Below are positions 1 through 64,000 of a DNA stretch of 64,000 nt, one piece after another; the stretch's first letter is position 1; every line of letters begins with the position of its first letter. The notes under the pieces are model-generated. The model worked only from the letters and a program-made list of their open reading frames with translations, was not told where the DNA came from and did no database searches. A program made the translations under genes and the position numbers. The stretch is from an uncultured Acidobacteriota bacterium (GTDB taxonomy: Bacteria; Acidobacteriota; JAQAZP01): NCBI GenBank assembly GCA_963836075.1, contig CAWIIB010000001.1, positions 384,001 to 448,000 of the forward strand, in the 5' to 3' direction.

Positions 1-899
1 ACGATCTGACCTCCGTGATCCAGCAGGCGGATAAAGGTGCTTTCCGGGTTGTCCAGCTCCAGCCGCACCCGCTGGAAGCGTGCCGGATACGGCCGGGAAC
101 CCGGGGTTGTTTCCAGGTCGAAGACCAGGTAGCGCTTGCTGACAAAATTCACCGAGCGGAAGGGATCGGAGAATATCCAGCCCACCCCGGGGTAAAAGAC
201 CTCGATCCAGCGGTGCAGCCCCTCCTCACCCAGGCTCGATTCCCTGGCCGGCAGACCGGTGGACGGGAAATCCGCAGCACTGCCGGACGCCAGGTAGCCC
301 CTGACGCTGCGGGCCGGTATCCCCGCTTCACGCAGCAGGGCCACAGCCAGTTCGGAGGTGCCCACACAGTTGGCCTTCCTCTGCCGGAGGACCTCCAGCG
401 GGTGCACCTCAACGTCCGGGCCGCCGCAGTAGTCGATGGCGCCGGAGACCCAGCAGAGCACCCGGTTCACCGCCTGGTACTGGGTGCGGCAGGAGCTGGT
501 CAGGCTGCTGGACAGCCGGGTCAGTTCCGGCCAGCCCCCGTGGGACCGGGCAAAGGCCGCAGCCTCCAGAGGCATGGAGCCGGCGGGGGGCGGGAACACG
601 GCGCGGCACTCCAGATCAGCCGGACGGCTGTGGACCAGAACCCGGCGGGACACCGGGTCCACATCCCTGATTTCCAGTGAGTAGCCGCTGTTCTCATAGG
701 GCAGGCAATACGGGGCGCCCTTTATCGAGGAGACGTCATAGAGCGCCCACTGCGCTCCCTGCACCACCACCGGAGAGGAGAGTGGAACGGCCGGATGAAC
801 CGCCGGGGTAATAAGGAACAGCAGGCCCAGGACGGTCAACCAGACCGTCCACGGACCGGCCGCGGCCGGAAGTCCTGATTCGGTTTCAGTCGCTCTCAT
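1..899 (-). CDS. Transglutaminase-like (Cys-His-Asp) secreted/membrane protein, 3' end runs off the window
   Basis: Not in the ORF track. Manual translation from ATG at 899 (overlapping the nusB stop): MRATETESGLPAAAGPWTVWLTVLGLLFLITPAV...KANCVGTSELAVALLREAGIPARSVRGY...LHRWIEVFYPGVGWIFSDP, i.e. a hydrophobic N-terminus plus the C...HxWxEV...DP transglutaminase-like motifs. Confidence 0.8.
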   Translation of the reverse strand, partial: MRATETESGLPAAAGPWTVWLTVLGLLFLITPAVHPAVPLSSPVVVQGAQWALYDVSSIKGAPYCLPYENSGYSLEIRDVDPVSRRVLVHSRPADLECRAVFPPPAGSMPLEAAAFARSHGGWPELTRLSSSLTSSCRTQYQAVNRVLCWVSGAIDYCGGPDVEVHPLEVLRQRKANCVGTSELAVALLREAGIPARSVRGYLASGSAADFPSTGLPARESSLGEEGLHRWIEVFYPGVGWIFSDPFRSVNFVSKRYLVFDLETTPGSRPYPARFQRVRLELDNPESTFIRLLDHGGQI

Positions 900-1416
900 C
901 TTCAGCGGAAGACTCCCTGGCCGAGATACCGAGGTGGTCGCGAAAAATGTGGTCCAGAATACCGTTGACGAAGCGTCCCGATTCCACGGTGCCATACCGC
1001 TTGGCCAGTTCCACGGCTTCGTCGATCACCACTGCCGGGGGCGTGGGATCGGTATAGAACTGCGATTCAAACACGGCCAGCCGGAGGATATTGCGGTCCA
1101 CGGCCGACATGCGGTCCAGGCGCCAGTTGTCGGCGCTGGCCGTGATCAACCGGTCCACCTCCACCAGATGGAACAGCGTGCCGCGCACCAACTCTTCGGC
1201 AAAGGCTCGCACGTCTTCCCGCGGCTTGTCGGGAAGCACGTTTTCCGGGCTCATCCCCGGCGTGGCAGCCAGCAGACCGCTCCCCTCCTCGTGCCGCCGC
1301 TGGAACATGGACCAGAAGTCGTCAAAGGCATGGTCGGCGTCGCCGGGCTCGTTCACTTCGCTGTGAAACAGAGCCTGCAGCGCGAACTCACGAGCCAGTC
1401 TTCGCTCAGTCTTCAT
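886..1416 (-). CDS. nusB: Transcription antitermination factor NusB
   Basis: RRLAREFALQALF, WRLDRMSAVDRNILRLAVFE, VIDEAVELAKRYG, FVNGILD; follows ribH as usual. Confidence 0.95.
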   Translation of the reverse strand: MKTERRLAREFALQALFHSEVNEPGDADHAFDDFWSMFQRRHEEGSGLLAATPGMSPENVLPDKPREDVRAFAEELVRGTLFHLVEVDRLITASADNWRLDRMSAVDRNILRLAVFESQFYTDPTPPAVVIDEAVELAKRYGTVESGRFVNGILDHIFRDHLGISARESSAEDESD

Positions 1417-1473
1417 CTGGCGGCCTGTGCGGAATACGGAGTGATTGACATGCGCGGCCTACCCCGGGCCGGG

Positions 1474-1953
1474 TCACTTGGCGGCGTCCGCCTCACGAAG
1501 CAGGTTCGCCATTTCTATGGCGGCCAGGGCCGCATCAAAACCCTTGTTCCCCGACTTCGAGCCCGCTCGCTCGATGGCCTGTTCCAGCGTATCGGTGGTG
1601 ATCACCCCGTAGGAGATGGGCAGGCCCGAGTCGAACATCGCCTGGGCGATCCCCTTGGTCATTTCCGCCGATATGTATTCGAAATGCGGAGTCGCTCCGC
1701 GGATCACGGCCCCGACACAGATGACCGCGTCGTAGGCCCCCCGGGCGGCCAGGTGCTTGGCCATCAACGGCACCTCGAAGGAGCCGGGCACGCGGAAAGC
1801 CTTGATATCCTTGTCCAGGGCGCCGTTCCGCTTCAGGCCGTCGAAGACCCCGGCGAGGAGGCGGTCGCTGATAAAGCTGTTGAACCGGCTCACCACCACC
1901 GCGAACCGCAGCCCCTTGGCGTTCAGCCCCCCTTCGATTACGTTAATTGGCAT
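1474..1953 (-). CDS. ribH: 6,7-dimethyl-8-ribityllumazine synthase
   Basis: [43 protein letters not shown]; ATG 1953 preceded by GGAGGAGG. Confidence 0.96.
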
Positions 1954-2001
1954 CGTTTCCTCCTCCATGCCGGCCGGAAAACGGGCCGGATCGCTTGCGG
2001 T

Positions 2002-2904
2002 TCAGATTCTCGTGGCCGAGAGATAGGCCTCGAATCGCTGGTCGATTTCTGCGGGCTCCAGCCTCTTCAGCCGGTCGAGACTGAAGTCCTCAACGGTGAA
2101 GGAGGCCATCACCGTGCCGTAGGCCACCGCCCGCCGAATGGCGGATTCATCAGCGTGACCGTCGCGGTCGAGACAGCCCACAAAGCCTCCGGCAAAGGTG
2201 TCCCCGGCACCGGTGGGGTCGATCACCGTCTCCAGCGGAAAGGCCGGTGCGCCGAAGAAGCCGTCAGGGCCGCAGACCAGCACACCGAACTCACCCCGCT
2301 TGACCACCACCCGCCGCGGTCCCATGGATTCGCGGATCACCCGGGCGGCCCGTACCGTGTTCGACTCCCCGGCCAGGCTCCGGGCCTCGGCCTCGTTGAG
2401 CAGCAGGATGTCGATCCGCGGGAGCAGTTCCAGCAGCGCGTCCCGCTTGCTGTCGATCCAGAAATTCATGGTGTCCAGGGCGGTGAGCGCCGGCCGCTCC
2501 ATCTGGTCCAGCACCTGCAGTTGCAGGACCGGGTCGATGTTGGCCAGAAAGAGGGTGGAGATGGAGCGGTAGGTGTCGGGCAGCCGCGGGGTGAACGTTT
2601 CAAAAACGTTGAGCCGGGTGTCCAGCGTCTCGGCCTCGTTCATGTCCCCCTGGTAGCGGCCGCTCCAGTGAAAGGTTTCCCCTTCCACTGTCTGCAGCCC
2701 CTCCAGGTCCACCCCCCGGCCCTCGAGGAACCGGCGGTCCTGCTCCGCGAAATCGTTTCCCACCACGGCCACCAGGCTGACCGGGGAGAAATGGCTGGCA
2801 CAGGTGGAAAAGTAGGTGGCCGACCCGCCGAGAACACGTTCCCGGAGGCCGAAGGGTGTTTCCACGGAATCGTAGGCGACGGAACCGACAACAAGGATGC
2901 TCAC
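2002..2904 (-). CDS. PfkB/ribokinase-family carbohydrate or nucleoside kinase
   Basis: N-terminal VVGSVAYD...LGGSA, NEAEA and the C-terminal PfkB signature DPTGAGDTFAGG. Confidence 0.9.
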   Translation of the reverse strand: MSILVVGSVAYDSVETPFGLRERVLGGSATYFSTCASHFSPVSLVAVVGNDFAEQDRRFLEGRGVDLEGLQTVEGETFHWSGRYQGDMNEAETLDTRLNVFETFTPRLPDTYRSISTLFLANIDPVLQLQVLDQMERPALTALDTMNFWIDSKRDALLELLPRIDILLLNEAEARSLAGESNTVRAARVIRESMGPRRVVVKRGEFGVLVCGPDGFFGAPAFPLETVIDPTGAGDTFAGGFVGCLDRDGHADESAIRRAVAYGTVMASFTVEDFSLDRLKRLEPAEIDQRFEAYLSATRI

Positions 2905-2918
2905 AGCTCACTCCATTT

Positions 2919-3782
2919 TCAGTTCAGATAGCGGCCGATAATCGGGGCCAGACGTTCCCGTGCCTCGGCGGAGACCTCCCCGGGACTGGTGATGATGGCG
3001 TTGGCCAGGGCCTGGCCGCAGCCACAGGTAAACTCCGCTGGCAGCTCGGCCACCATGGCGGCAATCAGGTTGCGGGCGAATTCCGCGTTCTGCTTCAGGT
3101 AGCCGATCAGCGTTTCCACGGACACCGGCTCCTCCTCCACCCGCCAGCAGTCGTAATCGGTGACCATGGCCACCGTGACGTAACAGATTTCAGCCTCCCG
3201 GGCCAGCCGGGCCTCGGTGGAGTTGGTCATCCCGATCACATCCAGGCCCCAGCTGCGGTAGAGCAGCGATTCCGCCCTGGTTGAAAAATGGGGCCCCTCC
3301 ATGTTGAGATAGGTCCCCCCCAGGACGACCTTGCGGTCCAGCCCGCTGCTGCAGCGGTGGGCCAGCTGTTGCATCTGGGGGCAGACGGGGTCGGCCATTG
3401 AGACGTGGGCCACGATACCGTCACCAAAAAAGGTGCACACCCTCCGGGTGGTACGGTCGATGAACTGATCGGGCAGCACGATGGTTACCGGCGGCAGTTC
3501 TTCCCTGAGGCTGCCCACCGCCGAGGCGGAGATGATCCGTCGGACCCCCAGCTGTTTGAAGCCGAAGATGTTGGCCCGGTAGTTCAGCTCGGAAGGCATC
3601 AGCCGGTGACCACGGCCGTGACGGGAGAGAAATGCCACCCGCGTGCCGGAGAGGCGGCCCACGAAGTAGCTGTCCGAGGGGTCGCCATAGGGGGTGGAGA
3701 GCCGTATTTCCTCAACCTCTTCCAGCCCATCCATACCGTAGAGCCCGCTGCCGCCGATGACGCCCACACTGGCTTTTTCCAT
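2919..3782 (-). CDS. mtnP: S-methyl-5'-thioadenosine phosphorylase
   Basis: GVIGGSGLY, RHGRGH, NYRANI, EGPHFSTRAES, IGMT, TDYDCW; ATG 3782 after GGAGGTG. Confidence 0.92.
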   Translation of the reverse strand: MEKASVGVIGGSGLYGMDGLEEVEEIRLSTPYGDPSDSYFVGRLSGTRVAFLSRHGRGHRLMPSELNYRANIFGFKQLGVRRIISASAVGSLREELPPVTIVLPDQFIDRTTRRVCTFFGDGIVAHVSMADPVCPQMQQLAHRCSSGLDRKVVLGGTYLNMEGPHFSTRAESLLYRSWGLDVIGMTNSTEARLAREAEICYVTVAMVTDYDCWRVEEEPVSVETLIGYLKQNAEFARNLIAAMVAELPAEFTCGCGQALANAIITSPGEVSAEARERLAPIIGRYLN

Positions 3783-3869
3783 CGAATTCACCTCCGTCCA
3801 ATGGTCTTGATCATAGCACTCATGTTATACTTTTTCCACTGACTTAGACACTCTCACGGGGGATGTAAC

Positions 3870-5081
3870 ATGACCACGGTGGCACTGAGCCATGACCAGG
3901 GTCTGGCCGCCCTGCCCTTTGACCTTGACGACTCGCAGGTGATCAGCCGGTTCACCGCAGCGGTGCGGAAATCGCTGGACCTGCTGAAGTGGGGGCCGCA
4001 GTGCCGCGGCCGCACCGTGCTGATCAAGCCGAACCTGGTCCGGACTTTTGAAGGCAAACCGGGCAACACCACCGACCCCCGGGTGCTGCTGGGGCTGGTG
4101 CTGGTGCTCCGTGACCACGGGCCGTCAAAGATCATGATCGGCGAAAACCCCGGCTGCGGCGTCTCTTCGGCCTCGGGGTTCCACGACTCGGGATGCAACC
4201 GGATCGCCGAGATCAGCGGCGTAGAGCTGGTTCCCTTTGACAGCGTGCCCTGCCGCAGAGTGGAGATCCCCGGCGGCCTGCTGCTCGGCCGGGCCGCCAT
4301 TCCCGAGCCCTGGCTGGACGCCGACATCGTGATCAACCTGCCCAAGATGAAGACTCACCTCCACGCCGGTGTCTCCCTGGGGATCAAGAACCTCCACGGC
4401 ATCCTGGTGGACGAGGACCGCTACTTCTTCCACCGGGTGGACGTGCACCAGAAGATGGTGGACCTGCTGAAGATCAGGACCCCGGACCTCACCCTGGTGG
4501 ACGCTGTGCTGGCCATGGAAGGCCAGTCGCCCTTTTTCGGCCGGGAGCGGGAGATGGACCTGCTGGCCGCCGGCACCGACCCGGTGGCGGTGGACGCGGT
4601 CTGCTGCAGCGCCATGGGCTTCGATCCCGATGAAATCAATATCATCCGCCTGGCCGGCAACCAGGGTCTGGGTCAGATGGACCTCCAGCGCATCGAGGTG
4701 CGGGGCCCGCGGCTGGAAGAGGTCAGCGCCCGCTTCCGCCGCGGGGTGATCAGCTCCGCCGGGGCCTACCCCGGGGTGACGGTGCTGGAGCTGGGGGCCT
4801 GCGACGGCTGCCTGTCCAGTGTCCGTCATTCCCTGGACCGCTTGCACTACGAGGGGAAGATCGAGGAACTTGCCCCGTTCACCGTGGTCACCGGCATGCC
4901 GTGCCGCAAACTCCCGGCCGCACTGGAGCAGGCTGGCGACAAGAGCGATATCTGGTTCATGGGCGACTGCACCGCCAGTATGATCTACCGGCAGTCCACC
5001 CGCACCGCCCGCGGCTGCTTCGTGCCGGGCTGCCCGCCGCACTCCTTCGACCTCTACAAGCGGATCACCGGCCACAGCTGA
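3870..5081 (+). CDS. DUF362-domain protein with C-terminal Cys-rich (putative Fe-S) module
   Basis: VLIKPNLV, TTDP, INLPKMKTH, SLGIKNLHG, DPVAVDAV; C-terminal GACDGC...GDC...PGCPP. Confidence 0.8.
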   Translation: MTTVALSHDQGLAALPFDLDDSQVISRFTAAVRKSLDLLKWGPQCRGRTVLIKPNLVRTFEGKPGNTTDPRVLLGLVLVLRDHGPSKIMIGENPGCGVSSASGFHDSGCNRIAEISGVELVPFDSVPCRRVEIPGGLLLGRAAIPEPWLDADIVINLPKMKTHLHAGVSLGIKNLHGILVDEDRYFFHRVDVHQKMVDLLKIRTPDLTLVDAVLAMEGQSPFFGREREMDLLAAGTDPVAVDAVCCSAMGFDPDEINIIRLAGNQGLGQMDLQRIEVRGPRLEEVSARFRRGVISSAGAYPGVTVLELGACDGCLSSVRHSLDRLHYEGKIEELAPFTVVTGMPCRKLPAALEQAGDKSDIWFMGDCTASMIYRQSTRTARGCFVPGCPPHSFDLYKRITGHS

Positions 5082-6181
5082 TGAACATCCTGCTGGTGGA
5101 ACCCTTTTTCGAAGGCTCCCACGCGGCCTGGGCCGAAGGCTACCAGCGTCACAGCCGCCACCAGGTGGACCTGCTGACCCTCACCGGCCGCTTCTGGAAG
5201 TGGCGGATGCACGGCGGCGCCGTGACCCTGGCCCAGCGGTTTCTCGAATCGGCCCTCAGCCCCGACCTGATCCTGGCCAGTGACATGTGCGACCTGTCAG
5301 CCTTTCTGGCCCTGACCAGGAAACGGACTGCCGGGATTCCCGCCGCCGTCTATTTTCACGAGAACCAGCTGAGCTACCCCTGGTCACCGGAGGACAGGGA
5401 CCCGGCAGCGGGACGTGACCTGCACTACGGCTTCATCAACTACTCCAGCGCCCTGGCCGCCGACCGTCTCTGCTTCAACTCCGGATACCACATGGAGAGC
5501 TTCCTGGGAGAACTGCCCGGATTTCTCGCCGGTTTCCCCGACCACCGGGACCGTCACCGGGTGGATGAACTGCGGGAGAAGAGCCGGGTGCTGCACCTGG
5601 GTCTCGATCTTGCCGCGCTTGATCAGCACCGGCCTCAAGAGCCCATCGCCGAAATACCCCCGCTGGTACTCTGGAACCACCGCTGGGAGTATGACAAGAA
5701 CCCGGACGAGTTCTTTGCCGCGCTGGATAAGGTCTCCCAGCGGGGCCTCGACTTCCGCGTGGCCGTGCTGGGCCGCGGGTACGGCGAGGCACCGCCGGTT
5801 TTCGCCAGAGCCCGCAAGACTCTCGGCCACCGGCTGGTTCACTTCGGCCACGTCCGGACGAGAGAGGAATACGCCCGCTGGCTCTGGCGCGCCGACCTGC
5901 TGCCGGTCACCTCGAACCAGGATTTCTTCGGCGCCAGCGTGGTGGAGGCGATCCACTGCGGTGCCCGGCCCCTGCTGCCCCGCCGTCTGGCCTACCCGGA
6001 GCTACTTCCCGGTGATGAATGGATGTACGAGAATTTCGCCGAACTGGTGGAACGGCTGTCCCGGGCGCTCACCGAGCCCGCCCCACGCGGTCGGATCGAC
6101 AGGTTGTCAGGTGCCATGGCAAAGTTCGACTGGACGCAGCTGGCCCCGTTCTACGACCGGTCTCTGGCCGCGATGACCTGA
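5081..6181 (+). CDS. GT-B glycosyltransferase of the DUF3524/GTDC1 (QTMAN-like) family
   Basis: ATG overlaps the upstream TGA. MNILLVEPFFEGSH, WKWRMHG, YFHENQLSYP, RDLHYGFINY, LWNHRWEYDKNP, DFFGASVVEA. Confidence 0.85.
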   Translation: MNILLVEPFFEGSHAAWAEGYQRHSRHQVDLLTLTGRFWKWRMHGGAVTLAQRFLESALSPDLILASDMCDLSAFLALTRKRTAGIPAAVYFHENQLSYPWSPEDRDPAAGRDLHYGFINYSSALAADRLCFNSGYHMESFLGELPGFLAGFPDHRDRHRVDELREKSRVLHLGLDLAALDQHRPQEPIAEIPPLVLWNHRWEYDKNPDEFFAALDKVSQRGLDFRVAVLGRGYGEAPPVFARARKTLGHRLVHFGHVRTREEYARWLWRADLLPVTSNQDFFGASVVEAIHCGARPLLPRRLAYPELLPGDEWMYENFAELVERLSRALTEPAPRGRIDRLSGAMAKFDWTQLAPFYDRSLAAMT

Positions 6182-6224
6182 AGATCAGTTGAGGACGATC
6201 ACCGGACCAGTGGGCCCATGACTG

Positions 6225-6253
6225 TTGCACGTGACCCGCCACGGCCATACAAT
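6225..6253 (+). promoter_or_regulatory. Putative sigma70 promoter of icmF
   Basis: TTGCAC-17 nt-TACAAT, about 40 nt upstream of ATG 6294. Confidence 0.6.
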
Positions 6254-6293
6254 AAGGCGTTTTCGTCATCAAACTGCCAGTGGAGTAAACCTC

Positions 6294-9200
6294 ATGTCAG
6301 CAGATCATATCAAGGAACCGTACCGCCCGGCCAACAAGATACGCTTCGTCACCGCCGCGTCGCTCTTTGACGGGCACGATGCCAGTATCAACATCATCCG
6401 CCGCATGCTGCAGGCCGGGGGCGCCGAGGTGATTCACCTGGGCCACAACCGCTCGGTGGCCGAGATCGTCGACGCCGCGGTGCAGGAGGACGTGCAGGGC
6501 ATCGCCGTCAGCTCCTACCAGGGCGGGCACCTGGAATTCTTCAAATACATGATCGACCTGCTCAAGGAACGGAGCTCGTCGCACATCCTGGTCTTCGGCG
6601 GCGGCGGCGGGGTGATCATCCCCGAGGAAATCGAGGAGCTGGAGTCCTACGGCGTGGCCCGGATCTTTTCACCGGACGACGGCCGGTCCCTGGGACTGCA
6701 GGGGATGATCAACCAGATGCTGGAGGCCTGTGACTTCCCCGTGGCCACCGAACCGGCCAAGTGGTTCGACAACGCCCTGGAACGGGATCCCCAGGCCGTG
6801 GCCCGGCTGCTCACCTGCCTCGAGGATTCCGAAGACCCCGACCGCCAGCTCTTCGGCGAGACGGTGCGGTCCTGGATCGAGGAGCAGCGCCCCGGCGTGG
6901 TTCCCGTGGTGGGCGTCACCGGCACCGGCGGCTCGGGCAAGAGCTCACTCACCGATGAGCTGGTTCGCCGCTTTCTCGCCGATTTCCCCAGGACCAGCGT
7001 GGCAATCCTTTCCGTCGACCCCTCCAAAAAGAGAACCGGCGGCGCGCTGCTGGGCGACCGCATCCGGATGAACTCGGTGAGCACATCAATGCCGCTGGGC
7101 AACCCCCGGCTCTACATGCGCAGCCTGGCCACCCGCACGGCAAACAGCTCCATCAGCCACTCGCTGGCCGATGCGGTGAAGGTGGTGCAGGCGGCGGGTT
7201 TCGACCTGGTGATCCTGGAAACCGCCGGCATCGGCCAGTCCGACGCCGAAGTTGTGGACCTGGTGGACGTGGCGGTCTACGTCATGACTTCGGAATACGG
7301 CGCCTCCACCCAGCTGGAAAAGATCCAGATGCTGGACTACGCCGACCTGGTGGTGCTGAACAAGTTCGAGAAGCGGGGATCCCAGGATGCGTTGCGCGAC
7401 ATCCGCAAGCAGTACCGCCGCAACCATTTGCTCTGGGAGACCCCGGACGGGCAGCTGCCGGTCTACCCCACCATCGCCAGCCAGTTCAATGACCCAGGGA
7501 CCAACCGCTTCTATTCCCACCTGGTGTCCGCCGTGGCGGAAAAGACCGGCGTCGACTGGTCCACCGCGCCGGTGGAGGACGAGACCGACCCGCAGAAAGT
7601 GACCATCATCCCCCCCGACCGCCAGCCCTACCTGTCGGAGATCACCGAAAACAGCCGTGAGCAGCGGCGCTGGATCGAGGAGCAGGCGGACATTGCCCGG
7701 CGCCTTTACCAGCTGGACGGGACGCGGCGCGTCCTGGCGGCCCACGAGGGGGAGAAGCAGCTGAAGATCTCCAGCGAAGACGGCCGGGGCAGTGTGGAGA
7801 TCCGCCGCCGCAAGGTCTCCCCCGACGTCCTCCAGGCCATTGAGGAGGAGATCGCCGAGCTGGAGAAACTGCTGGCTCCCCAGTGCCGGGAGACTGCTGG
7901 ACAACTGGCCCAAAGCCGTGGAGGCCTACCGCCAGGAGAAGATGGTGACCAGGGTCAGGGACAGGGAGATTGTCACCGAACTTTTCAGCACCTCGCTCTC
8001 CGGGCTGAAAATTCCCAAGGTGGCCCTGCCCCGCTACCGGGACTGGGGTGATATCCTCTCCTGGATCCTCACTGAAAACGTGCCCGGGGCCTATCCCTTC
8101 ACCGCCGGGGCCTTCCCCTTCCGCCGGGTGGGTGAGACCCCCACCCGGATGTTCGCCGGCGAGGGGACACCGGAACGGACCAACCACCGCTTCCACTACC
8201 TGGCCAGCGGCCAGCCGGCCACCCGGCTCTCCACCGCCTTCGATTCGGTGACCCTCTATGGCGAGGACCCGGACGAACAGCCCGATATTTACGGCAAGGT
8301 CGGCAACTCGGGCGTCTCCATCTGCACCCTGGACGACGCGAAGAAACTCTACTGCGGTTTCGACCTCTGCGCCCCCAACACGTCGGTGTCCATGACCATC
8401 AACGGCCCGGCGCCGATGATCCTGGCCATGTTCTTCAACACCGCCATCGACCAGCAGGTGGAACTGCACCTGCGCCGCACCGGCGGGTGGGAAGAGGCCG
8501 AAAAGAGCATCGAAAAGGAGTTCGCCGCGCTGGACCTCCCCCGCCCGGTCTACCGGGGCCAGGACCGGCCCGACGGCGACCGCGCCCTCGGCCTGGGCAC
8601 CCTGGGCATCAGTGGTGACCAACTGCTGGACCCCGAGACTTACAACCGGATCCGGGAAGCGACCCTCAAGGTGGTGCGGGGCACCGTACAGGCCGATATC
8701 CTCAAGGAAGACCAGGCCCAGAACACGTGCATTTTCTCCACCGAGTTCGCCCTGCGGATGATGGGCGACATCCAGCAATATTTCATCGACCAGGCGGTAC
8801 GCAACTACTACTCGGTCTCCATCAGCGGCTACCACATCGCCGAGGCCGGCGCCAACCCGATCTCCCAGCTGGCCTTCACCCTGTCCAACGGCTTCACCTA
8901 CGTGGAGTATTACCTCAGCCGGGGGATGGAGATCGACCAGTTCGCCCACAACCTCTCCTTCTTCTTCTCCAACGGCATCGATCCGGAATACTCGGTGATC
9001 GGCCGGGTGGCCCGGCGGATCTGGTCCACGGCGATGAAACACAAATACGGCGCCGGCGAACGGAGCCAGAAACTGAAGTACCACATCCAGACCTCGGGGC
9101 GCAGCCTGCACGCCCAGGAGATCGATTTCAACGACATCCGCACCACCCTCCAGGCGCTCTACGCCCACTACGACAACTGCAATTCGCTGCACACCAACTC

Positions 9201-9783
9201 CTACGACGAGGCGATCACCACCCCCACCGAGGAATCGGTGCGCCGGGCAGTGGCAATCCAGATGATCATCGACCAGGAGCTGGGTCTGGCCCGCAACCAG
9301 AACCCGATCCAGGGGGCCTTCATCATCGAGGAGTTGACCGACCTGGTGGAGCAGGCGGTGCTTGAGGAGTTCGACCGGATCAGCCGCCGCGGCGGAGTGC
9401 TGGGCGCCATGGAAACTCAGTACCAGCGGGGCAAGATCCAGGAAGAATCCATGTATTACGAGCACCTGAAACACTCCGGCGAACTGCCGATCATGGGTGT
9501 CAACACCTTCCTTCGTCCGGCGCACCTCGGCAAGGGCGAAACCCAACCCACCGAGCTGATCCGCTCCACCGCCGCGGAAAAGGAGCAGCAGCTGGACAAT
9601 GTGACGGCGTTCCGCAAACGCAATGCCGGCCACAGCGAGGGCGCCCTGGCCCGTCTGTGCGACACGGCACGGCAGAAGGGCAACATCTTCGCCGAGCTGA
9701 TGGAAACCACCAAGTACTGCTCGCTGGGTCAGATCTCCCACACCCTGTTCGGCGTGGGCGGCCGTTACCGGCGAAATATGTAA
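6294..9783 (+). pseudogene. icmF: Fused isobutyryl-CoA/acyl-CoA mutase-MeaI GTPase (IcmF) with a +1 frameshift near 7878-7890; may be an intact gene with a sequencing error
   Basis: ORF1 has the B12-binding DGHDASIN, GTPase GTGGSGKSS and ILETAGIGQ. ORF2 has [37 protein letters not shown]. Deleting one G in CCGGG (7886-7890) gives the continuous ...LAPQCRRLLDNWP.... Confidence 0.85.
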
Positions 9784-9797
9784 CCCCGGGAGCAGCG

Positions 9798-11024
9798 ATG
9801 AACGAATCCGTGGCCGGCCGCCGATCGGTCCTGATCCACTACAGTGAAATCGGTCTCAAGGGTGGGAACCGGAAATTCTTCGAAAGGGTTTTCCGGGAAA
9901 ACCTGTTGCGCACCCTCGCCGGAACCGGCCATGGCGGGCTGGAGTGGCGCCGCGGCCGATTCGTGCTGCAGCTGCAGGGCGAATCCCTGGAGCAGGAGAT
10001 CCTGAGCCGCCTGGCGCGGGTCCCCGGCGTGGCCTATTACGCCCTGGCGGTCCACGTGGAACTTGATCAGGACCTGGCTGCGGTGACCCGGGCCGCAGTC
10101 CAGCTCTGCGTCGGCGACGACGTGCGCTCCTTCCGCATCGCCACCCGGCGGTCGGTGAAAAGCTTTCCGCGGACCTCCGCCGAGGTGAACGCCCTGGTTG
10201 GATCGGCGGTGGTGGCGGCCACCGGCTGGACGGTGAACCTGGGCGGGCCGGACCTGACCTGCCACGTCGAGCTGTTCGACCGCTGGGCGCTGCTCTACAC
10301 CAGCCGGCAGGAAGGCGTCCGCGGGCTGCCTGTGGGAACCAGCGGCAAGGCGGTGGCGCTGATCAGCGCCGGCATCGATTCTCCGGTGGCGGCCTACCGC
10401 ATGATCTGCCGCGGCTGCCGTGTCTTTTTCGTCCACTTTCACAGCATGCCCTACACCGGCCAGGAAAGCGTGGAACAGGCGGCCGGGCTGGTGCGCTGTC
10501 TCACCGACCTGCAGAACGGCGCCCGGCTGCACCTGGTCCCCTTTGCCGAGGTCCAGCAGCTGATCATCGCCTCCACCCCACCGGACCTCCGGGTCATTCT
10601 CTACCGCCGATCCATGCTGCGCATCGCTGAACGGGTGGCCCGGCACCACCGGGCCAAATGCCTGGTCACCGGCGAAAGCCTGGGCCAGGTGGCGTCCCAG
10701 ACGCTGGAAAACATCGCGGCCATCCAGGATGCCGTGCAACTGCCCATTCTTCGACCGCTGATCGGCCACGACAAGGAATCGATCATTCGCGAGGCGCGGG
10801 AGATCGGCACCTACGACCTCTCGGTGGAGCCCCACGACGACTGCTGCAGCTACCTGCTGCCCAAACGGGTGGAAACCAGGGCCGATGCGGAACGCGTGCG
10901 GGAGGCCGAAACGACGATCACCGATCAACTGCAGGAACAGGAGCGGGGAGCCCTGAAATCCGAGCAGCGGCGCACCATCGCACCGTCGTGGATCAGGACC
11001 GCAGACGAAACCGTGTCGTCTTGA
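9798..11024 (+). CDS. thiI: tRNA 4-thiouridine(8) synthase ThiI (THUMP + PP-loop, no rhodanese domain)
   Basis: HYSEIGLKGGNR, GLPVGTSGK, LISAGIDSPVA, TGESLGQVASQT, DCC. Confidence 0.92.
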   Translation: MNESVAGRRSVLIHYSEIGLKGGNRKFFERVFRENLLRTLAGTGHGGLEWRRGRFVLQLQGESLEQEILSRLARVPGVAYYALAVHVELDQDLAAVTRAAVQLCVGDDVRSFRIATRRSVKSFPRTSAEVNALVGSAVVAATGWTVNLGGPDLTCHVELFDRWALLYTSRQEGVRGLPVGTSGKAVALISAGIDSPVAAYRMICRGCRVFFVHFHSMPYTGQESVEQAAGLVRCLTDLQNGARLHLVPFAEVQQLIIASTPPDLRVILYRRSMLRIAERVARHHRAKCLVTGESLGQVASQTLENIAAIQDAVQLPILRPLIGHDKESIIREAREIGTYDLSVEPHDDCCSYLLPKRVETRADAERVREAETTITDQLQEQERGALKSEQRRTIAPSWIRTADETVSS

Positions 11025-11050
11025 CGAACCCGCGGGCTGAGGGCTATAGT
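11021..11050 (+). promoter_or_regulatory. Putative sigma70 promoter of fabH
   Basis: TTGACG-18 nt-TATAGT upstream of 11185. Confidence 0.55.
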
Positions 11051-11184
11051 GTTGCCGTTTCGGATTTGTTGAGGCTGAATTCCGTTATCTCGCGAATAAA
11101 ACATGGTTTATCTTTCGTGACAATTTCCGGGCCTCGACCCGCGAACAGAACGAATCAGCGCTTTCCCTGGAGGTCTCCAGCGTT

Positions 11185-12399
11185 ATGAAGGGCGTAAAAA
11201 TAACTGGTCTTGGCGTGTCCCTCCCCACCAGGGTTGTGGACAACAACGAGCTTGCCCTGGACCTGGAACGCCGCGGCAGGGAGATCAGGAGCGAGCACGA
11301 GCGCAAGAAACGGGCCTGGTCCGAAGCACTTGCCCTTCTGGACGGAGAAGCCGCGGAGCTGGCTCGGGAACAGCTGCAGCGTTCGGAAAAGGTGCTGCGG
11401 CAGTTCGAGAAGAATGCCGCGCAGTTCGAAACCTCGGACAAGTGGATTCTCAAGCGCACCGGTATTCGCAACCGTCATGTGGCCGCTGAAGGCCAAAACC
11501 TCTCCGACCTGGCCGTGGAGGCCTCGCACAACGCCCTGAAGATGGCCGGACACAGTCCCCAGGACATCGATTTCATCGTCCTGGGAACGGTCAGTTCCGA
11601 GAACTGGACCTCGCCGCCAACCGCCTCCCGGATCCAGGAGAAACTGGGGATCGAGGTCCACCGTGACCCGGGGCTGAAACAGGTGATGGTCTTCGACGTG
11701 GAAGCGGCCTGCTCGACCTTTCCCACCATACTGTGCCTCGGCTACAGCCTGGTGAGCAGCGGGGTGGCCGGCAGGGGGCTGGTGATCGGGGCCGACATCA
11801 TGACCCGGACCATGGACAGGAACAGCCGCAACACCTGCATCCTCTTTGGCGATGCCGCCTGCTGCATGGTGCTGGAGGCCTGCCCCCCGGATCAGGGCGA
11901 CTTCCTCGGGTCCGAAGGATTTTTCTTTGGCTCGGACGGCGCGCACGCGGACAAGATCGTTGTCCCGGCGGGGGGCTCTGCGGAGGATGTGACGGAAGAA
12001 ATCATCTGGAACCCGTTTGAACCGCGGAACAAGGTATTGATGAACGGCAGGGCGGTCTATGAGGATATCGTGCCCCTGGTGGCTAACCGGGTGATTCCCG
12101 AGACCGTGGCCAAGGCCGGCTTCTCCAGCAGCGACATCGACTTCATCGTGCTGCACCAGGCGAACATGAAGATGAACCAGGCGATCGAGAAAAGGCTGCA
12201 AAAGGCGGGATACCAGTCGATCATCTACCACGACATCGCCGACTATGCCAACACCACGTCGGCCACCCAGGGCCTGGCTCTCTACGACGCTCACCGGGAA
12301 GGGGTGCTCAAACCGGGGATGCTGGTCCTCGATTGCGCCTTTGGCGGGGGCTACACCTGGGGCTCGGCCCTTTTCCGCTGGCCTGACCTGCCCCGCTGA
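11185..12399 (+). CDS. fabH: Beta-ketoacyl-ACP synthase III (FabH family) with a large N-terminal insertion
   Basis: TSDKWILKRTGI, catalytic AACS, HQAN, ANT, LFGDAA, GGGYTWG. Confidence 0.85.
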   Translation: MKGVKITGLGVSLPTRVVDNNELALDLERRGREIRSEHERKKRAWSEALALLDGEAAELAREQLQRSEKVLRQFEKNAAQFETSDKWILKRTGIRNRHVAAEGQNLSDLAVEASHNALKMAGHSPQDIDFIVLGTVSSENWTSPPTASRIQEKLGIEVHRDPGLKQVMVFDVEAACSTFPTILCLGYSLVSSGVAGRGLVIGADIMTRTMDRNSRNTCILFGDAACCMVLEACPPDQGDFLGSEGFFFGSDGAHADKIVVPAGGSAEDVTEEIIWNPFEPRNKVLMNGRAVYEDIVPLVANRVIPETVAKAGFSSSDIDFIVLHQANMKMNQAIEKRLQKAGYQSIIYHDIADYANTTSATQGLALYDAHREGVLKPGMLVLDCAFGGGYTWGSALFRWPDLPR

Positions 12400-12413
12400 C
12401 GGCTGGCGGGCCC

Positions 12414-13175
12414 CTACTCTTCCTCTTCCACTGCCGGCTCTTCGGTATCCTCTGCTTTCACACTGAAGAAGACCAGGGTGGTGTCTCCGTAGCGTCTGGT
12501 ATCGGTCACCCTGAAGGGGTGCGGCAGGTCGCCGGGATCAAAATCGATACGTCGGGTGGGTCGCTCCATGATCACCAGCAGGTCGGGGTTTTTCTTGTGC
12601 CAGCGGGCCCGGGCCACGCCCTTGACCAGGTCGAGGTGGTTCTCGATGGCATAGGGCGGGTCGAGATAGATGATGTCCGGGGGCTCCATCTTGGACGTTT
12701 TGGCCTGGTCGCAAAAGTCGACGAACGGACCGGTCCAGATATCGAACTGGCTGGCAAAACCGCAGCCGGTGACGTTGGAGCGGATCACCAGTTCCACCTT
12801 GCGCGACGACTCGACGAACAGGATCCGTTTGGCCCCGCGGCTCAACGCCTCGATACCCATGGCCCCGGTGCCGGCAAATATATCGTAGAACATGGCCCCT
12901 TCGATCTGCGGACCGATGATGTCGAAGACAGCTTCCCGGACCTTCTCCGACGTGGGCCGCACCCCGAGACCCACCGGGGTCCTGATCATCCGGCCCCGTT
13001 TTTCACCGCCACAGATCTTTAACAGGTTCTGGTTTCCGCCGGACTGCGGCTGCTGGCCCCGCTGCGGATTCCCGGGCTTGTTTCCCCGTTGCCCGTTACC
13101 CGCGGCGTGGCTTTTTCCCCGATCCGGGCGCGTTGAGCGCCGCCGGCTTCTGCCGTCGTTCCTTCTGTTGTTCAT
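12414..13175 (-). CDS. rsmD: 16S rRNA m2G966 methyltransferase RsmD with a low-complexity N-terminal extension
   Basis: RPTSEKVREAVF, DIFAGTGAMGIEALSRGA, YLDPPY, RRYGDT; ATG 13175 after GGAGG; directly downstream of recG. Confidence 0.9.
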   Translation of the reverse strand: MNNRRNDGRSRRRSTRPDRGKSHAAGNGQRGNKPGNPQRGQQPQSGGNQNLLKICGGEKRGRMIRTPVGLGVRPTSEKVREAVFDIIGPQIEGAMFYDIFAGTGAMGIEALSRGAKRILFVESSRKVELVIRSNVTGCGFASQFDIWTGPFVDFCDQAKTSKMEPPDIIYLDPPYAIENHLDLVKGVARARWHKKNPDLLVIMERPTRRIDFDPGDLPHPFRVTDTRRYGDTTLVFFSVKAEDTEEPAVEEEE

Positions 13176-13229
13176 CGTCCTCCAGCCTTTACCCGTCACC
13201 AGGATGGCTTGTGGTTGGATACCCGCTGA

Positions 13230-15317
13230 TCAGTCTGCTTCAAGTCCTGACTGCCGGAAGGCCGCGGCCCGGGCCATGGCCAGCAGCCGCCCCTCGTCCA
13301 CCGCCCGGGTTGCGCGGAATCCCGGGGCGCCGGCCTGGCGCTGCCCGGTCAACTCTCCGCCGCCGCGGAGCCGGAAATCTTCATCGGCAATGTGAAAACC
13401 GTCATCTGACGAGACGAGAACGGCCAGCCTGCCGGCGGCCTCACTCTTCGTATCGTCCATCGAGCGCAGGAGGATGAACTGTCCCGGCCATTTTCCGCGG
13501 CCGATCCTTCCCCGCAGCTGGTGCAGTTGTGAGAGGCCGAAGCGCTCCGGTTCGAGGACAATCATCACCGTGGCCCGGGGTACATCCAGCCCCACTTCCA
13601 CCACGGTGGTGGTCACCAGCACCCCGATGTCACCCCGCTGGAATCCGTCCATCACCTCCCGTGCTGCGTCCAGCGTCAAGCCGCCATGGAGCAACCCGGC
13701 GGAATAGCGGGCCAGACGCCCTGAGCGAAAGTTGCGATACACGGTTTCGGCGGCGCGTTTCTCCTGCCCCCCGCGGCCCTGAACCTTGGGGCAGACCACG
13801 AAGCCCTGGCGCCCGGCGATGAGTTCTTTCTCCAGCAGGTCCAAGGCCAGTGCGGCCTGGTCTCTCCGGAGACAACGTGTACTGACATCCCGCCGGCCCA
13901 GGGGTAGATCGCTGATCCGGGACAATTCCATGTCCCCGCAAAGGCGCAATCCCATGGTTCGCGGAATAGGCGTGGCCGAAATAACCAGCAGGTCGGGATT
14001 GGAGCCCTTGGATCGGAGCTGTTCCCGCTGTCCGACACCAAAACGCTGCTGTTCGTCCACCACGGCCAGGGAGAGATCGCGGAACACCAGTGCTGAAGAG
14101 AGCAGCGCGTGGGTCCCGATGGCGATCAGCGGCCCGTCGCCGGACAGCCGGGTTTTCAACTCCCGTCGCTCTCCGGCGGCACTGCCGCCAGTGACCAAGA
14201 TAATCCGTTCGGCCAGCCGGCGCAAGGGCTGATTCGCCCCCGCCGTCACCAGCAGCTTCTCCAGGCGGTGGAAATGCTGCCAGGCCAGGGCTTCGGTGGG
14301 AGCCATCAGTGCTGCCTGCCGGCCACTCAGGGAAGCGTGAAAAAGTGCGGCGTAGGCCACCACGGTCTTTCCGCAGCCCACTTCCCCCTGCAGCAGACGG
14401 CGCATGGGGTGCGGACGGCCCATGTCGACGACGATGTCATCGATGGCCGTCCGCTGTTCACCGGTGAGCCGGAAGCCGGTGAGTGCTTCCACCGCCTCCC
14501 GCAGGCCGGCGCTGTCCCCCAGTGGATGACTCCCCCGGGCCATCCGTTTTTTCCGGATGGCCAGACGACGGCGTTTCTTCTCGGCCAGCTGGCGCTGCTG
14601 GAGGTAGAGTTCCTCAAAAGCCAGCCCACGGTGCCAGATGGAACATCCGCTGTGCAGCCGGTCCGGATCCGCCCCCACCGGGGGGCAGTGAACACACCGC
14701 AACAGTTCGTCCCGGGTGGGAAAGCCGTGACTGCGGAGAGCCGGGGCCGCGGCCGTATCCTCGGCCCGGAACCCGGTCCCGTGATACAGCTGGTACAGGG
14801 CGGACCTGATGACCCGTGAACCGATGCCGCCCACCCGGCGGTACACCGGAACAAATCGTCCGAGGTGCGGTCCGGCGGACAGGCTGTGGCCCGGTTCACG
14901 GTCCTCTTCCAGTTCGGGGTTGTCGATCAACAGTCCACCCGAATCCGGGATGACTTGGCCAAAACAGTAGTACCATTTCTGCGGTTCAATGGTCCTGGCA
15001 CGGAACCGCTGGTTGAGCCAGCGCAGGGAGACCCCGCTGCCCTGCTCGTCCTCGGCGATGGCCAGCAGCCGGTGCAGCCGGCCTCCGTGTCCGGTGCGCC
15101 CCTGGCGAACGGATGTCACCCGGACCCGGAACAGGCGCTTGCCGCCACCGGCGGCGATGGGTGCCGCCGCCCGCTTGTCCTCGTAGCGCAGGGGCAGGTG
15201 GAAGAGGAGATCCTCCACACTGCCCAGCCCCGCCTCCAGCAGCGCCGCGGCCCGTTTCGGGCCCACCCCCGGAAGGCAGTCCAGCGGACTGTCCGCTCTT
15301 GTTTCCCCCCTGATCAC
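13230..15317 (-). CDS. recG: ATP-dependent DNA helicase RecG
   Basis: LPGVGPKRA, PMRRLLQGEVGCGKT, VDEQQRFGV, SATPIPRT, ERFGLSQLHQLRGRIGRG; start placed at GTG 15317 (uncertain). Confidence 0.9.
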   Translation of the reverse strand: MIRGETRADSPLDCLPGVGPKRAAALLEAGLGSVEDLLFHLPLRYEDKRAAAPIAAGGGKRLFRVRVTSVRQGRTGHGGRLHRLLAIAEDEQGSGVSLRWLNQRFRARTIEPQKWYYCFGQVIPDSGGLLIDNPELEEDREPGHSLSAGPHLGRFVPVYRRVGGIGSRVIRSALYQLYHGTGFRAEDTAAAPALRSHGFPTRDELLRCVHCPPVGADPDRLHSGCSIWHRGLAFEELYLQQRQLAEKKRRRLAIRKKRMARGSHPLGDSAGLREAVEALTGFRLTGEQRTAIDDIVVDMGRPHPMRRLLQGEVGCGKTVVAYAALFHASLSGRQAALMAPTEALAWQHFHRLEKLLVTAGANQPLRRLAERIILVTGGSAAGERRELKTRLSGDGPLIAIGTHALLSSALVFRDLSLAVVDEQQRFGVGQREQLRSKGSNPDLLVISATPIPRTMGLRLCGDMELSRISDLPLGRRDVSTRCLRRDQAALALDLLEKELIAGRQGFVVCPKVQGRGGQEKRAAETVYRNFRSGRLARYSAGLLHGGLTLDAAREVMDGFQRGDIGVLVTTTVVEVGLDVPRATVMIVLEPERFGLSQLHQLRGRIGRGKWPGQFILLRSMDDTKSEAAGRLAVLVSSDDGFHIADEDFRLRGGGELTGQRQAGAPGFRATRAVDEGRLLAMARAAAFRQSGLEAD

Positions 15318-15359
15318 TGTGCTACTTTTTCCTTTCGCTGTCACCGGAAAGGCGCTGCC

Positions 15360-15791
15360 ATGGACAATCGGGGAAAACGTTTGCTGCTGGTCACCGCTCT
15401 GGCGTATTTCTGTCTGCTCGCCGGCCCCATGGCCGGTGCCCAAACGGCTTCCTCTGCGGACCCCCGGTTGGGGATTGCCGTCTTTCCCGGGGCCGAACTG
15501 CTCACCCTGCATGGCCCGGTTCCGGAACTGGTTGATCTCCAGAGGCCCGGTTGGGAGTTCGTGGTTGCCGAGGTCACCGTGGCCGACTTCCTGGTTGACC
15601 GCCCGATAACCGAACTACGCCGCTTCTACAGCGCAATCTGCACCCGCGACCGGACACTGCTGCTGGTCAAAAAGGAAAGCCCGGACGACGAAATCGTCGC
15701 GGTGCGCCACGCCGGCCGACACCCGCTGCACCCCCGGAAACGATGGCTGCGCATCACCACCTACCGCCGTCAACCCGGCGGCTCACCGTGA
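15360..15791 (+). CDS. Hypothetical secreted protein
   Basis: Signal-peptide-like N-terminus MDNRGKRLLLVTALAYFCLLAGPMAGA, then LGIAVFPGA; fills the gap between recG and the VWA gene. Confidence 0.6.
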   Translation: MDNRGKRLLLVTALAYFCLLAGPMAGAQTASSADPRLGIAVFPGAELLTLHGPVPELVDLQRPGWEFVVAEVTVADFLVDRPITELRRFYSAICTRDRTLLLVKKESPDDEIVAVRHAGRHPLHPRKRWLRITTYRRQPGGSP

Positions 15792-16988
15792 GGGTGAATA
15801 GCCCTTCTTGTGCCTGACGATGAGCTCGCGGTCCGGCACCTCCACCCTGATCGACCGCCAGGGCGTTTGTTCAGCTGTCCGCTCCGCTGCCGCGGGACGA
15901 TAGCAGAGGGTGTACTGGCTGCCCAGTTCCTCGAAGATGCTGCTGTAGGCACCGGCCAGATCGCGGATCGCCTCCAGATAAAAATACGCTCCGCCGGAGG
16001 TGTCGGCAATCCTCTCCAGCATGGCGCCGTCCACGTCCCGGCCCAGCCCGATGGTGTAGACGGTGATGTTGGCCCGCGACGCCGCGGAGATGGCCCGTTC
16101 CAGGCGACGCCGGGCTTCGGCCGGGCGGCGGTATTTCTCGTCCTGCCCGTCGGTGAAGAGGATGATCACCCTCTTGCCCCCGCTCTCGCGGAAGGCTCGT
16201 GCCGCACCGTAGAGCGCGTCGAACATGGCGGTGCCGCCGCCGGGGCCGAGCCCCTTCAGCGCCGCCTCAAGCAGTTGCTTGTCGCGGGTGAACTCGCAGT
16301 GGCGGACCAGGTCGTGGTCAAAAGTCATCACCGTGGCCACGTCCTCGACGGACAGCCGCTCGATGAGGCCCCAGGCCGCCTTGCGAATGTCGCGCACCTT
16401 GCCCCTCATGCTCTTGCTGGTATCGATGAGCAGCGCCACGCGCAGCGGAACCATTTCGTTGCTGAAGCAGGTCAGCTCCTGACGCACGCCGTCCTCGTAG
16501 ACCCGGAAGGCGTCAAGGTCCAGCCCGGTTTCGAAGTAGCCTTCGGGATGCAGGACCGTCACCGGCACAACCACCAGTGAAACCCTGTCACTGTAGGAGA
16601 CGGCCAGCCCCAGGGTGCGGAATTCCCCCGACCAGACCTGGCCGGTGTCGTTGGAAAAGGCGGTGGCCCTGATGCGGTGCGGGAGGACGTCGGGACCCAG
16701 ATCGATGGTCACCTGGTAGGGCGGAACATTGGTCCGGTGGACCAGCCGCCCGTCCAGATACCAGCTGACGCACGATATTCCTCGCACATCAAAATCCCCC
16801 AGCTGGAGGCTGAACGGGTTCCGTCCGCTGAGGTAGGGGTTTTCCGGCCCGAGGATCCTCAACGCCGGAGGGTCCGCATCCTGCTGCCCGGTGGCCGCAA
16901 CGGCGCAGGCCAGCAGCAAAAGCATACCGACCCCGAGGAACAGGTTCCTCTTCCACCAGTGCCGGTCAGCTTTGCGGCCCTTGTCCAT
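15783..16988 (-). CDS. Secreted Ig-like + VWA-domain protein (acidobacterial VWFA-like)
   Basis: Signal peptide; FRVYEDGVRQEL, MIDAS DTSKSM, GGTAMFDA, ILFTDGQD, ELGSQYTLCY. Confidence 0.85.
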   Translation of the reverse strand: MDKGRKADRHWWKRNLFLGVGMLLLLACAVAATGQQDADPPALRILGPENPYLSGRNPFSLQLGDFDVRGISCVSWYLDGRLVHRTNVPPYQVTIDLGPDVLPHRIRATAFSNDTGQVWSGEFRTLGLAVSYSDRVSLVVVPVTVLHPEGYFETGLDLDAFRVYEDGVRQELTCFSNEMVPLRVALLIDTSKSMRGKVRDIRKAAWGLIERLSVEDVATVMTFDHDLVRHCEFTRDKQLLEAALKGLGPGGGTAMFDALYGAARAFRESGGKRVIILFTDGQDEKYRRPAEARRRLERAISAASRANITVYTIGLGRDVDGAMLERIADTSGGAYFYLEAIRDLAGAYSSIFEELGSQYTLCYRPAAAERTAEQTPWRSIRVEVPDRELIVRHKKGYSPSR

Positions 16989-17643
16989 GAATCACCAGCC
17001 TGTTTTCTTCCATCACCGCATCGGCGATACCGGCGGGCAGGTCGAACTGCTGGACCAGAACAGAGTCCCGGCCGCCGGCCGTGCCGGCCACCCGCTGCAC
17101 CATCTCCAGCGGCAGCGTCAGCCCCAGCAGGGTCACCTCTTCAATGGTGAAGCGACCCAGGCCCTGGCGGGTCTCCAACCGTCCCCGGAAGCTGAACGGG
17201 ATATCCTGTCCCGTCAGACCTCTGAGCGATGCCGGCTGTTCCATCCCCATTTCCTGGAGATAGCTCTGAAGGTCCACCACTCCCTCCACCACGGCCCTGC
17301 CGTCCAGCAGGTTGATGCGCCAGGCCCGCACGCTGCGGGGAACCCGGGAGCCATATCGACCGTCGATGAACCGGCTCAATCCCGGCCCGTCCAAAGAATA
17401 TTCTCCCCGTGCCCCGCCGGCCAGGTAGCGTTCAAAACCTGCAGCGGCCCTGCGGGCTTCCAGGGCAGTGGCGCCCTGATCGACGGTGATGCTGTTCTGC
17501 AGGCGCCGGGCCCGTGCCGCCACCACCAGGTTCAGCACAACCAGCACCGTCACCACCAGGCCGGCGGCCACCAGCAGGGCCACCAGGAAACGCCGGGTGC
17601 GGCTGCGGCCGGGACGGCCTTTCTCTGTGCGGATAGCGGTCAC
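16966..17643 (-). CDS. Hypothetical membrane-anchored protein
   Basis: Basic N-terminus, single TM helix (FLVALLVAAGLVVTVLVVL), beta-rich body; GTG 17643 after GGAGG; overlaps the VWA gene start. Confidence 0.65.
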   Translation of the reverse strand: MTAIRTEKGRPGRSRTRRFLVALLVAAGLVVTVLVVLNLVVAARARRLQNSITVDQGATALEARRAAAGFERYLAGGARGEYSLDGPGLSRFIDGRYGSRVPRSVRAWRINLLDGRAVVEGVVDLQSYLQEMGMEQPASLRGLTGQDIPFSFRGRLETRQGLGRFTIEEVTLLGLTLPLEMVQRVAGTAGGRDSVLVQQFDLPAGIADAVMEENRLVIHGQGPQS

Positions 17644-17763
17644 CTTGCCTCCCGCCGGCTCAGTGCGTCTCCAGTAAAAGCATACCACGGGGGCGCAGCC
17701 CCGGAGCGGGCAGGGGCCTGCCGTCTCCCGGGGCCGGGGTGGGGATCGTCAGCACCGCGCGCT

Positions 17764-18180
17764 TCAGACGATCTCCAGGGAATTGAAGAAGTAGCCGATT
17801 TCGAAACGGGCCGTTTCCGGGGCGTCGGAGCCGTGGGTGGCGTTGTGCTCGATGTTGACGCCGAAGTCCCGGCGGATGGTCCCTTCGTCGGCCTTGGCCG
17901 GGTCGGTGGCTCCCATCACCGTGCGCCAGCGGGCGATGGCGCCCTCCCCTTCCAGCACCATGACCACCACCGGGCCGGAGGTCATATACGACACCAGGCT
18001 GTCGAAGAAGGGTCTCTCGGCGTGCACCTGGTAGAACCCGGCGGCGGCATTCCTGTCCAGTGCGATCATCCTCATGGCCACGGGTTTAAGACCGGCGTCT
18101 TCCAGCCGGTGGATGATCTGGCCGATCAGGTTTCGTTCCACAGCATCGGGCTTGATGATAGCAAGCGTTCTTTCCAGCAC
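17764..18180 (-). CDS. ndk: Nucleoside diphosphate kinase
   Basis: [32 protein letters not shown]; GTG 18180 after GGAGGAGG. Confidence 0.96.
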
Positions 18181-18304
18181 CGCAACCTCCTCCAGGTCTT
18201 CGACCCCGGCCGGACGCCGCGGAACGGGCACCGGCCATTGATGTGAGACAAAAAACGTGTATAGCACAGCCCCGGCGGCAGAGTCAAAAATATTACGGCC
18301 CGTC

Positions 18305-18335
18305 AAAAAAAATCCCCCGGATGGTTCCGGGGGAT
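18305..18335 (-). terminator. Intrinsic terminator after trxA
   Basis: ATCCCCCGGA-loop-TCCGGGGGAT inverted repeat with an A-tract on the + strand (U-tract on -). Confidence 0.75.
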
Positions 18336-18377
18336 CTCTGTACCGGGTATGCCGGACGGCACCCCGAGCACCAGCGG

Positions 18378-18701
18378 TCAGAGCATGGCGTCGACTTTTT
18401 CCACGATGGACTTTTTCGGAACGGCGCCCACCAGGCGGTCCGCCACCTCCCCGCCCTTGAAGAAGAGCAGGGTGGGAATGCTGCGCACGGCGTAGTTGGC
18501 CGCCGACCCCTGGTTGTTGTCCACGTCGAGCTTGCCCACCTTGACCCGGCCTTCGTATTCGCCGGCCAGCTCTTCAATGATCGGGGCGATCATCCGGCAG
18601 GGCCCGCACCATGCGGCGGTGCAGTCCACCACCACGGGAATATCGGAGGAAATTACCTCATCCTGGAAGTTTCCGTCAGTAAATTCGATGGCCTTTCCCA
18701 T
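18378..18701 (-). CDS. trxA: Thioredoxin
   Basis: WCGPC active site, [13 protein letters not shown]; 107 aa from ATG 18701. Confidence 0.93.
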
Positions 18702-18789
18702 CTGCTTCTCCTTTCGGCGCATGTTACAAACCGGCTTGCAGAGCGCAAATCCTAGCATAGCCCCCGAGGCGGTTCAAGACCGCAGACGT

Positions 18790-20226
18790 TCAGTTGTCAT
18801 GGTCTATCGCGGCCCCCGGCAAAAATGGGTCGGCCACCACGTTGCCGTCCAGTTCAAAGGCCATGATATGGGCGTTTTCCAGATACTGGTAGGCGTGCCA
18901 GCGGTTTCCCGGAGGCAGACCGGGAATCTCCTCAGCCGCCTGGACGAAAAAGGCCGCCCCGGAGTCGAGACGCTTCCCGGTGAACTCGTCCCGAACGGTG
19001 ACGTAGCAGTCAGCCACTGCCCCGCCGACGTCACCCTTGAGCTGAGCCAGGGCGCAACCGGGGGAGCAGAAGAGCCTGGGGTCCTCCGTTCCACAGACCA
19101 CCTCCACCAGGTAGACCGTGTCGAAAAGGCGGCTGCCGCACCCGGGGCAACGGCCCAGTTCCCCTCCCCCTCGCGAGGCGGCCATTCCCGGCAGGACGAC
19201 ACCGAGAAAGAGCAGCAGGGAGAGCCCTCCGGCCACCAGCAGCGTCCCGGCCGGCCTCTGGTCACCATCCCCCCTGCCGGCGGCACAAAAGAGCAGCAGA
19301 CCGCCCCAGGCGGCGCAGAGCAGCCCCACGGCCAGGGTGACGGCCATCCACGGCCCCTGGGCGGTCTTGCCCAACAGGCAATAGAGGCAGTGGTGGTAGG
19401 GCAGCCCGGTGAGACGTGGAGTGATCACCTCCATGGCCACGATTCCGGCCAGCAGTACCAGCAGCGGCAGAAGCAGGAGCAGGGCCAGGGCAACCAGGCT
19501 GGCCAGGCGGGGCCTGTTTGCCACGTCCCACCAGCCTTTGATGACCGACAGCCCGGCGGCAAGGGAAAGAACCGCGCAGAGCATGACGCTGCCGGAAAGC
19601 AGGGGGAGAGCCAGCTGCGCGTGCTGCGCGCCGAAGATGCTGCCGGGGAGCAGGGCGGAAAAGCGACCGGGAAGATCATAGACCGAACCGCAGCAGTAGA
19701 CCGGCTGGTCCGGGCGGAGGGAGAGCAGCACGACGATTTCCAGCAGACAGTCGAGCAGCAGCAAAACCAGCGAGACGAAGAACAGGACCGGTTCCAGGGG
19801 TGATCGTTGCCGTGCCCGCCCGGGGTTCCGCCGCTCCAGGCCTGCGTGGCTCAGTCGCAGCACGATCCAGCCGCCGAGAAAGAGGACCAGCAATGGCCGT
19901 GCCGTCTGCAACAGGTTGGCCCACAACGGGCAGAGCCTGGTGACCCCGAAGATGCACATCGCCCCGGAAACGTGGGGCACGGCGCTGGACAGGGCAAGGT
20001 AGGAGAGCGGCCAGGCGATGGTGCGCAGGCCGAAGGCGGTGAGCAGCAGCAGGAAAACGAGGTAGGCCCCCTCCCCTTCCAGCCCCCGGCCGGAGGGCTC
20101 GCCGCCGGACGGTTCGGCCTCCCGGACCAGGGAACGGCGCAGCCACACCCCGGAGGCCGCCAGGCCCAGCAGCAGTCCGATGACGGCCACAAAGAAGGAG
20201 AGGATGATCGGGCCATTGAGAATCAT
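18790..20226 (-). CDS. Polytopic membrane protein with Cys/His motifs and a C-terminal NosL-like domain
   Basis: Many TM segments; GAMC, YCCG, YHHCLYC; C-terminal CPGCG...FCSPGC...VRDEFTG..LD...AFFV resembles NosL. Confidence 0.7.
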   Translation of the reverse strand: MILNGPIILSFFVAVIGLLLGLAASGVWLRRSLVREAEPSGGEPSGRGLEGEGAYLVFLLLLTAFGLRTIAWPLSYLALSSAVPHVSGAMCIFGVTRLCPLWANLLQTARPLLVLFLGGWIVLRLSHAGLERRNPGRARQRSPLEPVLFFVSLVLLLLDCLLEIVVLLSLRPDQPVYCCGSVYDLPGRFSALLPGSIFGAQHAQLALPLLSGSVMLCAVLSLAAGLSVIKGWWDVANRPRLASLVALALLLLLPLLVLLAGIVAMEVITPRLTGLPYHHCLYCLLGKTAQGPWMAVTLAVGLLCAAWGGLLLFCAAGRGDGDQRPAGTLLVAGGLSLLLFLGVVLPGMAASRGGGELGRCPGCGSRLFDTVYLVEVVCGTEDPRLFCSPGCALAQLKGDVGGAVADCYVTVRDEFTGKRLDSGAAFFVQAAEEIPGLPPGNRWHAYQYLENAHIMAFELDGNVVADPFLPGAAIDHDN

Positions 20227-20909
20227 GGGCAGAGTTCCATCCTCCGGTCGGCAATTTCACGAAAACGGGTGTCGTGGCTGGCCACCAGCAGCCCGGCACC
20301 ACGCTGCCGCGCCAGGCCCAGCAGCTGGAGGATCAGCTCAGCTGATCGGGGATCGGCGTTGGAGAGCGGCTCGTCGGCCAGCACCAGGTCCGGTTCGGCG
20401 GCCAGGGCCCGGGCCACGGCCACCCGCTGCTGTTCACCACCGCTCAACTGTTCGGTGCGGTGGTTTTCCCGGCCGGCCAGGCCCAGCGTGCCGATCAGCG
20501 TTCCGGCCCGCCGCCGGCACTGTGCGCCGGACAGGCCACGGATGCGCAGCGGCAGGGCAACGCTTTCCCAGGCCGGCATCCGCTCGAAGAGCTGGTAGTT
20601 TTGAAAGACGAACCCCACATGTCGGCGGCGCAAGCGGTTGCGCCAGGCCGCGGAATCATTTGAGACGTCCCGCTGGAGAAAAAGGACCCTGCCGGAGGTG
20701 GGCCGCCAGAGCAGTCCGGCCAGCCCCAGCAGCGTGGTTTTCCCCGAACCGGAACAGCCTTCCACCAGCACCAGCTCCCCCCGGGCCACCACCAGGTCAG
20801 CGCCATGGAGAACGGTGACCGGGTCCGCACCGGCGGTGGTGGGCGGAAAGGCCCTGGTCACCCGATCCAGCCGGACAAGTTCACTCCCCGCTCTGTGCGG
20901 CTCCGTCAT
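20223..20909 (-). CDS. ABC transporter ATP-binding protein (LolD/MacB-type)
   Basis: GCSGSGKTT, VGFVFQ, LSGGEQQRVAVARAL, LADEP, ASHD. Confidence 0.92.
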   Translation of the reverse strand: MTEPHRAGSELVRLDRVTRAFPPTTAGADPVTVLHGADLVVARGELVLVEGCSGSGKTTLLGLAGLLWRPTSGRVLFLQRDVSNDSAAWRNRLRRRHVGFVFQNYQLFERMPAWESVALPLRIRGLSGAQCRRRAGTLIGTLGLAGRENHRTEQLSGGEQQRVAVARALAAEPDLVLADEPLSNADPRSAELILQLLGLARQRGAGLLVASHDTRFREIADRRMELCP

Positions 20910-22102
20910 CCTCCACCCCCCAGCAGCAATTTGCCCGGTTCCACCGACGCAGCCCGCCAGGCCGAGGCCACCGCCCCGCTGCAGGTCACCGAAATGCTGA
21001 AGACATAGACCAGCAGCACCGGCGTCCAGCCCATCAAGTAGGGCAGGCGAAAGAGGGGAAGTTCCTCGGCGCCGGGCATCAGGAAACCGTTGATCGGCCA
21101 GCCGGACCCCAATTTCAGCCAGAGCACTGCGGCAATCACAGCCATTGACGCCCCGGCCATGGCAATGATCAGTGATTCCATCATCTGCAGCAGCAGCACT
21201 TCCCAGGTCTCCCAGCCCATGCTCTTCAGCAGAGCCACCTCCCGCCGCCGCGCCGGGAGTCCCAGGCCCGAGGCCAGGGCCAGCACCGGGATGGTGATCG
21301 CCAGGGCGGCGAGAAAGTAGACCAGGAACGCCCCGACCCGGCGGTCGAAGCCGCCGTGGAAATACCCTTCCATCATCGCGCGGTCCTGGATCTTGGCCTC
21401 CGGGCCCAGTTCATCGGCCAGTCCGGAGGCCACCCGTTCAGCGTAGCCGCTGCGGCACCAGACCATCAGTTCTGTGGCCATCCCCGGGGCGTGGAAAATC
21501 TCCTGCAGGTCTTCGAAGTTGCCGAGGATCATTCCGGCGCTCCAGACCGGGCTTCGCGGAGAATCGAGAATCCCGGCCACCTCGAAGGTGCGGTAGCGGA
21601 AGCGCTCCGGGCCGTCCACCGGCAGGGCGATGCTAAGGCTGTTCCCCGCGGTGAGGCCGAAATGACGGGCGATGGCCGCCCCCGGGAGCAGCTCGCCCCG
21701 TCGGAGAACGGGCAGCTCCCCATCCGCGCGGTCCGCTGCCACACCGCTGGCCGGTCCAAAACCGGCCAGCACTGCCGGCAGGTCCTCGATCAACACCCGG
21801 CCCACCACCCGGGGCACCACCCGCACCACACCGGCGGCATGATCCACCTCTTCCCGCCAGGAAAGGGGCACCGAGCAGGGCCGGCCAAAATCATCGCCGG
21901 CCACCAGCAGGTCGGGCCCGGCTTCCAGCATGGCCAGGGCTTGCCTTTTCAGCCCCTCCTGCATGGCCAGAGCGGTGAGCAGGGGAACCGCCGCCGCCAG
22001 CAGGCAGAGCAGCACCACCGTGCTGCGCAGACGGAAGCGGAGCAGGTTGGCTGATGCCATGGCGAGGAACGAGGCCCATATTCGCCAGCGCCGTACAGCC
22101 AT
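20906..22102 (-). CDS. ABC transporter permease (MacB/FtsX/LolE-type)
   Basis: N-terminal TM, large periplasmic domain, RRREVALLKSMGW, three C-terminal TM segments. Confidence 0.85.
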   Translation of the reverse strand: MAVRRWRIWASFLAMASANLLRFRLRSTVVLLCLLAAAVPLLTALAMQEGLKRQALAMLEAGPDLLVAGDDFGRPCSVPLSWREEVDHAAGVVRVVPRVVGRVLIEDLPAVLAGFGPASGVAADRADGELPVLRRGELLPGAAIARHFGLTAGNSLSIALPVDGPERFRYRTFEVAGILDSPRSPVWSAGMILGNFEDLQEIFHAPGMATELMVWCRSGYAERVASGLADELGPEAKIQDRAMMEGYFHGGFDRRVGAFLVYFLAALAITIPVLALASGLGLPARRREVALLKSMGWETWEVLLLQMMESLIIAMAGASMAVIAAVLWLKLGSGWPINGFLMPGAEELPLFRLPYLMGWTPVLLVYVFSISVTCSGAVASAWRAASVEPGKLLLGGGG

Positions 22103-22479
22103 CACCGGACCTCCACGGCATGGCGCTGGAGGACCAGACGGGGAATGGCGTCTCCCTGCCGGTTCCTGGGAAAGCTGGTCAGTGTGGTGCAGCGGTCGGG
22201 GGAATAGGAAATTCCGGCGGGAACAGGCCACTCATCCCCCCGGCCCGCACCCTCCAGCCGGGGGTCGAAATTGCCCAGCGTCCAGCGGGGCAGAATGGAG
22301 GCCCCCATCCCGGGCATCAAGGCCCAGCCGGTATCCGTCAATTTCGATGGGTCAGGTCCGGTTTCCAGGCCCTGGGAGCCGATGAGGCCCGTGCCGGCGA
22401 TTGCCAGCAGCGGAAGGAGAACAAGGCCGCAAAGCGGGAGCAGACCCGCTCCGCCGACCATGGGGCGAGTTCGGTTCAT
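22102..22479 (-). CDS. Small hypothetical exported protein
   Basis: Hydrophobic N-terminus; stop overlaps the permease ATG (TGATG), consistent with translational coupling. Confidence 0.55.
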   Translation of the reverse strand: MNRTRPMVGGAGLLPLCGLVLLPLLAIAGTGLIGSQGLETGPDPSKLTDTGWALMPGMGASILPRWTLGNFDPRLEGAGRGDEWPVPAGISYSPDRCTTLTSFPRNRQGDAIPRLVLQRHAVEVR

Positions 22480-22517
22480 GCGGTCGCCACAAAAAGCTGT
22501 CCGGTGAACCGCCGGTG

Positions 22518-23996
22518 CTAGAAACGATACACCAGGGTCAGTTTTGCCCCCTTGAACGGGTCCTCGTAGCGGCACTGGCCGCCGGAACAGACCTGGCCGC
22601 CCTTGAGCGACCCGACAAAAAGCGTCCCCTGCAGGGAGTCGGTGATATTGGCCGTCAACTCGCCTCCCCAGAAATTGTTGTAGTCCCAGACAGGCACCTG
22701 GGCATACTGGTACAGGGCGCTGAGAATCCAACGTCCGGAAAAGGAATAACCGATGGAGGATTCGATTTCGGTGTTGCAGAAGAAGGGGTCCCGGGCATAC
22801 TTGATCAGGCCGTCGATGATGATGCTGTCCCGCTCAAAGACGTCGATGGTCGCGGCCAGCGATGCCTTGTCCTCGTTCTTGCCGTCCACCTCGGTCCGCT
22901 TGCCGGCCCAGACGTGGATATAGCCGATGCCGAAGAGGTCGTCCTGCTCGATCCCGCCGTAATAGTGCTCCACAATAGAGCCGTTGAGCAGGTTCTCGAA
23001 CCGGCTGTAGCTGACGTAGAGGTCTGAACCGGTCTTGTTGATGTAGTAGCTGGGTTTGACCCGGAACCCGCGCGTGTCGTCCGGAGCGAAGAACTCGTCC
23101 AGCCGGTCGGCATTGGGCGGGTTGTTGTGATTGTACTTGAACCGCTGGTAGTCCTTGTATTCGGCCAGCAGGGTGAACTCCCCCTGGTAGTAGGTGGCGG
23201 CCATGTAAAGGCCGTGGCCCTTTTCCCCGGAGGGTTCCAGCTCGCTGTCCTTGACCGCGTATTCCCCGTAAAAGTCGAGGTGATCGAAGATGCCGGGTAT
23301 GTCAACAAAGAAGCTGCCCAGGAGATGCTCACCCTCGATCCAGTCGTCGGTCTTGTCGTCGGAGTAGACACCGGTGACGCCCAGCCTGATATCGCGGGGC
23401 AGGAGAAAGGCCGCCCGCAGACCGCCGATCCAGTCCTGTTCGTCGGTGATCTTGTTGTCCACGAAGCCGCCCAGCAGATCGAATTCAAAATGCTTGAAGG
23501 TAAACGAGGTCCGTGCGCCGCGGATGGTGCTGTCGAGGAAGATCACCGGGTCGTAGAGGACACTGAGGGTCATGCCCCGCTCGAAGGAGGTGAAGAAGTC
23601 GCCGGCCACGCCGTAGAACTTGTCGCCGGAATAGTCGATGAACGCCCGGTCCACCTGGACGAAGTCATTGAACTCCCGGTACGGTTCGCGGGGGAAGAAA
23701 TTGGCGATGTTGAGGGTCAGGCCGATGGTCACCCGGCCCTTGTGCAGGTAGCCGTCGAAAATATTGCGATACTGGTTTTCTTCCCCGGCGTTGAACATCT
23801 CCTGGTTGTAGCGGTATTCAAAGGCGTTGCTGCCCGTGAAATTCCACCCGTCGTACCAGCTGTCGTCCGTGTCGTCCTCACCCTCGTCACCAAGGACAGG
23901 TCCGCTCACGGCAAGGAGGGGCAGAAGGAACAGGGCAATGATCATCAGGAAACGGCCGGGCCGGATCGCCCGTTTGAACAGATCAGCCACGATCAT
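22518..23996 (-). CDS. Outer-membrane beta-barrel protein, DUF6029-like
   Basis: Signal peptide, amphipathic beta pattern, AEYKDY..F, NNPP, C-terminal GGQVCSGGQCRYEDPFKG and terminal Phe (LTLVYRF). Confidence 0.75.
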   Translation of the reverse strand: MIVADLFKRAIRPGRFLMIIALFLLPLLAVSGPVLGDEGEDDTDDSWYDGWNFTGSNAFEYRYNQEMFNAGEENQYRNIFDGYLHKGRVTIGLTLNIANFFPREPYREFNDFVQVDRAFIDYSGDKFYGVAGDFFTSFERGMTLSVLYDPVIFLDSTIRGARTSFTFKHFEFDLLGGFVDNKITDEQDWIGGLRAAFLLPRDIRLGVTGVYSDDKTDDWIEGEHLLGSFFVDIPGIFDHLDFYGEYAVKDSELEPSGEKGHGLYMAATYYQGEFTLLAEYKDYQRFKYNHNNPPNADRLDEFFAPDDTRGFRVKPSYYINKTGSDLYVSYSRFENLLNGSIVEHYYGGIEQDDLFGIGYIHVWAGKRTEVDGKNEDKASLAATIDVFERDSIIIDGLIKYARDPFFCNTEIESSIGYSFSGRWILSALYQYAQVPVWDYNNFWGGELTANITDSLQGTLFVGSLKGGQVCSGGQCRYEDPFKGAKLTLVYRF

Positions 23997-24582
23997 CTTC
24001 CCCCTCCGCACTGCTGCTGTCCGTGTCGGCTCCCTCGCCGGCGCCGGGAAGCAGTTCGAGAATCTTGTTCCTCAGTTCCACTTCGTCGCCGGTGTTGTAG
24101 CCGAGGTGGGTGTAGACCACCTTGCCATCCAGGTCGATCAGCGCCAGGTAGGGCAGAATGGCCCGGGGGTTGTAGAGCTTGACCACCTGCTGTTCCGAAT
24201 CGAGCAGCACGGGGTAGCTGTACCCCTTGCGCCGGACCAGCGGTTTTACCCCGGGGATGTCGCTGGGCCCGTCGGTATTGATGGCCAGGATCTCCAGCCC
24301 GCGGTCCTTCAACTCTTCATAGAGTTCCTGCAGCTTGGGCATCTCCTTGCGGCACGGTTTGCAGGCAATGTTCCAGAAGGAGATCACCACCACCTTTTCC
24401 CCGATGAGATCGCTGAGCCGGTGGGTAGTGCCGTCGGTGGCCTTGAGGCTGAAGTCGGCGGTCTTCTTCGAACCGCCGGCGGCCTGGGCCGGGGCGGCCG
24501 CAGCCAGCAGGACAACCAGCGCCAGGGCCAGCGTCAGACCGATGCCGACCAGGTTGGACTCGTGCTTCCTCCACAACTTCAT
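23983..24582 (-). CDS. Exported TlpA/ResA-family thiol-disulfide oxidoreductase
   Basis: Signal peptide; DFSLKATDG, SFWNIACKPCRKEMPKLQ, YPVLLD, LIDLDGKV. Confidence 0.88.
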   Translation of the reverse strand: MKLWRKHESNLVGIGLTLALALVVLLAAAAPAQAAGGSKKTADFSLKATDGTTHRLSDLIGEKVVVISFWNIACKPCRKEMPKLQELYEELKDRGLEILAINTDGPSDIPGVKPLVRRKGYSYPVLLDSEQQVVKLYNPRAILPYLALIDLDGKVVYTHLGYNTGDEVELRNKILELLPGAGEGADTDSSSAEGEDDRG

Positions 24583-24647
24583 TCCGGATGTTCCTTTCTC
24601 GCATGACCGCGTCGGGCATCGTCTCGAGCCCGTTCCGGTCTCAGGTA

Positions 24648-25217
24648 TCAGAGCAGTGACTCGACGGCCGCCCGGATTTCTTCCTCGTCGTAGCCGATGA
24701 AGATGTAGCGAACAACGAAGCCCCGGTCGATGACCACGTTCACCGGCAGGGCCCCCATGCCGTAAATCTGGTCCACGGTGCCCTGGGTGTCGGCCAGCAC
24801 CGGGAAGGTGATGCCGTATTCGTCGGCCCACTCGGCGGCCTGTTCCACGGTGGCCCGGTCCCCGCCGATGACATCGTCGTCCACCAGCACCTCAAGGGTG
24901 ATGAAGCCCTGGCCCACGTACTCCTGGTAGAACGCCTCGGCCTCTTCAGCCTCCTCCCGGCAGGGAACGCACCAGAGGGCCGAGAGGGTGAGCAGGATCA
25001 CCTGCCCCCGGTAGTCCGACATGGTGGTGGTGCCGCCGTACTGGTTGGGCAGGTTGAAGTCGATTGCCGGTTCGCCCACGCCTACAACGCCGCTCGGGCC
25101 CACCACCTCTTCCTTGCAGCCAGCGGTGAAGACCATCCCAACCAGCAGAAACAGGACGGCCATCCTCCGGATTCCGGAAGGACGGAACGGTATGAAAGTC
25201 AATTTTTCTCTGCGCAT
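24648..25217 (-). CDS. TlpA-family redoxin lipoprotein
   Basis: Lipobox FTAGC; DFNLPNQYG, WCVPCREE, FPVLAD. Confidence 0.85.
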   Translation of the reverse strand: MRREKLTFIPFRPSGIRRMAVLFLLVGMVFTAGCKEEVVGPSGVVGVGEPAIDFNLPNQYGGTTTMSDYRGQVILLTLSALWCVPCREEAEEAEAFYQEYVGQGFITLEVLVDDDVIGGDRATVEQAAEWADEYGITFPVLADTQGTVDQIYGMGALPVNVVIDRGFVVRYIFIGYDEEEIRAAVESLL

Positions 25218-25360
25218 ATCCTCTATTCCCCGCCTTTCAGGCTCCCCAAGGACCTGGTCATCAATCTGTATATAGATCTTCCGGCAAACGACAAAATCTC
25301 TCCACAAAAGCAACTCCTGTTGGAGTTTAGCCGGAATTCACGGGCCATGTCAATCAACAA

Positions 25361-26599
25361 TCAGTTTATTTTCAACATGGCGAAGTGAAGATATTCCGTT
25401 TCCGGCGCAGCGGGCAGAACAGGATGGTCCATGGCCTGTCCGCCCCAGGCCAGCAACCGGGCCTCCCGTCCCGATTTCCCGGCGGCCGCAGCCAGTATCT
25501 TGCGAAATGCTTCACGGCCAATGAGGTGTGAGCAGCTGGAGGTGAGCAGGTAGCCGCCACGGTCCACCAGCCGCAGCGACGCGGTATTCAGTTTGGCGTA
25601 TTTGCGTTCGGCATCCACCAGCCCCTTCCTCGATCTGGCCAGTGGCGGCGGGTCGAGCACCACCAGGTTGAACCGCCGGCCCGCCGCCAGCAGTTCCCGG
25701 GCCGTTTTCAGTGCGTCCCCCTTGACCCACTCAACCCTCTCCTCCACCCCGTTGAGCCGCGCGTTGGTTTCGGCGGTGGACAGAGCGGGCGCCGAACTGT
25801 CCACGCCCAGCACCTCCCCGGCTCCCAGCAGGGCCGACTTGATGGCCCAGGAGCCGCTGTAGCAGCAGATGTCGGCCACCGTATCTCCCGGCCGGACCAG
25901 TCGGGACAACTGTTCACGGTTCTCCCGCTGGTCAAAGAAAAATCCGGTTTTCTGGCCACCGAGGAGATCCACGGAAAATCGGCAGCCGTTCTGGCCGATT
26001 TCCACCATCAGGGAGTCGCCGTCAGCGCACCGGCCAACATCTCCTTCTCCGGACAACACTTCCCTGCCCTGATCCAGACCTTCCAGCGTGCGGTAGGGGC
26101 TGTCGCAGCAGAGGACAACCCCCTCGGGCTGCAGTTCCTCCCGCAGGGCCTGCAGCACACTATCCCGCTGCCGCTCCATTCCGGCGGTGAGCAGCTGGAC
26201 CGACAGCCACTGGCCGTAACGGTCCACCACCAGGCCGGGCAGATGGTCCGATTCGGAGAAAACAAGTCTCAAGGCGTCCAGACCGGGGTAAATCAGCTGC
26301 CGCAGACCGACCGCATCACGAATCCGGCGTCGGAAAAACTGGTGATCCACCGGTTCGGGACTCCTGGAGAGCAGCCGGCAGGCGATGAGTGTGGCGGGAT
26401 TGTGGTAGACCGTGGCCACAAATGCGCCACGGCTGGATACGAGGGCGGCCAGTCCCCCGGCTTCCACCGGATCGCTCCGCCCCAGGTCCAGTTCATTGGA
26501 AAAAACCCAGGGATGACCGGAGAGAACCCGCCGTTCCTGCCCCCGGCGCAGCCGCAGGACCGGGAGTTCCGGTGCGGGCATCTGGTTATTCCCATTCAT
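25361..26599 (-). CDS. rlmI: RlmI/RlmK-type SAM-dependent rRNA methyltransferase (PUA domain)
   Basis: GHPWVFSNE, ESDHLPGLVVDRYG, GQKTGFFFDQRENR, VLDPP, TSSCS, DHP. Confidence 0.82.
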   Translation of the reverse strand: MNGNNQMPAPELPVLRLRRGQERRVLSGHPWVFSNELDLGRSDPVEAGGLAALVSSRGAFVATVYHNPATLIACRLLSRSPEPVDHQFFRRRIRDAVGLRQLIYPGLDALRLVFSESDHLPGLVVDRYGQWLSVQLLTAGMERQRDSVLQALREELQPEGVVLCCDSPYRTLEGLDQGREVLSGEGDVGRCADGDSLMVEIGQNGCRFSVDLLGGQKTGFFFDQRENREQLSRLVRPGDTVADICCYSGSWAIKSALLGAGEVLGVDSSAPALSTAETNARLNGVEERVEWVKGDALKTARELLAAGRRFNLVVLDPPPLARSRKGLVDAERKYAKLNTASLRLVDRGGYLLTSSCSHLIGREAFRKILAAAAGKSGREARLLAWGGQAMDHPVLPAAPETEYLHFAMLKIN

Positions 26600-26629
26600 T
26601 GATTTTCATATCGGGGATGCCGTTGGGAT

Positions 26630-26659
26630 AAAAAAAAAGCGTCCGGTTTTGCCGGCCGC
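26630..26659 (-). terminator. Intrinsic terminator after carD
   Basis: GCG-CCGG/CCGG-CGC hairpin followed by a long T-tract on the - strand. Confidence 0.6.
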
Positions 26660-26702
26660 CCCTTGCCTCACCGTCAGTTGACGGAAACCCTGTCGCAAGC
26701 AA

Positions 26703-27224
26703 TCAGCTTCGCGCCGTCCGCTGTTTGTAGGTGATCGCCTTGTCCACCCGCTCACTGGCGGCGTTTTCGCTCAGCTTTTCGGCTTCGGCCACTTCGGAGA
26801 TGATCATCTCCCGGGCCCGCTCCATCATTCGCTTTTCCCTGTAGGAGAGCGGTTTTTCAAGATTGAGGTGGTGCAGGTTTCTGAAGACTTCGGCCACGTC
26901 CTCGATCTTGCCGGTCTGCATCTTCTCGCTGTTTTCCTTGAACCGGCCCTTCCAGTTGCGGCTGGACTTCGGTGTTTTTTTCCGCAGCATTGTCAACAAC
27001 TTGGAGACTTTGTCCTTGCTGATCACGGAACGAAGACCCAATATGTCCGATTTCTCGATGGGGACAAGAACCGTTGTGTCGCTGCCCAGGATTCGGAGGC
27101 GGTAGAAGGAACAGGACTCGGCTGAGTCATCACTGAACGCAGCGGTTTTGCAGATTTCCTCCACAACACCGACGCCCTGGTTGGGATAAACGATCTTGTC
27201 GCCCACTTTGAACTTGCTGGCCAT
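26703..27224 (-). CDS. carD: CarD/CdnL-family RNA polymerase-binding regulator
   Basis: FKVGDKIVYPNQGVG, GLRSVIS, NWKGRFKEN, LSYREKRM. Confidence 0.9.
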   Translation of the reverse strand: MASKFKVGDKIVYPNQGVGVVEEICKTAAFSDDSAESCSFYRLRILGSDTTVLVPIEKSDILGLRSVISKDKVSKLLTMLRKKTPKSSRNWKGRFKENSEKMQTGKIEDVAEVFRNLHHLNLEKPLSYREKRMMERAREMIISEVAEAEKLSENAASERVDKAITYKQRTARS

Positions 27225-27320
27225 CAATTGCCTTCCATTTTTCCTAAAACGCCATATAATACCAAATTATTGAACCGATTACAAGTTTTGGCTTTCCCGG
27301 GGGCCTCAAATCTTGCCTCA

Positions 27321-27350
27321 TTGACCTTTTGTCCGCCCCTTTGCTACTAT
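27321..27350 (+). promoter_or_regulatory. Putative sigma70 promoter of tRNA-Leu
   Basis: TTGACC-18 nt-TACTAT, about 28 nt upstream of the tRNA. Confidence 0.6.
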
Positions 27351-27378
27351 TTCACCTCGCTCTTGTGGCGACATGGGT

Positions 27379-27466
27379 GCCGGAGTGGCGGAATTGGCAG
27401 ACGCACGGGACTCAAAATCCCGCGGGCCCTAGGCTCGTGTCGGTTCGACCCCGACCTCCGGTACCA
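27379..27466 (+). tRNA. tRNA-Leu(CAA)
   Basis: GCCGGAG acceptor stem pairing with CTCCGGT, D-loop GGAATTGGCAGAC, anticodon arm CGGGA-CTCAAAA-TCCCG, long variable arm, GTTCGAC T-loop, discriminator A and encoded CCA. Confidence 0.96.
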
Positions 27467-27517
27467 GTTTTTTCCCTTCTGCCGGCCGGGCCGCCTCCCG
27501 GAAAAACACGGAGCCCG

Positions 27518-28309
27518 TTGGAATTGAAACAGGCAGCATTCTCCCGGTCCAGACGATCCGTCCAGCTTCTCACGATGCTCGTCCTCGTCCTGCTGCTCCT
27601 GCATCCCGGATGCGGTGAACCGGAGCCCGGCGGGCCGGGCCGCACCGCCGGCAGCCGGGCCGGCCTGGACGATGCCGGTGAGCTGCCGCCCCCCCGGATC
27701 GAGTTCGATTCCCTGGAGCACGATTTCGGTGACATCGAAGATGATCAGCCGGTGAGCCACCGCTTCACCTTCCACAACCGCGGCAACTCCCTGCTCTTCA
27801 TCCGCAACATCCAGCCCTCCTGAGGCTGCACGGCGGCCGTGGTCACGGCCCGCAGCCTCTCCCCCGGCGAGCAGGGTTCGCTGGAGATCACTTTCGACGG
27901 CAAAAAGAGGAGCGGCCGGCAGGAGAAGACCGTGCGGGTGAGCAGCAATGACCCGGGACAGGAAACCGTGGTGCTCACCATCAGGGCCTACATCCACCGG
28001 GCGCTGATCCTCAAGCCGGAAATTGCCCGGGTGGGGCCCCTGGGGCCCGATGAAGAACGGGTGGTCCGGCTGGAACTGCTGATCGAGGATCCGGCAAACG
28101 TAACGGTCAGCCGGATCAGTTCCAGCGCACCCTGGGTCGGCGGCCGCATCGTGGACGACCCGCAGAACGAGGGGGGCATGATCCTCGAGGTGAAAGTCGC
28201 TGCCGGGCGGCCGCCGGGGAAGTTTCAGGAGACCCTCACCCTGCACACCACCAGCCCGGAGATGCCGAAAATCGATATCCCGGTCACCGGCATGGTGCTG
28301 GACAAGTGA
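27518..28309 (+). CDS. DUF1573-type Ig-like lipoprotein; predicted selenoprotein (Sec at TGA 27821-27823)
   Basis: Track ORFs 27329..27823 and 27839..28309 are in the same frame. Reading through gives HDFG...HRFTFHNRGNSLLFIRNIQPS-U-GCTAAVV...LSPGEQGSLEITFD...KTVRVSSNDP, the DUF1573 xSCGCT motif with its first Cys as TGA. Lipobox-like LHPGC. Start (TTG 27518 or 27524) uncertain. Confidence 0.85.
27822..27859 (+). promoter_or_regulatory. Bacterial SECIS-like stem-loop
   Basis: GAGGCTGC (27822-29) pairs with GCAGCCTC (27852-59); GGCCGT (27835-40) pairs with ACGGCC (27845-50); apical loop GGTC begins 17 nt after the UGA. Confidence 0.78.
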
Positions 28310-28319
28310 TCTTCCCCGA

Positions 28320-28895
28320 TCAGTCGAAGTCAGTTTTGACGTACAGCGGGTAGAAGGGATACCGGGCGGCCAGCTTCTCACCGCCGCCGGCCTGGCGGTC
28401 GACGATGCAGATCACCCCCAGCACCTGGAGCCCGGCGCCCTCGATCTTCTCCAGGGCCCTGAAAATGGCCCCGCCGGTGGTGACCACGTCTTCCACGATG
28501 ACCACGCCGGCTCCCTCCGGGGGAGCGTTCTCGATGTCCAGGTTTGTGCCGTGTTTCTTCGGCTCCTTGCGGACGATGAAGGCCTGCACCGGGTCTCGCG
28601 GCAGTTGTTCGCTGCGCATGGCCGCGGTGGCCGCGATGGGATCGGCGCCCAGGGTGGGTCCGCCGATGGCCGCCACCGGCGTACCGGCGGACTCGATCTC
28701 CCCGAGGATATCCATGATGGCGTCGGCAATGAGCAGGCTGCCCCGCGGGTGGAGGGTGATGTTGCGGCAGTCAAAATAGTAGTCCGAGACCTGCCCCGAA
28801 CTGAGCACGAAACGGCCCTTGAGAAAGCAGCGTTCGGAGATGATCTGACGCAGTTCCCGCCACCCCTCTGTTTCGCGATACCGAGCTTCACTCAT
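28320..28895 (-). CDS. pyrE: Orotate phosphoribosyltransferase
   Basis: FVLSSGQVSDYYFDCR, GGPTLGADPI, VRKEPKKHG, VEDVVTTGG, VDRQAGG. Confidence 0.94.
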   Translation of the reverse strand: MSEARYRETEGWRELRQIISERCFLKGRFVLSSGQVSDYYFDCRNITLHPRGSLLIADAIMDILGEIESAGTPVAAIGGPTLGADPIAATAAMRSEQLPRDPVQAFIVRKEPKKHGTNLDIENAPPEGAGVVIVEDVVTTGGAIFRALEKIEGAGLQVLGVICIVDRQAGGGEKLAARYPFYPLYVKTDFD

Positions 28896-28946
28896 CCGAC
28901 GGACCTCCTTCCGCGCGGCGGGCCCTTCCGGGTAACCAGCCGCGAC

Positions 28947-29438
28947 TCAGCTGCAGGACAGATTGAAAAAAAAGAAGACGATGATAATCAGGACGATAAG
29001 CAGCTTGATGAATACCCCGCCAAGGAAGCCCACCAGGGTGCCCACTCCGGCCACCGTTGCCGGACCGGCTTCCCGCCCGCCGATCATCTCACCGGCCAGG
29101 GCCCCGATGAGCGGGCCGAAGATGATCCCCAGCGGACCGAAGAAGAACCCGGCCAGCAGGCCGGCCACCGCCCCCCAGATGCCCCATCTGGTGGCGCCGA
29201 ACTTCTTGGCCCCGTACACCCCGGCCAGGTTGTCCAGCAGCGAGCCGGCCACGGCCAGCACGCCCAGCAGCGCCACCGCCCAGGGGGAAAAGTGCTGGAA
29301 GCCGTCCACCGCGGCGTAGATCAACAGTCCGCAAAAGGCGATGATCAGCCCGGGGATCACCGGCAGAAAGACTCCGGCCAGTCCCACCAGGAACAGCAGG
29401 ATGGTAACCGCCAGCGTCGCCACTTCTACCCAGCCCAT
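28947..29438 (-). CDS. DUF456-family membrane protein
   Basis: LPVIPG, GAKKFGATRWG, GIIFGPLIGALAGE. Confidence 0.85.
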   Translation of the reverse strand: MGWVEVATLAVTILLFLVGLAGVFLPVIPGLIIAFCGLLIYAAVDGFQHFSPWAVALLGVLAVAGSLLDNLAGVYGAKKFGATRWGIWGAVAGLLAGFFFGPLGIIFGPLIGALAGEMIGGREAGPATVAGVGTLVGFLGGVFIKLLIVLIIIVFFFFNLSCS

Positions 29439-29482
29439 GACCTGTCTCCCTCCGCAAAAAATTCGCCGGCATCATATCATGA

Positions 29483-31570
29483 TCAACGCCCGCCGTCCCC
29501 CACCGACGGCAGGGGCCGCCGCAGGAACTCCCTGATGGCCTCGATCTCGGGGTTCGGCGGCTCCCCTGATTCGCCCCACCCGGCAAGGTAGGCCGTGAAG
29601 TCGTCCCGGGCGCCAGACGGGTCGCCCAGCAGCTGCAGCCGCAGCAGGCCCCGGTTGCGGTGGATGCCGTAATTTTCCGGGTCGTGGCGCAGGGCCCGGT
29701 TGAAAGCGCTAAGCGCCTCGTTGACCCGTCCCCCGGAGGCCAGGATCACCCCCAGGCGGTTGGCCGCGTCGGAGAATTTGTGGGCCGCCGCCAGCTGGTA
29801 GGGATGCGGCGTCAGGGACCGCTGACCCGCAGCCCGGTAAAAGAAAGGGTATTCCGCAGCGTAAGGCTTTTGCACGGCGGGCCGGCCGGCGGTGGCCACC
29901 CGGTAGGAGAGGCCCCGGTATTCCAGGGGGTATATCCCGGCCCAGCTTTCCTTCATGGTGGTGTCGTCCCGCATGTGCAGGTAGACCGGCCGCCGGGGCA
30001 GGTTGGCCTCGATGATCAGCCGCTTGACCTCGATCAGCACCTGTTCCTTCTGCAGGCCGTGATCGAGGCCCCGCACACGGCCGCCCTCCCTCTGCCAGTC
30101 CCGCCGGGCCGCCTCCAGGGCCGCCCGGGGCACCACCACTCCCGGCGAAACCCGCGGGAGCTGTTCCAGATACCAGGGAAAGGGAAAGAGGTAGTCGAGC
30201 ACCACGTCATACTGCTGGTATTCGTCCCGCACCAGCGACCCGTAGAGATAGGCCGAATAGACGTTGAAATCGCCGACGATGACCAGCGCCCCCGGCTCGG
30301 CGGAGCGAAGCACCGCCGCGGTGTACTGCTCCAGGGAGCGGTCGGTGCGGCGGTCCGCACTGTTGAAGGAAGCCGTCCCCTGGATGATCAGCAGCAGCGC
30401 CAGTAGTGTGCCGGCCACAGCGGCCGCCACCCGCGATATCCGGCCGCCCCGCCCCGAGGCCAGCCGCCGCACACCGCGGAGCAGCCAGCCGCTGCCCAAT
30501 CCGATCCAGAGTGCCAGGATGACGTAGACCGGCAGGAAGTAGGCCTCCTTGTCCTCGATGCGGTAGTTCACCGCATGGACGGTCACCAGCACCACGTAGA
30601 GGGTACTGGCGGCGGCCCAGACCCGCTGCCGCGCACTGCCCCAGCTCCAGACCAACCCGGGCACGGCCAGGGCCAGCAGCCAGGGGGAGAACTGCCCCGG
30701 CAACCGGCCCAGCAGCAGACGCAGCTCACCCGCCGCATACCCCGAACCGGATGAAAACATCAGGTAGCGGAACTGCGAGCCGGAGACCAGCCAGCGGAAC
30801 CCTTCCCAAGTCTCGGGGTTGCCGTAATCGGGCCACGGGTCGGCCAGCGAACGCAGCGGCAGGTAGAGATAGGGCAACAGGCCCAGGGCCAGGCATCCCG
30901 CGGCTTTGAGCCAGGCCGATGCTCCCGGGCTGCCCTGGCTGCGGAGTCCGGCCAGCAGCAGCAGGGCCGCCGGCGGGATGAGCAGCACCGATGTCATGTG
31001 GTTGCAGAGGGCCAGTCCAATGAGCAGGGCCAGCAGGCAGAGCGTCCGGGTCCCCGGCTGCTGTTGGAAGCGCACCGCGGTTAGCAGGACAAGGGTGAGC
31101 AGCAGTACGTGGAGGGTGTAGACCTCGGCGATGGAACTCTGCAGCCACATCTCGCCGGCCAGCCCCAGGGCCAGCGCGCCGATGAGGGCCGCCGGGCGGC
31201 CGGAACCGAGACGGCGCTGCAGGAAATAGAGGGCCAGGCAGGCAGCCGCCCCGAACAGCGCGGAGAGCAGGTTGGCGGCCAGGGCAGGCTCCCAGCCGGG
31301 CAACGGCAGGCCGGCGAAGAGAGATGCCGCCATGGACCAGAGCGGGTAGCCGGTGGGATGCGCCACCCCGGCCGACCGGGCCACCAGGGCCAGCTCGGTG
31401 GAGTCCCCCCAGTAGGGCCAGCGGCAGAACGTGACGGCATAGAGCGCCAGCGGCAGCAGCAGGGCGCCGGCCGGCCAGAACAGCACGGCGCCGTACCACG
31501 ACTGCCGCTGTGTGGCATCCGCCGGCTTCACATCGTTCAGCGGTTCCTTTTTTCTCTTCCTGGCAGGCAT
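29483..31570 (-). CDS. DUF2723/TMEM260-like GT-C glycosyltransferase with C-terminal TPR
   Basis: GDSTELAL...GVAHPTGYPLW, AEVYTL, LCNH, YLYLPLRS, GNPETWEGF; many TM segments; C-terminal NRLG...ALRHDP TPR. Confidence 0.82.
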   Translation of the reverse strand: MPARKRKKEPLNDVKPADATQRQSWYGAVLFWPAGALLLPLALYAVTFCRWPYWGDSTELALVARSAGVAHPTGYPLWSMAASLFAGLPLPGWEPALAANLLSALFGAAACLALYFLQRRLGSGRPAALIGALALGLAGEMWLQSSIAEVYTLHVLLLTLVLLTAVRFQQQPGTRTLCLLALLIGLALCNHMTSVLLIPPAALLLLAGLRSQGSPGASAWLKAAGCLALGLLPYLYLPLRSLADPWPDYGNPETWEGFRWLVSGSQFRYLMFSSGSGYAAGELRLLLGRLPGQFSPWLLALAVPGLVWSWGSARQRVWAAASTLYVVLVTVHAVNYRIEDKEAYFLPVYVILALWIGLGSGWLLRGVRRLASGRGGRISRVAAAVAGTLLALLLIIQGTASFNSADRRTDRSLEQYTAAVLRSAEPGALVIVGDFNVYSAYLYGSLVRDEYQQYDVVLDYLFPFPWYLEQLPRVSPGVVVPRAALEAARRDWQREGGRVRGLDHGLQKEQVLIEVKRLIIEANLPRRPVYLHMRDDTTMKESWAGIYPLEYRGLSYRVATAGRPAVQKPYAAEYPFFYRAAGQRSLTPHPYQLAAAHKFSDAANRLGVILASGGRVNEALSAFNRALRHDPENYGIHRNRGLLRLQLLGDPSGARDDFTAYLAGWGESGEPPNPEIEAIREFLRRPLPSVGDGGR

Positions 31571-31697
31571 GGGCCAAAATACCCGGTTTATCGGGTGAAA
31601 TCAACAAACCGGCCCTCGCGGGCCATTGAGCCGCAAGCGGACCCCCGTTATACTCTCCGCAGGGTGGTTTCCCGCCGTCTGATTCCGCGAGGCATTG

Positions 31698-32219
31698 ATG
31701 ATCAGCACGATCAGGAAAACAGAACGGGACGGCGCAGGTTGGCTCAGTCTGCTGTTCTCTTTGCTGGTCACAGGCTCCCTGCTCTGCGCCGGCTGCTCTG
31801 CTCCCGCCCCGGTGCCCCCGGCGGATGATGTGGACCAGGCGATAACCGCGGACAGCACGGCCGGGCAGCCGGTGAGTGAGGTGGCGGCCGCCACCACCCC
31901 CCGCCTGACCCTGCCCGACGATTTTCCCGCCGAGGTGCCGCTGCTGCCCCGCCGCCGGATCCACTGCTTCAACCGCCGGGACAACGGTTCCCTCTCCCTG
32001 ACCTGCTCCGTCCCCGAGGACCGCCGTTCCGCGGTGGCCTTCTACCGCCAGGCGCTGGCCGACGGCGGCTGGGAGGTGACCCTGGACAGCATGAGCGGAG
32101 GAATGAACAGCATCTCCGCCCGCCGTGAGGACGGCAGCCGGTTGACGGTGAACGTCATCGTGAACCGCGAGGAACAGCGCACCATGATCGGGCTCTTTCA
32201 CCGGCCGGCCCGGGACTGA
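31698..32219 (+). CDS. Hypothetical lipoprotein
   Basis: Lipobox LCAGC; LPDDFPAEVPL, FYRQALADGGW. Confidence 0.7.
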   Translation: MISTIRKTERDGAGWLSLLFSLLVTGSLLCAGCSAPAPVPPADDVDQAITADSTAGQPVSEVAAATTPRLTLPDDFPAEVPLLPRRRIHCFNRRDNGSLSLTCSVPEDRRSAVAFYRQALADGGWEVTLDSMSGGMNSISARREDGSRLTVNVIVNREEQRTMIGLFHRPARD

Positions 32220-32239
32220 ACCCACCAGGATCCGAAGGC

Positions 32240-32287
32240 AAAAAAAGGCTGCCAACGGCGCTCAGGTCCGTTGTGCAGCCTTTTTTT
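32240..32287. terminator. Bidirectional intrinsic terminator between convergent genes
   Basis: A-tract-GGCTGC-CAACGG...CCGTTG-GCAGCC-T-tract. Confidence 0.75.
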
Positions 32288-32307
32288 CATCCGGTGGAAC
32301 CTTGGCC

Positions 32308-33396
32308 CTAGTTCGCGGCCTTGAACTCCTTCATCAAGGCCACCAGACGCTCCACACCCTCCCGGGGCATGGCGTTGTAGATCGAGGCACGGATACCGCC
32401 CACCGAGCGGTGGCCCTTGAGGCCGTGCAGGCCCTTCTCCCCTGCTTCGGCGATGAACTTCATCTCCAGTTCCTCCGAGGGCAGACGCATGGTGACGTTC
32501 ATCCAGGAGCGGTCGTCCTTGTTCACCACGGCGCCGCGGAAATAGCCGTCACTGCCGTCGATGGCGTCATAGAGCAGGGCCGCCTTGTCCCGGTTCATCT
32601 GCTCAACGGCTTTTAGTCCGCCCAGGGATTTGACCCACTCCAGCATCTGCTCGACCATGTAGATCGGGCCGGAGGGCGGCGTGTTGAACATGCTGTCCTT
32701 TTCCACGTGGGTCTTGTAACTGAACATGGTGGGCACGTCGTCGGCGGCCATCTCCAGCATGTCGTCGCGGAGGATGATCACGGTGACCCCGGCCGGGCCG
32801 AGGTTCTTCTGCGCCCCGGCGTAGATCATGGCGAACTTCGACACGTCCAGCTCGTGGGACAGGATGTCCGAGGACATGTCGCTGATCAGGGGCACGTTGC
32901 CCGTCTCGGGGAAGGTGCGGAACTGGGTGCCGAAAATGGTGTTGTTGGAGGTGATGTGCAGGTAGCGGGCATTGCCGTCCAGCTTCAGGTCGGCCAGGGC
33001 CGGAAGGTGGTTGAAGTTGTCGCCGGACGTGTCGCCGGCCACGTTGACCCCGCCGAAGCGCTTGGCCTCGGCAATGGCTTTCTTGGACCAGGTTCCGGTG
33101 TTGATGTAGTCCGCCGATCCGTCCCGGGTGAGGAAGTTCATCGGAATCATGGCAAACTGGGTGCTGGCGCCGCCGCCCATGAAGAGAACCTTGTAGTTGT
33201 CGGGGATACTCATCAGCTCCCTGAGCAGGTCCTGGGCGTGCTGGTGGATCTCCATGAACTCCGGTGAGCGGTGGCTGATCTCCAGGAAGGACATGCCGCA
33301 TCCCTGGTAGTCCACCACGTTGTCGCGGATCTTTTCCAGGACCGGCAGGGGCAGGGTTGACGGGCCCGGGTTGAAGTTGACTTTCCGTTCAGCCAT
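32308..33396 (-). CDS. serC: Phosphoserine aminotransferase
   Basis: NFNPGPS, EISHRS, GGASTQF, DMSSD, YAGAQKNLGPAG, KGHRSVGGIRASIYNA. Confidence 0.96.
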   Translation of the reverse strand: MAERKVNFNPGPSTLPLPVLEKIRDNVVDYQGCGMSFLEISHRSPEFMEIHQHAQDLLRELMSIPDNYKVLFMGGGASTQFAMIPMNFLTRDGSADYINTGTWSKKAIAEAKRFGGVNVAGDTSGDNFNHLPALADLKLDGNARYLHITSNNTIFGTQFRTFPETGNVPLISDMSSDILSHELDVSKFAMIYAGAQKNLGPAGVTVIILRDDMLEMAADDVPTMFSYKTHVEKDSMFNTPPSGPIYMVEQMLEWVKSLGGLKAVEQMNRDKAALLYDAIDGSDGYFRGAVVNKDDRSWMNVTMRLPSEELEMKFIAEAGEKGLHGLKGHRSVGGIRASIYNAMPREGVERLVALMKEFKAAN

Positions 33397-33547
33397 GGTC
33401 TGATTCCTCCGCTAGACGCGTAAAATATCGACGCCCGCACGGGACATTCCCGGGCCGGCGATGGAAACCGCAATTCGGCAGGGCATGGTTTACCACATTT
33501 GCCCGCACGAATCCAGCGGGAATATCGGGTTCGGAAAAGGGATCGGC

Positions 33548-35206
33548 TCAGAAATTTGCCGGGAACCGGGAGCCGAAATAGCCGGAGAGCAGCGCCAGGT
33601 CGACGCCGTCCACCACGCCGTCCCCGTTGAGGTCCAGGTCGGGGTCCCAGCGTTCGGCCCCGGGCGACCCGCCAAAACCGTGACCCAGCCGGGCCAGGTC
33701 AATGCCGTCCACCCGGCCGCTGCCGTCGGTATCGGCCCCGCGGGGATCGAGGATCGCCCGTACCACGTCAGGGATCCCGTAACCGAAGGAGTTGTCCGGG
33801 TTGTTGTAGTGGCACCCCGAGAAGCAGAGGGCCTCGCGGACCTTGAGCGGGGTCCAGTCGGGGTGGGCTTCGATGACCAGGGCGGCCAGGGCGCCGATCA
33901 GGGGGGTGGAGAGCGAGGTGCCGTTGGCGTAGCCGTAGGTGTCCACGCCGGCGCTGCTGGCCCAGCGGGTGGCCACCCCCATGGCCGACAGTTCCGGTTT
34001 GCGGCGTCCGTCGCCGGTGGGCCCCCGGGAGCTGAAGCCGGCAATGTTCTCATCAGCGTCCACCGCTCCGCAGGAGAGGATTCTCAGTGCGTCGGCCGGG
34101 GCGTTGAGCGTGCCGCTGGACGGCCCCTCGTTGCCCATGGCGTTGGCCACCACGATACCGCGATCGGTGGCCAGGTTGGCCGCCACGGTGGTCACCGCGG
34201 TGCGCCCGTTGAGCTGGGCATAGGAGTATTCCGAGCCGTCATCGAAATAGCGGTAGGCCAGCGAACTGCTGATCACGTCGGCTCCCAGCGAGTCGGCCCA
34301 CTCCATGCCGGCCACCCAGTTGTCCTCCTCCACCTGGGTCTCCGAACGCACGTCCTCGGTCTTGGCCAGCACGTAGGCGGCCCCGTAGGCCGGACCGATC
34401 AGCTGGCCGGGCACGAAAGCGCCGATCACCGCCACCACTCCGGTGCCGTGCCGGTGCTGGCCCGGGTCGTCGCCTTCCTCGTTGCTGGTGTTGCCGTCGC
34501 CGAAGATAAAGTCATGCTGGGCCACGATGTTCATGCTCTGCAGGGCCTGGTGCCCGGTGCGAAAACCGGTGTCCATGCAGCAGACGGTCACTCCGCTGCC
34601 GCTGTAACCCATGTCGTGGGCCTCGGGCACCCGCAGCATCAGCAGCTGGGTCAGGGAGGGGCCGTAGTCAAAACGGTAGGACTGGCCGGTGGATGAGGTC
34701 CCGCTGGAAGCCGGCGGCGGCGCGGAAACCGCCGGAACCGACTCCACCCGGGTCATGGGGCGCACCGGCTCCAGCCGCTGTACCATGGCCAGGCGGCTCA
34801 CCGTCTCCAGCTCTTCTGGTGTGAGAAAAATGGAGGCCGCGTTGAGCCAGCGCGAGGAGTGGCGCAACGTTGCGGATGCGTGGGACTGCAGGGCGTCGAG
34901 ATAGGGCTGGTATACCGGGAGGTCGTGCTGGTCCACCAGCCGGCCGGTGCGGCGGTAGAGGGGCGACCGCCGCTTGAGGCGCTCCAGCCGTTCCGCGGAA
35001 TAGCCGGCGGCCAGCCGCTGCAACGCGGTTTCGGCGTCCGGACCCTTGTCGGCGAAGCAGACCCAGTAGCAGGTCCCTGGAGTACCCTCCTGGTCACCGG
35101 CCGCCAGAGCCGTGGCTCCGGCCGGCAGCACCAGGACAAAACTCACCACCAGCACCGCCAGCAGTGACGGAAACGGCCATTCCCTGAAATCGGTTGAACT
35201 GCTCAT
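33548..35206 (-). CDS. Secreted S8 subtilisin-like serine protease with a C-terminal dockerin-like double EF-hand
   Basis: DTGF, HGTGV, AMGNEG, GTSLSTP catalytic motifs; C-terminal DTDGSGRVDGIDL...DLNGDGVVDGVDL. Confidence 0.9.
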   Translation of the reverse strand: MSSSTDFREWPFPSLLAVLVVSFVLVLPAGATALAAGDQEGTPGTCYWVCFADKGPDAETALQRLAAGYSAERLERLKRRSPLYRRTGRLVDQHDLPVYQPYLDALQSHASATLRHSSRWLNAASIFLTPEELETVSRLAMVQRLEPVRPMTRVESVPAVSAPPPASSGTSSTGQSYRFDYGPSLTQLLMLRVPEAHDMGYSGSGVTVCCMDTGFRTGHQALQSMNIVAQHDFIFGDGNTSNEEGDDPGQHRHGTGVVAVIGAFVPGQLIGPAYGAAYVLAKTEDVRSETQVEEDNWVAGMEWADSLGADVISSSLAYRYFDDGSEYSYAQLNGRTAVTTVAANLATDRGIVVANAMGNEGPSSGTLNAPADALRILSCGAVDADENIAGFSSRGPTGDGRRKPELSAMGVATRWASSAGVDTYGYANGTSLSTPLIGALAALVIEAHPDWTPLKVREALCFSGCHYNNPDNSFGYGIPDVVRAILDPRGADTDGSGRVDGIDLARLGHGFGGSPGAERWDPDLDLNGDGVVDGVDLALLSGYFGSRFPANF

Positions 35207-35255
35207 CGGCCTGCCTCCCGCAGTACGGCGTCCGGGACGCGGCAACCGGCGCTGG

Positions 35256-35351
35256 TCAGGCGGTCTTGTTCTTCGCCCGTTTTTTTCTCGCCTTGTGGGC
35301 CTGGCGAATACGCATCGCCGTCCGCTTCTTCTTGCTCTTGCTTCTGGGCAT
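35256..35351 (-). CDS. Small highly basic protein (31 aa)
   Basis: ATG 35351 after AGAGGT; MPRSKSKKKRTAMRIRQAHKARKKRAKNKTA*; sits alone in an otherwise empty gap and is below the ORF-track cut-off. Confidence 0.65.
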   Translation of the reverse strand: MPRSKSKKKRTAMRIRQAHKARKKRAKNKTA

Positions 35352-35470
35352 CTGTGCGGCACCTCTGTCTGTTGTCATGAAAAAGCGCAAGACCCTCAGT
35401 GGTCTTGCACCCGGAGCTTCCACCTACTATTGTAGATTTGACCGGCAGGACGGTCAAGGACAAGGATACC

Positions 35471-36181
35471 ATGGCGCGCAACGACCCGCACAGCCCATCC
35501 CGGCCCCCATCGCTGCAGATAGTGATCTGGCCCGCCCTGCTGCTGGCCGCAGGGACCCTCTCCTGCTGGATCTTTCACCTGGACCCGCTGATCTCCGGCC
35601 TCTTTTACAACGCCGGCGATTCAACATGGGTCGGCGACTCGCTGCCCGCGGTCCGCTTTCTCCAGTGGTACGGGGACTACCCCTCGGTGCTGCTGGGGAT
35701 GGCCGCGCTCTGGCTGGCGGTGGCCAGCCTGGGATCCGCGGACCTGAAGCCCTGGAGGCAGGCCGGCCTCTACCTGATGGTCAGCCTGGCCCTCTGCCAC
35801 ATCCTGGTCAACCCGGTGCTGAAGAAGCACTACAACCGGGCCCGGCCCAAAGAGACCGTTCTGTTCAACGGACAGCGCCCCTTCACCCCGGTGCTGGCGC
35901 TGCCCCGGGGGGACGAGAAGGGGCGCAGCTTTCCCAGCGGCCACGCCGCCGCCGGCTTTTCCTTCGTGGCCCTCTACTTCGCTTTCCGGGACCGCCGGCC
36001 GGCCCTGTCCCGCACCGGCCTGGCCCTGGGGCTGGCCCACGGCCTGGTCAACGGCGCGGGCCGACTGCTCCAGGGGGCGCACTTCCCCTCCGACGTGCTC
36101 TGGTCCTTTGGCGTGGTCTGGTTCGCCTGCTGGGGCCTCTACCGCTGGTGGTACCGCCCGTCCCTCACACCTCGAGAATGA
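35471..36181 (+). CDS. PAP2-family membrane phosphatase
   Basis: KKHYNRARP, SFPSGH, RLLQGAHFPSDV. Confidence 0.9.
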   Translation: MARNDPHSPSRPPSLQIVIWPALLLAAGTLSCWIFHLDPLISGLFYNAGDSTWVGDSLPAVRFLQWYGDYPSVLLGMAALWLAVASLGSADLKPWRQAGLYLMVSLALCHILVNPVLKKHYNRARPKETVLFNGQRPFTPVLALPRGDEKGRSFPSGHAAAGFSFVALYFAFRDRRPALSRTGLALGLAHGLVNGAGRLLQGAHFPSDVLWSFGVVWFACWGLYRWWYRPSLTPRE

Positions 36182-37352
36182 GCAGTTCCTCCTGCTCGCG
36201 GCCGGCCACGGTCACCTCGCCGGACGGGGTGATGAAGACATTGATTTCCGAGCGGGCGGCCATCTCCCCTTCGAGGTAGATGCCGGGTTCGATGGAGAAG
36301 CAGATCCCGGAGACCAGCTGCCGCTCGTCCTTGGTCTCCAGGTTGTCGATGTGCACCCCGTTGCCGTGGACCTCCTCGCCGATGGAGTGGCCGGTGCGGT
36401 GGACAAAGAACTCGCCGTAGCCCGCGTCCTCCACCACCTTGCGGCAGGCGTCGTCCACCTCCCAGCCGTAGACCGGCTCGTTGCTGGCGAAGCGGTCGCG
36501 GATAAAGGCCACCGCGGCCTTGCGCGCGTCGCGCACGGTGTTGAAGATCTCGCGGTACTTGTCCGGCACCGGGCCGGTGCCGATGAAGCCGCACCAGGTG
36601 ATGTCGTAGAACACCGCGCCGGGGCGGTCCAGCTTGGCCCAGAGGTCGATGAGCAGGGTGTCCCCCGCTTTCATGGTGTGGCTGTTCTCCGGCGTGGGCT
36701 CGAAGTGCGGGTTGGCCGGGTGTTCGTTGACCCCGACGATGGGGTATTCCCCGGTGCAGGTCATCCCCTCCTCCTCGAAACGCTGGACAATAAACTGCTG
36801 GATCTCGTACTCGGTGGGAGCGTCGCCGGCCTTGATCCGGCTGGCGATCAGGGCAAAGGCCTCGTCGCGGATGCGGTCCACCCGCTCCGCCGCGTCGAGG
36901 TGGCTCTGGTAGCCGTCCTCGTCCAGCACCGCCTCGAAGGTCTGCACCAGCCCGGCCGAGGAGACCACCTCCACCCCGGTGTTGCGCACCAGCTCGAGGA
37001 TGCCGCCGTCCACCATGGAGACGTAGGGGATGTTGTTCAACGGCGAATACTGCATGGCCACGGTCTGCAGGCCGGTGAGCAGTTCGCCGATCTTGCGGTG
37101 CAGCGAACGCCAGGAGAGGTAGAACTCCTTGCGGCCCGGCAACTGGTCCAGCTTGGTGGGCTCCACCTTGTGCGACAGCTTCACCGGCTCGCCTTCGGCG
37201 GGGATGAGGTAGAACCAGCGGCGGGAGGTGAACTTCTCCGGGTCCATGCCCAGAATGCGGTAGGCCAGGATGTCCCGGTTGTGAAAATCGCAGAACAACC
37301 AGCCGTCCACACCGATTTCTCTCAGTTCCGCCTGTATCTTTTGCAGGTCCAT
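36165..37352 (-). CDS. M24-family (Xaa-Pro) metallopeptidase
   Basis: NPHFEP, LIDLWA, YDIT, HRTGHSIG, SIEPGIY, RSE. Confidence 0.9.
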   Translation of the reverse strand: MDLQKIQAELREIGVDGWLFCDFHNRDILAYRILGMDPEKFTSRRWFYLIPAEGEPVKLSHKVEPTKLDQLPGRKEFYLSWRSLHRKIGELLTGLQTVAMQYSPLNNIPYVSMVDGGILELVRNTGVEVVSSAGLVQTFEAVLDEDGYQSHLDAAERVDRIRDEAFALIASRIKAGDAPTEYEIQQFIVQRFEEEGMTCTGEYPIVGVNEHPANPHFEPTPENSHTMKAGDTLLIDLWAKLDRPGAVFYDITWCGFIGTGPVPDKYREIFNTVRDARKAAVAFIRDRFASNEPVYGWEVDDACRKVVEDAGYGEFFVHRTGHSIGEEVHGNGVHIDNLETKDERQLVSGICFSIEPGIYLEGEMAARSEINVFITPSGEVTVAGREQEELLILEV

Positions 37353-37481
37353 GGTCTCCTCCCTGATGCTGTTGATGAGCCAACCGACCTCCCCGGGGGG
37401 CAGGCCGGAATCTGATCGTTGCGGGGGAAAACGGTATCACCGGGCCGGGAGGGTGTCAATTGAAGAGCCCCCCCCGCAGGT

Positions 37482-39662
37482 TCAGGGCGCGTTGGCCACC
37501 ACGATGGTGGTTCTGGTGCAAGTGGAACCAGCGGGCATGTAGGGCGGCTGGTTGTACGGCGCCGGCGTCACATCCAGCGCGGTCAGACTGAAGGTGTTGT
37601 TGCCGATCAGTGTGGCCAGGGCCGGGATGGTCAGCGGGAACTGGACAGCGAAGACACTTGCCGGCGCCACATTGGTGTACCCGGCCCGCCAGGGGTTGAA
37701 CCACGTCCCGTTGCCGATGGTCACCGCGATCCGCGCGGCGATACGGCGGGTCCAGACGGCTCCTCCGGTCTGGAGGTTGTAGAGTGAGATCCGGTGAGTG
37801 GTTGGGAACGGTACCGTTCCGGTCGTGGGAGTGATGGTGTAGTCGCAGTCGATCCCGTGCGGCGTGTGATGCCAGTACACGGTCACGTTGTCGATCATCC
37901 ACCCGCTGGCGGTCACCGAACTGTCGGAAGCGAAGGCCAAGCGTGCCTTGAGTGACTCATCCTGCCAGAGCGCACCGGTAAAATCCCAGACATCGGTGAC
38001 CCAGCCGCCGGAGCTGCCGGTGAAGCCGCCGTGTCCTTCCACCCACGGGCAGAGCGGGTCGAAACCGCTGATCACACCGTCGGTGCCGTCAATCGGCTCC
38101 AGGTTGTAATACCACTGGTCATCGGTGGTGAACCAGACCACGCCGCCATCAAAACCGTTTTCGATATCGTAGCAGTGGTCGACGGCAAAGTAGACGTAGC
38201 CGCAGGAGAACACGGGTGTATCGAGGATCCAGCAGGCGTCTAGCGGGTAGTCGGTATGGAGGCCGGTGGCCCAGACGTTGCCGTCGGCGGTGCCGGAGCA
38301 AGGTCCGTGCGTCGGGCTCCCCCACTCCCAGCCGCCGGTGCCCTCAACGACAAACCCGCCGTCGTCGGCTTCGAAGTCCCAGAGGACTTCGATTTCGTTG
38401 TATCCGAAAACAAGACAGCAGGGATCGGCACAGTTTGATTCAGAGCCGGACAGACCGCAGACCTGGATACAGGTATAGCCGTAGCTGTGGGGAACCACCG
38501 TGGCGCTGGTGGCCGTTCCGGGAAGCGTTGTCTCCAGATCTCCGTCGATATGGATCTCGATGTTGTCGTAGGTGTCGTTGTTGGACCAGGTGAGGTCAAT
38601 GTCCCACGGTGATTCGATACACTGCAGATCGCCGGGGGCCTGGAGGCAGCTGATATCCACGTCAAGCTGGAACGGCCCGGACCCGCCGCCGCTGCGGCCA
38701 TCGACGATGATGTAGTAGGTCTCTGTGGCGGTGTCGCTGTAGCAGAAGGTTTCGTCCCCGCCGCCGGGCAGCCAGCCGCTGGCCCCGGCCACGCAGCTGC
38801 CGTTGACGTCGGCACAGTCGGTGACCATGTAGACCGCTCCGTTCCAGGACATCTCGCCCTGGTTCAGTGTGACGCAGATTTCACAGCCGGCCGGCAGGGT
38901 GATGCTGTACGTCAAATCAGGGCCCCCGTGTGCCATGCCACCCACACAGGCCGCACTGCAGTCGTAATCGCCAATGGCGAATGTGGTATCGCCGGTATGA
39001 CTGCTGGAACCGGGGGTGCCGGGCACGATGATGGCGCCGGCGCAGGTGTCGTTGGGTGGGGGAGGATTGTCGTGGACCACCAGGTAGGGCACGTTGGCAT
39101 CGGTGTGGCCGTCGATCTCCAGGTAGTAGGTGGCCGTGTTGTCACGGCTCACCGCACCGAAGCTGAACCAGTCCTGGCCCAGGGCGGCGGTGAGGTCGGT
39201 GTTGGCCGTACCGCCCAGCACCAGGGTCTTCCATCCGGGGTCATACATGCTGCCTTCGTTCTGATAGTTGTAGTACCCGGAGAGGGCCTCGGCCTGGGTA
39301 TCCTCCCAGAGCAGCGCAGCGGTTGAAGAGATGGGCACCGGATCCAGGGAGAGCGGGGTCACGCTCCAGTACGGATAGTTGGCGGCGTTGACATAGAAAT
39401 GCCATTCCACCGCCGATACCGTGGTGCTGTCAGGAATGGATGAAAGGTCGAACTTCAGGTAGCCGTTGCCCTTGCGCAGTGTGCCGGTGGTTGCCCCGCC
39501 GTAGATCAGGATCGGGCCGTCGTGCTTGGCCGCGTAGTCGGTGTATCCGGTGGTGTTGGTCTGGGTGGTGGGATAGACCGTCCAACTGTCGGCCAGGGCC
39601 ACGGAAAGGGCCAGCGGCAGGCAAAACAAGGCCGGCAGCAGGCAGTGGCGGACAGTGATCAT
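37482..39662 (-). CDS. Large secreted multidomain beta-rich protein (Cys-rich, Thr/Gly/Asp-rich)
   Basis: Signal peptide; YLKFDLSSIP, PPNDTCAGA, YYIIVDG, WEWGSP, FDGG, GWMIDNV modules; distinct ~120-aa C-terminal domain. Confidence 0.8.
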   Translation of the reverse strand: MITVRHCLLPALFCLPLALSVALADSWTVYPTTQTNTTGYTDYAAKHDGPILIYGGATTGTLRKGNGYLKFDLSSIPDSTTVSAVEWHFYVNAANYPYWSVTPLSLDPVPISSTAALLWEDTQAEALSGYYNYQNEGSMYDPGWKTLVLGGTANTDLTAALGQDWFSFGAVSRDNTATYYLEIDGHTDANVPYLVVHDNPPPPNDTCAGAIIVPGTPGSSSHTGDTTFAIGDYDCSAACVGGMAHGGPDLTYSITLPAGCEICVTLNQGEMSWNGAVYMVTDCADVNGSCVAGASGWLPGGGDETFCYSDTATETYYIIVDGRSGGGSGPFQLDVDISCLQAPGDLQCIESPWDIDLTWSNNDTYDNIEIHIDGDLETTLPGTATSATVVPHSYGYTCIQVCGLSGSESNCADPCCLVFGYNEIEVLWDFEADDGGFVVEGTGGWEWGSPTHGPCSGTADGNVWATGLHTDYPLDACWILDTPVFSCGYVYFAVDHCYDIENGFDGGVVWFTTDDQWYYNLEPIDGTDGVISGFDPLCPWVEGHGGFTGSSGGWVTDVWDFTGALWQDESLKARLAFASDSSVTASGWMIDNVTVYWHHTPHGIDCDYTITPTTGTVPFPTTHRISLYNLQTGGAVWTRRIAARIAVTIGNGTWFNPWRAGYTNVAPASVFAVQFPLTIPALATLIGNNTFSLTALDVTPAPYNQPPYMPAGSTCTRTTIVVANAP

Positions 39663-39794
39663 CAGGTCACCTCCCGAACTGACACGGTTAATCTGATGGT
39701 AAAAGTGCAGGTATGGTATATATCCTCCTCCTGGTCCTGATGTAGTGAATATATCCTCCGGGCGGTTCTGTCAATCTCACCGAGAGGCCCACAG

Positions 39795-39830
39795 AAAAAA
39801 ACACCCCGGGGCCGCAAGGCCTCGGGGTGT
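39795..39830 (-). terminator. Intrinsic terminator after the C1 peptidase gene
   Basis: ACACCCCGGGGCC-GCAA-GGCCTCGGGGTGT with an adjacent A-tract. Confidence 0.75.
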
Positions 39831-39941
39831 CGTGTTGGGGAAACCCCGGCCGGCCTTCCTCCTCCAGAACGCCGTCCGTCAGCTCCCGCTGTTGCTGGTT
39901 ACGCAACGGCCAGGGGTACCCCCTTGCCGCTGCAGCCGAAC

Positions 39942-40949
39942 CTAGAAATCTCCTCCGCTGACCTTGACCCCGTAACCGAACTCGGCGAGGTCGTAGGCCG
40001 GGAAGTCAATGCTCTCCACCGGGGCCAGCGGACCGGTCCCGTCATAGTTCCAGGCCCTGACCCGGGCTTCAAAGGAAGCGCCGGGCCCCGGGCCGGTGAT
40101 GATCTCGTCATAACCGTCGTTGTCGATGTCGGCCAGTCCGACGGTTGCGCCGTACTCGGAGTACTCGTCATAGGCCATGAAACTGACCCCGGCCACCGGG
40201 GCCAGGGACGACCCGTCATAGTTGAAAGCCCGGATGTGCGGGCCGAAAACAGTGCCCGGCCCGGGCGCGGTGACGATCTCGTCCATCCCGTCGCCGTCGA
40301 GGTCGCCGCAGGCGACGCGCACGCCCCACTGGTTGGTGGTGTAGGCGAAAAAGTTCACACTGCGTATGGGCGTTACGGCGGCGCCGTCATAGTTGAAAGC
40401 CCGTACGTGGGGTCCAAAGACCTTGCCCGGGCCGGCGCCGGTAATGATCTCGGCATAGCCGTCGCCGTCGATGTCACCGCCGGTCACGTTGGCACCGAAC
40501 TTGAGCGTGCCGTAGGCGAAGAAACTGACCCCCGGAATGGCCGATGCCGTGCCGCTGCTGCAGTCGAAGGCCCGGACGTGGGGGCCGAACACCGCGCCGG
40601 GTCCGGCGCCGGTGATGATGTCATCACAGCCGTCACCGTTGAGGTCGGCCGCGGCGACATTGACCCCGTACTTCAGGGTCCCGTAGGCGAAGAAGTTTAC
40701 CGCACTGCCCAGCGGCGTCCCGTCGAGCTCGAATCCCCTGACCTGCGGGCCGAAGATGGCCCCCGGTCCGGGACCGGTGATGATTTCAGCCGAGCCGTCG
40801 TTGTCCAGATCTCCGCAGATCACATTCACACCGTAGGCGCTGGCGCCATAGGCCGAGAATTCACTCACCGGCACGGCGGTGTCCGTCGGGTCGAAGACCC
40901 GGACCAGCGGGGCGTTATCCGGCCCCTCGCCGGGCCCGGTGACGATCAT
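39942..40949 (-). repeat. Tandem ~57-aa FG-GAP-like repeats (predicted beta-propeller)
   Basis: Unit F.AYG...GVNV..GD.DGDG..EI.TG.GPG..FGPHVR.F repeated five times, with half-units at both ends. Confidence 0.85.
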
Positions 40950-42461
40950 CGCCGGCTGCGGCGGCGGAGGCGCCGGCATGGTGCTGAAGCTCCAGACCGG
41001 TGAACTGGTGCTGCCGCTGCCGTTGTTGGCCTTGACCCGCCAGTAGTAGGTGGTGGAAAATTCCAGCGTGCCCAGCCCCTCGAAACAGGTTCCGGACATG
41101 CTCCCGGCCACCACCGGCGGACTGGGGTCTTCACCAAAGTATACGGTGTAACTTTCCGCCCGGGCCGCCTCGTCCCAGCAGAGATCGATGTCCAGCAGGG
41201 TATTCTCCGCCCCGTCCGCCGGGTCGGGGTTCACCGGCTCGTCCGGCGGCAGAGTCTCCGCCAAGGTGCTGAAGCTCCAGACCGGCGAGGAGGCGCTGCC
41301 GCTGTCGTTGTTGGCCTTGATCCGCCAGTAGTAGGTGGTGGAGAAGTCGAGGGTGCCCAACCCGTCATAGGAGGTGCCGGTCACGCTGCCGGCAACCGGC
41401 GGGTTGCTGTCCGTGCCGAAGTAGACGGTGTAGCTGGTGGCCCGTGGCGCCGCGTCCCAGTGCAGGGTCACGTCCCGTACGGTGTCCTGGGCCCCGTCCG
41501 CCGGATCGGGGTTGTCCGGTGCGTCGGGCGGGTCCACCGTGCCGCTGTACTGCAGCAATGAACCGCCATAGCCGATGTTGGCCGTGCCGTATTTCATGTA
41601 GGCGTAGCCGTCAATGCCCCAGCCGGTTCCCCAGCTGTTCTTGATGATCCAGGCGCCGGTGCCGCAGACGTCATCATCCCAGCCGACGATAATCACCCCG
41701 TGGTTCACCTCGCTGGTGGTGCCGTGCTCGTAGCAGCCGTCGTCGTACGAGTAAAAATCGTTCCAGACATACATGGCCACCGCCACCGGCGCCACCTGCA
41801 CCGCGGCCTTGATGCTGTTGACGTTGTTGCTCACCGAGCTCCAGCCGTCGATCACGTCCACCACAGTGCACTCGTCCTGGGTGCAGGGCACCGTGTCGCT
41901 GGCCGCGTACGGCATGCACGACTCCTCAACGGCGCCAAAGGTGTAGAAGAGGTTGTAGGCCGAGGTCATCCAGCCGCCGTCACAGCCGTCACCGGACGTG
42001 TTGCAGGAAACCACCTGCTGCTCTGAAAGGTCCCACTCCACCCCGGTGTTGATCTTGATGATCGACTCGAAGGCCCCGGTGGAGTTGAAGGCCCAGCAAC
42101 TGCCGCAGCTGCCCTGGTTTTTCACCGCCGTGGTGCCGCCAAGCACCCGCCAGTCAAAGATCGTCGGGTTGGGTACCGCCGGCTGATCCACGTGGATCTC
42201 CCCCAGGCTCAGGTCCTCCGGCGGGGCGACCACGCCGAGCAGCATCTTTTTCTGCTCGTCGGAGAGATTGGACACCGACGTGCGGCCGGCGGTCCAGTCC
42301 CAGCCGTTCCGTTCGATCATCAGCTGGATTTCAGGCAGCCGGGCGTCACCTTCCCCCGCAGGGGGCTGGATGGTCACCGGAGTCAGGGGCTCTGCCGGCG
42401 ACGGGGCGGCGACGGTGAATAAGGCAACTATGATTAGCAGAATGAGTGGTTTGTGAAACAT
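39942..42461 (-). CDS. Secreted papain-family (C1A) cysteine protease + two FN3-like repeats + C-terminal FG-GAP-like repeat domain
   Basis: QGSCGSCWAF, LSEQQVVSC, NHGVIIVGW, WIIKNSWG; two copies of (N)PDPADGA...YTVYFG...TTYYWR.KANN..S.S.SSPVWSFST; five DxDxDG-type repeats. Confidence 0.92.
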   Translation of the reverse strand: MFHKPLILLIIVALFTVAAPSPAEPLTPVTIQPPAGEGDARLPEIQLMIERNGWDWTAGRTSVSNLSDEQKKMLLGVVAPPEDLSLGEIHVDQPAVPNPTIFDWRVLGGTTAVKNQGSCGSCWAFNSTGAFESIIKINTGVEWDLSEQQVVSCNTSGDGCDGGWMTSAYNLFYTFGAVEESCMPYAASDTVPCTQDECTVVDVIDGWSSVSNNVNSIKAAVQVAPVAVAMYVWNDFYSYDDGCYEHGTTSEVNHGVIIVGWDDDVCGTGAWIIKNSWGTGWGIDGYAYMKYGTANIGYGGSLLQYSGTVDPPDAPDNPDPADGAQDTVRDVTLHWDAAPRATSYTVYFGTDSNPPVAGSVTGTSYDGLGTLDFSTTYYWRIKANNDSGSASSPVWSFSTLAETLPPDEPVNPDPADGAENTLLDIDLCWDEAARAESYTVYFGEDPSPPVVAGSMSGTCFEGLGTLEFSTTYYWRVKANNGSGSTSSPVWSFSTMPAPPPPQPAMIVTGPGEGPDNAPLVRVFDPTDTAVPVSEFSAYGASAYGVNVICGDLDNDGSAEIITGPGPGAIFGPQVRGFELDGTPLGSAVNFFAYGTLKYGVNVAAADLNGDGCDDIITGAGPGAVFGPHVRAFDCSSGTASAIPGVSFFAYGTLKFGANVTGGDIDGDGYAEIITGAGPGKVFGPHVRAFNYDGAAVTPIRSVNFFAYTTNQWGVRVACGDLDGDGMDEIVTAPGPGTVFGPHIRAFNYDGSSLAPVAGVSFMAYDEYSEYGATVGLADIDNDGYDEIITGPGPGASFEARVRAWNYDGTGPLAPVESIDFPAYDLAEFGYGVKVSGGDF

Positions 42462-42627
42462 GACAGCTCCCCTTTAGTGGTACGTTCCGGCATCCGGGGC
42501 GGTAGCCCGGCACCGAAATCCTCCGAGAGTGCGGCCATGTCTACATCACAATAATGCTACCCGAGAAGTCTTATCGTCATTGTTTTGCAGGGACTTGAAT
42601 GATTTTCGTGTCCTGGGGCAGGGAGAA

Positions 42628-44943
42628 TCACTCGAAGAGGTCGAGGGACTCGAAGAGGTCGTCGAAATCGGCCAGTTCCTCCCAGGCCTTCCAGGCCCAG
42701 CGCATCTCCTCGGGGACCGAGGTGCGCCCGCAGAATCCGCCGATGTTGGGCAGTCCCCGCGCACTGATCGACCAGTCGAAGAGATACGAATCGGCGGGAT
42801 AACCGGTGAAGAAAAAATGCACCGGTTCGTTCCAGCGCAACGCCGACATCACAAAATGGGCCAGTTTTCTGTTGAGCTGCTCCTCCCCTTTCTCCTGGGC
42901 CTTGCAAATCGTCCCGAAGCGGTAGGGATGCCGATTGGCCAGCTTCCTGGTCAGCGACCCGGGCACGGCCTCCCGGGCCGCAAGGACTTTCGCCGCCAGG
43001 GTGTCCAGGGCGTCGTCCCGAAGGATCAGGTGCCAGCGATAGTCGAAGCGCTGGAAAGAACTGCGGTCGGGCAGGACGCCGGGGAACCCGGACTTCTCGA
43101 GCATGTCACTGCCCACCGACCGTTCGGTGCGCTTGAGCATCGCCCGCAGCTCCCGCCTGGTGGTGCGGGTTTCCTTGCGCCGGACAAAGATCTCGACAAA
43201 ATCGGTGAGCGGGTAGGAATCGTTGCGGCCGCGGCTGGAAAGGTAGTGCACTTCGATGTCGTGGCGGTCGCGGTTGAGCAGCAGGCGCTCGTTTTTCCCG
43301 TAGTAGTGCCGGCCGCTGGTGCCGCTGACACTCTCGCCGGTGAGCGGGCTGGTCAGTTTCCAGCGGTCATTCATCGTGGATGCGGCCCGGGAGATCGAGG
43401 CCAGTTTCAGGTCGGCCTTGCCATAGAGGTAGTGGGACAGATACTTGCTCTCCACCCGGTGGTCCCACTGGAAATCGGGCAGGTTCTTGGTGATCACCGA
43501 ATCGAGGGTCCGGGTGTCAACTTCACGAAAGAAAAAGAACAGGTCCCCCACCGCCGCTCCGCCCAGGCGATACCCCGAAATCCGCAACCCCTGCTTCAGG
43601 GCGGTAATCGTGTCGGCCGCCTGGCTGTCGTCATTGAGGTCAATGCTTCGCTGGTAAAAAAGACGTGCTCCGCGGGTGTGGTCAGCCCGCAGTTTGAGAA
43701 AGGAACCGAGCAGCCTGCGCCAGTCGTACCAGGTCCGCTTGTCGAATCGGGCGCGGAAATCGATGAAGGCCACCCGCTCCACCCGGCCGCCGAAACGGAG
43801 TTCCACGTGATCCTCGAAATCGCGGGCCATGGAAAGGAAGAAGGTGCCGCGCAGCCCCAGCTTGAAAGACTCTTTCAGCGGCAGATACTCGGTGAATTCA
43901 TGAACCACCCGTGTTTCACCGAGATAGACACCGGTGGAAGTGGGAAAGACCACCCGCACCCCCGGCGGCAGCTGGCGTAGCTTCTCCACGCTCCAGGGGA
44001 GTTTTCGCGGGTCGTAGGGCTTGGCGAAGAGGGCTTTGTACCACCTGGTGTAACCGCCGCGAAAGATCACCACCCTTCTCTTGGCCTCCACGGAAACGCC
44101 GGTATTGGAGCTGGCCCCCAGGTAGCCCAGCAGCAGACTCAGTTCCCCTTCCAGGGAATCGACCACGGTGAAGGTGTCGTCCTCCTCCATGCGGATCCGC
44201 CGCTGCAGCGCGATTCTCGGTGTCAGGTCACCGATGTTGAAGTTGTAGGTCGACTTCAGTGAAACGGTAATCGGCACCCCCCGGATGTCGGTCAACTCGT
44301 CAATGACGATCTCCGAAGCCAGTTGCCGGATCACCCGGCCGATCCTCTTCAGGCCACGCTCCACACCTGAATCCTGTTGCCCGGAAATTGCAGGTGGAGG
44401 CACCAGAGGCGCCAGGGTCTCCAGCGGATAGGGCGGCAACGACCAGAGGTCAGCAGCGGTACTGCCTTCCCGGATCACCATCAGCGACCGTCCCCTGCGC
44501 GAGGCCATCACGAACCCGCCGGGGATCTCGCCGGTGAGCTGGTCCCAGCCGGGCGGGTCGCTGTGGCCGCACTGAACGAGGAACTGCTCCAGCCGGTCCC
44601 GGGGGATGCGCCACGTTTCGATCAGTGAGAGCCGGCCGGCGCCGTCGTAATCGATGCGCCGTTCGTATTCCAGCTTGTAGCCCAGCTCCTTCCGCTCCCA
44701 CTGTAGTTGGAGCGTGGGGGCCAGTTCGATACCGTTCCCCTGCAGGACCTGCGCACGGGCAGCATCCTCGATGCGCTGGTGGACCTGCTGGTGGAAAAGT
44801 TCCGGGGGAACGATGGTGCTCGAGGCCAGGCAATGGGAGGCGTGAAGCAGGAGGAACAGGATGCAGAGCAACGGGATGACCGCCGCCCGGCAGTTCCAGG
44901 GAAGCCGATGCCCGTGATCATTCATCCAGTTCATCCGCATCAA
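42628..44943 (-). CDS. Large hypothetical secreted protein
   Basis: 771-aa ORF with a signal-peptide-like segment; no motif recognised. Confidence 0.7.
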   Translation of the reverse strand: MMRMNWMNDHGHRLPWNCRAAVIPLLCILFLLLHASHCLASSTIVPPELFHQQVHQRIEDAARAQVLQGNGIELAPTLQLQWERKELGYKLEYERRIDYDGAGRLSLIETWRIPRDRLEQFLVQCGHSDPPGWDQLTGEIPGGFVMASRRGRSLMVIREGSTAADLWSLPPYPLETLAPLVPPPAISGQQDSGVERGLKRIGRVIRQLASEIVIDELTDIRGVPITVSLKSTYNFNIGDLTPRIALQRRIRMEEDDTFTVVDSLEGELSLLLGYLGASSNTGVSVEAKRRVVIFRGGYTRWYKALFAKPYDPRKLPWSVEKLRQLPPGVRVVFPTSTGVYLGETRVVHEFTEYLPLKESFKLGLRGTFFLSMARDFEDHVELRFGGRVERVAFIDFRARFDKRTWYDWRRLLGSFLKLRADHTRGARLFYQRSIDLNDDSQAADTITALKQGLRISGYRLGGAAVGDLFFFFREVDTRTLDSVITKNLPDFQWDHRVESKYLSHYLYGKADLKLASISRAASTMNDRWKLTSPLTGESVSGTSGRHYYGKNERLLLNRDRHDIEVHYLSSRGRNDSYPLTDFVEIFVRRKETRTTRRELRAMLKRTERSVGSDMLEKSGFPGVLPDRSSFQRFDYRWHLILRDDALDTLAAKVLAAREAVPGSLTRKLANRHPYRFGTICKAQEKGEEQLNRKLAHFVMSALRWNEPVHFFFTGYPADSYLFDWSISARGLPNIGGFCGRTSVPEEMRWAWKAWEELADFDDLFESLDLFE

Positions 44944-44963
44944 TCACCTGCCGCGGCACACAG

Positions 44964-45007
44964 AAAAGAAAAAGCCCGGCAACCATAGATTGTAACGGCT
45001 GCCGGGC
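44964..45007 (-). terminator. Putative intrinsic terminator after the repeat lipoprotein gene
   Basis: GCCCGGCA...TGCCGGGC inverted repeat with an A-rich tract on the + strand. Confidence 0.55.
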
Positions 45008-45056
45008 GATTGTGCATCTCAAAACGCCGGATTGTCCATCAACGGGCTCGTTGCCC

Positions 45057-46694
45057 CTAGTTCACCGTGCAGGTGTAAACGTTGTCGTCGTTCACCGACG
45101 GGTCGGAGGCCAGCTCCACAAAAAAGTGGATCGTACTGACCGTCCCCGTGGTGGCGTCAACGGGAACCGAAAAATCGATGGAACAGGCATTGGGCCCGGG
45201 ATCCAGGGGACGGGTTATGACGGTGTCCCAGCTGACACAGAGGCCGGGGACACAGTAGGCATTCTCCCAGTCGGCCGGGGTGCTGGTGGCCCTGAACGTG
45301 AAGTCAACCGCCGTATCGTAGTGGTTGGTGACCACAATGTCGATGACCACGTATTCGCCAGGGTTTCCGGTGACGTCTTTCACTTCGGATTCAATGGTCA
45401 CCCCGGTGCCGCCGCCGGTCTCCACGGTGAAGTCCCGGTAGTCGGGCGTGGGGTCGATGTTGCCCGAACTGTCCTGGGCCCGGACCCAGAAGCGGTGAGC
45501 ACCATCGGCAAGGCCGGTGTAGGTGGCCATGGTGCTGCCGCTCCAGGCCGACCAGGCGCCTCCGTCCATCCGGTGCTGGAAGACCAGCGCGGAGGCCGGA
45601 TCGGTGTCGTCGCTGCCGGTGAAGGTGAAGTCCACGTCGGCGTAATCGATGGTGCCGCTGGGCCCGGAGGTGATCATCGTTTCCGGCGGGATGACATCCG
45701 GGGGTTCGCCGGTGTCCACGGTGAAGTCCCGTGTGGCAGGTGTCTGATCGACGTTGCCCGAGGTGTCCCGGGCCCGCACGGAGAAGGTGTGGTCCCCTTC
45801 GGATACGCTGTAGTTGGCGGTAGTGTTGCCGCTGTAGGATGACCAGGCGCCGTTGTCCATCTTGTGCGAGTAGACCAGGTCGGCCGTGGAATCCTCGTTG
45901 TCGCTGCCGGTGTAGGTGAAGGTCACGTTGGTGTAGTCGATGATCCCGCTGGGCCCCGAAGTGATCACCGTTTCAGGCGGGATGATGTCGCCGCCGCCGG
46001 TGGTGTCCACGGTGAATGTCCGCGTTGCCGGGCTGGGATCCACATTGCCGGCGGTGTCCCGGGCCCGCACCTCGAAGGTGTGAGAGCCGTCGGCCAGACC
46101 GGTGAAGGTGGTGCTGCTGTCGCCGCCGTAGCTGGACCAGCCGCCAAAGTCGATCCGCCAGGAGTAGACCAGGTCAGCGGTCTGATCGGTGTCGTCGGTG
46201 CCGGTCCACTCGAAATAGACGTCGCCGGTGTTCACCGTACCCTCGGGGCCGTCCACGATCTGCGTCTCCGGCGGGGTGATGTCTCCCTCGCTGCTGGTAT
46301 TGACGGTGAAGGTGCGCTCGGCCGGTGTGGGGTCCACCAGGCCGGCCCGGTTCCGTGCCCGGACCTTGAAGGTGTAGGTCCCGTCGGGCAGACCGCTGTA
46401 GGTGGCCATGGTGGAATTGTCGTACTCGCTCCACGCGCTGTCCTGGGGCTGCAGGATCCAGGAGAACATCAGGTCCCCAGGTTCGTCATTGGGATCGGTG
46501 CCGCTGAAGGTGAAGGTGACGTCACCGCTGGTGACGGTTCCTTCGGGACCCGAATCGATGGTGGTCTCCGGGAACTCCTCCCCCTCACCGGGGTCGGTGG
46601 GCGAGTCGTCGCAGTCGGTACAACAGCCGAATGGCAGACTCATGGCCAGCAGCAGGAATATAACCATAAAAAAACGTTGCCAACTTTTAGTCAT
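45057..46694 (-). CDS. Lipoprotein with four tandem Ig-like (~95-aa) repeats
   Basis: Lipobox LPFGC; 4x PET.I..GP.G......V.F...G.D..D...DL.(F/Y)...W..Y...G.(H/Y)TF.VRA...G.VD.TPA.R.FTV. Confidence 0.85.
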   Translation of the reverse strand: MTKSWQRFFMVIFLLLAMSLPFGCCTDCDDSPTDPGEGEEFPETTIDSGPEGTVTSGDVTFTFSGTDPNDEPGDLMFSWILQPQDSAWSEYDNSTMATYSGLPDGTYTFKVRARNRAGLVDPTPAERTFTVNTSSEGDITPPETQIVDGPEGTVNTGDVYFEWTGTDDTDQTADLVYSWRIDFGGWSSYGGDSSTTFTGLADGSHTFEVRARDTAGNVDPSPATRTFTVDTTGGGDIIPPETVITSGPSGIIDYTNVTFTYTGSDNEDSTADLVYSHKMDNGAWSSYSGNTTANYSVSEGDHTFSVRARDTSGNVDQTPATRDFTVDTGEPPDVIPPETMITSGPSGTIDYADVDFTFTGSDDTDPASALVFQHRMDGGAWSAWSGSTMATYTGLADGAHRFWVRAQDSSGNIDPTPDYRDFTVETGGGTGVTIESEVKDVTGNPGEYVVIDIVVTNHYDTAVDFTFRATSTPADWENAYCVPGLCVSWDTVITRPLDPGPNACSIDFSVPVDATTGTVSTIHFFVELASDPSVNDDNVYTCTVN

Positions 46695-46903
46695 CGGGAC
46701 TCAGCTCCTCTCGCTCCAACCGGGAAACGCCTGGCCACACCATAGCCCCTTACCCGGGGGCCAGGGCAACACAGACGCAGTCTTTAACCACCCTGCGCTG
46801 AAGGATAGCACAGCCCACACCACGCATCAATAACCGTATTGACAACAATGGTTTTCCCGGCAAATAATCGATTGAATCAGGTGGATATAGTGAGGTGCCG
46901 GCG

Positions 46904-47563
46904 ATGGAACACGAACAGCGCACCGCTCTGGTGATCCTCGATTTCGACGGCACCCTGGTGGACACCCGGGACGACATCGTCGACGGGATCAACCAGGCCC
47001 TGGACGACCTCGGCCTTCCCCGGCGGCCGGGTCCCGAGATCGCCGGCTTTATCGGCCGCGGGGTGGAGACCCTGGCGGCGCTCAGCCTGCCCCCCGGTCG
47101 TGATGACCTGCTGCTTCCCATGCTGGAGCGGTTCCGAGTCCGCTACGGCAGCTGCTTCGACCAGACCGCCAGACTCTATCCCGGCGTGCCGGAGGGTCTG
47201 GAGACCATGAGACAGCGGGACGTTCAGCTGGCGGTGGCCTCCAACAAGCCTTCGCTGTTCCTGGTCAAGCTGCTGGAGAAGTTCGATCTGCGGTCCCGGT
47301 TCATGGCGGTGCTGGGCGGGGACTCCATGGACCGCAAAAAACCCGATCCCTGGTCCGTCCGCCATATCTGCACCTTGAGCCGGGTGCCGCCGGAACAGAC
47401 CCTGATGGTGGGAGACATGCGCTACGACGTGGAGACCGGGGTCAATGCCGGGACCAGAACTTGCGGCGTCCTCTACGGCTACGGGTCGGCGGAGGAACTG
47501 CGCGACGCCGGAGCCGACCACCTGGCGCCGTCATTCCCCGACGTCCTGCCGCTGGTTCACTGA
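46904..47563 (+). CDS. HAD-superfamily hydrolase (phosphoglycolate phosphatase-like)
   Basis: DFDGTLVDT, ASNK, KKPDP, MVGDMRYD. Confidence 0.88.
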   Translation: MEHEQRTALVILDFDGTLVDTRDDIVDGINQALDDLGLPRRPGPEIAGFIGRGVETLAALSLPPGRDDLLLPMLERFRVRYGSCFDQTARLYPGVPEGLETMRQRDVQLAVASNKPSLFLVKLLEKFDLRSRFMAVLGGDSMDRKKPDPWSVRHICTLSRVPPEQTLMVGDMRYDVETGVNAGTRTCGVLYGYGSAEELRDAGADHLAPSFPDVLPLVH

Positions 47564-47579
47564 GCGTCCGGCCCGCAAC

Positions 47580-48257
47580 TCACAGCCCGAGGCCCCGGGC
47601 CAGTTTCCTCAGCCAGGGCAGGCTGTTCACCGCCTGGATCAGCGACTCATGCTCCAGCACCGCCAGCTCGGGCAGCGGGATAACCGAGCGCTCCAGATAG
47701 TGTCCCACCCGGCCCTGCCCCATGGCGCACCACTGGTCCTGCTGCTGCTCCGCGGTGGGGCAGTCAATGAGGTGCAGGATGTAACGGACCCCGGCCAGCC
47801 GGGTGAACAGGCGGTCGGCAAACCGGCCGGCATCACGCTCATCGGTGTTCTTGAACAGGCGGGGCAGGTCGAAAACCGGGATTGCCCCGGAGCTCCGGCA
47901 GTGGTCGAGCCACGCATGATACTCGTCGGCCGGGGTGCCGAAGGGTGAGAACTCCCAGGCCGCCCGGCCGGTGCGCGGCACGATCTGCTGGACCGGGTAG
48001 TGTCCGATCACCGCCGTGTCCGGCTGCGCAATGCGGTCCAGCGCCGCCAGCGTCGCGGGGTCCGTTTCCGGGGGCAGATGGACCGCCAGCAGCAGGCCGG
48101 TTTCTTTCAGCGTGCCGCACCATTTCTCAAGGAGCTCCTCCCCGGCGGCACGCTCATTGTTCAGATAGAGCTGGATGCCGTCGAAGCCCCTGTCCGCGGC
48201 CAGGGAGGCCAATTCGAACAGGTCAAAACCGGTGGGACTGTTGATCAGACATTTCAT
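47580..48257 (-). CDS. Hypothetical protein, possible xylose isomerase-like TIM barrel
   Basis: GFDGIQL, AVH, WE, FD, LHLID, G.G, VLE spacing resembles AP-endonuclease-2-type barrels, but the match is degenerate. Confidence 0.55.
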   Translation of the reverse strand: MKCLINSPTGFDLFELASLAADRGFDGIQLYLNNERAAGEELLEKWCGTLKETGLLLAVHLPPETDPATLAALDRIAQPDTAVIGHYPVQQIVPRTGRAAWEFSPFGTPADEYHAWLDHCRSSGAIPVFDLPRLFKNTDERDAGRFADRLFTRLAGVRYILHLIDCPTAEQQQDQWCAMGQGRVGHYLERSVIPLPELAVLEHESLIQAVNSLPWLRKLARGLGL

Positions 48258-48334
48258 TGTACCGTTGCCACCATCAGAAGGATCTTTGATAATCTAGCAG
48301 TACCACAGTATATTATTCGGGGAGGAGACGGCAA

Positions 48335-48808
48335 ATGGATAAAAAACGACTTGATCACATTGATCAGAAGATTCTCGTCATTCTCCAGGACATGGGTCGG
48401 ATCACCAACGCCCAGCTGTCCGCCGAGGTGGGCCTCTCCCCTTCCCGAACGCTGGAGCGGGTCAGGCGACTGGAGAACCGCGGTGTGATCCGGAAGTATG
48501 TGGCCCTGGTGGATCCCGAGGTGCTGGACCGCGGCACCCTGGCCTATGTCCAGGTCTCGCTCTCCCGCCACGGCATCAGCGCCATCCACCGCTTCCTCGA
48601 GGCGATCCGCGAGATTCCGGAGGTGCTGGAGTGCCACCACATTGCCGGTGACTTCGACTACCTGCTGAAGGTCAGGGTGAAGAACATTCCCGCATACCAG
48701 GAGTTCGCCCTGCAGCGTCTAACCTCCCTCGACGGCATCCGCACCTTCGAGACCTACTTTGTCCTGGGCACCGAAAAGCAGGAAACCTCCCTGCCCGTAG
48801 CGGAGTGA
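48335..48808 (+). CDS. Lrp/AsnC-family transcriptional regulator
   Basis: LDHIDQKIL..LQ..GRITNAQLS..VGLSPS...RVRRLE..GVI, ECHHIAGDFDYLLKV. Confidence 0.94.
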   Translation: MDKKRLDHIDQKILVILQDMGRITNAQLSAEVGLSPSRTLERVRRLENRGVIRKYVALVDPEVLDRGTLAYVQVSLSRHGISAIHRFLEAIREIPEVLECHHIAGDFDYLLKVRVKNIPAYQEFALQRLTSLDGIRTFETYFVLGTEKQETSLPVAE

Positions 48809-48821
48809 AGCGTGGCTGCAT

Positions 48822-48852
48822 AAAAAAAGCCCGCCGGTGGCCGGCGGGCTTT
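48822..48852. terminator. Intrinsic terminator between convergent genes
   Basis: A7-GCCCGCCGG-TGG-CCGGCGGGC-TTT. Confidence 0.75.
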
Positions 48853-48876
48853 AGAACGCTCAACGATGAACGTGCG

Positions 48877-50547
48877 CTACCTCATGGTGCCGAGATAGGT
48901 GGTGGTCAGCTGCTTTTCCTTGGTGTGGGCCAGGGTGTAGTCGGGGAGCAGCATCGGTGCCACGCGGGTGGTCTCGATTCCCGAGTCGTCGATCTCCTGG
49001 TTGTACTTCGCCACGTGTTCCAGGGTCAGCGAACCATCCTTCGCGCCATCGGCGGCAAACTTCGCCGCGTTCTCACCGGCAATGCGGCCGAAGACCATGA
49101 TGTCCAGCAGCGAGTTTCCCATCAGCCGGTTCTGGCCGTGGATGCCGCCGCCCACCTCGCCGGCCACGTAGAGACCGGGCAGCTCGGTGCTGCCGTCGCT
49201 CTTGAACTCCAGGCCGCCGTTCTGGTAGTGCAGGGTGGGGAAGATCAGCATCGGCTCCTTGGAGATGTCGATGCCGAACCTTTTGTAAAGGATGAACTTG
49301 CCCGGGAACTCCTTCTCCACCGTCCCCGGCCCCACCAGGTCGTCGATCATCGGCGAATCGAGCCAGACGCCGAACTTGCCGGTGGGTGTGGGCACGCCCT
49401 TGCCCACCTCGGTGCACTCGCGGATGATCGAGGCCGCTTCCACGTCGCGGGGCTCGCGCTCGTTGACGAACTGGTGGCCCTCGATGTTCACCAGGTTGGC
49501 CCCGGCGCCGCGGAATTTTTCGGTGATCAGGATACCCTCGGCCTGTTCGGGGAAGACCACGCCGGTGGGGTGATACTGCACCGTGTGCAGGAAGCAGACC
49601 TTCACGCCGGCGCGATAGGCCATGATGATGCCGTCGGCCGTGGCGCCGTAGTGGTTGGTGGTCATGAAGTTCTGCACGTGCAGCCTGCCGCTGCCGCCGG
49701 TGGCCATCACCACCGCCCGGGCCTTGACCAGGGTGTATTCCTCGGTCTCCATGTTGTAGAGCACCGCCCCGGCGCACTGCCCGTGCTCGTTGAGCACCAG
49801 CTCCACCGCCGGCGAGAACTCGATTACCGAGATATCGCCGCTGCGGTTGCGCGCCTCATCGCGCACCGTGCGCATGATCTCCGCACCGGTGATGTCGGCA
49901 GCGTAGTGCATCCGCTTGCGCGAGGTCCCGCCGCCGTGGATCGTCTCCAGGGTGCCGTCCGGTTTCTTGGTGAAGTTGCAGCCGTGGTGCTCCAGCCACT
50001 TGATGGCGTCGGGGGCCTGATTGACCAGGGTCTCCACCAGCTCGGGCGTGTTCTTGAAGTGTCCGCCGCCCATCACGTCGAGGTAGTGGTAATAGGGCGA
50101 GTCCTTGCCCACCTTGGTCGCCGCCTGGATACCGCCCTCGGCCATCATGGTGTTGGCGTCGCCGTGGCGCAGCTTGGTGGCCAGGATCACCCTGGCGCCC
50201 TTCTCCTGGGCCAGCAGGGCCGCCGCGGTACCGGCACCGCCCCCGCCGATCACCAGCACGTCGGTCTCGTGGGCCGCCATGGAGAGATCGATCATCTCCG
50301 GGTTGACCCGGCTGCGCGCCTCCAGAAGGTCCACCACCTCGTGGGCAATGTGATAGCCCTTGCTGGGACCGATCTTGATTTCCCGCCGGCCCTCCTCCTT
50401 GAAGTCGGGGTGGTAGTCGAGGCGTTTCTTCCGCTCGTCCAGGTCGAGGAAAGGCACTTCCTCGCCGGCTTTCTTCTTGGCCACCCGTTCGGGCCTGGTT
50501 TGCTCAACGACCTTGATCAGCTCTTTCAATGATTCAGGGTAAGGCAT
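48877..50547 (-). CDS. Fumarate reductase/succinate dehydrogenase-superfamily flavoprotein (TfrA-like, non-covalent FAD)
   Basis: VIGGGGAG, AEGG, LATK/MATGG, QYHPTG, LITEKFRG, EPRD, HYQNGG, HGQNRLMGNSL; the covalent-FAD His position reads ANT. Confidence 0.85.
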   Translation of the reverse strand: MPYPESLKELIKVVEQTRPERVAKKKAGEEVPFLDLDERKKRLDYHPDFKEEGRREIKIGPSKGYHIAHEVVDLLEARSRVNPEMIDLSMAAHETDVLVIGGGGAGTAAALLAQEKGARVILATKLRHGDANTMMAEGGIQAATKVGKDSPYYHYLDVMGGGHFKNTPELVETLVNQAPDAIKWLEHHGCNFTKKPDGTLETIHGGGTSRKRMHYAADITGAEIMRTVRDEARNRSGDISVIEFSPAVELVLNEHGQCAGAVLYNMETEEYTLVKARAVVMATGGSGRLHVQNFMTTNHYGATADGIIMAYRAGVKVCFLHTVQYHPTGVVFPEQAEGILITEKFRGAGANLVNIEGHQFVNEREPRDVEAASIIRECTEVGKGVPTPTGKFGVWLDSPMIDDLVGPGTVEKEFPGKFILYKRFGIDISKEPMLIFPTLHYQNGGLEFKSDGSTELPGLYVAGEVGGGIHGQNRLMGNSLLDIMVFGRIAGENAAKFAADGAKDGSLTLEHVAKYNQEIDDSGIETTRVAPMLLPDYTLAHTKEKQLTTTYLGTMR

Positions 50548-50617
50548 CTTTTTTCACCTGCTGTGCGCGCTCGCGCTCGAAATTCCGAAACGGCGTCAAC
50601 CTCGTGCCGCAACCGGT

Positions 50618-51373
50618 TCAGAGATAGCTGGGGTCCGCGGGTTTCCAGTCCTCCTGGGACATGTGAGGCTCCTGCTGCCGGTTCTGGTAGAGGTCCTTCA
50701 TCGTCTCCTCGTCCATGGTCTTCAGCTTTTCGATACCCTCGTCGAACTTGCCGGCGGCGATGTTCTCCACCATGGCCTTCAGGTGCTCGGCCCGCGGGGA
50801 GATCTTGCTGCCGTAGATCCGGCGCACCATCTGGGCGATGTGATACTGGGCCATCTCCGCCATGCAGCGGGATGTGCAGAGGCCGCACTGGATGCAGTCG
50901 AAGGAGAGCTCGTTGGCCTTCTTCAGGTCTCCCTGCTTGATCGCCGACACGTAGTCCATCACCTGGACGTCCATGGGGCAGACCTTGGTGCAGGCGTTGC
51001 AGGCCACGCAGCGGAAGAGCTCGGGATAGAGTTTGTGCACCTCGGTGGCGTCGGCGCTGATCTCCTCGAAGTTGTAGCTCGACCTGATGGCGGGGAAGAA
51101 CGGGATCTGGGTCAGATACATATCCGGTTCCACCACCGTCTGGCAGGCCAGCCCCACCCGGATGTGGTAGTCGCCGGGCTTGCGGTAGACCGTGCCGCAG
51201 GCGCCGCAGATGCCGCCGCGGCAGCCGCAGCCGCGGATGTATTTGTACCCGGCATATTCGAGGGCCTTCATGATGGTCAGGGAGTCGGGCACGTCATAGC
51301 GCTTGCCCATGACATAGATGGGAATCAGTTCGGCGTCCATGCCCTCGGTGGTTTTGGCGGTTTCGTCGCTCAT
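50618..51373 (-). CDS. Iron-sulfur subunit (2Fe-2S + 2x4Fe-4S; SdhB/TfrB-N-like)
   Basis: CGCRGGICGAC...LAC, CVACNACTKVCP, CIQCGLCTSRC. Confidence 0.85.
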   Translation of the reverse strand: MSDETAKTTEGMDAELIPIYVMGKRYDVPDSLTIMKALEYAGYKYIRGCGCRGGICGACGTVYRKPGDYHIRVGLACQTVVEPDMYLTQIPFFPAIRSSYNFEEISADATEVHKLYPELFRCVACNACTKVCPMDVQVMDYVSAIKQGDLKKANELSFDCIQCGLCTSRCMAEMAQYHIAQMVRRIYGSKISPRAEHLKAMVENIAAGKFDEGIEKLKTMDEETMKDLYQNRQQEPHMSQEDWKPADPSYL

Positions 51374-51435
51374 CTGGACCTCTTGGTAGTATGAAGTACT
51401 GACTATCTACTCAAAAATAAAGCTCGGCAACCGGT

Positions 51436-52320
51436 TCAGGCGCTGCGGATGAACTTCCGGCTGTCCAGCAATTCCCTCGAAGCGGGTTCGTTCAGTTCGA
51501 AACGGCAGACCTTTTCCTCCAGGCCCAGGGCCACGGCCAGCAACTGGGTGAAGTAGTAGGTGGGTATCCCCTCGAACCCCTCGGACTTCGCGGCCATGGC
51601 CTCCTGTTTCCGTCCCAGGTTGAACTCGCAGAGCGGGCAGCTGGAGACCAGGGCCTCGGCCCCGTGCGAGCGGGCGGAATGGAGTACGTGGCGAGCGCTG
51701 TTCAGCGCCTCCTCGGGGTGACTCACCATGGTGTACGAACTGCAGCAGTCGACGGAGGCGGGAAAGGAGACCGCTTCGGCCCCCAGGGCCTCGATGAACT
51801 CCTTGAACAGGGTCGGCCGGTCGGTGGGTTCGATGGCCACCTCTCGGGGTCGAAGGAGTGTGCAGCCGTAGTATGGCGCCACCTTCAGCCCGGTGAGCGG
51901 CACCTTGACCTTTTCCCGCACGGTGTCCCAGCCCACGGTGTCGCGGAGGAAGGGCAGGAGGTGCAATACCTCCACATCCCCCTCGTAGTCCGGTTCCTCT
52001 TCCATGAAGCTGTTGATGGTGAACCGTTTTTCCTCATCCTCGCGCATCACCTGGTTGGCCCGGGCCAGGGTGTTGTAGCACATGGAACAGGCGGTGAGCA
52101 CCTGGTTCTCGCCCTGCTCCCGGACGCGGATCAGGTCGCGCACCGGTGCCAGGAGGTTGATCAGGTTGTCATCGGCCAGGGAGAAGACCGCTCCGCAGCA
52201 GTTCCAGCGGGGCAGTTCCACAAGGGAAACACCCAGGGCTTCGAGGGCGGCCACGGCCGTGCGGTCGAGGTTGGCGGCCTTGGTTTTCAGGGTGCAACCG
52301 GGATAGTAGCTAACGTTCAT
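51436..52320 (-). CDS. Heterodisulfide reductase subunit B-like CCG-domain protein
   Basis: YYPGC, WNCCG, CSMC, YYGC.LLRP, DCCS, SCPLC.FNL, YFTQLL. Confidence 0.9.
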   Translation of the reverse strand: MNVSYYPGCTLKTKAANLDRTAVAALEALGVSLVELPRWNCCGAVFSLADDNLINLLAPVRDLIRVREQGENQVLTACSMCYNTLARANQVMREDEEKRFTINSFMEEEPDYEGDVEVLHLLPFLRDTVGWDTVREKVKVPLTGLKVAPYYGCTLLRPREVAIEPTDRPTLFKEFIEALGAEAVSFPASVDCCSSYTMVSHPEEALNSARHVLHSARSHGAEALVSSCPLCEFNLGRKQEAMAAKSEGFEGIPTYYFTQLLAVALGLEEKVCRFELNEPASRELLDSRKFIRSA

Positions 52321-52329
52321 CGTCACCCC

Positions 52330-52743
52330 TCATGACGTGTGCCGGCGGAAACAGCTGACCATGGCTATCTGCGGCATCTCCTCGAGCTGCTCCTCGGGAA
52401 TCTCCGAAGGCTCGATGTGGTTCTCGTTGGTGCGGAGCGTCAGCATCCGGGCGGCTTCCATCACCTTGGTCAGGTCGATCCCCCGCGGGCAGCTGACCGT
52501 ACAGCTCTGGCAGGTGGCACAGAGCCAGATCATCTTCGAGTCTTCCACACTCTTCTTCTGACCGTAGTGTGAGAAGAGGATGATCTGCCGCGGCGGAACG
52601 TCGGAGCTGTCGGTCATCGGACAGGCCGCGGTACAGGTGCCGCACTGCATGCATTTGTGGAAGTTCTCCCCGCTGATTTCCTCCAGTTTCCTGACGAATT
52701 CCTCGTCATACGTGCGATCCGATATTTCAATTCCCACAAGCAC
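52330..52743 (-). CDS. Heterodisulfide reductase subunit C-like 2x4Fe-4S protein
   Basis: CMQCGTCTAACP, IWLCATCQSCTVSCPRGID. Confidence 0.88.
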   Translation of the reverse strand: MLVGIEISDRTYDEEFVRKLEEISGENFHKCMQCGTCTAACPMTDSSDVPPRQIILFSHYGQKKSVEDSKMIWLCATCQSCTVSCPRGIDLTKVMEAARMLTLRTNENHIEPSEIPEEQLEEMPQIAMVSCFRRHTS

Positions 52744-53011
52744 ACCTCGTTTGGAACGTCCTGAAATCCTCGCGGTTCAGGGCCTGAGGACAGTGTGCCC
52801 CGACCCCGAAGGCCATCCGCTGCAACATCACGTGCAACACGAAACGCATCAAACTGAGTATCTTACTGACCTTGGCCGTCCTGTCAAGACTCGTCCCTGT
52901 TACATGCGTTTATTCAGTTGTTTACAAAATTGGTCATGGGACGCGGAGCCCGGAATGCCACCAGTGGCGGGGAACAGTGGTGCAGCATTTCCGCCCGGGA
53001 GCGTCGGGACC

Positions 53012-53716
53012 CTAGACCCCCCGGACCAGGATCCGGTCGAAGTGTGGAGCGCAGATACTGTCCAGTTGCCGCACCTCGGCAGCAGACAGCGGCTGCAGAG
53101 CGGCGGAGGCGGGATCGAGAGTGACGGCGGGACGGAATTGCTGCAGCACGTAGGTGCCCGGCCCGCCCACCCAGCGGCAGATCTCGGGCAGCTGGTCCGC
53201 TCCGGCCAACCCCGGCACCAGGGTGGTGCGCAGTTCGTAGTCAACCTCCCGACTGCGCAGGACGCCGGCGCTCTCCCCCACCGGCCCGGGATCCCCCGGG
53301 CCGCCGGTGGCCAGGCCATACAGCCCGGGTGGCGCCTTGATGTCCAGGGCGACGAAATCCACCAGGCCCTCGTCCAGCAGGTGGTCCAACCGACCGGGAA
53401 AGGAACCGTTGGTGTCCAGCTTCACCGCCGCTCCGGTCTCATCCTTCACCCGGCGCAGGAACTGGCTCAACCCGGCCTGCATCAGCGGCTCGCCACCGCT
53501 GATGCAGAGGCCGTCCACCAGCCCCTTCCTCCGGACCAGCAGGCTGAGCACTTCTTCGGGGTCCACCGGTTCAGGCGGCCGCCCCGGGGGAACCATTCCG
53601 GGGTTGTGACAGAACCCGCAGCGGTAGTTGCAGCCCTGAAAAAAAATGGAACAGGCCACCCGGGAAGGGAAATCAACCAGGGTGGTCTTGATCATGCCGC
53701 CGATGGCAACGGTCAT
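53012..53716 (-). CDS. nrdG: Anaerobic ribonucleotide reductase activating enzyme (radical SAM)
   Basis: LVDFP, GCNYRCGFCHNP, ISGGEP, KLDTNGS, DIKAP, YELRTT; directly downstream of nrdD. Confidence 0.9.
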   Translation of the reverse strand: MTVAIGGMIKTTLVDFPSRVACSIFFQGCNYRCGFCHNPGMVPPGRPPEPVDPEEVLSLLVRRKGLVDGLCISGGEPLMQAGLSQFLRRVKDETGAAVKLDTNGSFPGRLDHLLDEGLVDFVALDIKAPPGLYGLATGGPGDPGPVGESAGVLRSREVDYELRTTLVPGLAGADQLPEICRWVGGPGTYVLQQFRPAVTLDPASAALQPLSAAEVRQLDSICAPHFDRILVRGV

Positions 53717-53744
53717 CTAGGCCCTCCACCGGCATGATCCAGGG

Positions 53745-56315
53745 TCAGCGCCCGGGACTGGCGGAAAGATGCTGGAGGATTTCGTCCTTGCCCGACGCGA
53801 TCCCCACCACCTGTTCGTCGTTGTCCAGCTCCAGCAGGATCGGCACGTCGAGGCTGCCGTCCACCGACCGCTGCACCCGTTTCCGCAGCAGCGGGTAGAA
53901 CTGGGTGAACATGTCGCGGCCCTTCTTCTCTTTCAGGTTGTAGACCTGGCGTTCGCTGAAGGGAAGAACGTCGTTGATGCTGGAGATGGTCTCGGTGCAG
54001 GCAGTGCAGTTGGGCATGGTGAACAGCTTCAGGGTCCGGCCACCGTTGCCGCCGGTCGGCGCCGCCGGCAGCAGTTCCTCTCCGGGCAGTGCCGCCGCGG
54101 CCACAGTGGCCGCCTGCTCCACCGGCTGCTCCACCGCCCCCGGCGATAGCGGCCCGGCGTCCTCGCCCACCCGCGCTTTGTGAGAGTGCGGCAGGCCCAC
54201 CGGGCACTGCTCGAAGGTGGTGCGCTCGAAATATTCCTCGCGCTTGCCCTTGTTCCAGTTGCCCACCGGGCGGTAGTAGCCGACGATCCTCGAATAGACC
54301 TCGGTGTCGGCCCCGCAGTCACCGCACTGGAACTGCTCACCCTTGAGGTAACCGTGGTCGGGACAGACCGAAAAGGTGGGGGTGATGGTGAAGTAGGGAA
54401 TGCGGTAGTTTTCGGCGATCCGCTTGACCAGCGACTTGCAGGCCTCCAGGTCATCGATGGATTCACCGATCATCGAATGGAAGACGGTTCCGCCGGTGTA
54501 GCGCGACTGCACCGGCTCCTGGAGGTCCAGCGCCTCGAAGAGGTCGCTGGTCAGGTTCACCGGCAGCTGGGTGGAATTGGTGTAATACGGGTCCTCCTCG
54601 CCGGCGGTGACGATCTCGGGGAACTCCTGTTTGTCGATCTTGGCCAGGCGGTAGGATGTCGACTCGGCCGGTGTGGCCTCGAGGTTATACATGCTGCCGG
54701 TCTCCTTCTGGAAGGTGACCAGCACGTCACGCATGTAATCGAGCACCTCGATGGTGAAATCGGCGGCGTCCTGGTGCTCGATGCTCTTGCCGAGGAAGTT
54801 GAGACAACACTCGTTCATCCCCACGATGCCGATGGTGGAAAAGTGGTTGTCCCAGCTGCCGAGGTAGCGCTGGGTGTAGGGGAAGAGCCCCTCATCCATC
54901 AGCTTGGTCACCACCCGCCGCTTGGTCTCCAGCGAGTCGCGGCCGATTTCCAGCAGCCGGGTCAGGTTGCCGTAAAATTCGTCCCGGGTCTCGGAGATGT
55001 ACCCGATGCGGGGCAGGTTGAGGGTGACCACCCCGATGGAGCCGGTGAGTTCGGCGGCGCCGAACAGCCCCCCGCCCTTCTTCTTCAGTTCCCGCTTGTC
55101 CAGCTGGAGCCGGCAGCACATGGAGCGCACGTCCCCCGGCTTGAGGTCGCTGTTGATGAAGTTCTGGAAATAGGGGGTACCGTATTTTCCGGTCATCTGG
55201 AAGAGCAGCGTGGCATTGGGGCTGTCCCAGTCGAAGTCACGGGTGATGTTGTAGGTGGGAATCGGGTAGGGGAACCCGCGCCCGTCGGCGTCACCCTCCA
55301 TCATCACTTCGAGGAACGCCCGGTTGACCACATCCATCTCTTTCTGGTAGTCGCCGTAGGTGGTATCCAGTTCCATGCCGCCCACCAGGGCCGGCTTGTC
55401 CTTCAGGTCTTCGGGAACGGTCCAGTCGAGGGTGATGTTGGTGAACGGCGCCTGGCTGCCCCAGCGGGAGGGCGTGTTGACGCCGAAGACAAAGCTCTGC
55501 ACGTGCTGCTTCACGTCTTCGAAGCTGAGGTTGTCCACGCGCACAAAGGGGGCGAGATAGGTGTCAAAGCTGGAGAACGCCTGGGCCCCGGCCCACTCGT
55601 TCTGCAGCACGCCGAGGAAGTTGACCATCTGGGCGCTGAGGGTGCTGAGATGTTTGGCCGGCCGGGAACTGATCTTGTTTTCCACCCCGCCCAGACCTTC
55701 CCGGATCAGCTGGTCCAGGCTCCAGCCGGCGCAGTAGCCGGAGAACATGGAGAGGTCGTGGATGTGCATCTCTCCGTCGCGGTGGGCGTCGGCGATCTCC
55801 TTGGTGTAGATGTGGTTCAGCCAGTAGTTGGCGGTGACCGTTCCCGAGTTGTGCAGGATCAGCCCGCCCAGAGAGTAGTTGACGTTACTGTTTTCCCGGA
55901 CCCGCCAGTCGGCCTGGCTGAGGTAACCGTCCATGGTGCTGTGGATGTCGAGGAGCATGCTCCGCGCGTCGCGGAGCCGGGCGTGCTGTTCGCGGTAGAG
56001 AATGTACGCCTTGGCCGTCCTGGCGTGGCCCTCTTCAATGAGAACCTTTTCCACCAGATCCTGGATCTGCTCCACGGCCGGAATGCTCCGCTTGTGAAAG
56101 CTGGTCAGCACCGCCTCGCAGACCTTGTTGGAAAGCCGGACCGCTGCCTCCCGGTCGGTCCCCCCCACGGATTTCGCTGCCTTGAAGATGGCATCCGTGA
56201 TCCGCTCCTGGTCGAACGGAGCGATATTTCCATTCCGTTTCCGTATCTGATGCTTGTTCAGCAGGAACCGGAATTTGGGCATGACGTTCCCGTTGCTCGC
56301 CTCTTCATGACCCAT
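53745..56315 (-). CDS. nrdD: Class III ribonucleotide reductase with ATP cone and a C-terminal CxxC glutaredoxin-like domain
   Basis: ATP cone IRKRNG..FD..RI..AI...VEQIQDLVE; HIHDL, YCAG, SMCCRL, NLEATPAE, Zn ribbon CPDH...CGDC, glycyl-radical loop YSRIVGYYRP; ATG 56315 after GGAGG. Confidence 0.94.
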   Translation of the reverse strand: MGHEEASNGNVMPKFRFLLNKHQIRKRNGNIAPFDQERITDAIFKAAKSVGGTDREAAVRLSNKVCEAVLTSFHKRSIPAVEQIQDLVEKVLIEEGHARTAKAYILYREQHARLRDARSMLLDIHSTMDGYLSQADWRVRENSNVNYSLGGLILHNSGTVTANYWLNHIYTKEIADAHRDGEMHIHDLSMFSGYCAGWSLDQLIREGLGGVENKISSRPAKHLSTLSAQMVNFLGVLQNEWAGAQAFSSFDTYLAPFVRVDNLSFEDVKQHVQSFVFGVNTPSRWGSQAPFTNITLDWTVPEDLKDKPALVGGMELDTTYGDYQKEMDVVNRAFLEVMMEGDADGRGFPYPIPTYNITRDFDWDSPNATLLFQMTGKYGTPYFQNFINSDLKPGDVRSMCCRLQLDKRELKKKGGGLFGAAELTGSIGVVTLNLPRIGYISETRDEFYGNLTRLLEIGRDSLETKRRVVTKLMDEGLFPYTQRYLGSWDNHFSTIGIVGMNECCLNFLGKSIEHQDAADFTIEVLDYMRDVLVTFQKETGSMYNLEATPAESTSYRLAKIDKQEFPEIVTAGEEDPYYTNSTQLPVNLTSDLFEALDLQEPVQSRYTGGTVFHSMIGESIDDLEACKSLVKRIAENYRIPYFTITPTFSVCPDHGYLKGEQFQCGDCGADTEVYSRIVGYYRPVGNWNKGKREEYFERTTFEQCPVGLPHSHKARVGEDAGPLSPGAVEQPVEQAATVAAAALPGEELLPAAPTGGNGGRTLKLFTMPNCTACTETISSINDVLPFSERQVYNLKEKKGRDMFTQFYPLLRKRVQRSVDGSLDVPILLELDNDEQVVGIASGKDEILQHLSASPGR

Positions 56316-56359
56316 ACTCAACCTCCAGAAATAGTACGCCATCCGATGACGAAAGCCCG

Positions 56360-56437
56360 TACACATATATTGTTATTATTTGGGGGATATATACTATATC
56401 TTGTGCCTAAGGATAATAGTGCCACCATATCTTGCTG
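56360..56437. promoter_or_regulatory. Three tandem NrdR-box-like sites upstream of nrdD
   Basis: TACACATATATTGTTA (56360), ATACTATATCTTGTGC (56391), CCACCATATCTTGCTG (56422), exactly 31 bp apart, against the consensus acaCwAtATaTwGtgt. Confidence 0.75.
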
Positions 56438-56732
56438 TCAAGCCTCAGGACGATTTATTTTCACAGCGCCGGTCACGGCACTGGTAACCCGCCGTTTCTG
56501 AACCGTTTCCCCGCAATTTTTCCCGTCGATCGCCCCCCTTGACGCGATGACTGAAGCCTCGGTGGCATTCCTGCGGCTCGGTCTGATGCCGGACCTGCGT
56601 CTCTTGACGATAGACAGTGGTTTTGGTATGGTTCCGGATACTGTAAGTTCACAAATATATCAGCGATACAGTGGTCTAACCGTATATTTTCCAATCAGGG
56701 GATCCCCCCTAAAAACTCAAGGAGATCAACAC

Positions 56733-57047
56733 ATGTCCAAACGCTTTTTCCAGATTGCCCTCGCCTTCGTCGCCGTGATTGTTTTCGTGCTCGCACCCAT
56801 CGCTTGCCAGCAGGCGGAGCAGGCCACCGACACCACGGATACAGCCAAGCCGTCCGGCCCCCCCAGCGGCAAGAAACTGATGGCCGCCAAGCCCCAGGCC
56901 GAGGGGGCCGTTGACGACGCCGCAGAAGCCGCGGGTGAAGAGCTCGACGGCATCGTTGAAGAAGGTACCGATGCCGCCGGGGACGTGGTGGAAGAAATTG
57001 TGGAAGAGGGAACCGAAACAGTCGAGGACCTGACCAAAGACCACTAG
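56733..57047 (+). CDS. Small acidic, low-complexity lipoprotein
   Basis: AAGGAG RBS; lipobox PIAC; D/E/A/T-rich tail. Confidence 0.75.
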   Translation: MSKRFFQIALAFVAVIVFVLAPIACQQAEQATDTTDTAKPSGPPSGKKLMAAKPQAEGAVDDAAEAAGEELDGIVEEGTDAAGDVVEEIVEEGTETVEDLTKDH

Positions 57048-57243
57048 GCAGCAAGTTGCCACTCACCGTCCCGGGGGTGCCAGCCCTTCGCGGTGGCACT
57101 CCCGTTTTGCTGTACGGCGTCTCCTGCCGGCTGCGGGTGGGTCCATCCACAAAATTATGTGCTATCAACAAGTTTGACAGTGCAGATCCTCTGGACTATA
57201 GTCTCATTCTCCACGAAAACCGGACTAGCTGGATGAGGTAAAA

Positions 57244-58002
57244 ATGCAGGAAACTGAGCAGAATCTTGCCGTGTTTGTCGACTTTGAAAACCTGGCCCTC
57301 GGTTTCAAGGACATGAAATCGAAACATTTCGAGATCCAGAAAGTTCTCGAACGCCTGGTTGAAAAAGGTAAAATCATCGCCAAGAAAGCCTATGCCGACT
57401 GGTCTCGTTTCGGCGAGTACAAACGGACTCTTCACGAAGCGGCGATGGAACTGATCGACATCCCCAAACGGCACATGACCGGAAAGAACTCCGCCGACAT
57501 CCGCCTGGTGGTGGATGCCATGGACCTCTCCTATGCCAAGGAGCACATCGACACCTTTGTCATCGTATCCGGGGACAGCGATTTCTCGCCCCTGGTCTCG
57601 AAACTGAAGGAGAACGGCAAGCACGTCATCGGCCTGGGGATGAAAGACTCTTCCTCCGAACTGCTGATCAACAACTGCGACGAGTTCATCTTCTACGAAG
57701 ACCTGGTACGGCCCACCACCAGCCCGCCGAAATTCGGCCGTATGGACAAGAAGAAAAAGGAGGCCTTCCAGTTGATGGTGGACTCGGTGGTGGCCCTGGT
57801 TCGTGAGAACAAGCCGGTGCTCTGGTCATCGATGGTCAAGGAGACCATGAAGCGCAAGAAGCCTTCGTTCAACGAGACCTATCACGGCTACCGGACGTTC
57901 AGCGAGCTGCTGGAGGACGCGGAAAAGAACGGGGTCATCCTGCTGCGCAAGGACACCCGCAGCGGCACCTATGTCATCGAGGGCTTCGGCAAAAAGAATT
58001 GA
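57244..58002 (+). CDS. NYN (LabA/DUF88 PIN-like) domain protein with C-terminal OST-HTH/LOTUS domain
   Basis: AVFVDFENL, AYADW, KNSADIRLVVDAM, VSGDSDFSPL, PSFNETYHGYRTFSELL. Confidence 0.9.
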   Translation: MQETEQNLAVFVDFENLALGFKDMKSKHFEIQKVLERLVEKGKIIAKKAYADWSRFGEYKRTLHEAAMELIDIPKRHMTGKNSADIRLVVDAMDLSYAKEHIDTFVIVSGDSDFSPLVSKLKENGKHVIGLGMKDSSSELLINNCDEFIFYEDLVRPTTSPPKFGRMDKKKKEAFQLMVDSVVALVRENKPVLWSSMVKETMKRKKPSFNETYHGYRTFSELLEDAEKNGVILLRKDTRSGTYVIEGFGKKN

Positions 58003-58028
58003 ACGTGACCAGGGGAGGACCGGGGCCG

Positions 58029-58298
58029 ATGGCCAGGGAAGACGAAACAGGAAAAAACGAGGCGGTTGACTACTTCCGGGCCTACCTGGAAAACGGCGGC
58101 CTTTCCATGGAGCCCCGCTGCCGCTGCGGTGAGCAGCTGGACGAGCAATACCACTGCCCGGCCTGCGACCGGGACTGCCGCTGCACCACCTTCCTCTGCG
58201 ACGACGAAGAGACGCTGGCCGCGGTGAAACGCTTTATCGAGAAGCAGCCCAGCTTCCGCGACTTCCGGGCCCTGCTGGCCGGCGACAGTCGCGCCTGA
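58029..58298 (+). CDS. Small Cys-rich putative metal-binding protein
   Basis: GGAGG RBS; CRCG...HCPACDRDCRC...C. Confidence 0.7.
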   Translation: MAREDETGKNEAVDYFRAYLENGGLSMEPRCRCGEQLDEQYHCPACDRDCRCTTFLCDDEETLAAVKRFIEKQPSFRDFRALLAGDSRA

Positions 58299-58329
58299 AC
58301 CTGGCCCGCCGCGCGGCCAGACGCCTGAC

Positions 58330-58361
58330 AAAAAGCCCCCCGGCGGACCGGGGGGCTTTTT
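58330..58361. terminator. Bidirectional intrinsic terminator
   Basis: AAAAAGCCCCCCGG-CGGA-CCGGGGGGCTTTTT. Confidence 0.85.
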
Positions 58362-58378
58362 AGTGTACCGTGGTCGGT

Positions 58379-59974
58379 TCAGACGGTTTTGATCACCACC
58401 GCGTTGGTCACCGCGGCCTGGGGGTGGATCGCCGCGTCGTCCTGGATAATCCCCTGCAGGGTGTAGAGCCGGCCGGCGGGAAGACCGCCGGCAACGTTGG
58501 CGATGGTGCACGGTGCCTGGGGGGCGAAACGGTTGGGCACCCCCAGGACCGACTGGTAGCCGAGGTTGTTCCAGATCAGCACCGGCTGGGGGGCCGCCCC
58601 GTTCATCGGCGTGGGCAGGCAGGTGTGCCCCAGGTCCCAGGGCTGGGTCTTGTGGCAGCAGGCCTCCGGCTGCCTGGTCCAGGCATAGAGCGCGTATTTC
58701 GACTGGGACCGCGAGGGCGGCGCGTTGAGGGTGATGACGATGGGCTGCCCGGCGGGCACCTCCACCACGCCGCCGTTGACCCCGGCGCTGCCGTTGACAA
58801 AGAGGACGTTGGGCACCAGGCCGGCTCCCTTGTTCACGTTGCCCCTCCAGCAGTCCTCACCAAAACGGGCGTCGCGCTCGATATACCAGATGTCGGTGTA
58901 GTTGCCCAGGCCGTCACAGTGCTCGTGCACGCCGAGGTTGTGGTACTCCATGGCCTCGTGCAGATACTGGTGCGAGGTCTCGGAAACACCGTGATGGGCC
59001 TGCTCGGCCAGCAGGTAGTCGACCATCACCGATTCGTGGGCCACCGGGTCGAAGGAGAGGAAGAGGCTGTTCGGTGTGGGGCCGCCGGGGAAGGTGTCCC
59101 ACTGCATCGGCTCGCCGTAGGGGCCGCCGTTATAGAGACCGAAGAGCGCGTCACCCAGCAACAGCCGGGTCTTGTCGCGGATGTGCGGGTTGACGTAAAA
59201 GTCGGAGAGGTTGGTGTGGATCGAGGAGTGCAGGCTCGACGGGCCGGGCTTCGAGGTGCCCAGATGGTTCTTGAAACACATGGTGGCCAGCACGTAGAAG
59301 TGGTCCTTGAACAGCGGCAGGTTGATCAGGTGCTGCGACTGGCTGACCACCAGGGGGATGTACTGGGTGGAGATGTTGCGGAAGGTCACCGGCGCGTCGT
59401 AGTCGGCCTGGGCCAGGGCGTCCCCCGACTCCACGTAGGTCACCCCGTAGGTCACCCGGTCCTTGACCCGCTGCTGGTGGATCGGACGTGAGCAGTCATA
59501 GACCCGGATATCGGCCGCCGGGATCCCCTTGATGTCCACCAGGCCGTGGCACAGGGCATTGATCGTGGGGGCGATGGCGTCCATCTCGTTGGACAAGCCG
59601 GCATAGTTGTTCAGATTGATCTTCACCGCCACCTTGTCGCCCGGCACGTAGGCGGCCATGATCACGTCCCAGGCATCGGCCACGGTGAAGGTGTTGGTCA
59701 GGCACTTGACCCCCACGTCGAGCATGTCGTCCACCACGCCCTGGTTGATGTGATCGAAGTAGTAGTCGGTGGAATAATCCCAGTAGGTGGCCCGGTCGTC
59801 ATGGACCCGCACAACCTTGGGCCGCGCCCGGCCGGCTGTGGCCGCCCCGGCCTTCTTCACGGAAAACGGCTGCACCACGGCAGCGCCCGCCGCTGCCGCC
59901 GCCCCGGTCTTCAGAAAGTCTCGCCGGTTGAGACACGCTTTCCGTTCTGACGCCCGATCATCCTTCTTGCTCAT
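58379..59974 (-). CDS. Tat-exported DUF362-like protein with an appended C-terminal domain
   Basis: NRRDFLK Tat motif; KVAVKIN, LINLPLFKDH, TMCFKNHLG, SFDPVA; extra C-terminal domain starting CWRGNVN. Confidence 0.8.
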   Translation of the reverse strand: MSKKDDRASERKACLNRRDFLKTGAAAAAGAAVVQPFSVKKAGAATAGRARPKVVRVHDDRATYWDYSTDYYFDHINQGVVDDMLDVGVKCLTNTFTVADAWDVIMAAYVPGDKVAVKINLNNYAGLSNEMDAIAPTINALCHGLVDIKGIPAADIRVYDCSRPIHQQRVKDRVTYGVTYVESGDALAQADYDAPVTFRNISTQYIPLVVSQSQHLINLPLFKDHFYVLATMCFKNHLGTSKPGPSSLHSSIHTNLSDFYVNPHIRDKTRLLLGDALFGLYNGGPYGEPMQWDTFPGGPTPNSLFLSFDPVAHESVMVDYLLAEQAHHGVSETSHQYLHEAMEYHNLGVHEHCDGLGNYTDIWYIERDARFGEDCWRGNVNKGAGLVPNVLFVNGSAGVNGGVVEVPAGQPIVITLNAPPSRSQSKYALYAWTRQPEACCHKTQPWDLGHTCLPTPMNGAAPQPVLIWNNLGYQSVLGVPNRFAPQAPCTIANVAGGLPAGRLYTLQGIIQDDAAIHPQAAVTNAVVIKTV

Positions 59975-60256
59975 TGCCTGACACCTCTTCAAGTTAGTCC
60001 GCCGCCGCTTCAACAACCACGATATGAATGCCCGGTACACAGAACACACCGTCGCCGGCTACCGTTCATGATCGATTCCCGCAAGATGATCACGGGACGG
60101 AGAGGACCGCGCCGCGGCGATGTCCTCCTCCGAGGCCAGTTCATTATTAATACTGTCCGGGCCCGGTTCTGTCAAGAAAAGTGCTGTTCATCCGGGAAAT
60201 CGAAGCCGTGGAGGCAGGAGAATCCTGTTGCGGAACGCAAAAAGCGCACTGCCCCA

Positions 60257-60285
60257 TTGCCCGGTAACCGGGCCTGCACTATAAT
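60257..60285 (+). promoter_or_regulatory. Putative sigma70 promoter of the aldehyde dehydrogenase gene
   Basis: TTGCCC-17 nt-TATAAT. Confidence 0.6.
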
Positions 60286-60389
60286 CCTGCCTTGATTTTA
60301 TCGCTCGATTTTCGGCAGGCTGATCCGCAGCCGGCGCCGGTTTACGAAATAGGCCCCCACCCTTGGGCCTGGCAGGAGGATTCGCAAGC

Positions 60390-61931
60390 ATGAGCAGCAC
60401 CGAAGTGAAGGACGTTCTCCAACAGCTTGGCCTGGAAGCCGTGAACCCCGGGGCCTGCGGCAAAAAGTGGTATCGCGAGAGCGCCCGCGACGAACTGGTA
60501 TCGGTCAATCCGGCCACCGGCGAACCGATCGCCAGCGTACTCCAGGCCAATGACGCCGACTTCGAGCGGGTGATGGCCGACGCCGAGGAGGCCTTCAAGT
60601 CGTTCCGCATGATGCCCGCCCCCCAGCGGGGAATGGTGGTCCACGACATGACCGTGGCCCTCACCGAATACAAGGAGCCCCTGGGCGCCCTGGTCAGCAT
60701 TGAGATGGGCAAGATCCTTTCCGAGGGTCTCGGTGAAGTGCAGGAGATGATCGACATCGGCCACCTGGCGGTGGGCCTCTCCCGCCAGCTCTACGGGCTG
60801 ACCACCCACTCCGAGCGGCCGCTGCACCGGATGTACGAACAGTGGCACCCCTACGGCACCATCGGCATCATCTCCGCCTTCAACTTCCCGGTGGCCGTCT
60901 GGGCCTGGAACGCGCTGATCGCCGCGGCTTGCGGCGACACCAGTATCTGGAAACCCTCCTCCTCCACCCCGCTCACCGCGGTGGCCACACAGAACATCGT
61001 CAACCGCGTGCTGGAGAAGCACGGTCTGCAGGGCATCATGACCACGGTGATCGGCAAGGGCAGCGTGGTGGGCGAGCAGTTGATCAACGACGAACGGATC
61101 CCGCTGGTCTCCTTCACCGGTTCCACCAGAATGGGAAAACGGGTGGGCGAAGTGGTCGGCGGCCGCCTGGGCAACACCATTCTCGAACTGGGCGGCAACA
61201 ACTGCATCATCGTCGCCCCCAGCGCCAACCTCGACATGGCCATGCGCTCGATCCTCTTCGGCGCCGTGGGCACCGCAGGCCAGCGCTGCACCTCCACCCG
61301 CCGGGTGATCATGCACAAGAGCGTGGCCACGGAGCTGACCGATAAGCTGGTGGCCACCTACCCCAAGATCCGCATCGGCAACCCGCTGGACCCCAACACC
61401 CTGATGGGCCCGCTGGTGGATCAGAGTGCGGTGGACACCATGATGGCCGCCCTGGCCGAGCTGAGGGAGAATGGCGCCGAGATCCTCTGCGGCGGCGAAG
61501 TTCTGAACGACGGCGAGTATGCCGGCGGGCACTTCGTCACCCCGTCCCTGGTCAAGGCGTCCAACGACCTCGACGTGGTGCAGCGCGAGACCTTTGCCCC
61601 GATCCTCTACCTCATGGAATACGACGAGATCGACGAGGCCATCGCCATGCACAACAACGTTCCCCAGGGACTGTCTTCCGCCATCTTCAGCAACAATCTG
61701 CTGGAGACCGAAGCCTTTCTCAGCCACCGCGGCTCGGACTGCGGCATCGCCAACGTCAACATCGGCACCTCGGGGGCCGAGATCGGCCTGGCCTTTGGCG
61801 GTGAAAAGGAAACCGGCGGCGGCCGCGAGTCGGGCTCCGACGCCTGGAAGGCCTACATGCGCCGGCAGTCCAACACCATCAACTGGGGCACCGAGCTGCC
61901 CCTGGCCCAGGGGGTGAAGTTCGACGTCTGA
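60390..61931 (+). CDS. ALDH7/AmaB-like aldehyde dehydrogenase (piperideine-6-carboxylate / aminoadipate semialdehyde type)
   Basis: EGLGEVQEMIDI, SRQLYG, ISAFNFPVAVW.WN, LELGGNN, GTAGQRCT, ETFAP, GGRESGSDAWKAYMRR. Confidence 0.9.
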   Translation: MSSTEVKDVLQQLGLEAVNPGACGKKWYRESARDELVSVNPATGEPIASVLQANDADFERVMADAEEAFKSFRMMPAPQRGMVVHDMTVALTEYKEPLGALVSIEMGKILSEGLGEVQEMIDIGHLAVGLSRQLYGLTTHSERPLHRMYEQWHPYGTIGIISAFNFPVAVWAWNALIAAACGDTSIWKPSSSTPLTAVATQNIVNRVLEKHGLQGIMTTVIGKGSVVGEQLINDERIPLVSFTGSTRMGKRVGEVVGGRLGNTILELGGNNCIIVAPSANLDMAMRSILFGAVGTAGQRCTSTRRVIMHKSVATELTDKLVATYPKIRIGNPLDPNTLMGPLVDQSAVDTMMAALAELRENGAEILCGGEVLNDGEYAGGHFVTPSLVKASNDLDVVQRETFAPILYLMEYDEIDEAIAMHNNVPQGLSSAIFSNNLLETEAFLSHRGSDCGIANVNIGTSGAEIGLAFGGEKETGGGRESGSDAWKAYMRRQSNTINWGTELPLAQGVKFDV

Positions 61932-61959
61932 TCGTTAGTTCCACTGATCCGTACAGACC

Positions 61960-62000
61960 AACGGCGCGGCGGGAGCTGATCCCCGTCGCGCCGTTTTTTT
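61960..62000 (+). terminator. Intrinsic terminator after the ALDH gene
   Basis: AACGGCGCGGCGGG...CCCGTCGCGCCGTT followed by a T-tract. Confidence 0.75.
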
Positions 62001-62008
62001 CGTGAGGT

Positions 62009-63010
62009 TTAGAGCCTGCCGCCAGCCACGGTGGCCCCGTGGGTCCACCCTTCGGGGAACGCGTCAAAGGTGAGCCACTCGGTTACCTCTGCCCCGTCGT
62101 ATCGATAGGCCTTGACCGGTGTGCCCGCAGAGGGGTCCGGCCCCGCCCCCACCAGCAGCTCGTCGCGGCCGTCATGGTCCAGGTCCAGTCCGGCATGGAC
62201 ATTTGCCCCGTAGCGAACCACCGAAGCCGGCCAGGCAAAGAAACTGAGCCCGGGCAGCGGTGAAACCGCCTCCCCGTCATGGTTCCACCCCCGCACATGC
62301 GTCCCGAACACGGCGCCCGGACCGGGTGCGGTGACGATCTCGTCGAGGCCGTCTCCGTCCAGGTCGCCGCAGGCCACGTTGACCCCGTACTTGTGTGTGC
62401 CGTAAGCAAAAAAGCTCACTTCCGGCATGGGTGCAGCCGTTTCGCCGTCCACGTTCCACCCGCGGACATGGGGGCCGAAGATCGCCCCCGGCCCCGCTCC
62501 GGTGACGATCTCGTCGAAACCGTCCCCGTCCAGGTCGCCGCAGGCCACGTTCACCCCCCAGCGGTGCGTGCCGTAAGCCAGGAAGTTGACCCCGGACAAC
62601 GGTTCCACCCCTCCCGAGAGCAGGTAGCGAAAGCCCCGGACATGTGGGCCGAACACGGCGCCCGGGCCGGCCCCGGTGACGATCTCATCGTAGATATTCA
62701 GGTTCAGGTTGCCGGCGGCCACGTTCACCCCGAACCTGTTGGTGCCGTAGGCCAGAAAACTGAGCCCCTCCACCGGTACGCCGTCGCTGCGGAAGCCCCG
62801 CACATGCGGGCCGAAAACCGCGCCGGGACCCGGACCGGTGAGAATCTCGTCCATGCCGTCGGCGTCCACATCACCGCAGCTGACGTTGATGCCGTAGTGA
62901 GCGGGACCGTAGGCCTGGAACTGGCCGACCATCGGCGTGCCGCTTTCGGCTGCGAACATACGCACCACGGGCGGGTTGTCCACTGCAGGCCCGGGCCCGA
63001 CCAGGATCAT
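62009..63010 (-). repeat. Tandem FG-GAP-like repeats homologous to 39942..40949
   Basis: Same unit (F.AYGT..(F/W/Y)GVNVACGDLDGDG.DEIVT..GPGA.FGPHVRG), same copy number and same terminal half-units. Confidence 0.85.
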
Positions 63011-64000
63011 GCGCCGCGCTTCTAAAACATCGGCCAGAACCCAGCCGTCCGGGTCGAGACTCACGGACAGCGGCTCACCGCTAACCGACAGGGCGTGGGT
63101 CTCCAGACGGGCCTCGTTCCAGATGACAAAGTCCTCATCGCCGTCGGCCGTGGTGACCCGCACATCCAGCGGCATGCGGTAGGTGGGCATGTACGGGGCC
63201 TGCGCCTGTTGCACGGTGAGCTGGAGGGTGTGGCTGCCCGGCTGGGCCGATTCGAGCTCCCAGTGGTATTCGTATTCCGGTCGGCCCACCTGGTAGAGCC
63301 AGGGATCGAAAAACCAGTCGAGGCTCCCGCCGTACCCGCTCTCGGCCGCAGCCACGAAATCTGCGGTGACCACGCTGCCGAATTCGTGGGCGGTGCGGTA
63401 GTCACGAAGCATCTGGAAAAAAGCCGCGTCGTCGTGGAAAATGCGCCGCAGCATGTGCATCACCCATGCGCCCTTGTAGTAGACCACGGAATGCCAGATA
63501 TATGGCGGCGATACAATGGGGCAGTCGTAACGCCACCAGCTCATCCGCGCCATGTAGTCCCGCAGAGCCTCGAACCCGCCGTCGCTCTCCCGCCACAACG
63601 CCTCGGCGTAGGTGGCGAGCCCCTCGTTGAGCCAGACGTGGTCCCAGTCAGCAACCGTGACACAGTCCCCCCACCACTGGTGGGCCAGTTCATGCACCAC
63701 CACCCAGTCATAGGAACCGCTACCGCTGATACATGACGGTGGCATGGAAGTCAGTGTCTGGTGCTCGATAGCCGGTCCGTCGCCCACCTCGCACATGCCG
63801 TACTTGTCTCCGATAAAGGGGTACTCGCCGAAAAGAGGGGCCAATGCTTCCATGGCTGGAACGGTCACCGACCACTCGACAATGGCATCGTCAAGGTCCT
63901 CGGGCCAGGCAAAACTGATGATCGGCGAACTGCCCCCCGGTCCCGCGTAGACGTCCTCCACCAGCTCGTAGTTGGTGACAGCGAGGTTGATCAGGTAGGG
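62009..64000 (-). CDS. M1-family zinc aminopeptidase with C-terminal FG-GAP-like repeat domain; 5' end lies outside the window
   Basis: FGEYPF..KY, HELAHQWWGD, WLNEGLATY, YYKGAW.MHMLR, LDPDGWVL; then five GD.DGDG..EI.TG.GPG repeats. Confidence 0.9.
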   Translation of the reverse strand, partial: PYLINLAVTNYELVEDVYAGPGGSSPIISFAWPEDLDDAIVEWSVTVPAMEALAPLFGEYPFIGDKYGMCEVGDGPAIEHQTLTSMPPSCISGSGSYDWVVVHELAHQWWGDCVTVADWDHVWLNEGLATYAEALWRESDGGFEALRDYMARMSWWRYDCPIVSPPYIWHSVVYYKGAWVMHMLRRIFHDDAAFFQMLRDYRTAHEFGSVVTADFVAAAESGYGGSLDWFFDPWLYQVGRPEYEYHWELESAQPGSHTLQLTVQQAQAPYMPTYRMPLDVRVTTADGDEDFVIWNEARLETHALSVSGEPLSVSLDPDGWVLADVLEARRMILVGPGPAVDNPPVVRMFAAESGTPMVGQFQAYGPAHYGINVSCGDVDADGMDEILTGPGPGAVFGPHVRGFRSDGVPVEGLSFLAYGTNRFGVNVAAGNLNLNIYDEIVTGAGPGAVFGPHVRGFRYLLSGGVEPLSGVNFLAYGTHRWGVNVACGDLDGDGFDEIVTGAGPGAIFGPHVRGWNVDGETAAPMPEVSFFAYGTHKYGVNVACGDLDGDGLDEIVTAPGPGAVFGTHVRGWNHDGEAVSPLPGLSFFAWPASVVRYGANVHAGLDLDHDGRDELLVGAGPDPSAGTPVKAYRYDGAEVTEWLTFDAFPEGWTHGATVAGGRL

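Follow-up and report, generated by a model that had tools for sequence, protein, structure and literature searches.

A DUF1573 Gene with an In-Frame UGA Codon as a Probable Divergent Member of the OS_HP2 Selenoprotein Family

Introduction

In the stretch of DNA analysed here, which is 64 kb long and is referred to as the window, two open reading frames follow each other in a single frame and are parted by one TGA triplet. This raised the question of whether the TGA terminates a gene or is decoded as selenocysteine (Sec) inside a longer one. A first-pass annotation, made from the sequence alone, had taken the latter view and proposed one Sec-containing protein of about 263 amino acids. The proposal was supported by the present analysis. 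The in-frame TGA, the continuity of one domain across it, the alternation of Cys and TGA at the same site in homologs, a conserved hairpin and the purifying selection on both halves of the gene (dN/dS) are direct observations. Taken together, they make it very probable that 27518-28309 is one gene, encoding an exported Ig-like protein into which Sec is inserted at UGA codon 102 by means of a SECIS element.

The Reading Frame and Its Internal TGA

The open reading frames 27329..27823 (+) and 27839..28309 (+) lie in the same frame, parted only by the TGA at 27821-27823. When this TGA was read as U, the translation ...LLFIRNIQPS-U-GCTAAVVTARS... was obtained, which reproduced the readthrough peptide NIQPS-U-GCTAAV described in the first-pass annotation. 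Read through the internal TGA, the whole coding sequence spans 27518..28309 (+) and consists of 263 codons and a TGA stop at 28307..28309 (+), the place at which the orthologs P0002 and L002 end as well. The internal TGA (27821..27823, +) is the proposed selenocysteine codon; it specifies residue 102 and stands at the first position of the motif S-U-G-C-T, of which the partner Cys104 is encoded at 27827-27829. The GC3 value in the frame of the gene is 0.85 before the TGA and 0.86 after it. Elsewhere in the window, TGA is an ordinary stop codon, ending 35 of 49 greedily called ORFs in a list that includes some antisense ORFs.

The choice of the start codon is uncertain, the candidates being TTG at 27518, an in-frame TTG at 27524 and ATG at 27575. 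A GGAG sequence is located at 27510-27513, upstream of the TTG at 27518. Since a tRNA-Leu ends at 27466, the gene cannot start before 27467. This tRNA-Leu(CAA), at 27379-27466 (+), lies directly upstream of the gene and is followed by a run of T residues, while a promoter-like site was noted ahead of it at 27321-27350. A tRNA-Leu likewise precedes the gene in the loci L001 and L002. At the other end, the convergent pyrE gene ends at 28320, 11 bases past the stop codon of the window gene.

Homologs and the Codon at Residue 102

A protein search identified 117 homologs. The seven closest matches (P0002-P0007 and P0011), with 54-95% identity, all begin with M/VVTA(R/S)SLSPGE, that is, at the earliest start codon beyond the TGA, and are therefore fragments produced by gene callers. 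No homolog was found to end at the TGA, a case raised in the first-pass annotation, and the proteins starting just after it are the split orthologs that carry the TGA. The nearest full-length relative is P0008, a protein of 398 amino acids with Cys at the site (RASCGCT). It shares 38-39% identity with the window protein over 82% of the query and has the signal peptide, the lipobox-like motif and the linker in common with it.

A scan of 185,579 species-representative genomes, in which the aligned codon was read from tblastn hits, yielded 80 loci that were kept, with 113 domain hits. The aligned codon is a stop in 11 loci (L001, L002, L004, L005, L006, L009, L012, L017, L047, L051 and L080), and in all 11 this stop is TGA. 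The remaining 102 domain hits have Cys, encoded by TGT in 54 and by TGC in 48 cases. With the window included, 12 TGA codons thus stand against 102 Cys codons. That Cys would align with the TGA had been expected in the first-pass annotation; in fact, every one of the 102 non-TGA domain copies has C-G-C at the site. The TGA loci are assigned to Acidobacteriota, Zixibacteria, Thermodesulfobacteriota, Ignavibacteriota, Nitrospirota and unclassified metagenome-assembled genomes (MAGs). In nine of the 11 the gene ends with TAA or TAG, so that the internal TGA is the sole TGA of these genes; the exceptions are L001 and L002, which end with TGA.

The gene order of the window recurs in L001, from an Acidobacteriota MAG, and in L002, both of which retain the TGA. 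It comprises DUF6029, two TlpA/ResA-like redoxins, an RlmI-like methyltransferase, CarD and the tRNA-Leu, followed by the window gene, PyrE, DUF456 and a TMEM260-like glycosyltransferase. For the 69 codons that precede the TGA, pairwise dN/dS against these two orthologs is 0.15-0.18, and for the 161 codons that follow it 0.33-0.34. Values of 0.15-0.34 indicate purifying selection, and consequently both halves of the gene are maintained as protein.

These data bear on the explanation that the gene is a pseudogene, or that a TGC or TGT codon for Cys was turned into TGA by a sequencing or assembly error. TGA is indeed one base away from both codons, and a second TGA in L002 with no special fold after it indicates that such changes or errors occur. 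However, two syntenic orthologs and nine more distant loci share this TGA, the split recurs at an identical point in seven database orthologs, both halves show the dN/dS values given above, and the hairpin that follows the TGA is kept at synonymous sites. An inactivated or misread Cys gene is therefore very improbable, and a functional gene with a decoded UGA is preferred.

The second in-frame TGA of L002, at 6526-6528 of that locus, is located at the codon for the lipobox Cys (A-A-G-[TGA]-G-E-P-E-P), which is TGC in the window and in L001. Sec at this position was considered and rejected, the 60 nucleotides after this TGA folding no better than shuffled sequences (z +0.29). A mutation or an assembly error is likelier here than a second Sec.

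Architecture and Predicted Structure of the Protein

The N-terminus of the window protein has the features of a signal peptide (27518..27613, +), with a basic n-region (K4, R10, R12 and R13), a hydrophobic core and a lipobox-like ...LLLLHPG-C, of which Cys32 is encoded at 27611-27613. G at position -1 and C at position +1 are present, with Pro at -2 and His at -3; a His at -3 is atypical for the lipobox consensus. The counterparts are A-P-G-C in L001 and V-F-G-C in P0008, and a G-C followed by G-E/S-P-E-P-G-G is kept in L001 and in the Cys form P0008. From these sequence features, the protein is predicted to be exported and is probably lipid-anchored at Cys32 through the atypical, lipobox-like H-P-G-C.

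A DUF1573 Ig-like domain (Pfam PF07610), comprising residues 61-158 (27698..27991, +), spans the TGA. The match has an E-value of 4.6e-29 and 100.8 bits, compared to a gathering cut-off of 26.1, and covers profile positions 1-97 of 98, so that similarity extends over both sides of the TGA, as had been anticipated in the first-pass annotation. It is followed by a second Ig-like beta-sandwich domain at about residues 160-262 (27995..28303, +), for which AlphaFold predicts strands between residues 163 and 260 with high pLDDT. No Pfam family covers this second domain at E <= 0.1; it is conserved in the orthologs.

An AlphaFold2 model of the window protein was obtained from an alignment of 71 sequences. 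Its mean pLDDT is 89.7, and most of the DUF1573 domain is above 93. The model consists of a signal-peptide helix (residues 13-27), a disordered Pro/Gly-rich linker and the two beta-sandwich domains. In it, the S-U-G-C segment forms a turn between the strands 93-100 and 105-109. Near-invariant columns among the 71 homologs are N87, C102, C104, T105, P116 and G117, with the columns C102 and C104 at least 90% conserved.

A search of the PDB by single sequence gave no match. Ig-fold matches were obtained with Foldseek (E 1e-8 to 6e-11) and as profile hits to PDB chains (8e-9 to 2e-23); the structure searches returned generic Ig-like matches only, namely HYDIN repeats, PDB entry 2qsv and cadherins. 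The HYDIN/ASH/PapD-like Ig domains (PF22544, PF15780) and 2qsv from Porphyromonas gingivalis have the same beta-sandwich fold as the window protein. In contrast, the HYDIN-type proteins and 2qsv are structural or ciliary proteins in which no C-G-C is aligned, and the TM-scores of 0.3-0.36 over two domains denote a likeness at the level of the fold only.

The Hairpin after the TGA

The G of the UGA is the first base of a SECIS-like hairpin of 38 nucleotides (27822..27859, +), which was assigned from folding, synonymous resampling and ortholog identity. The lower stem of this hairpin, of 8 bp, pairs 27822-27829 with 27852-27859, and its upper stem of 6 bp pairs 27835-27840 with 27845-27850, with one further G-C pair. 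The apical loop GGUC is located at 27841-27844 and begins 17 nt after the UGA. Refolding thus recovered the hairpin of two stems, with GGUC at 17 nt from the UGA, as it had been drawn in the first-pass annotation. In a 42-nt segment, the hairpin has a folding energy of -25.6 kcal/mol (z = -2.96), which was equalled by 2 of 200 dinucleotide shuffles.

The sequence has a G+C content of 64%, and hairpins are for this reason cheap here. Codons were resampled synonymously in 2000 trials, with the peptide held fixed and the codons drawn from the usage of the window itself. The energy of the hairpin was reached in 5 of the 2000 trials for a 45-nt segment and in 8 of 2000 for the 42-nt segment. The 66-nt context is indistinguishable from shuffled sequences (z = -0.47), which places the signal in the hairpin rather than in the GC-rich region as a whole.

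The constraints given for bacterial SECIS elements are a loop of 3-9 nt, an upper stem of 4-16 bp, a minimum free energy of -7.5 kcal/mol or lower, a G within the first two loop positions and a spacing of 16-37 nt between UGA and loop (PMC13188914). The bacterial SECIS test proposed in the first-pass annotation had a positive outcome, the window hairpin lying within all of these limits with its GGUC loop, its 6-bp upper stem, its spacing of 17 nt and its energy of -25.6 kcal/mol. When implemented as a rule, however, the constraints pass 3 of 12 TGA sites and 16 of 102 Cys sites (Fisher p = 0.32). The TGA sites that pass are those of the window clade (the window, L001 and L002), and the nine TGA loci outside this clade fail. 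Since Cys sites pass and most TGA loci do not, the rule alone discriminates poorly; the same source states that a subset of bacterial SECIS elements departs from the model (PMC13188914). A looser hairpin rule passes 8 of 12 TGA sites versus 25 of 102 Cys sites, and the z-scores of the two groups differ modestly (Mann-Whitney p = 0.019). No SECIS match was found with Rfam, either in the whole window at gathering thresholds or in 27700-28000 at E <= 10, where only a tRNA and chance matches were returned.

The window and its orthologs L001 and L002 have identical upper stems and loops; in L002, the lower stem is weaker. None of the seven codons of the upper stem carries a synonymous change, compared to a background of 35-39% (P about 0.05 and 0.03 for the two orthologs). 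Compensatory changes were seen in none of the 16 pairs among the three sequences that carry this hairpin.

It has also to be considered that the UGA is simply a stop codon, leaving an N-terminal fragment of about 101 residues alone, or a separate downstream part translated from GTG at 27839, with the hairpin as a by-product of GC-rich sequence. The shuffle-like folding of the 66-nt context and the 16% of Cys sites that pass the SECIS rule agree with this explanation, as does the lack of selA, selB, selD and tRNA-Sec within the 64-kb window; moreover, termination at UGA is expected under selenium scarcity. On the other hand, one beta-sandwich domain extends over both sides of the TGA, which falls between the strands 93-100 and 105-109, so that a stop at 27823 would halve the sandwich and neither fragment would be a complete fold. 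In addition, the downstream piece has no signal peptide, Cys is present at the exact position in 102 homologous domains, and the hairpin is an outlier compared to synonymous resampling. Termination as the normal fate of this UGA is thus improbable, although slightly less so than a pseudogene or an error.

For the preferred reading as one selenoprotein gene, the following sequence of events is proposed. The hairpin, which starts one base into UGA codon 102, would act as a bacterial SECIS. SelB carrying Sec-tRNA(Sec) would bind the G-led apical loop and insert selenocysteine at codon 102, and translation would run on to the TGA at 28307, where a hairpin of this kind is lacking. The N-terminal signal peptide would direct the export of the product.

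Relation to the OS_HP2 Family

The first-pass annotation had left open whether the family is already catalogued as a selenoprotein family. It is: OS_HP2, which corresponds to pfam07610 with the motif UxC or UGC, is represented in NCBIfam by the model NF041425, "OS_HP2 family (seleno)protein". The study of the Olavius symbiont metagenome reported six new selenoprotein families, OS_HP2 among them (Zhang & Gladyshev 2007, PMC1976440). A table of the 2008 ocean-sampling study has the entry "OS_HP2, pfam07610, UxC" and gives 2 selenoproteins versus 354 homologs with Cys (PMC2398784), and reviews of 2022 and 2026 list a "DUF1573 domain-containing protein, UGC" (PMC9312934, PMC13188914). The selenoprotein family, its motif and the Sec/Cys pair are therefore already published, the family since 2007, and the window gene is a divergent member. 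Most of the novelty assumed in the first-pass annotation is removed by this earlier cataloguing. A literature search on "DUF1573" returned no functional study.

With C in place of U, the window protein scores 77.7 bits against NF041425, compared to a cut-off of 100, with residues 66-159 aligned to profile positions 4-97 of 98. Among the 10 proteins from TGA loci that were scanned, only L006 (101.4) and L009 (100.2) pass the cut-off. L004, L005, L012, L017, L047 and L051 score 86-99.5, L001 reaches 79.3 and L080, a fragment, 59; the Cys form P0008 has 71.1 bits. The window protein is thus related to OS_HP2 as NF041425 defines the family, but lies outside the cut-off of the model.

A tree was calculated from 109 domain sequences and 104 columns by a quick search. 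Two separate groups contain Sec forms only, one made up of the window, L001 and L002 (SH-aLRT 99) and the other of seven sequences (98). At least 4 changes in the Sec label are required on this tree, of which the well-supported branches force one.

A hairpin UUCC(C/U)C-CGGGY-GGGGAA is common to all eight TGA loci of the main clade, at about 40 nt from the UGA on its 3' side and across the codons for I-P-P-G-G-E; in L004 it is located at 10166-10183, and equivalents are present in L005, L006, L009, L012, L017, L047 and L051. Its third codon positions are almost invariant, and it is absent in Cys homologs with similar peptides (L013 and L061). Covariation was found in none of its 10 pairs. This hairpin is a candidate SECIS, located just beyond the published spacing of 16-37 nt.

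The window protein resembles OS_HP2 in its Pfam domain, in the motif S-U-G-C-T with Sec at the first Cys position, in its predicted export and in the far greater abundance of Cys homologs. In contrast, the window hairpin has its loop 17 nt from the UGA, while the main clade has a different hairpin about 40 nt downstream; the window protein has two domains compared to three in the main clade; and it belongs to a separate, well-supported branch. The third domain, of about 105 amino acids, is present in L001 (at 4627-4947 of that locus), P0003-5, P0007, P0011, P0008 and the main clade. Two domains only are found in the window protein, L002, P0002 and P0006. The Cys-type DUF1573 proteins, like P0008 and the copies of Bacteroidota, Ignavibacteriota and Planctomycetota in L003-L079, have the same fold and an S-C-G-C-T turn; they differ in having TGT or TGC in place of TGA, and often tandem DUF1573 domains or other fusions.

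The window clade, comprising the window, L001 and L002, may represent a separate recruitment of Sec at the first Cys of C-G-C, with a SECIS of its own. Such an independent origin is a tentative and rather doubtful proposal. It is allowed by the tree, in which the well-supported branches force one change only.

Possible Role of the U-G-C Turn

In the model proposed here, Sec102 and Cys104 would form a reactive pair at the protein surface, in the tight turn S-U-G-C-T that connects two beta strands. This turn would be a redox-active selenylsulfide or selenol-thiol centre that faces the periplasm and cycles with thiols. C-G-C and C-x-C redox motifs occur in the shuttle disulfide of Erv2-type sulfhydryl oxidases and in CGC peptide mimics of protein disulfide isomerase. 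Like the proposed centre, these have two chalcogen residues one Gly apart and belong to an oxidising compartment; their folds are unrelated, however, so that the comparison may serve as a chemical analogy alone.

Alternatively, the protein may be a selenoprotein in which the U-G-C turn binds a soft metal or metalloid, like Cu(I), Hg, As or Zn, and is not a redox catalyst. C-x-C motifs bind Cu(I) in some chaperones. The locus L012, from the OS_HP2 clade, adjoins ArsR, two LMW-phosphatase/ArsC-like genes and an SBF/Acr3-like transporter. In addition, metal-related families stand beside OS_HP2 in the tables of the reviews, namely YHS, CobW-like, mercuric reductase-like and cation ATPase proteins (PMC9312934, PMC13188914). 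However, no metal-related neighbour is conserved across the loci, and Sec usually replaces a catalytic redox Cys, as stated in one of the reviews (PMC9312934). Furthermore, the DUF1573 domain is fused to cytochrome c domains in 3 of the 117 homologs (P0052, P0055 and P0060). Because of this usual role of Sec and of the cytochrome c fusions, a redox centre is the most likely role of the turn and is favoured over chelation of a metal or metalloid, which is nevertheless to be taken seriously as an alternative.

Genomic Context

No selA, selB, selD or tRNA-Sec was detected within the 64-kb window when 47 ORFs were searched with NCBIfam for sel genes and Rfam and tRNA scans were performed. Further selenoprotein genes in the window were sought among 15 in-frame TGA sites flanked upstream and downstream by sequence of high GC3. 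The two candidates that were inspected, at 2002 and 52330, were rejected, both being adjacent genes in one frame.

A conserved operon partner of the gene was not found beyond the window clade. The two upstream TlpA/ResA-like redoxins are syntenic in three close loci, where they are on the opposite strand and behind housekeeping genes. In the window, this pair (23983-25313, -) is arranged in tandem and codes for exported thioredoxin-fold proteins with the motifs CKPC and CVPC; it adjoins the gene for the DUF6029 protein (22518-24011). Both have weak NCBIfam matches to "ResA-like WAxxUGC motif-containing protein" and are Cys forms in the window.

At 50618-52326 (-), HdrC-like and HdrB-like (CCG-domain) genes were observed, which adjoin an anaerobic ribonucleotide reductase gene (53745-56366). 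Neither HdrA nor a further Sec candidate was seen beside them. The Hdr-like genes and the anaerobic ribonucleotide reductase point to an anaerobic lifestyle, which fits a lineage that uses Sec.

Concluding Remarks

Genes of this kind are split by standard gene callers, and the database entries of all seven closest orthologs are C-terminal fragments. Since NF041425 scores them below its cut-off, members of this lineage may stay misannotated. The gene would add to the known selenoprotein family a divergent lineage, probably related to Acidobacteriota, that has a form with two domains and a SECIS in another position. The strict alternation of Sec and Cys at the first position of a near-invariant C-G-C is the best clue to a reactive centre in DUF1573, and on this clue DUF1573 domains would not be merely structural. 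If Sec was indeed recruited separately in the window clade, the repeated switching from Cys to Sec at one site would mark the turn as a true catalytic redox centre. Such a centre would be of a structurally new kind, on an Ig-like, non-thioredoxin scaffold in the cell envelope.
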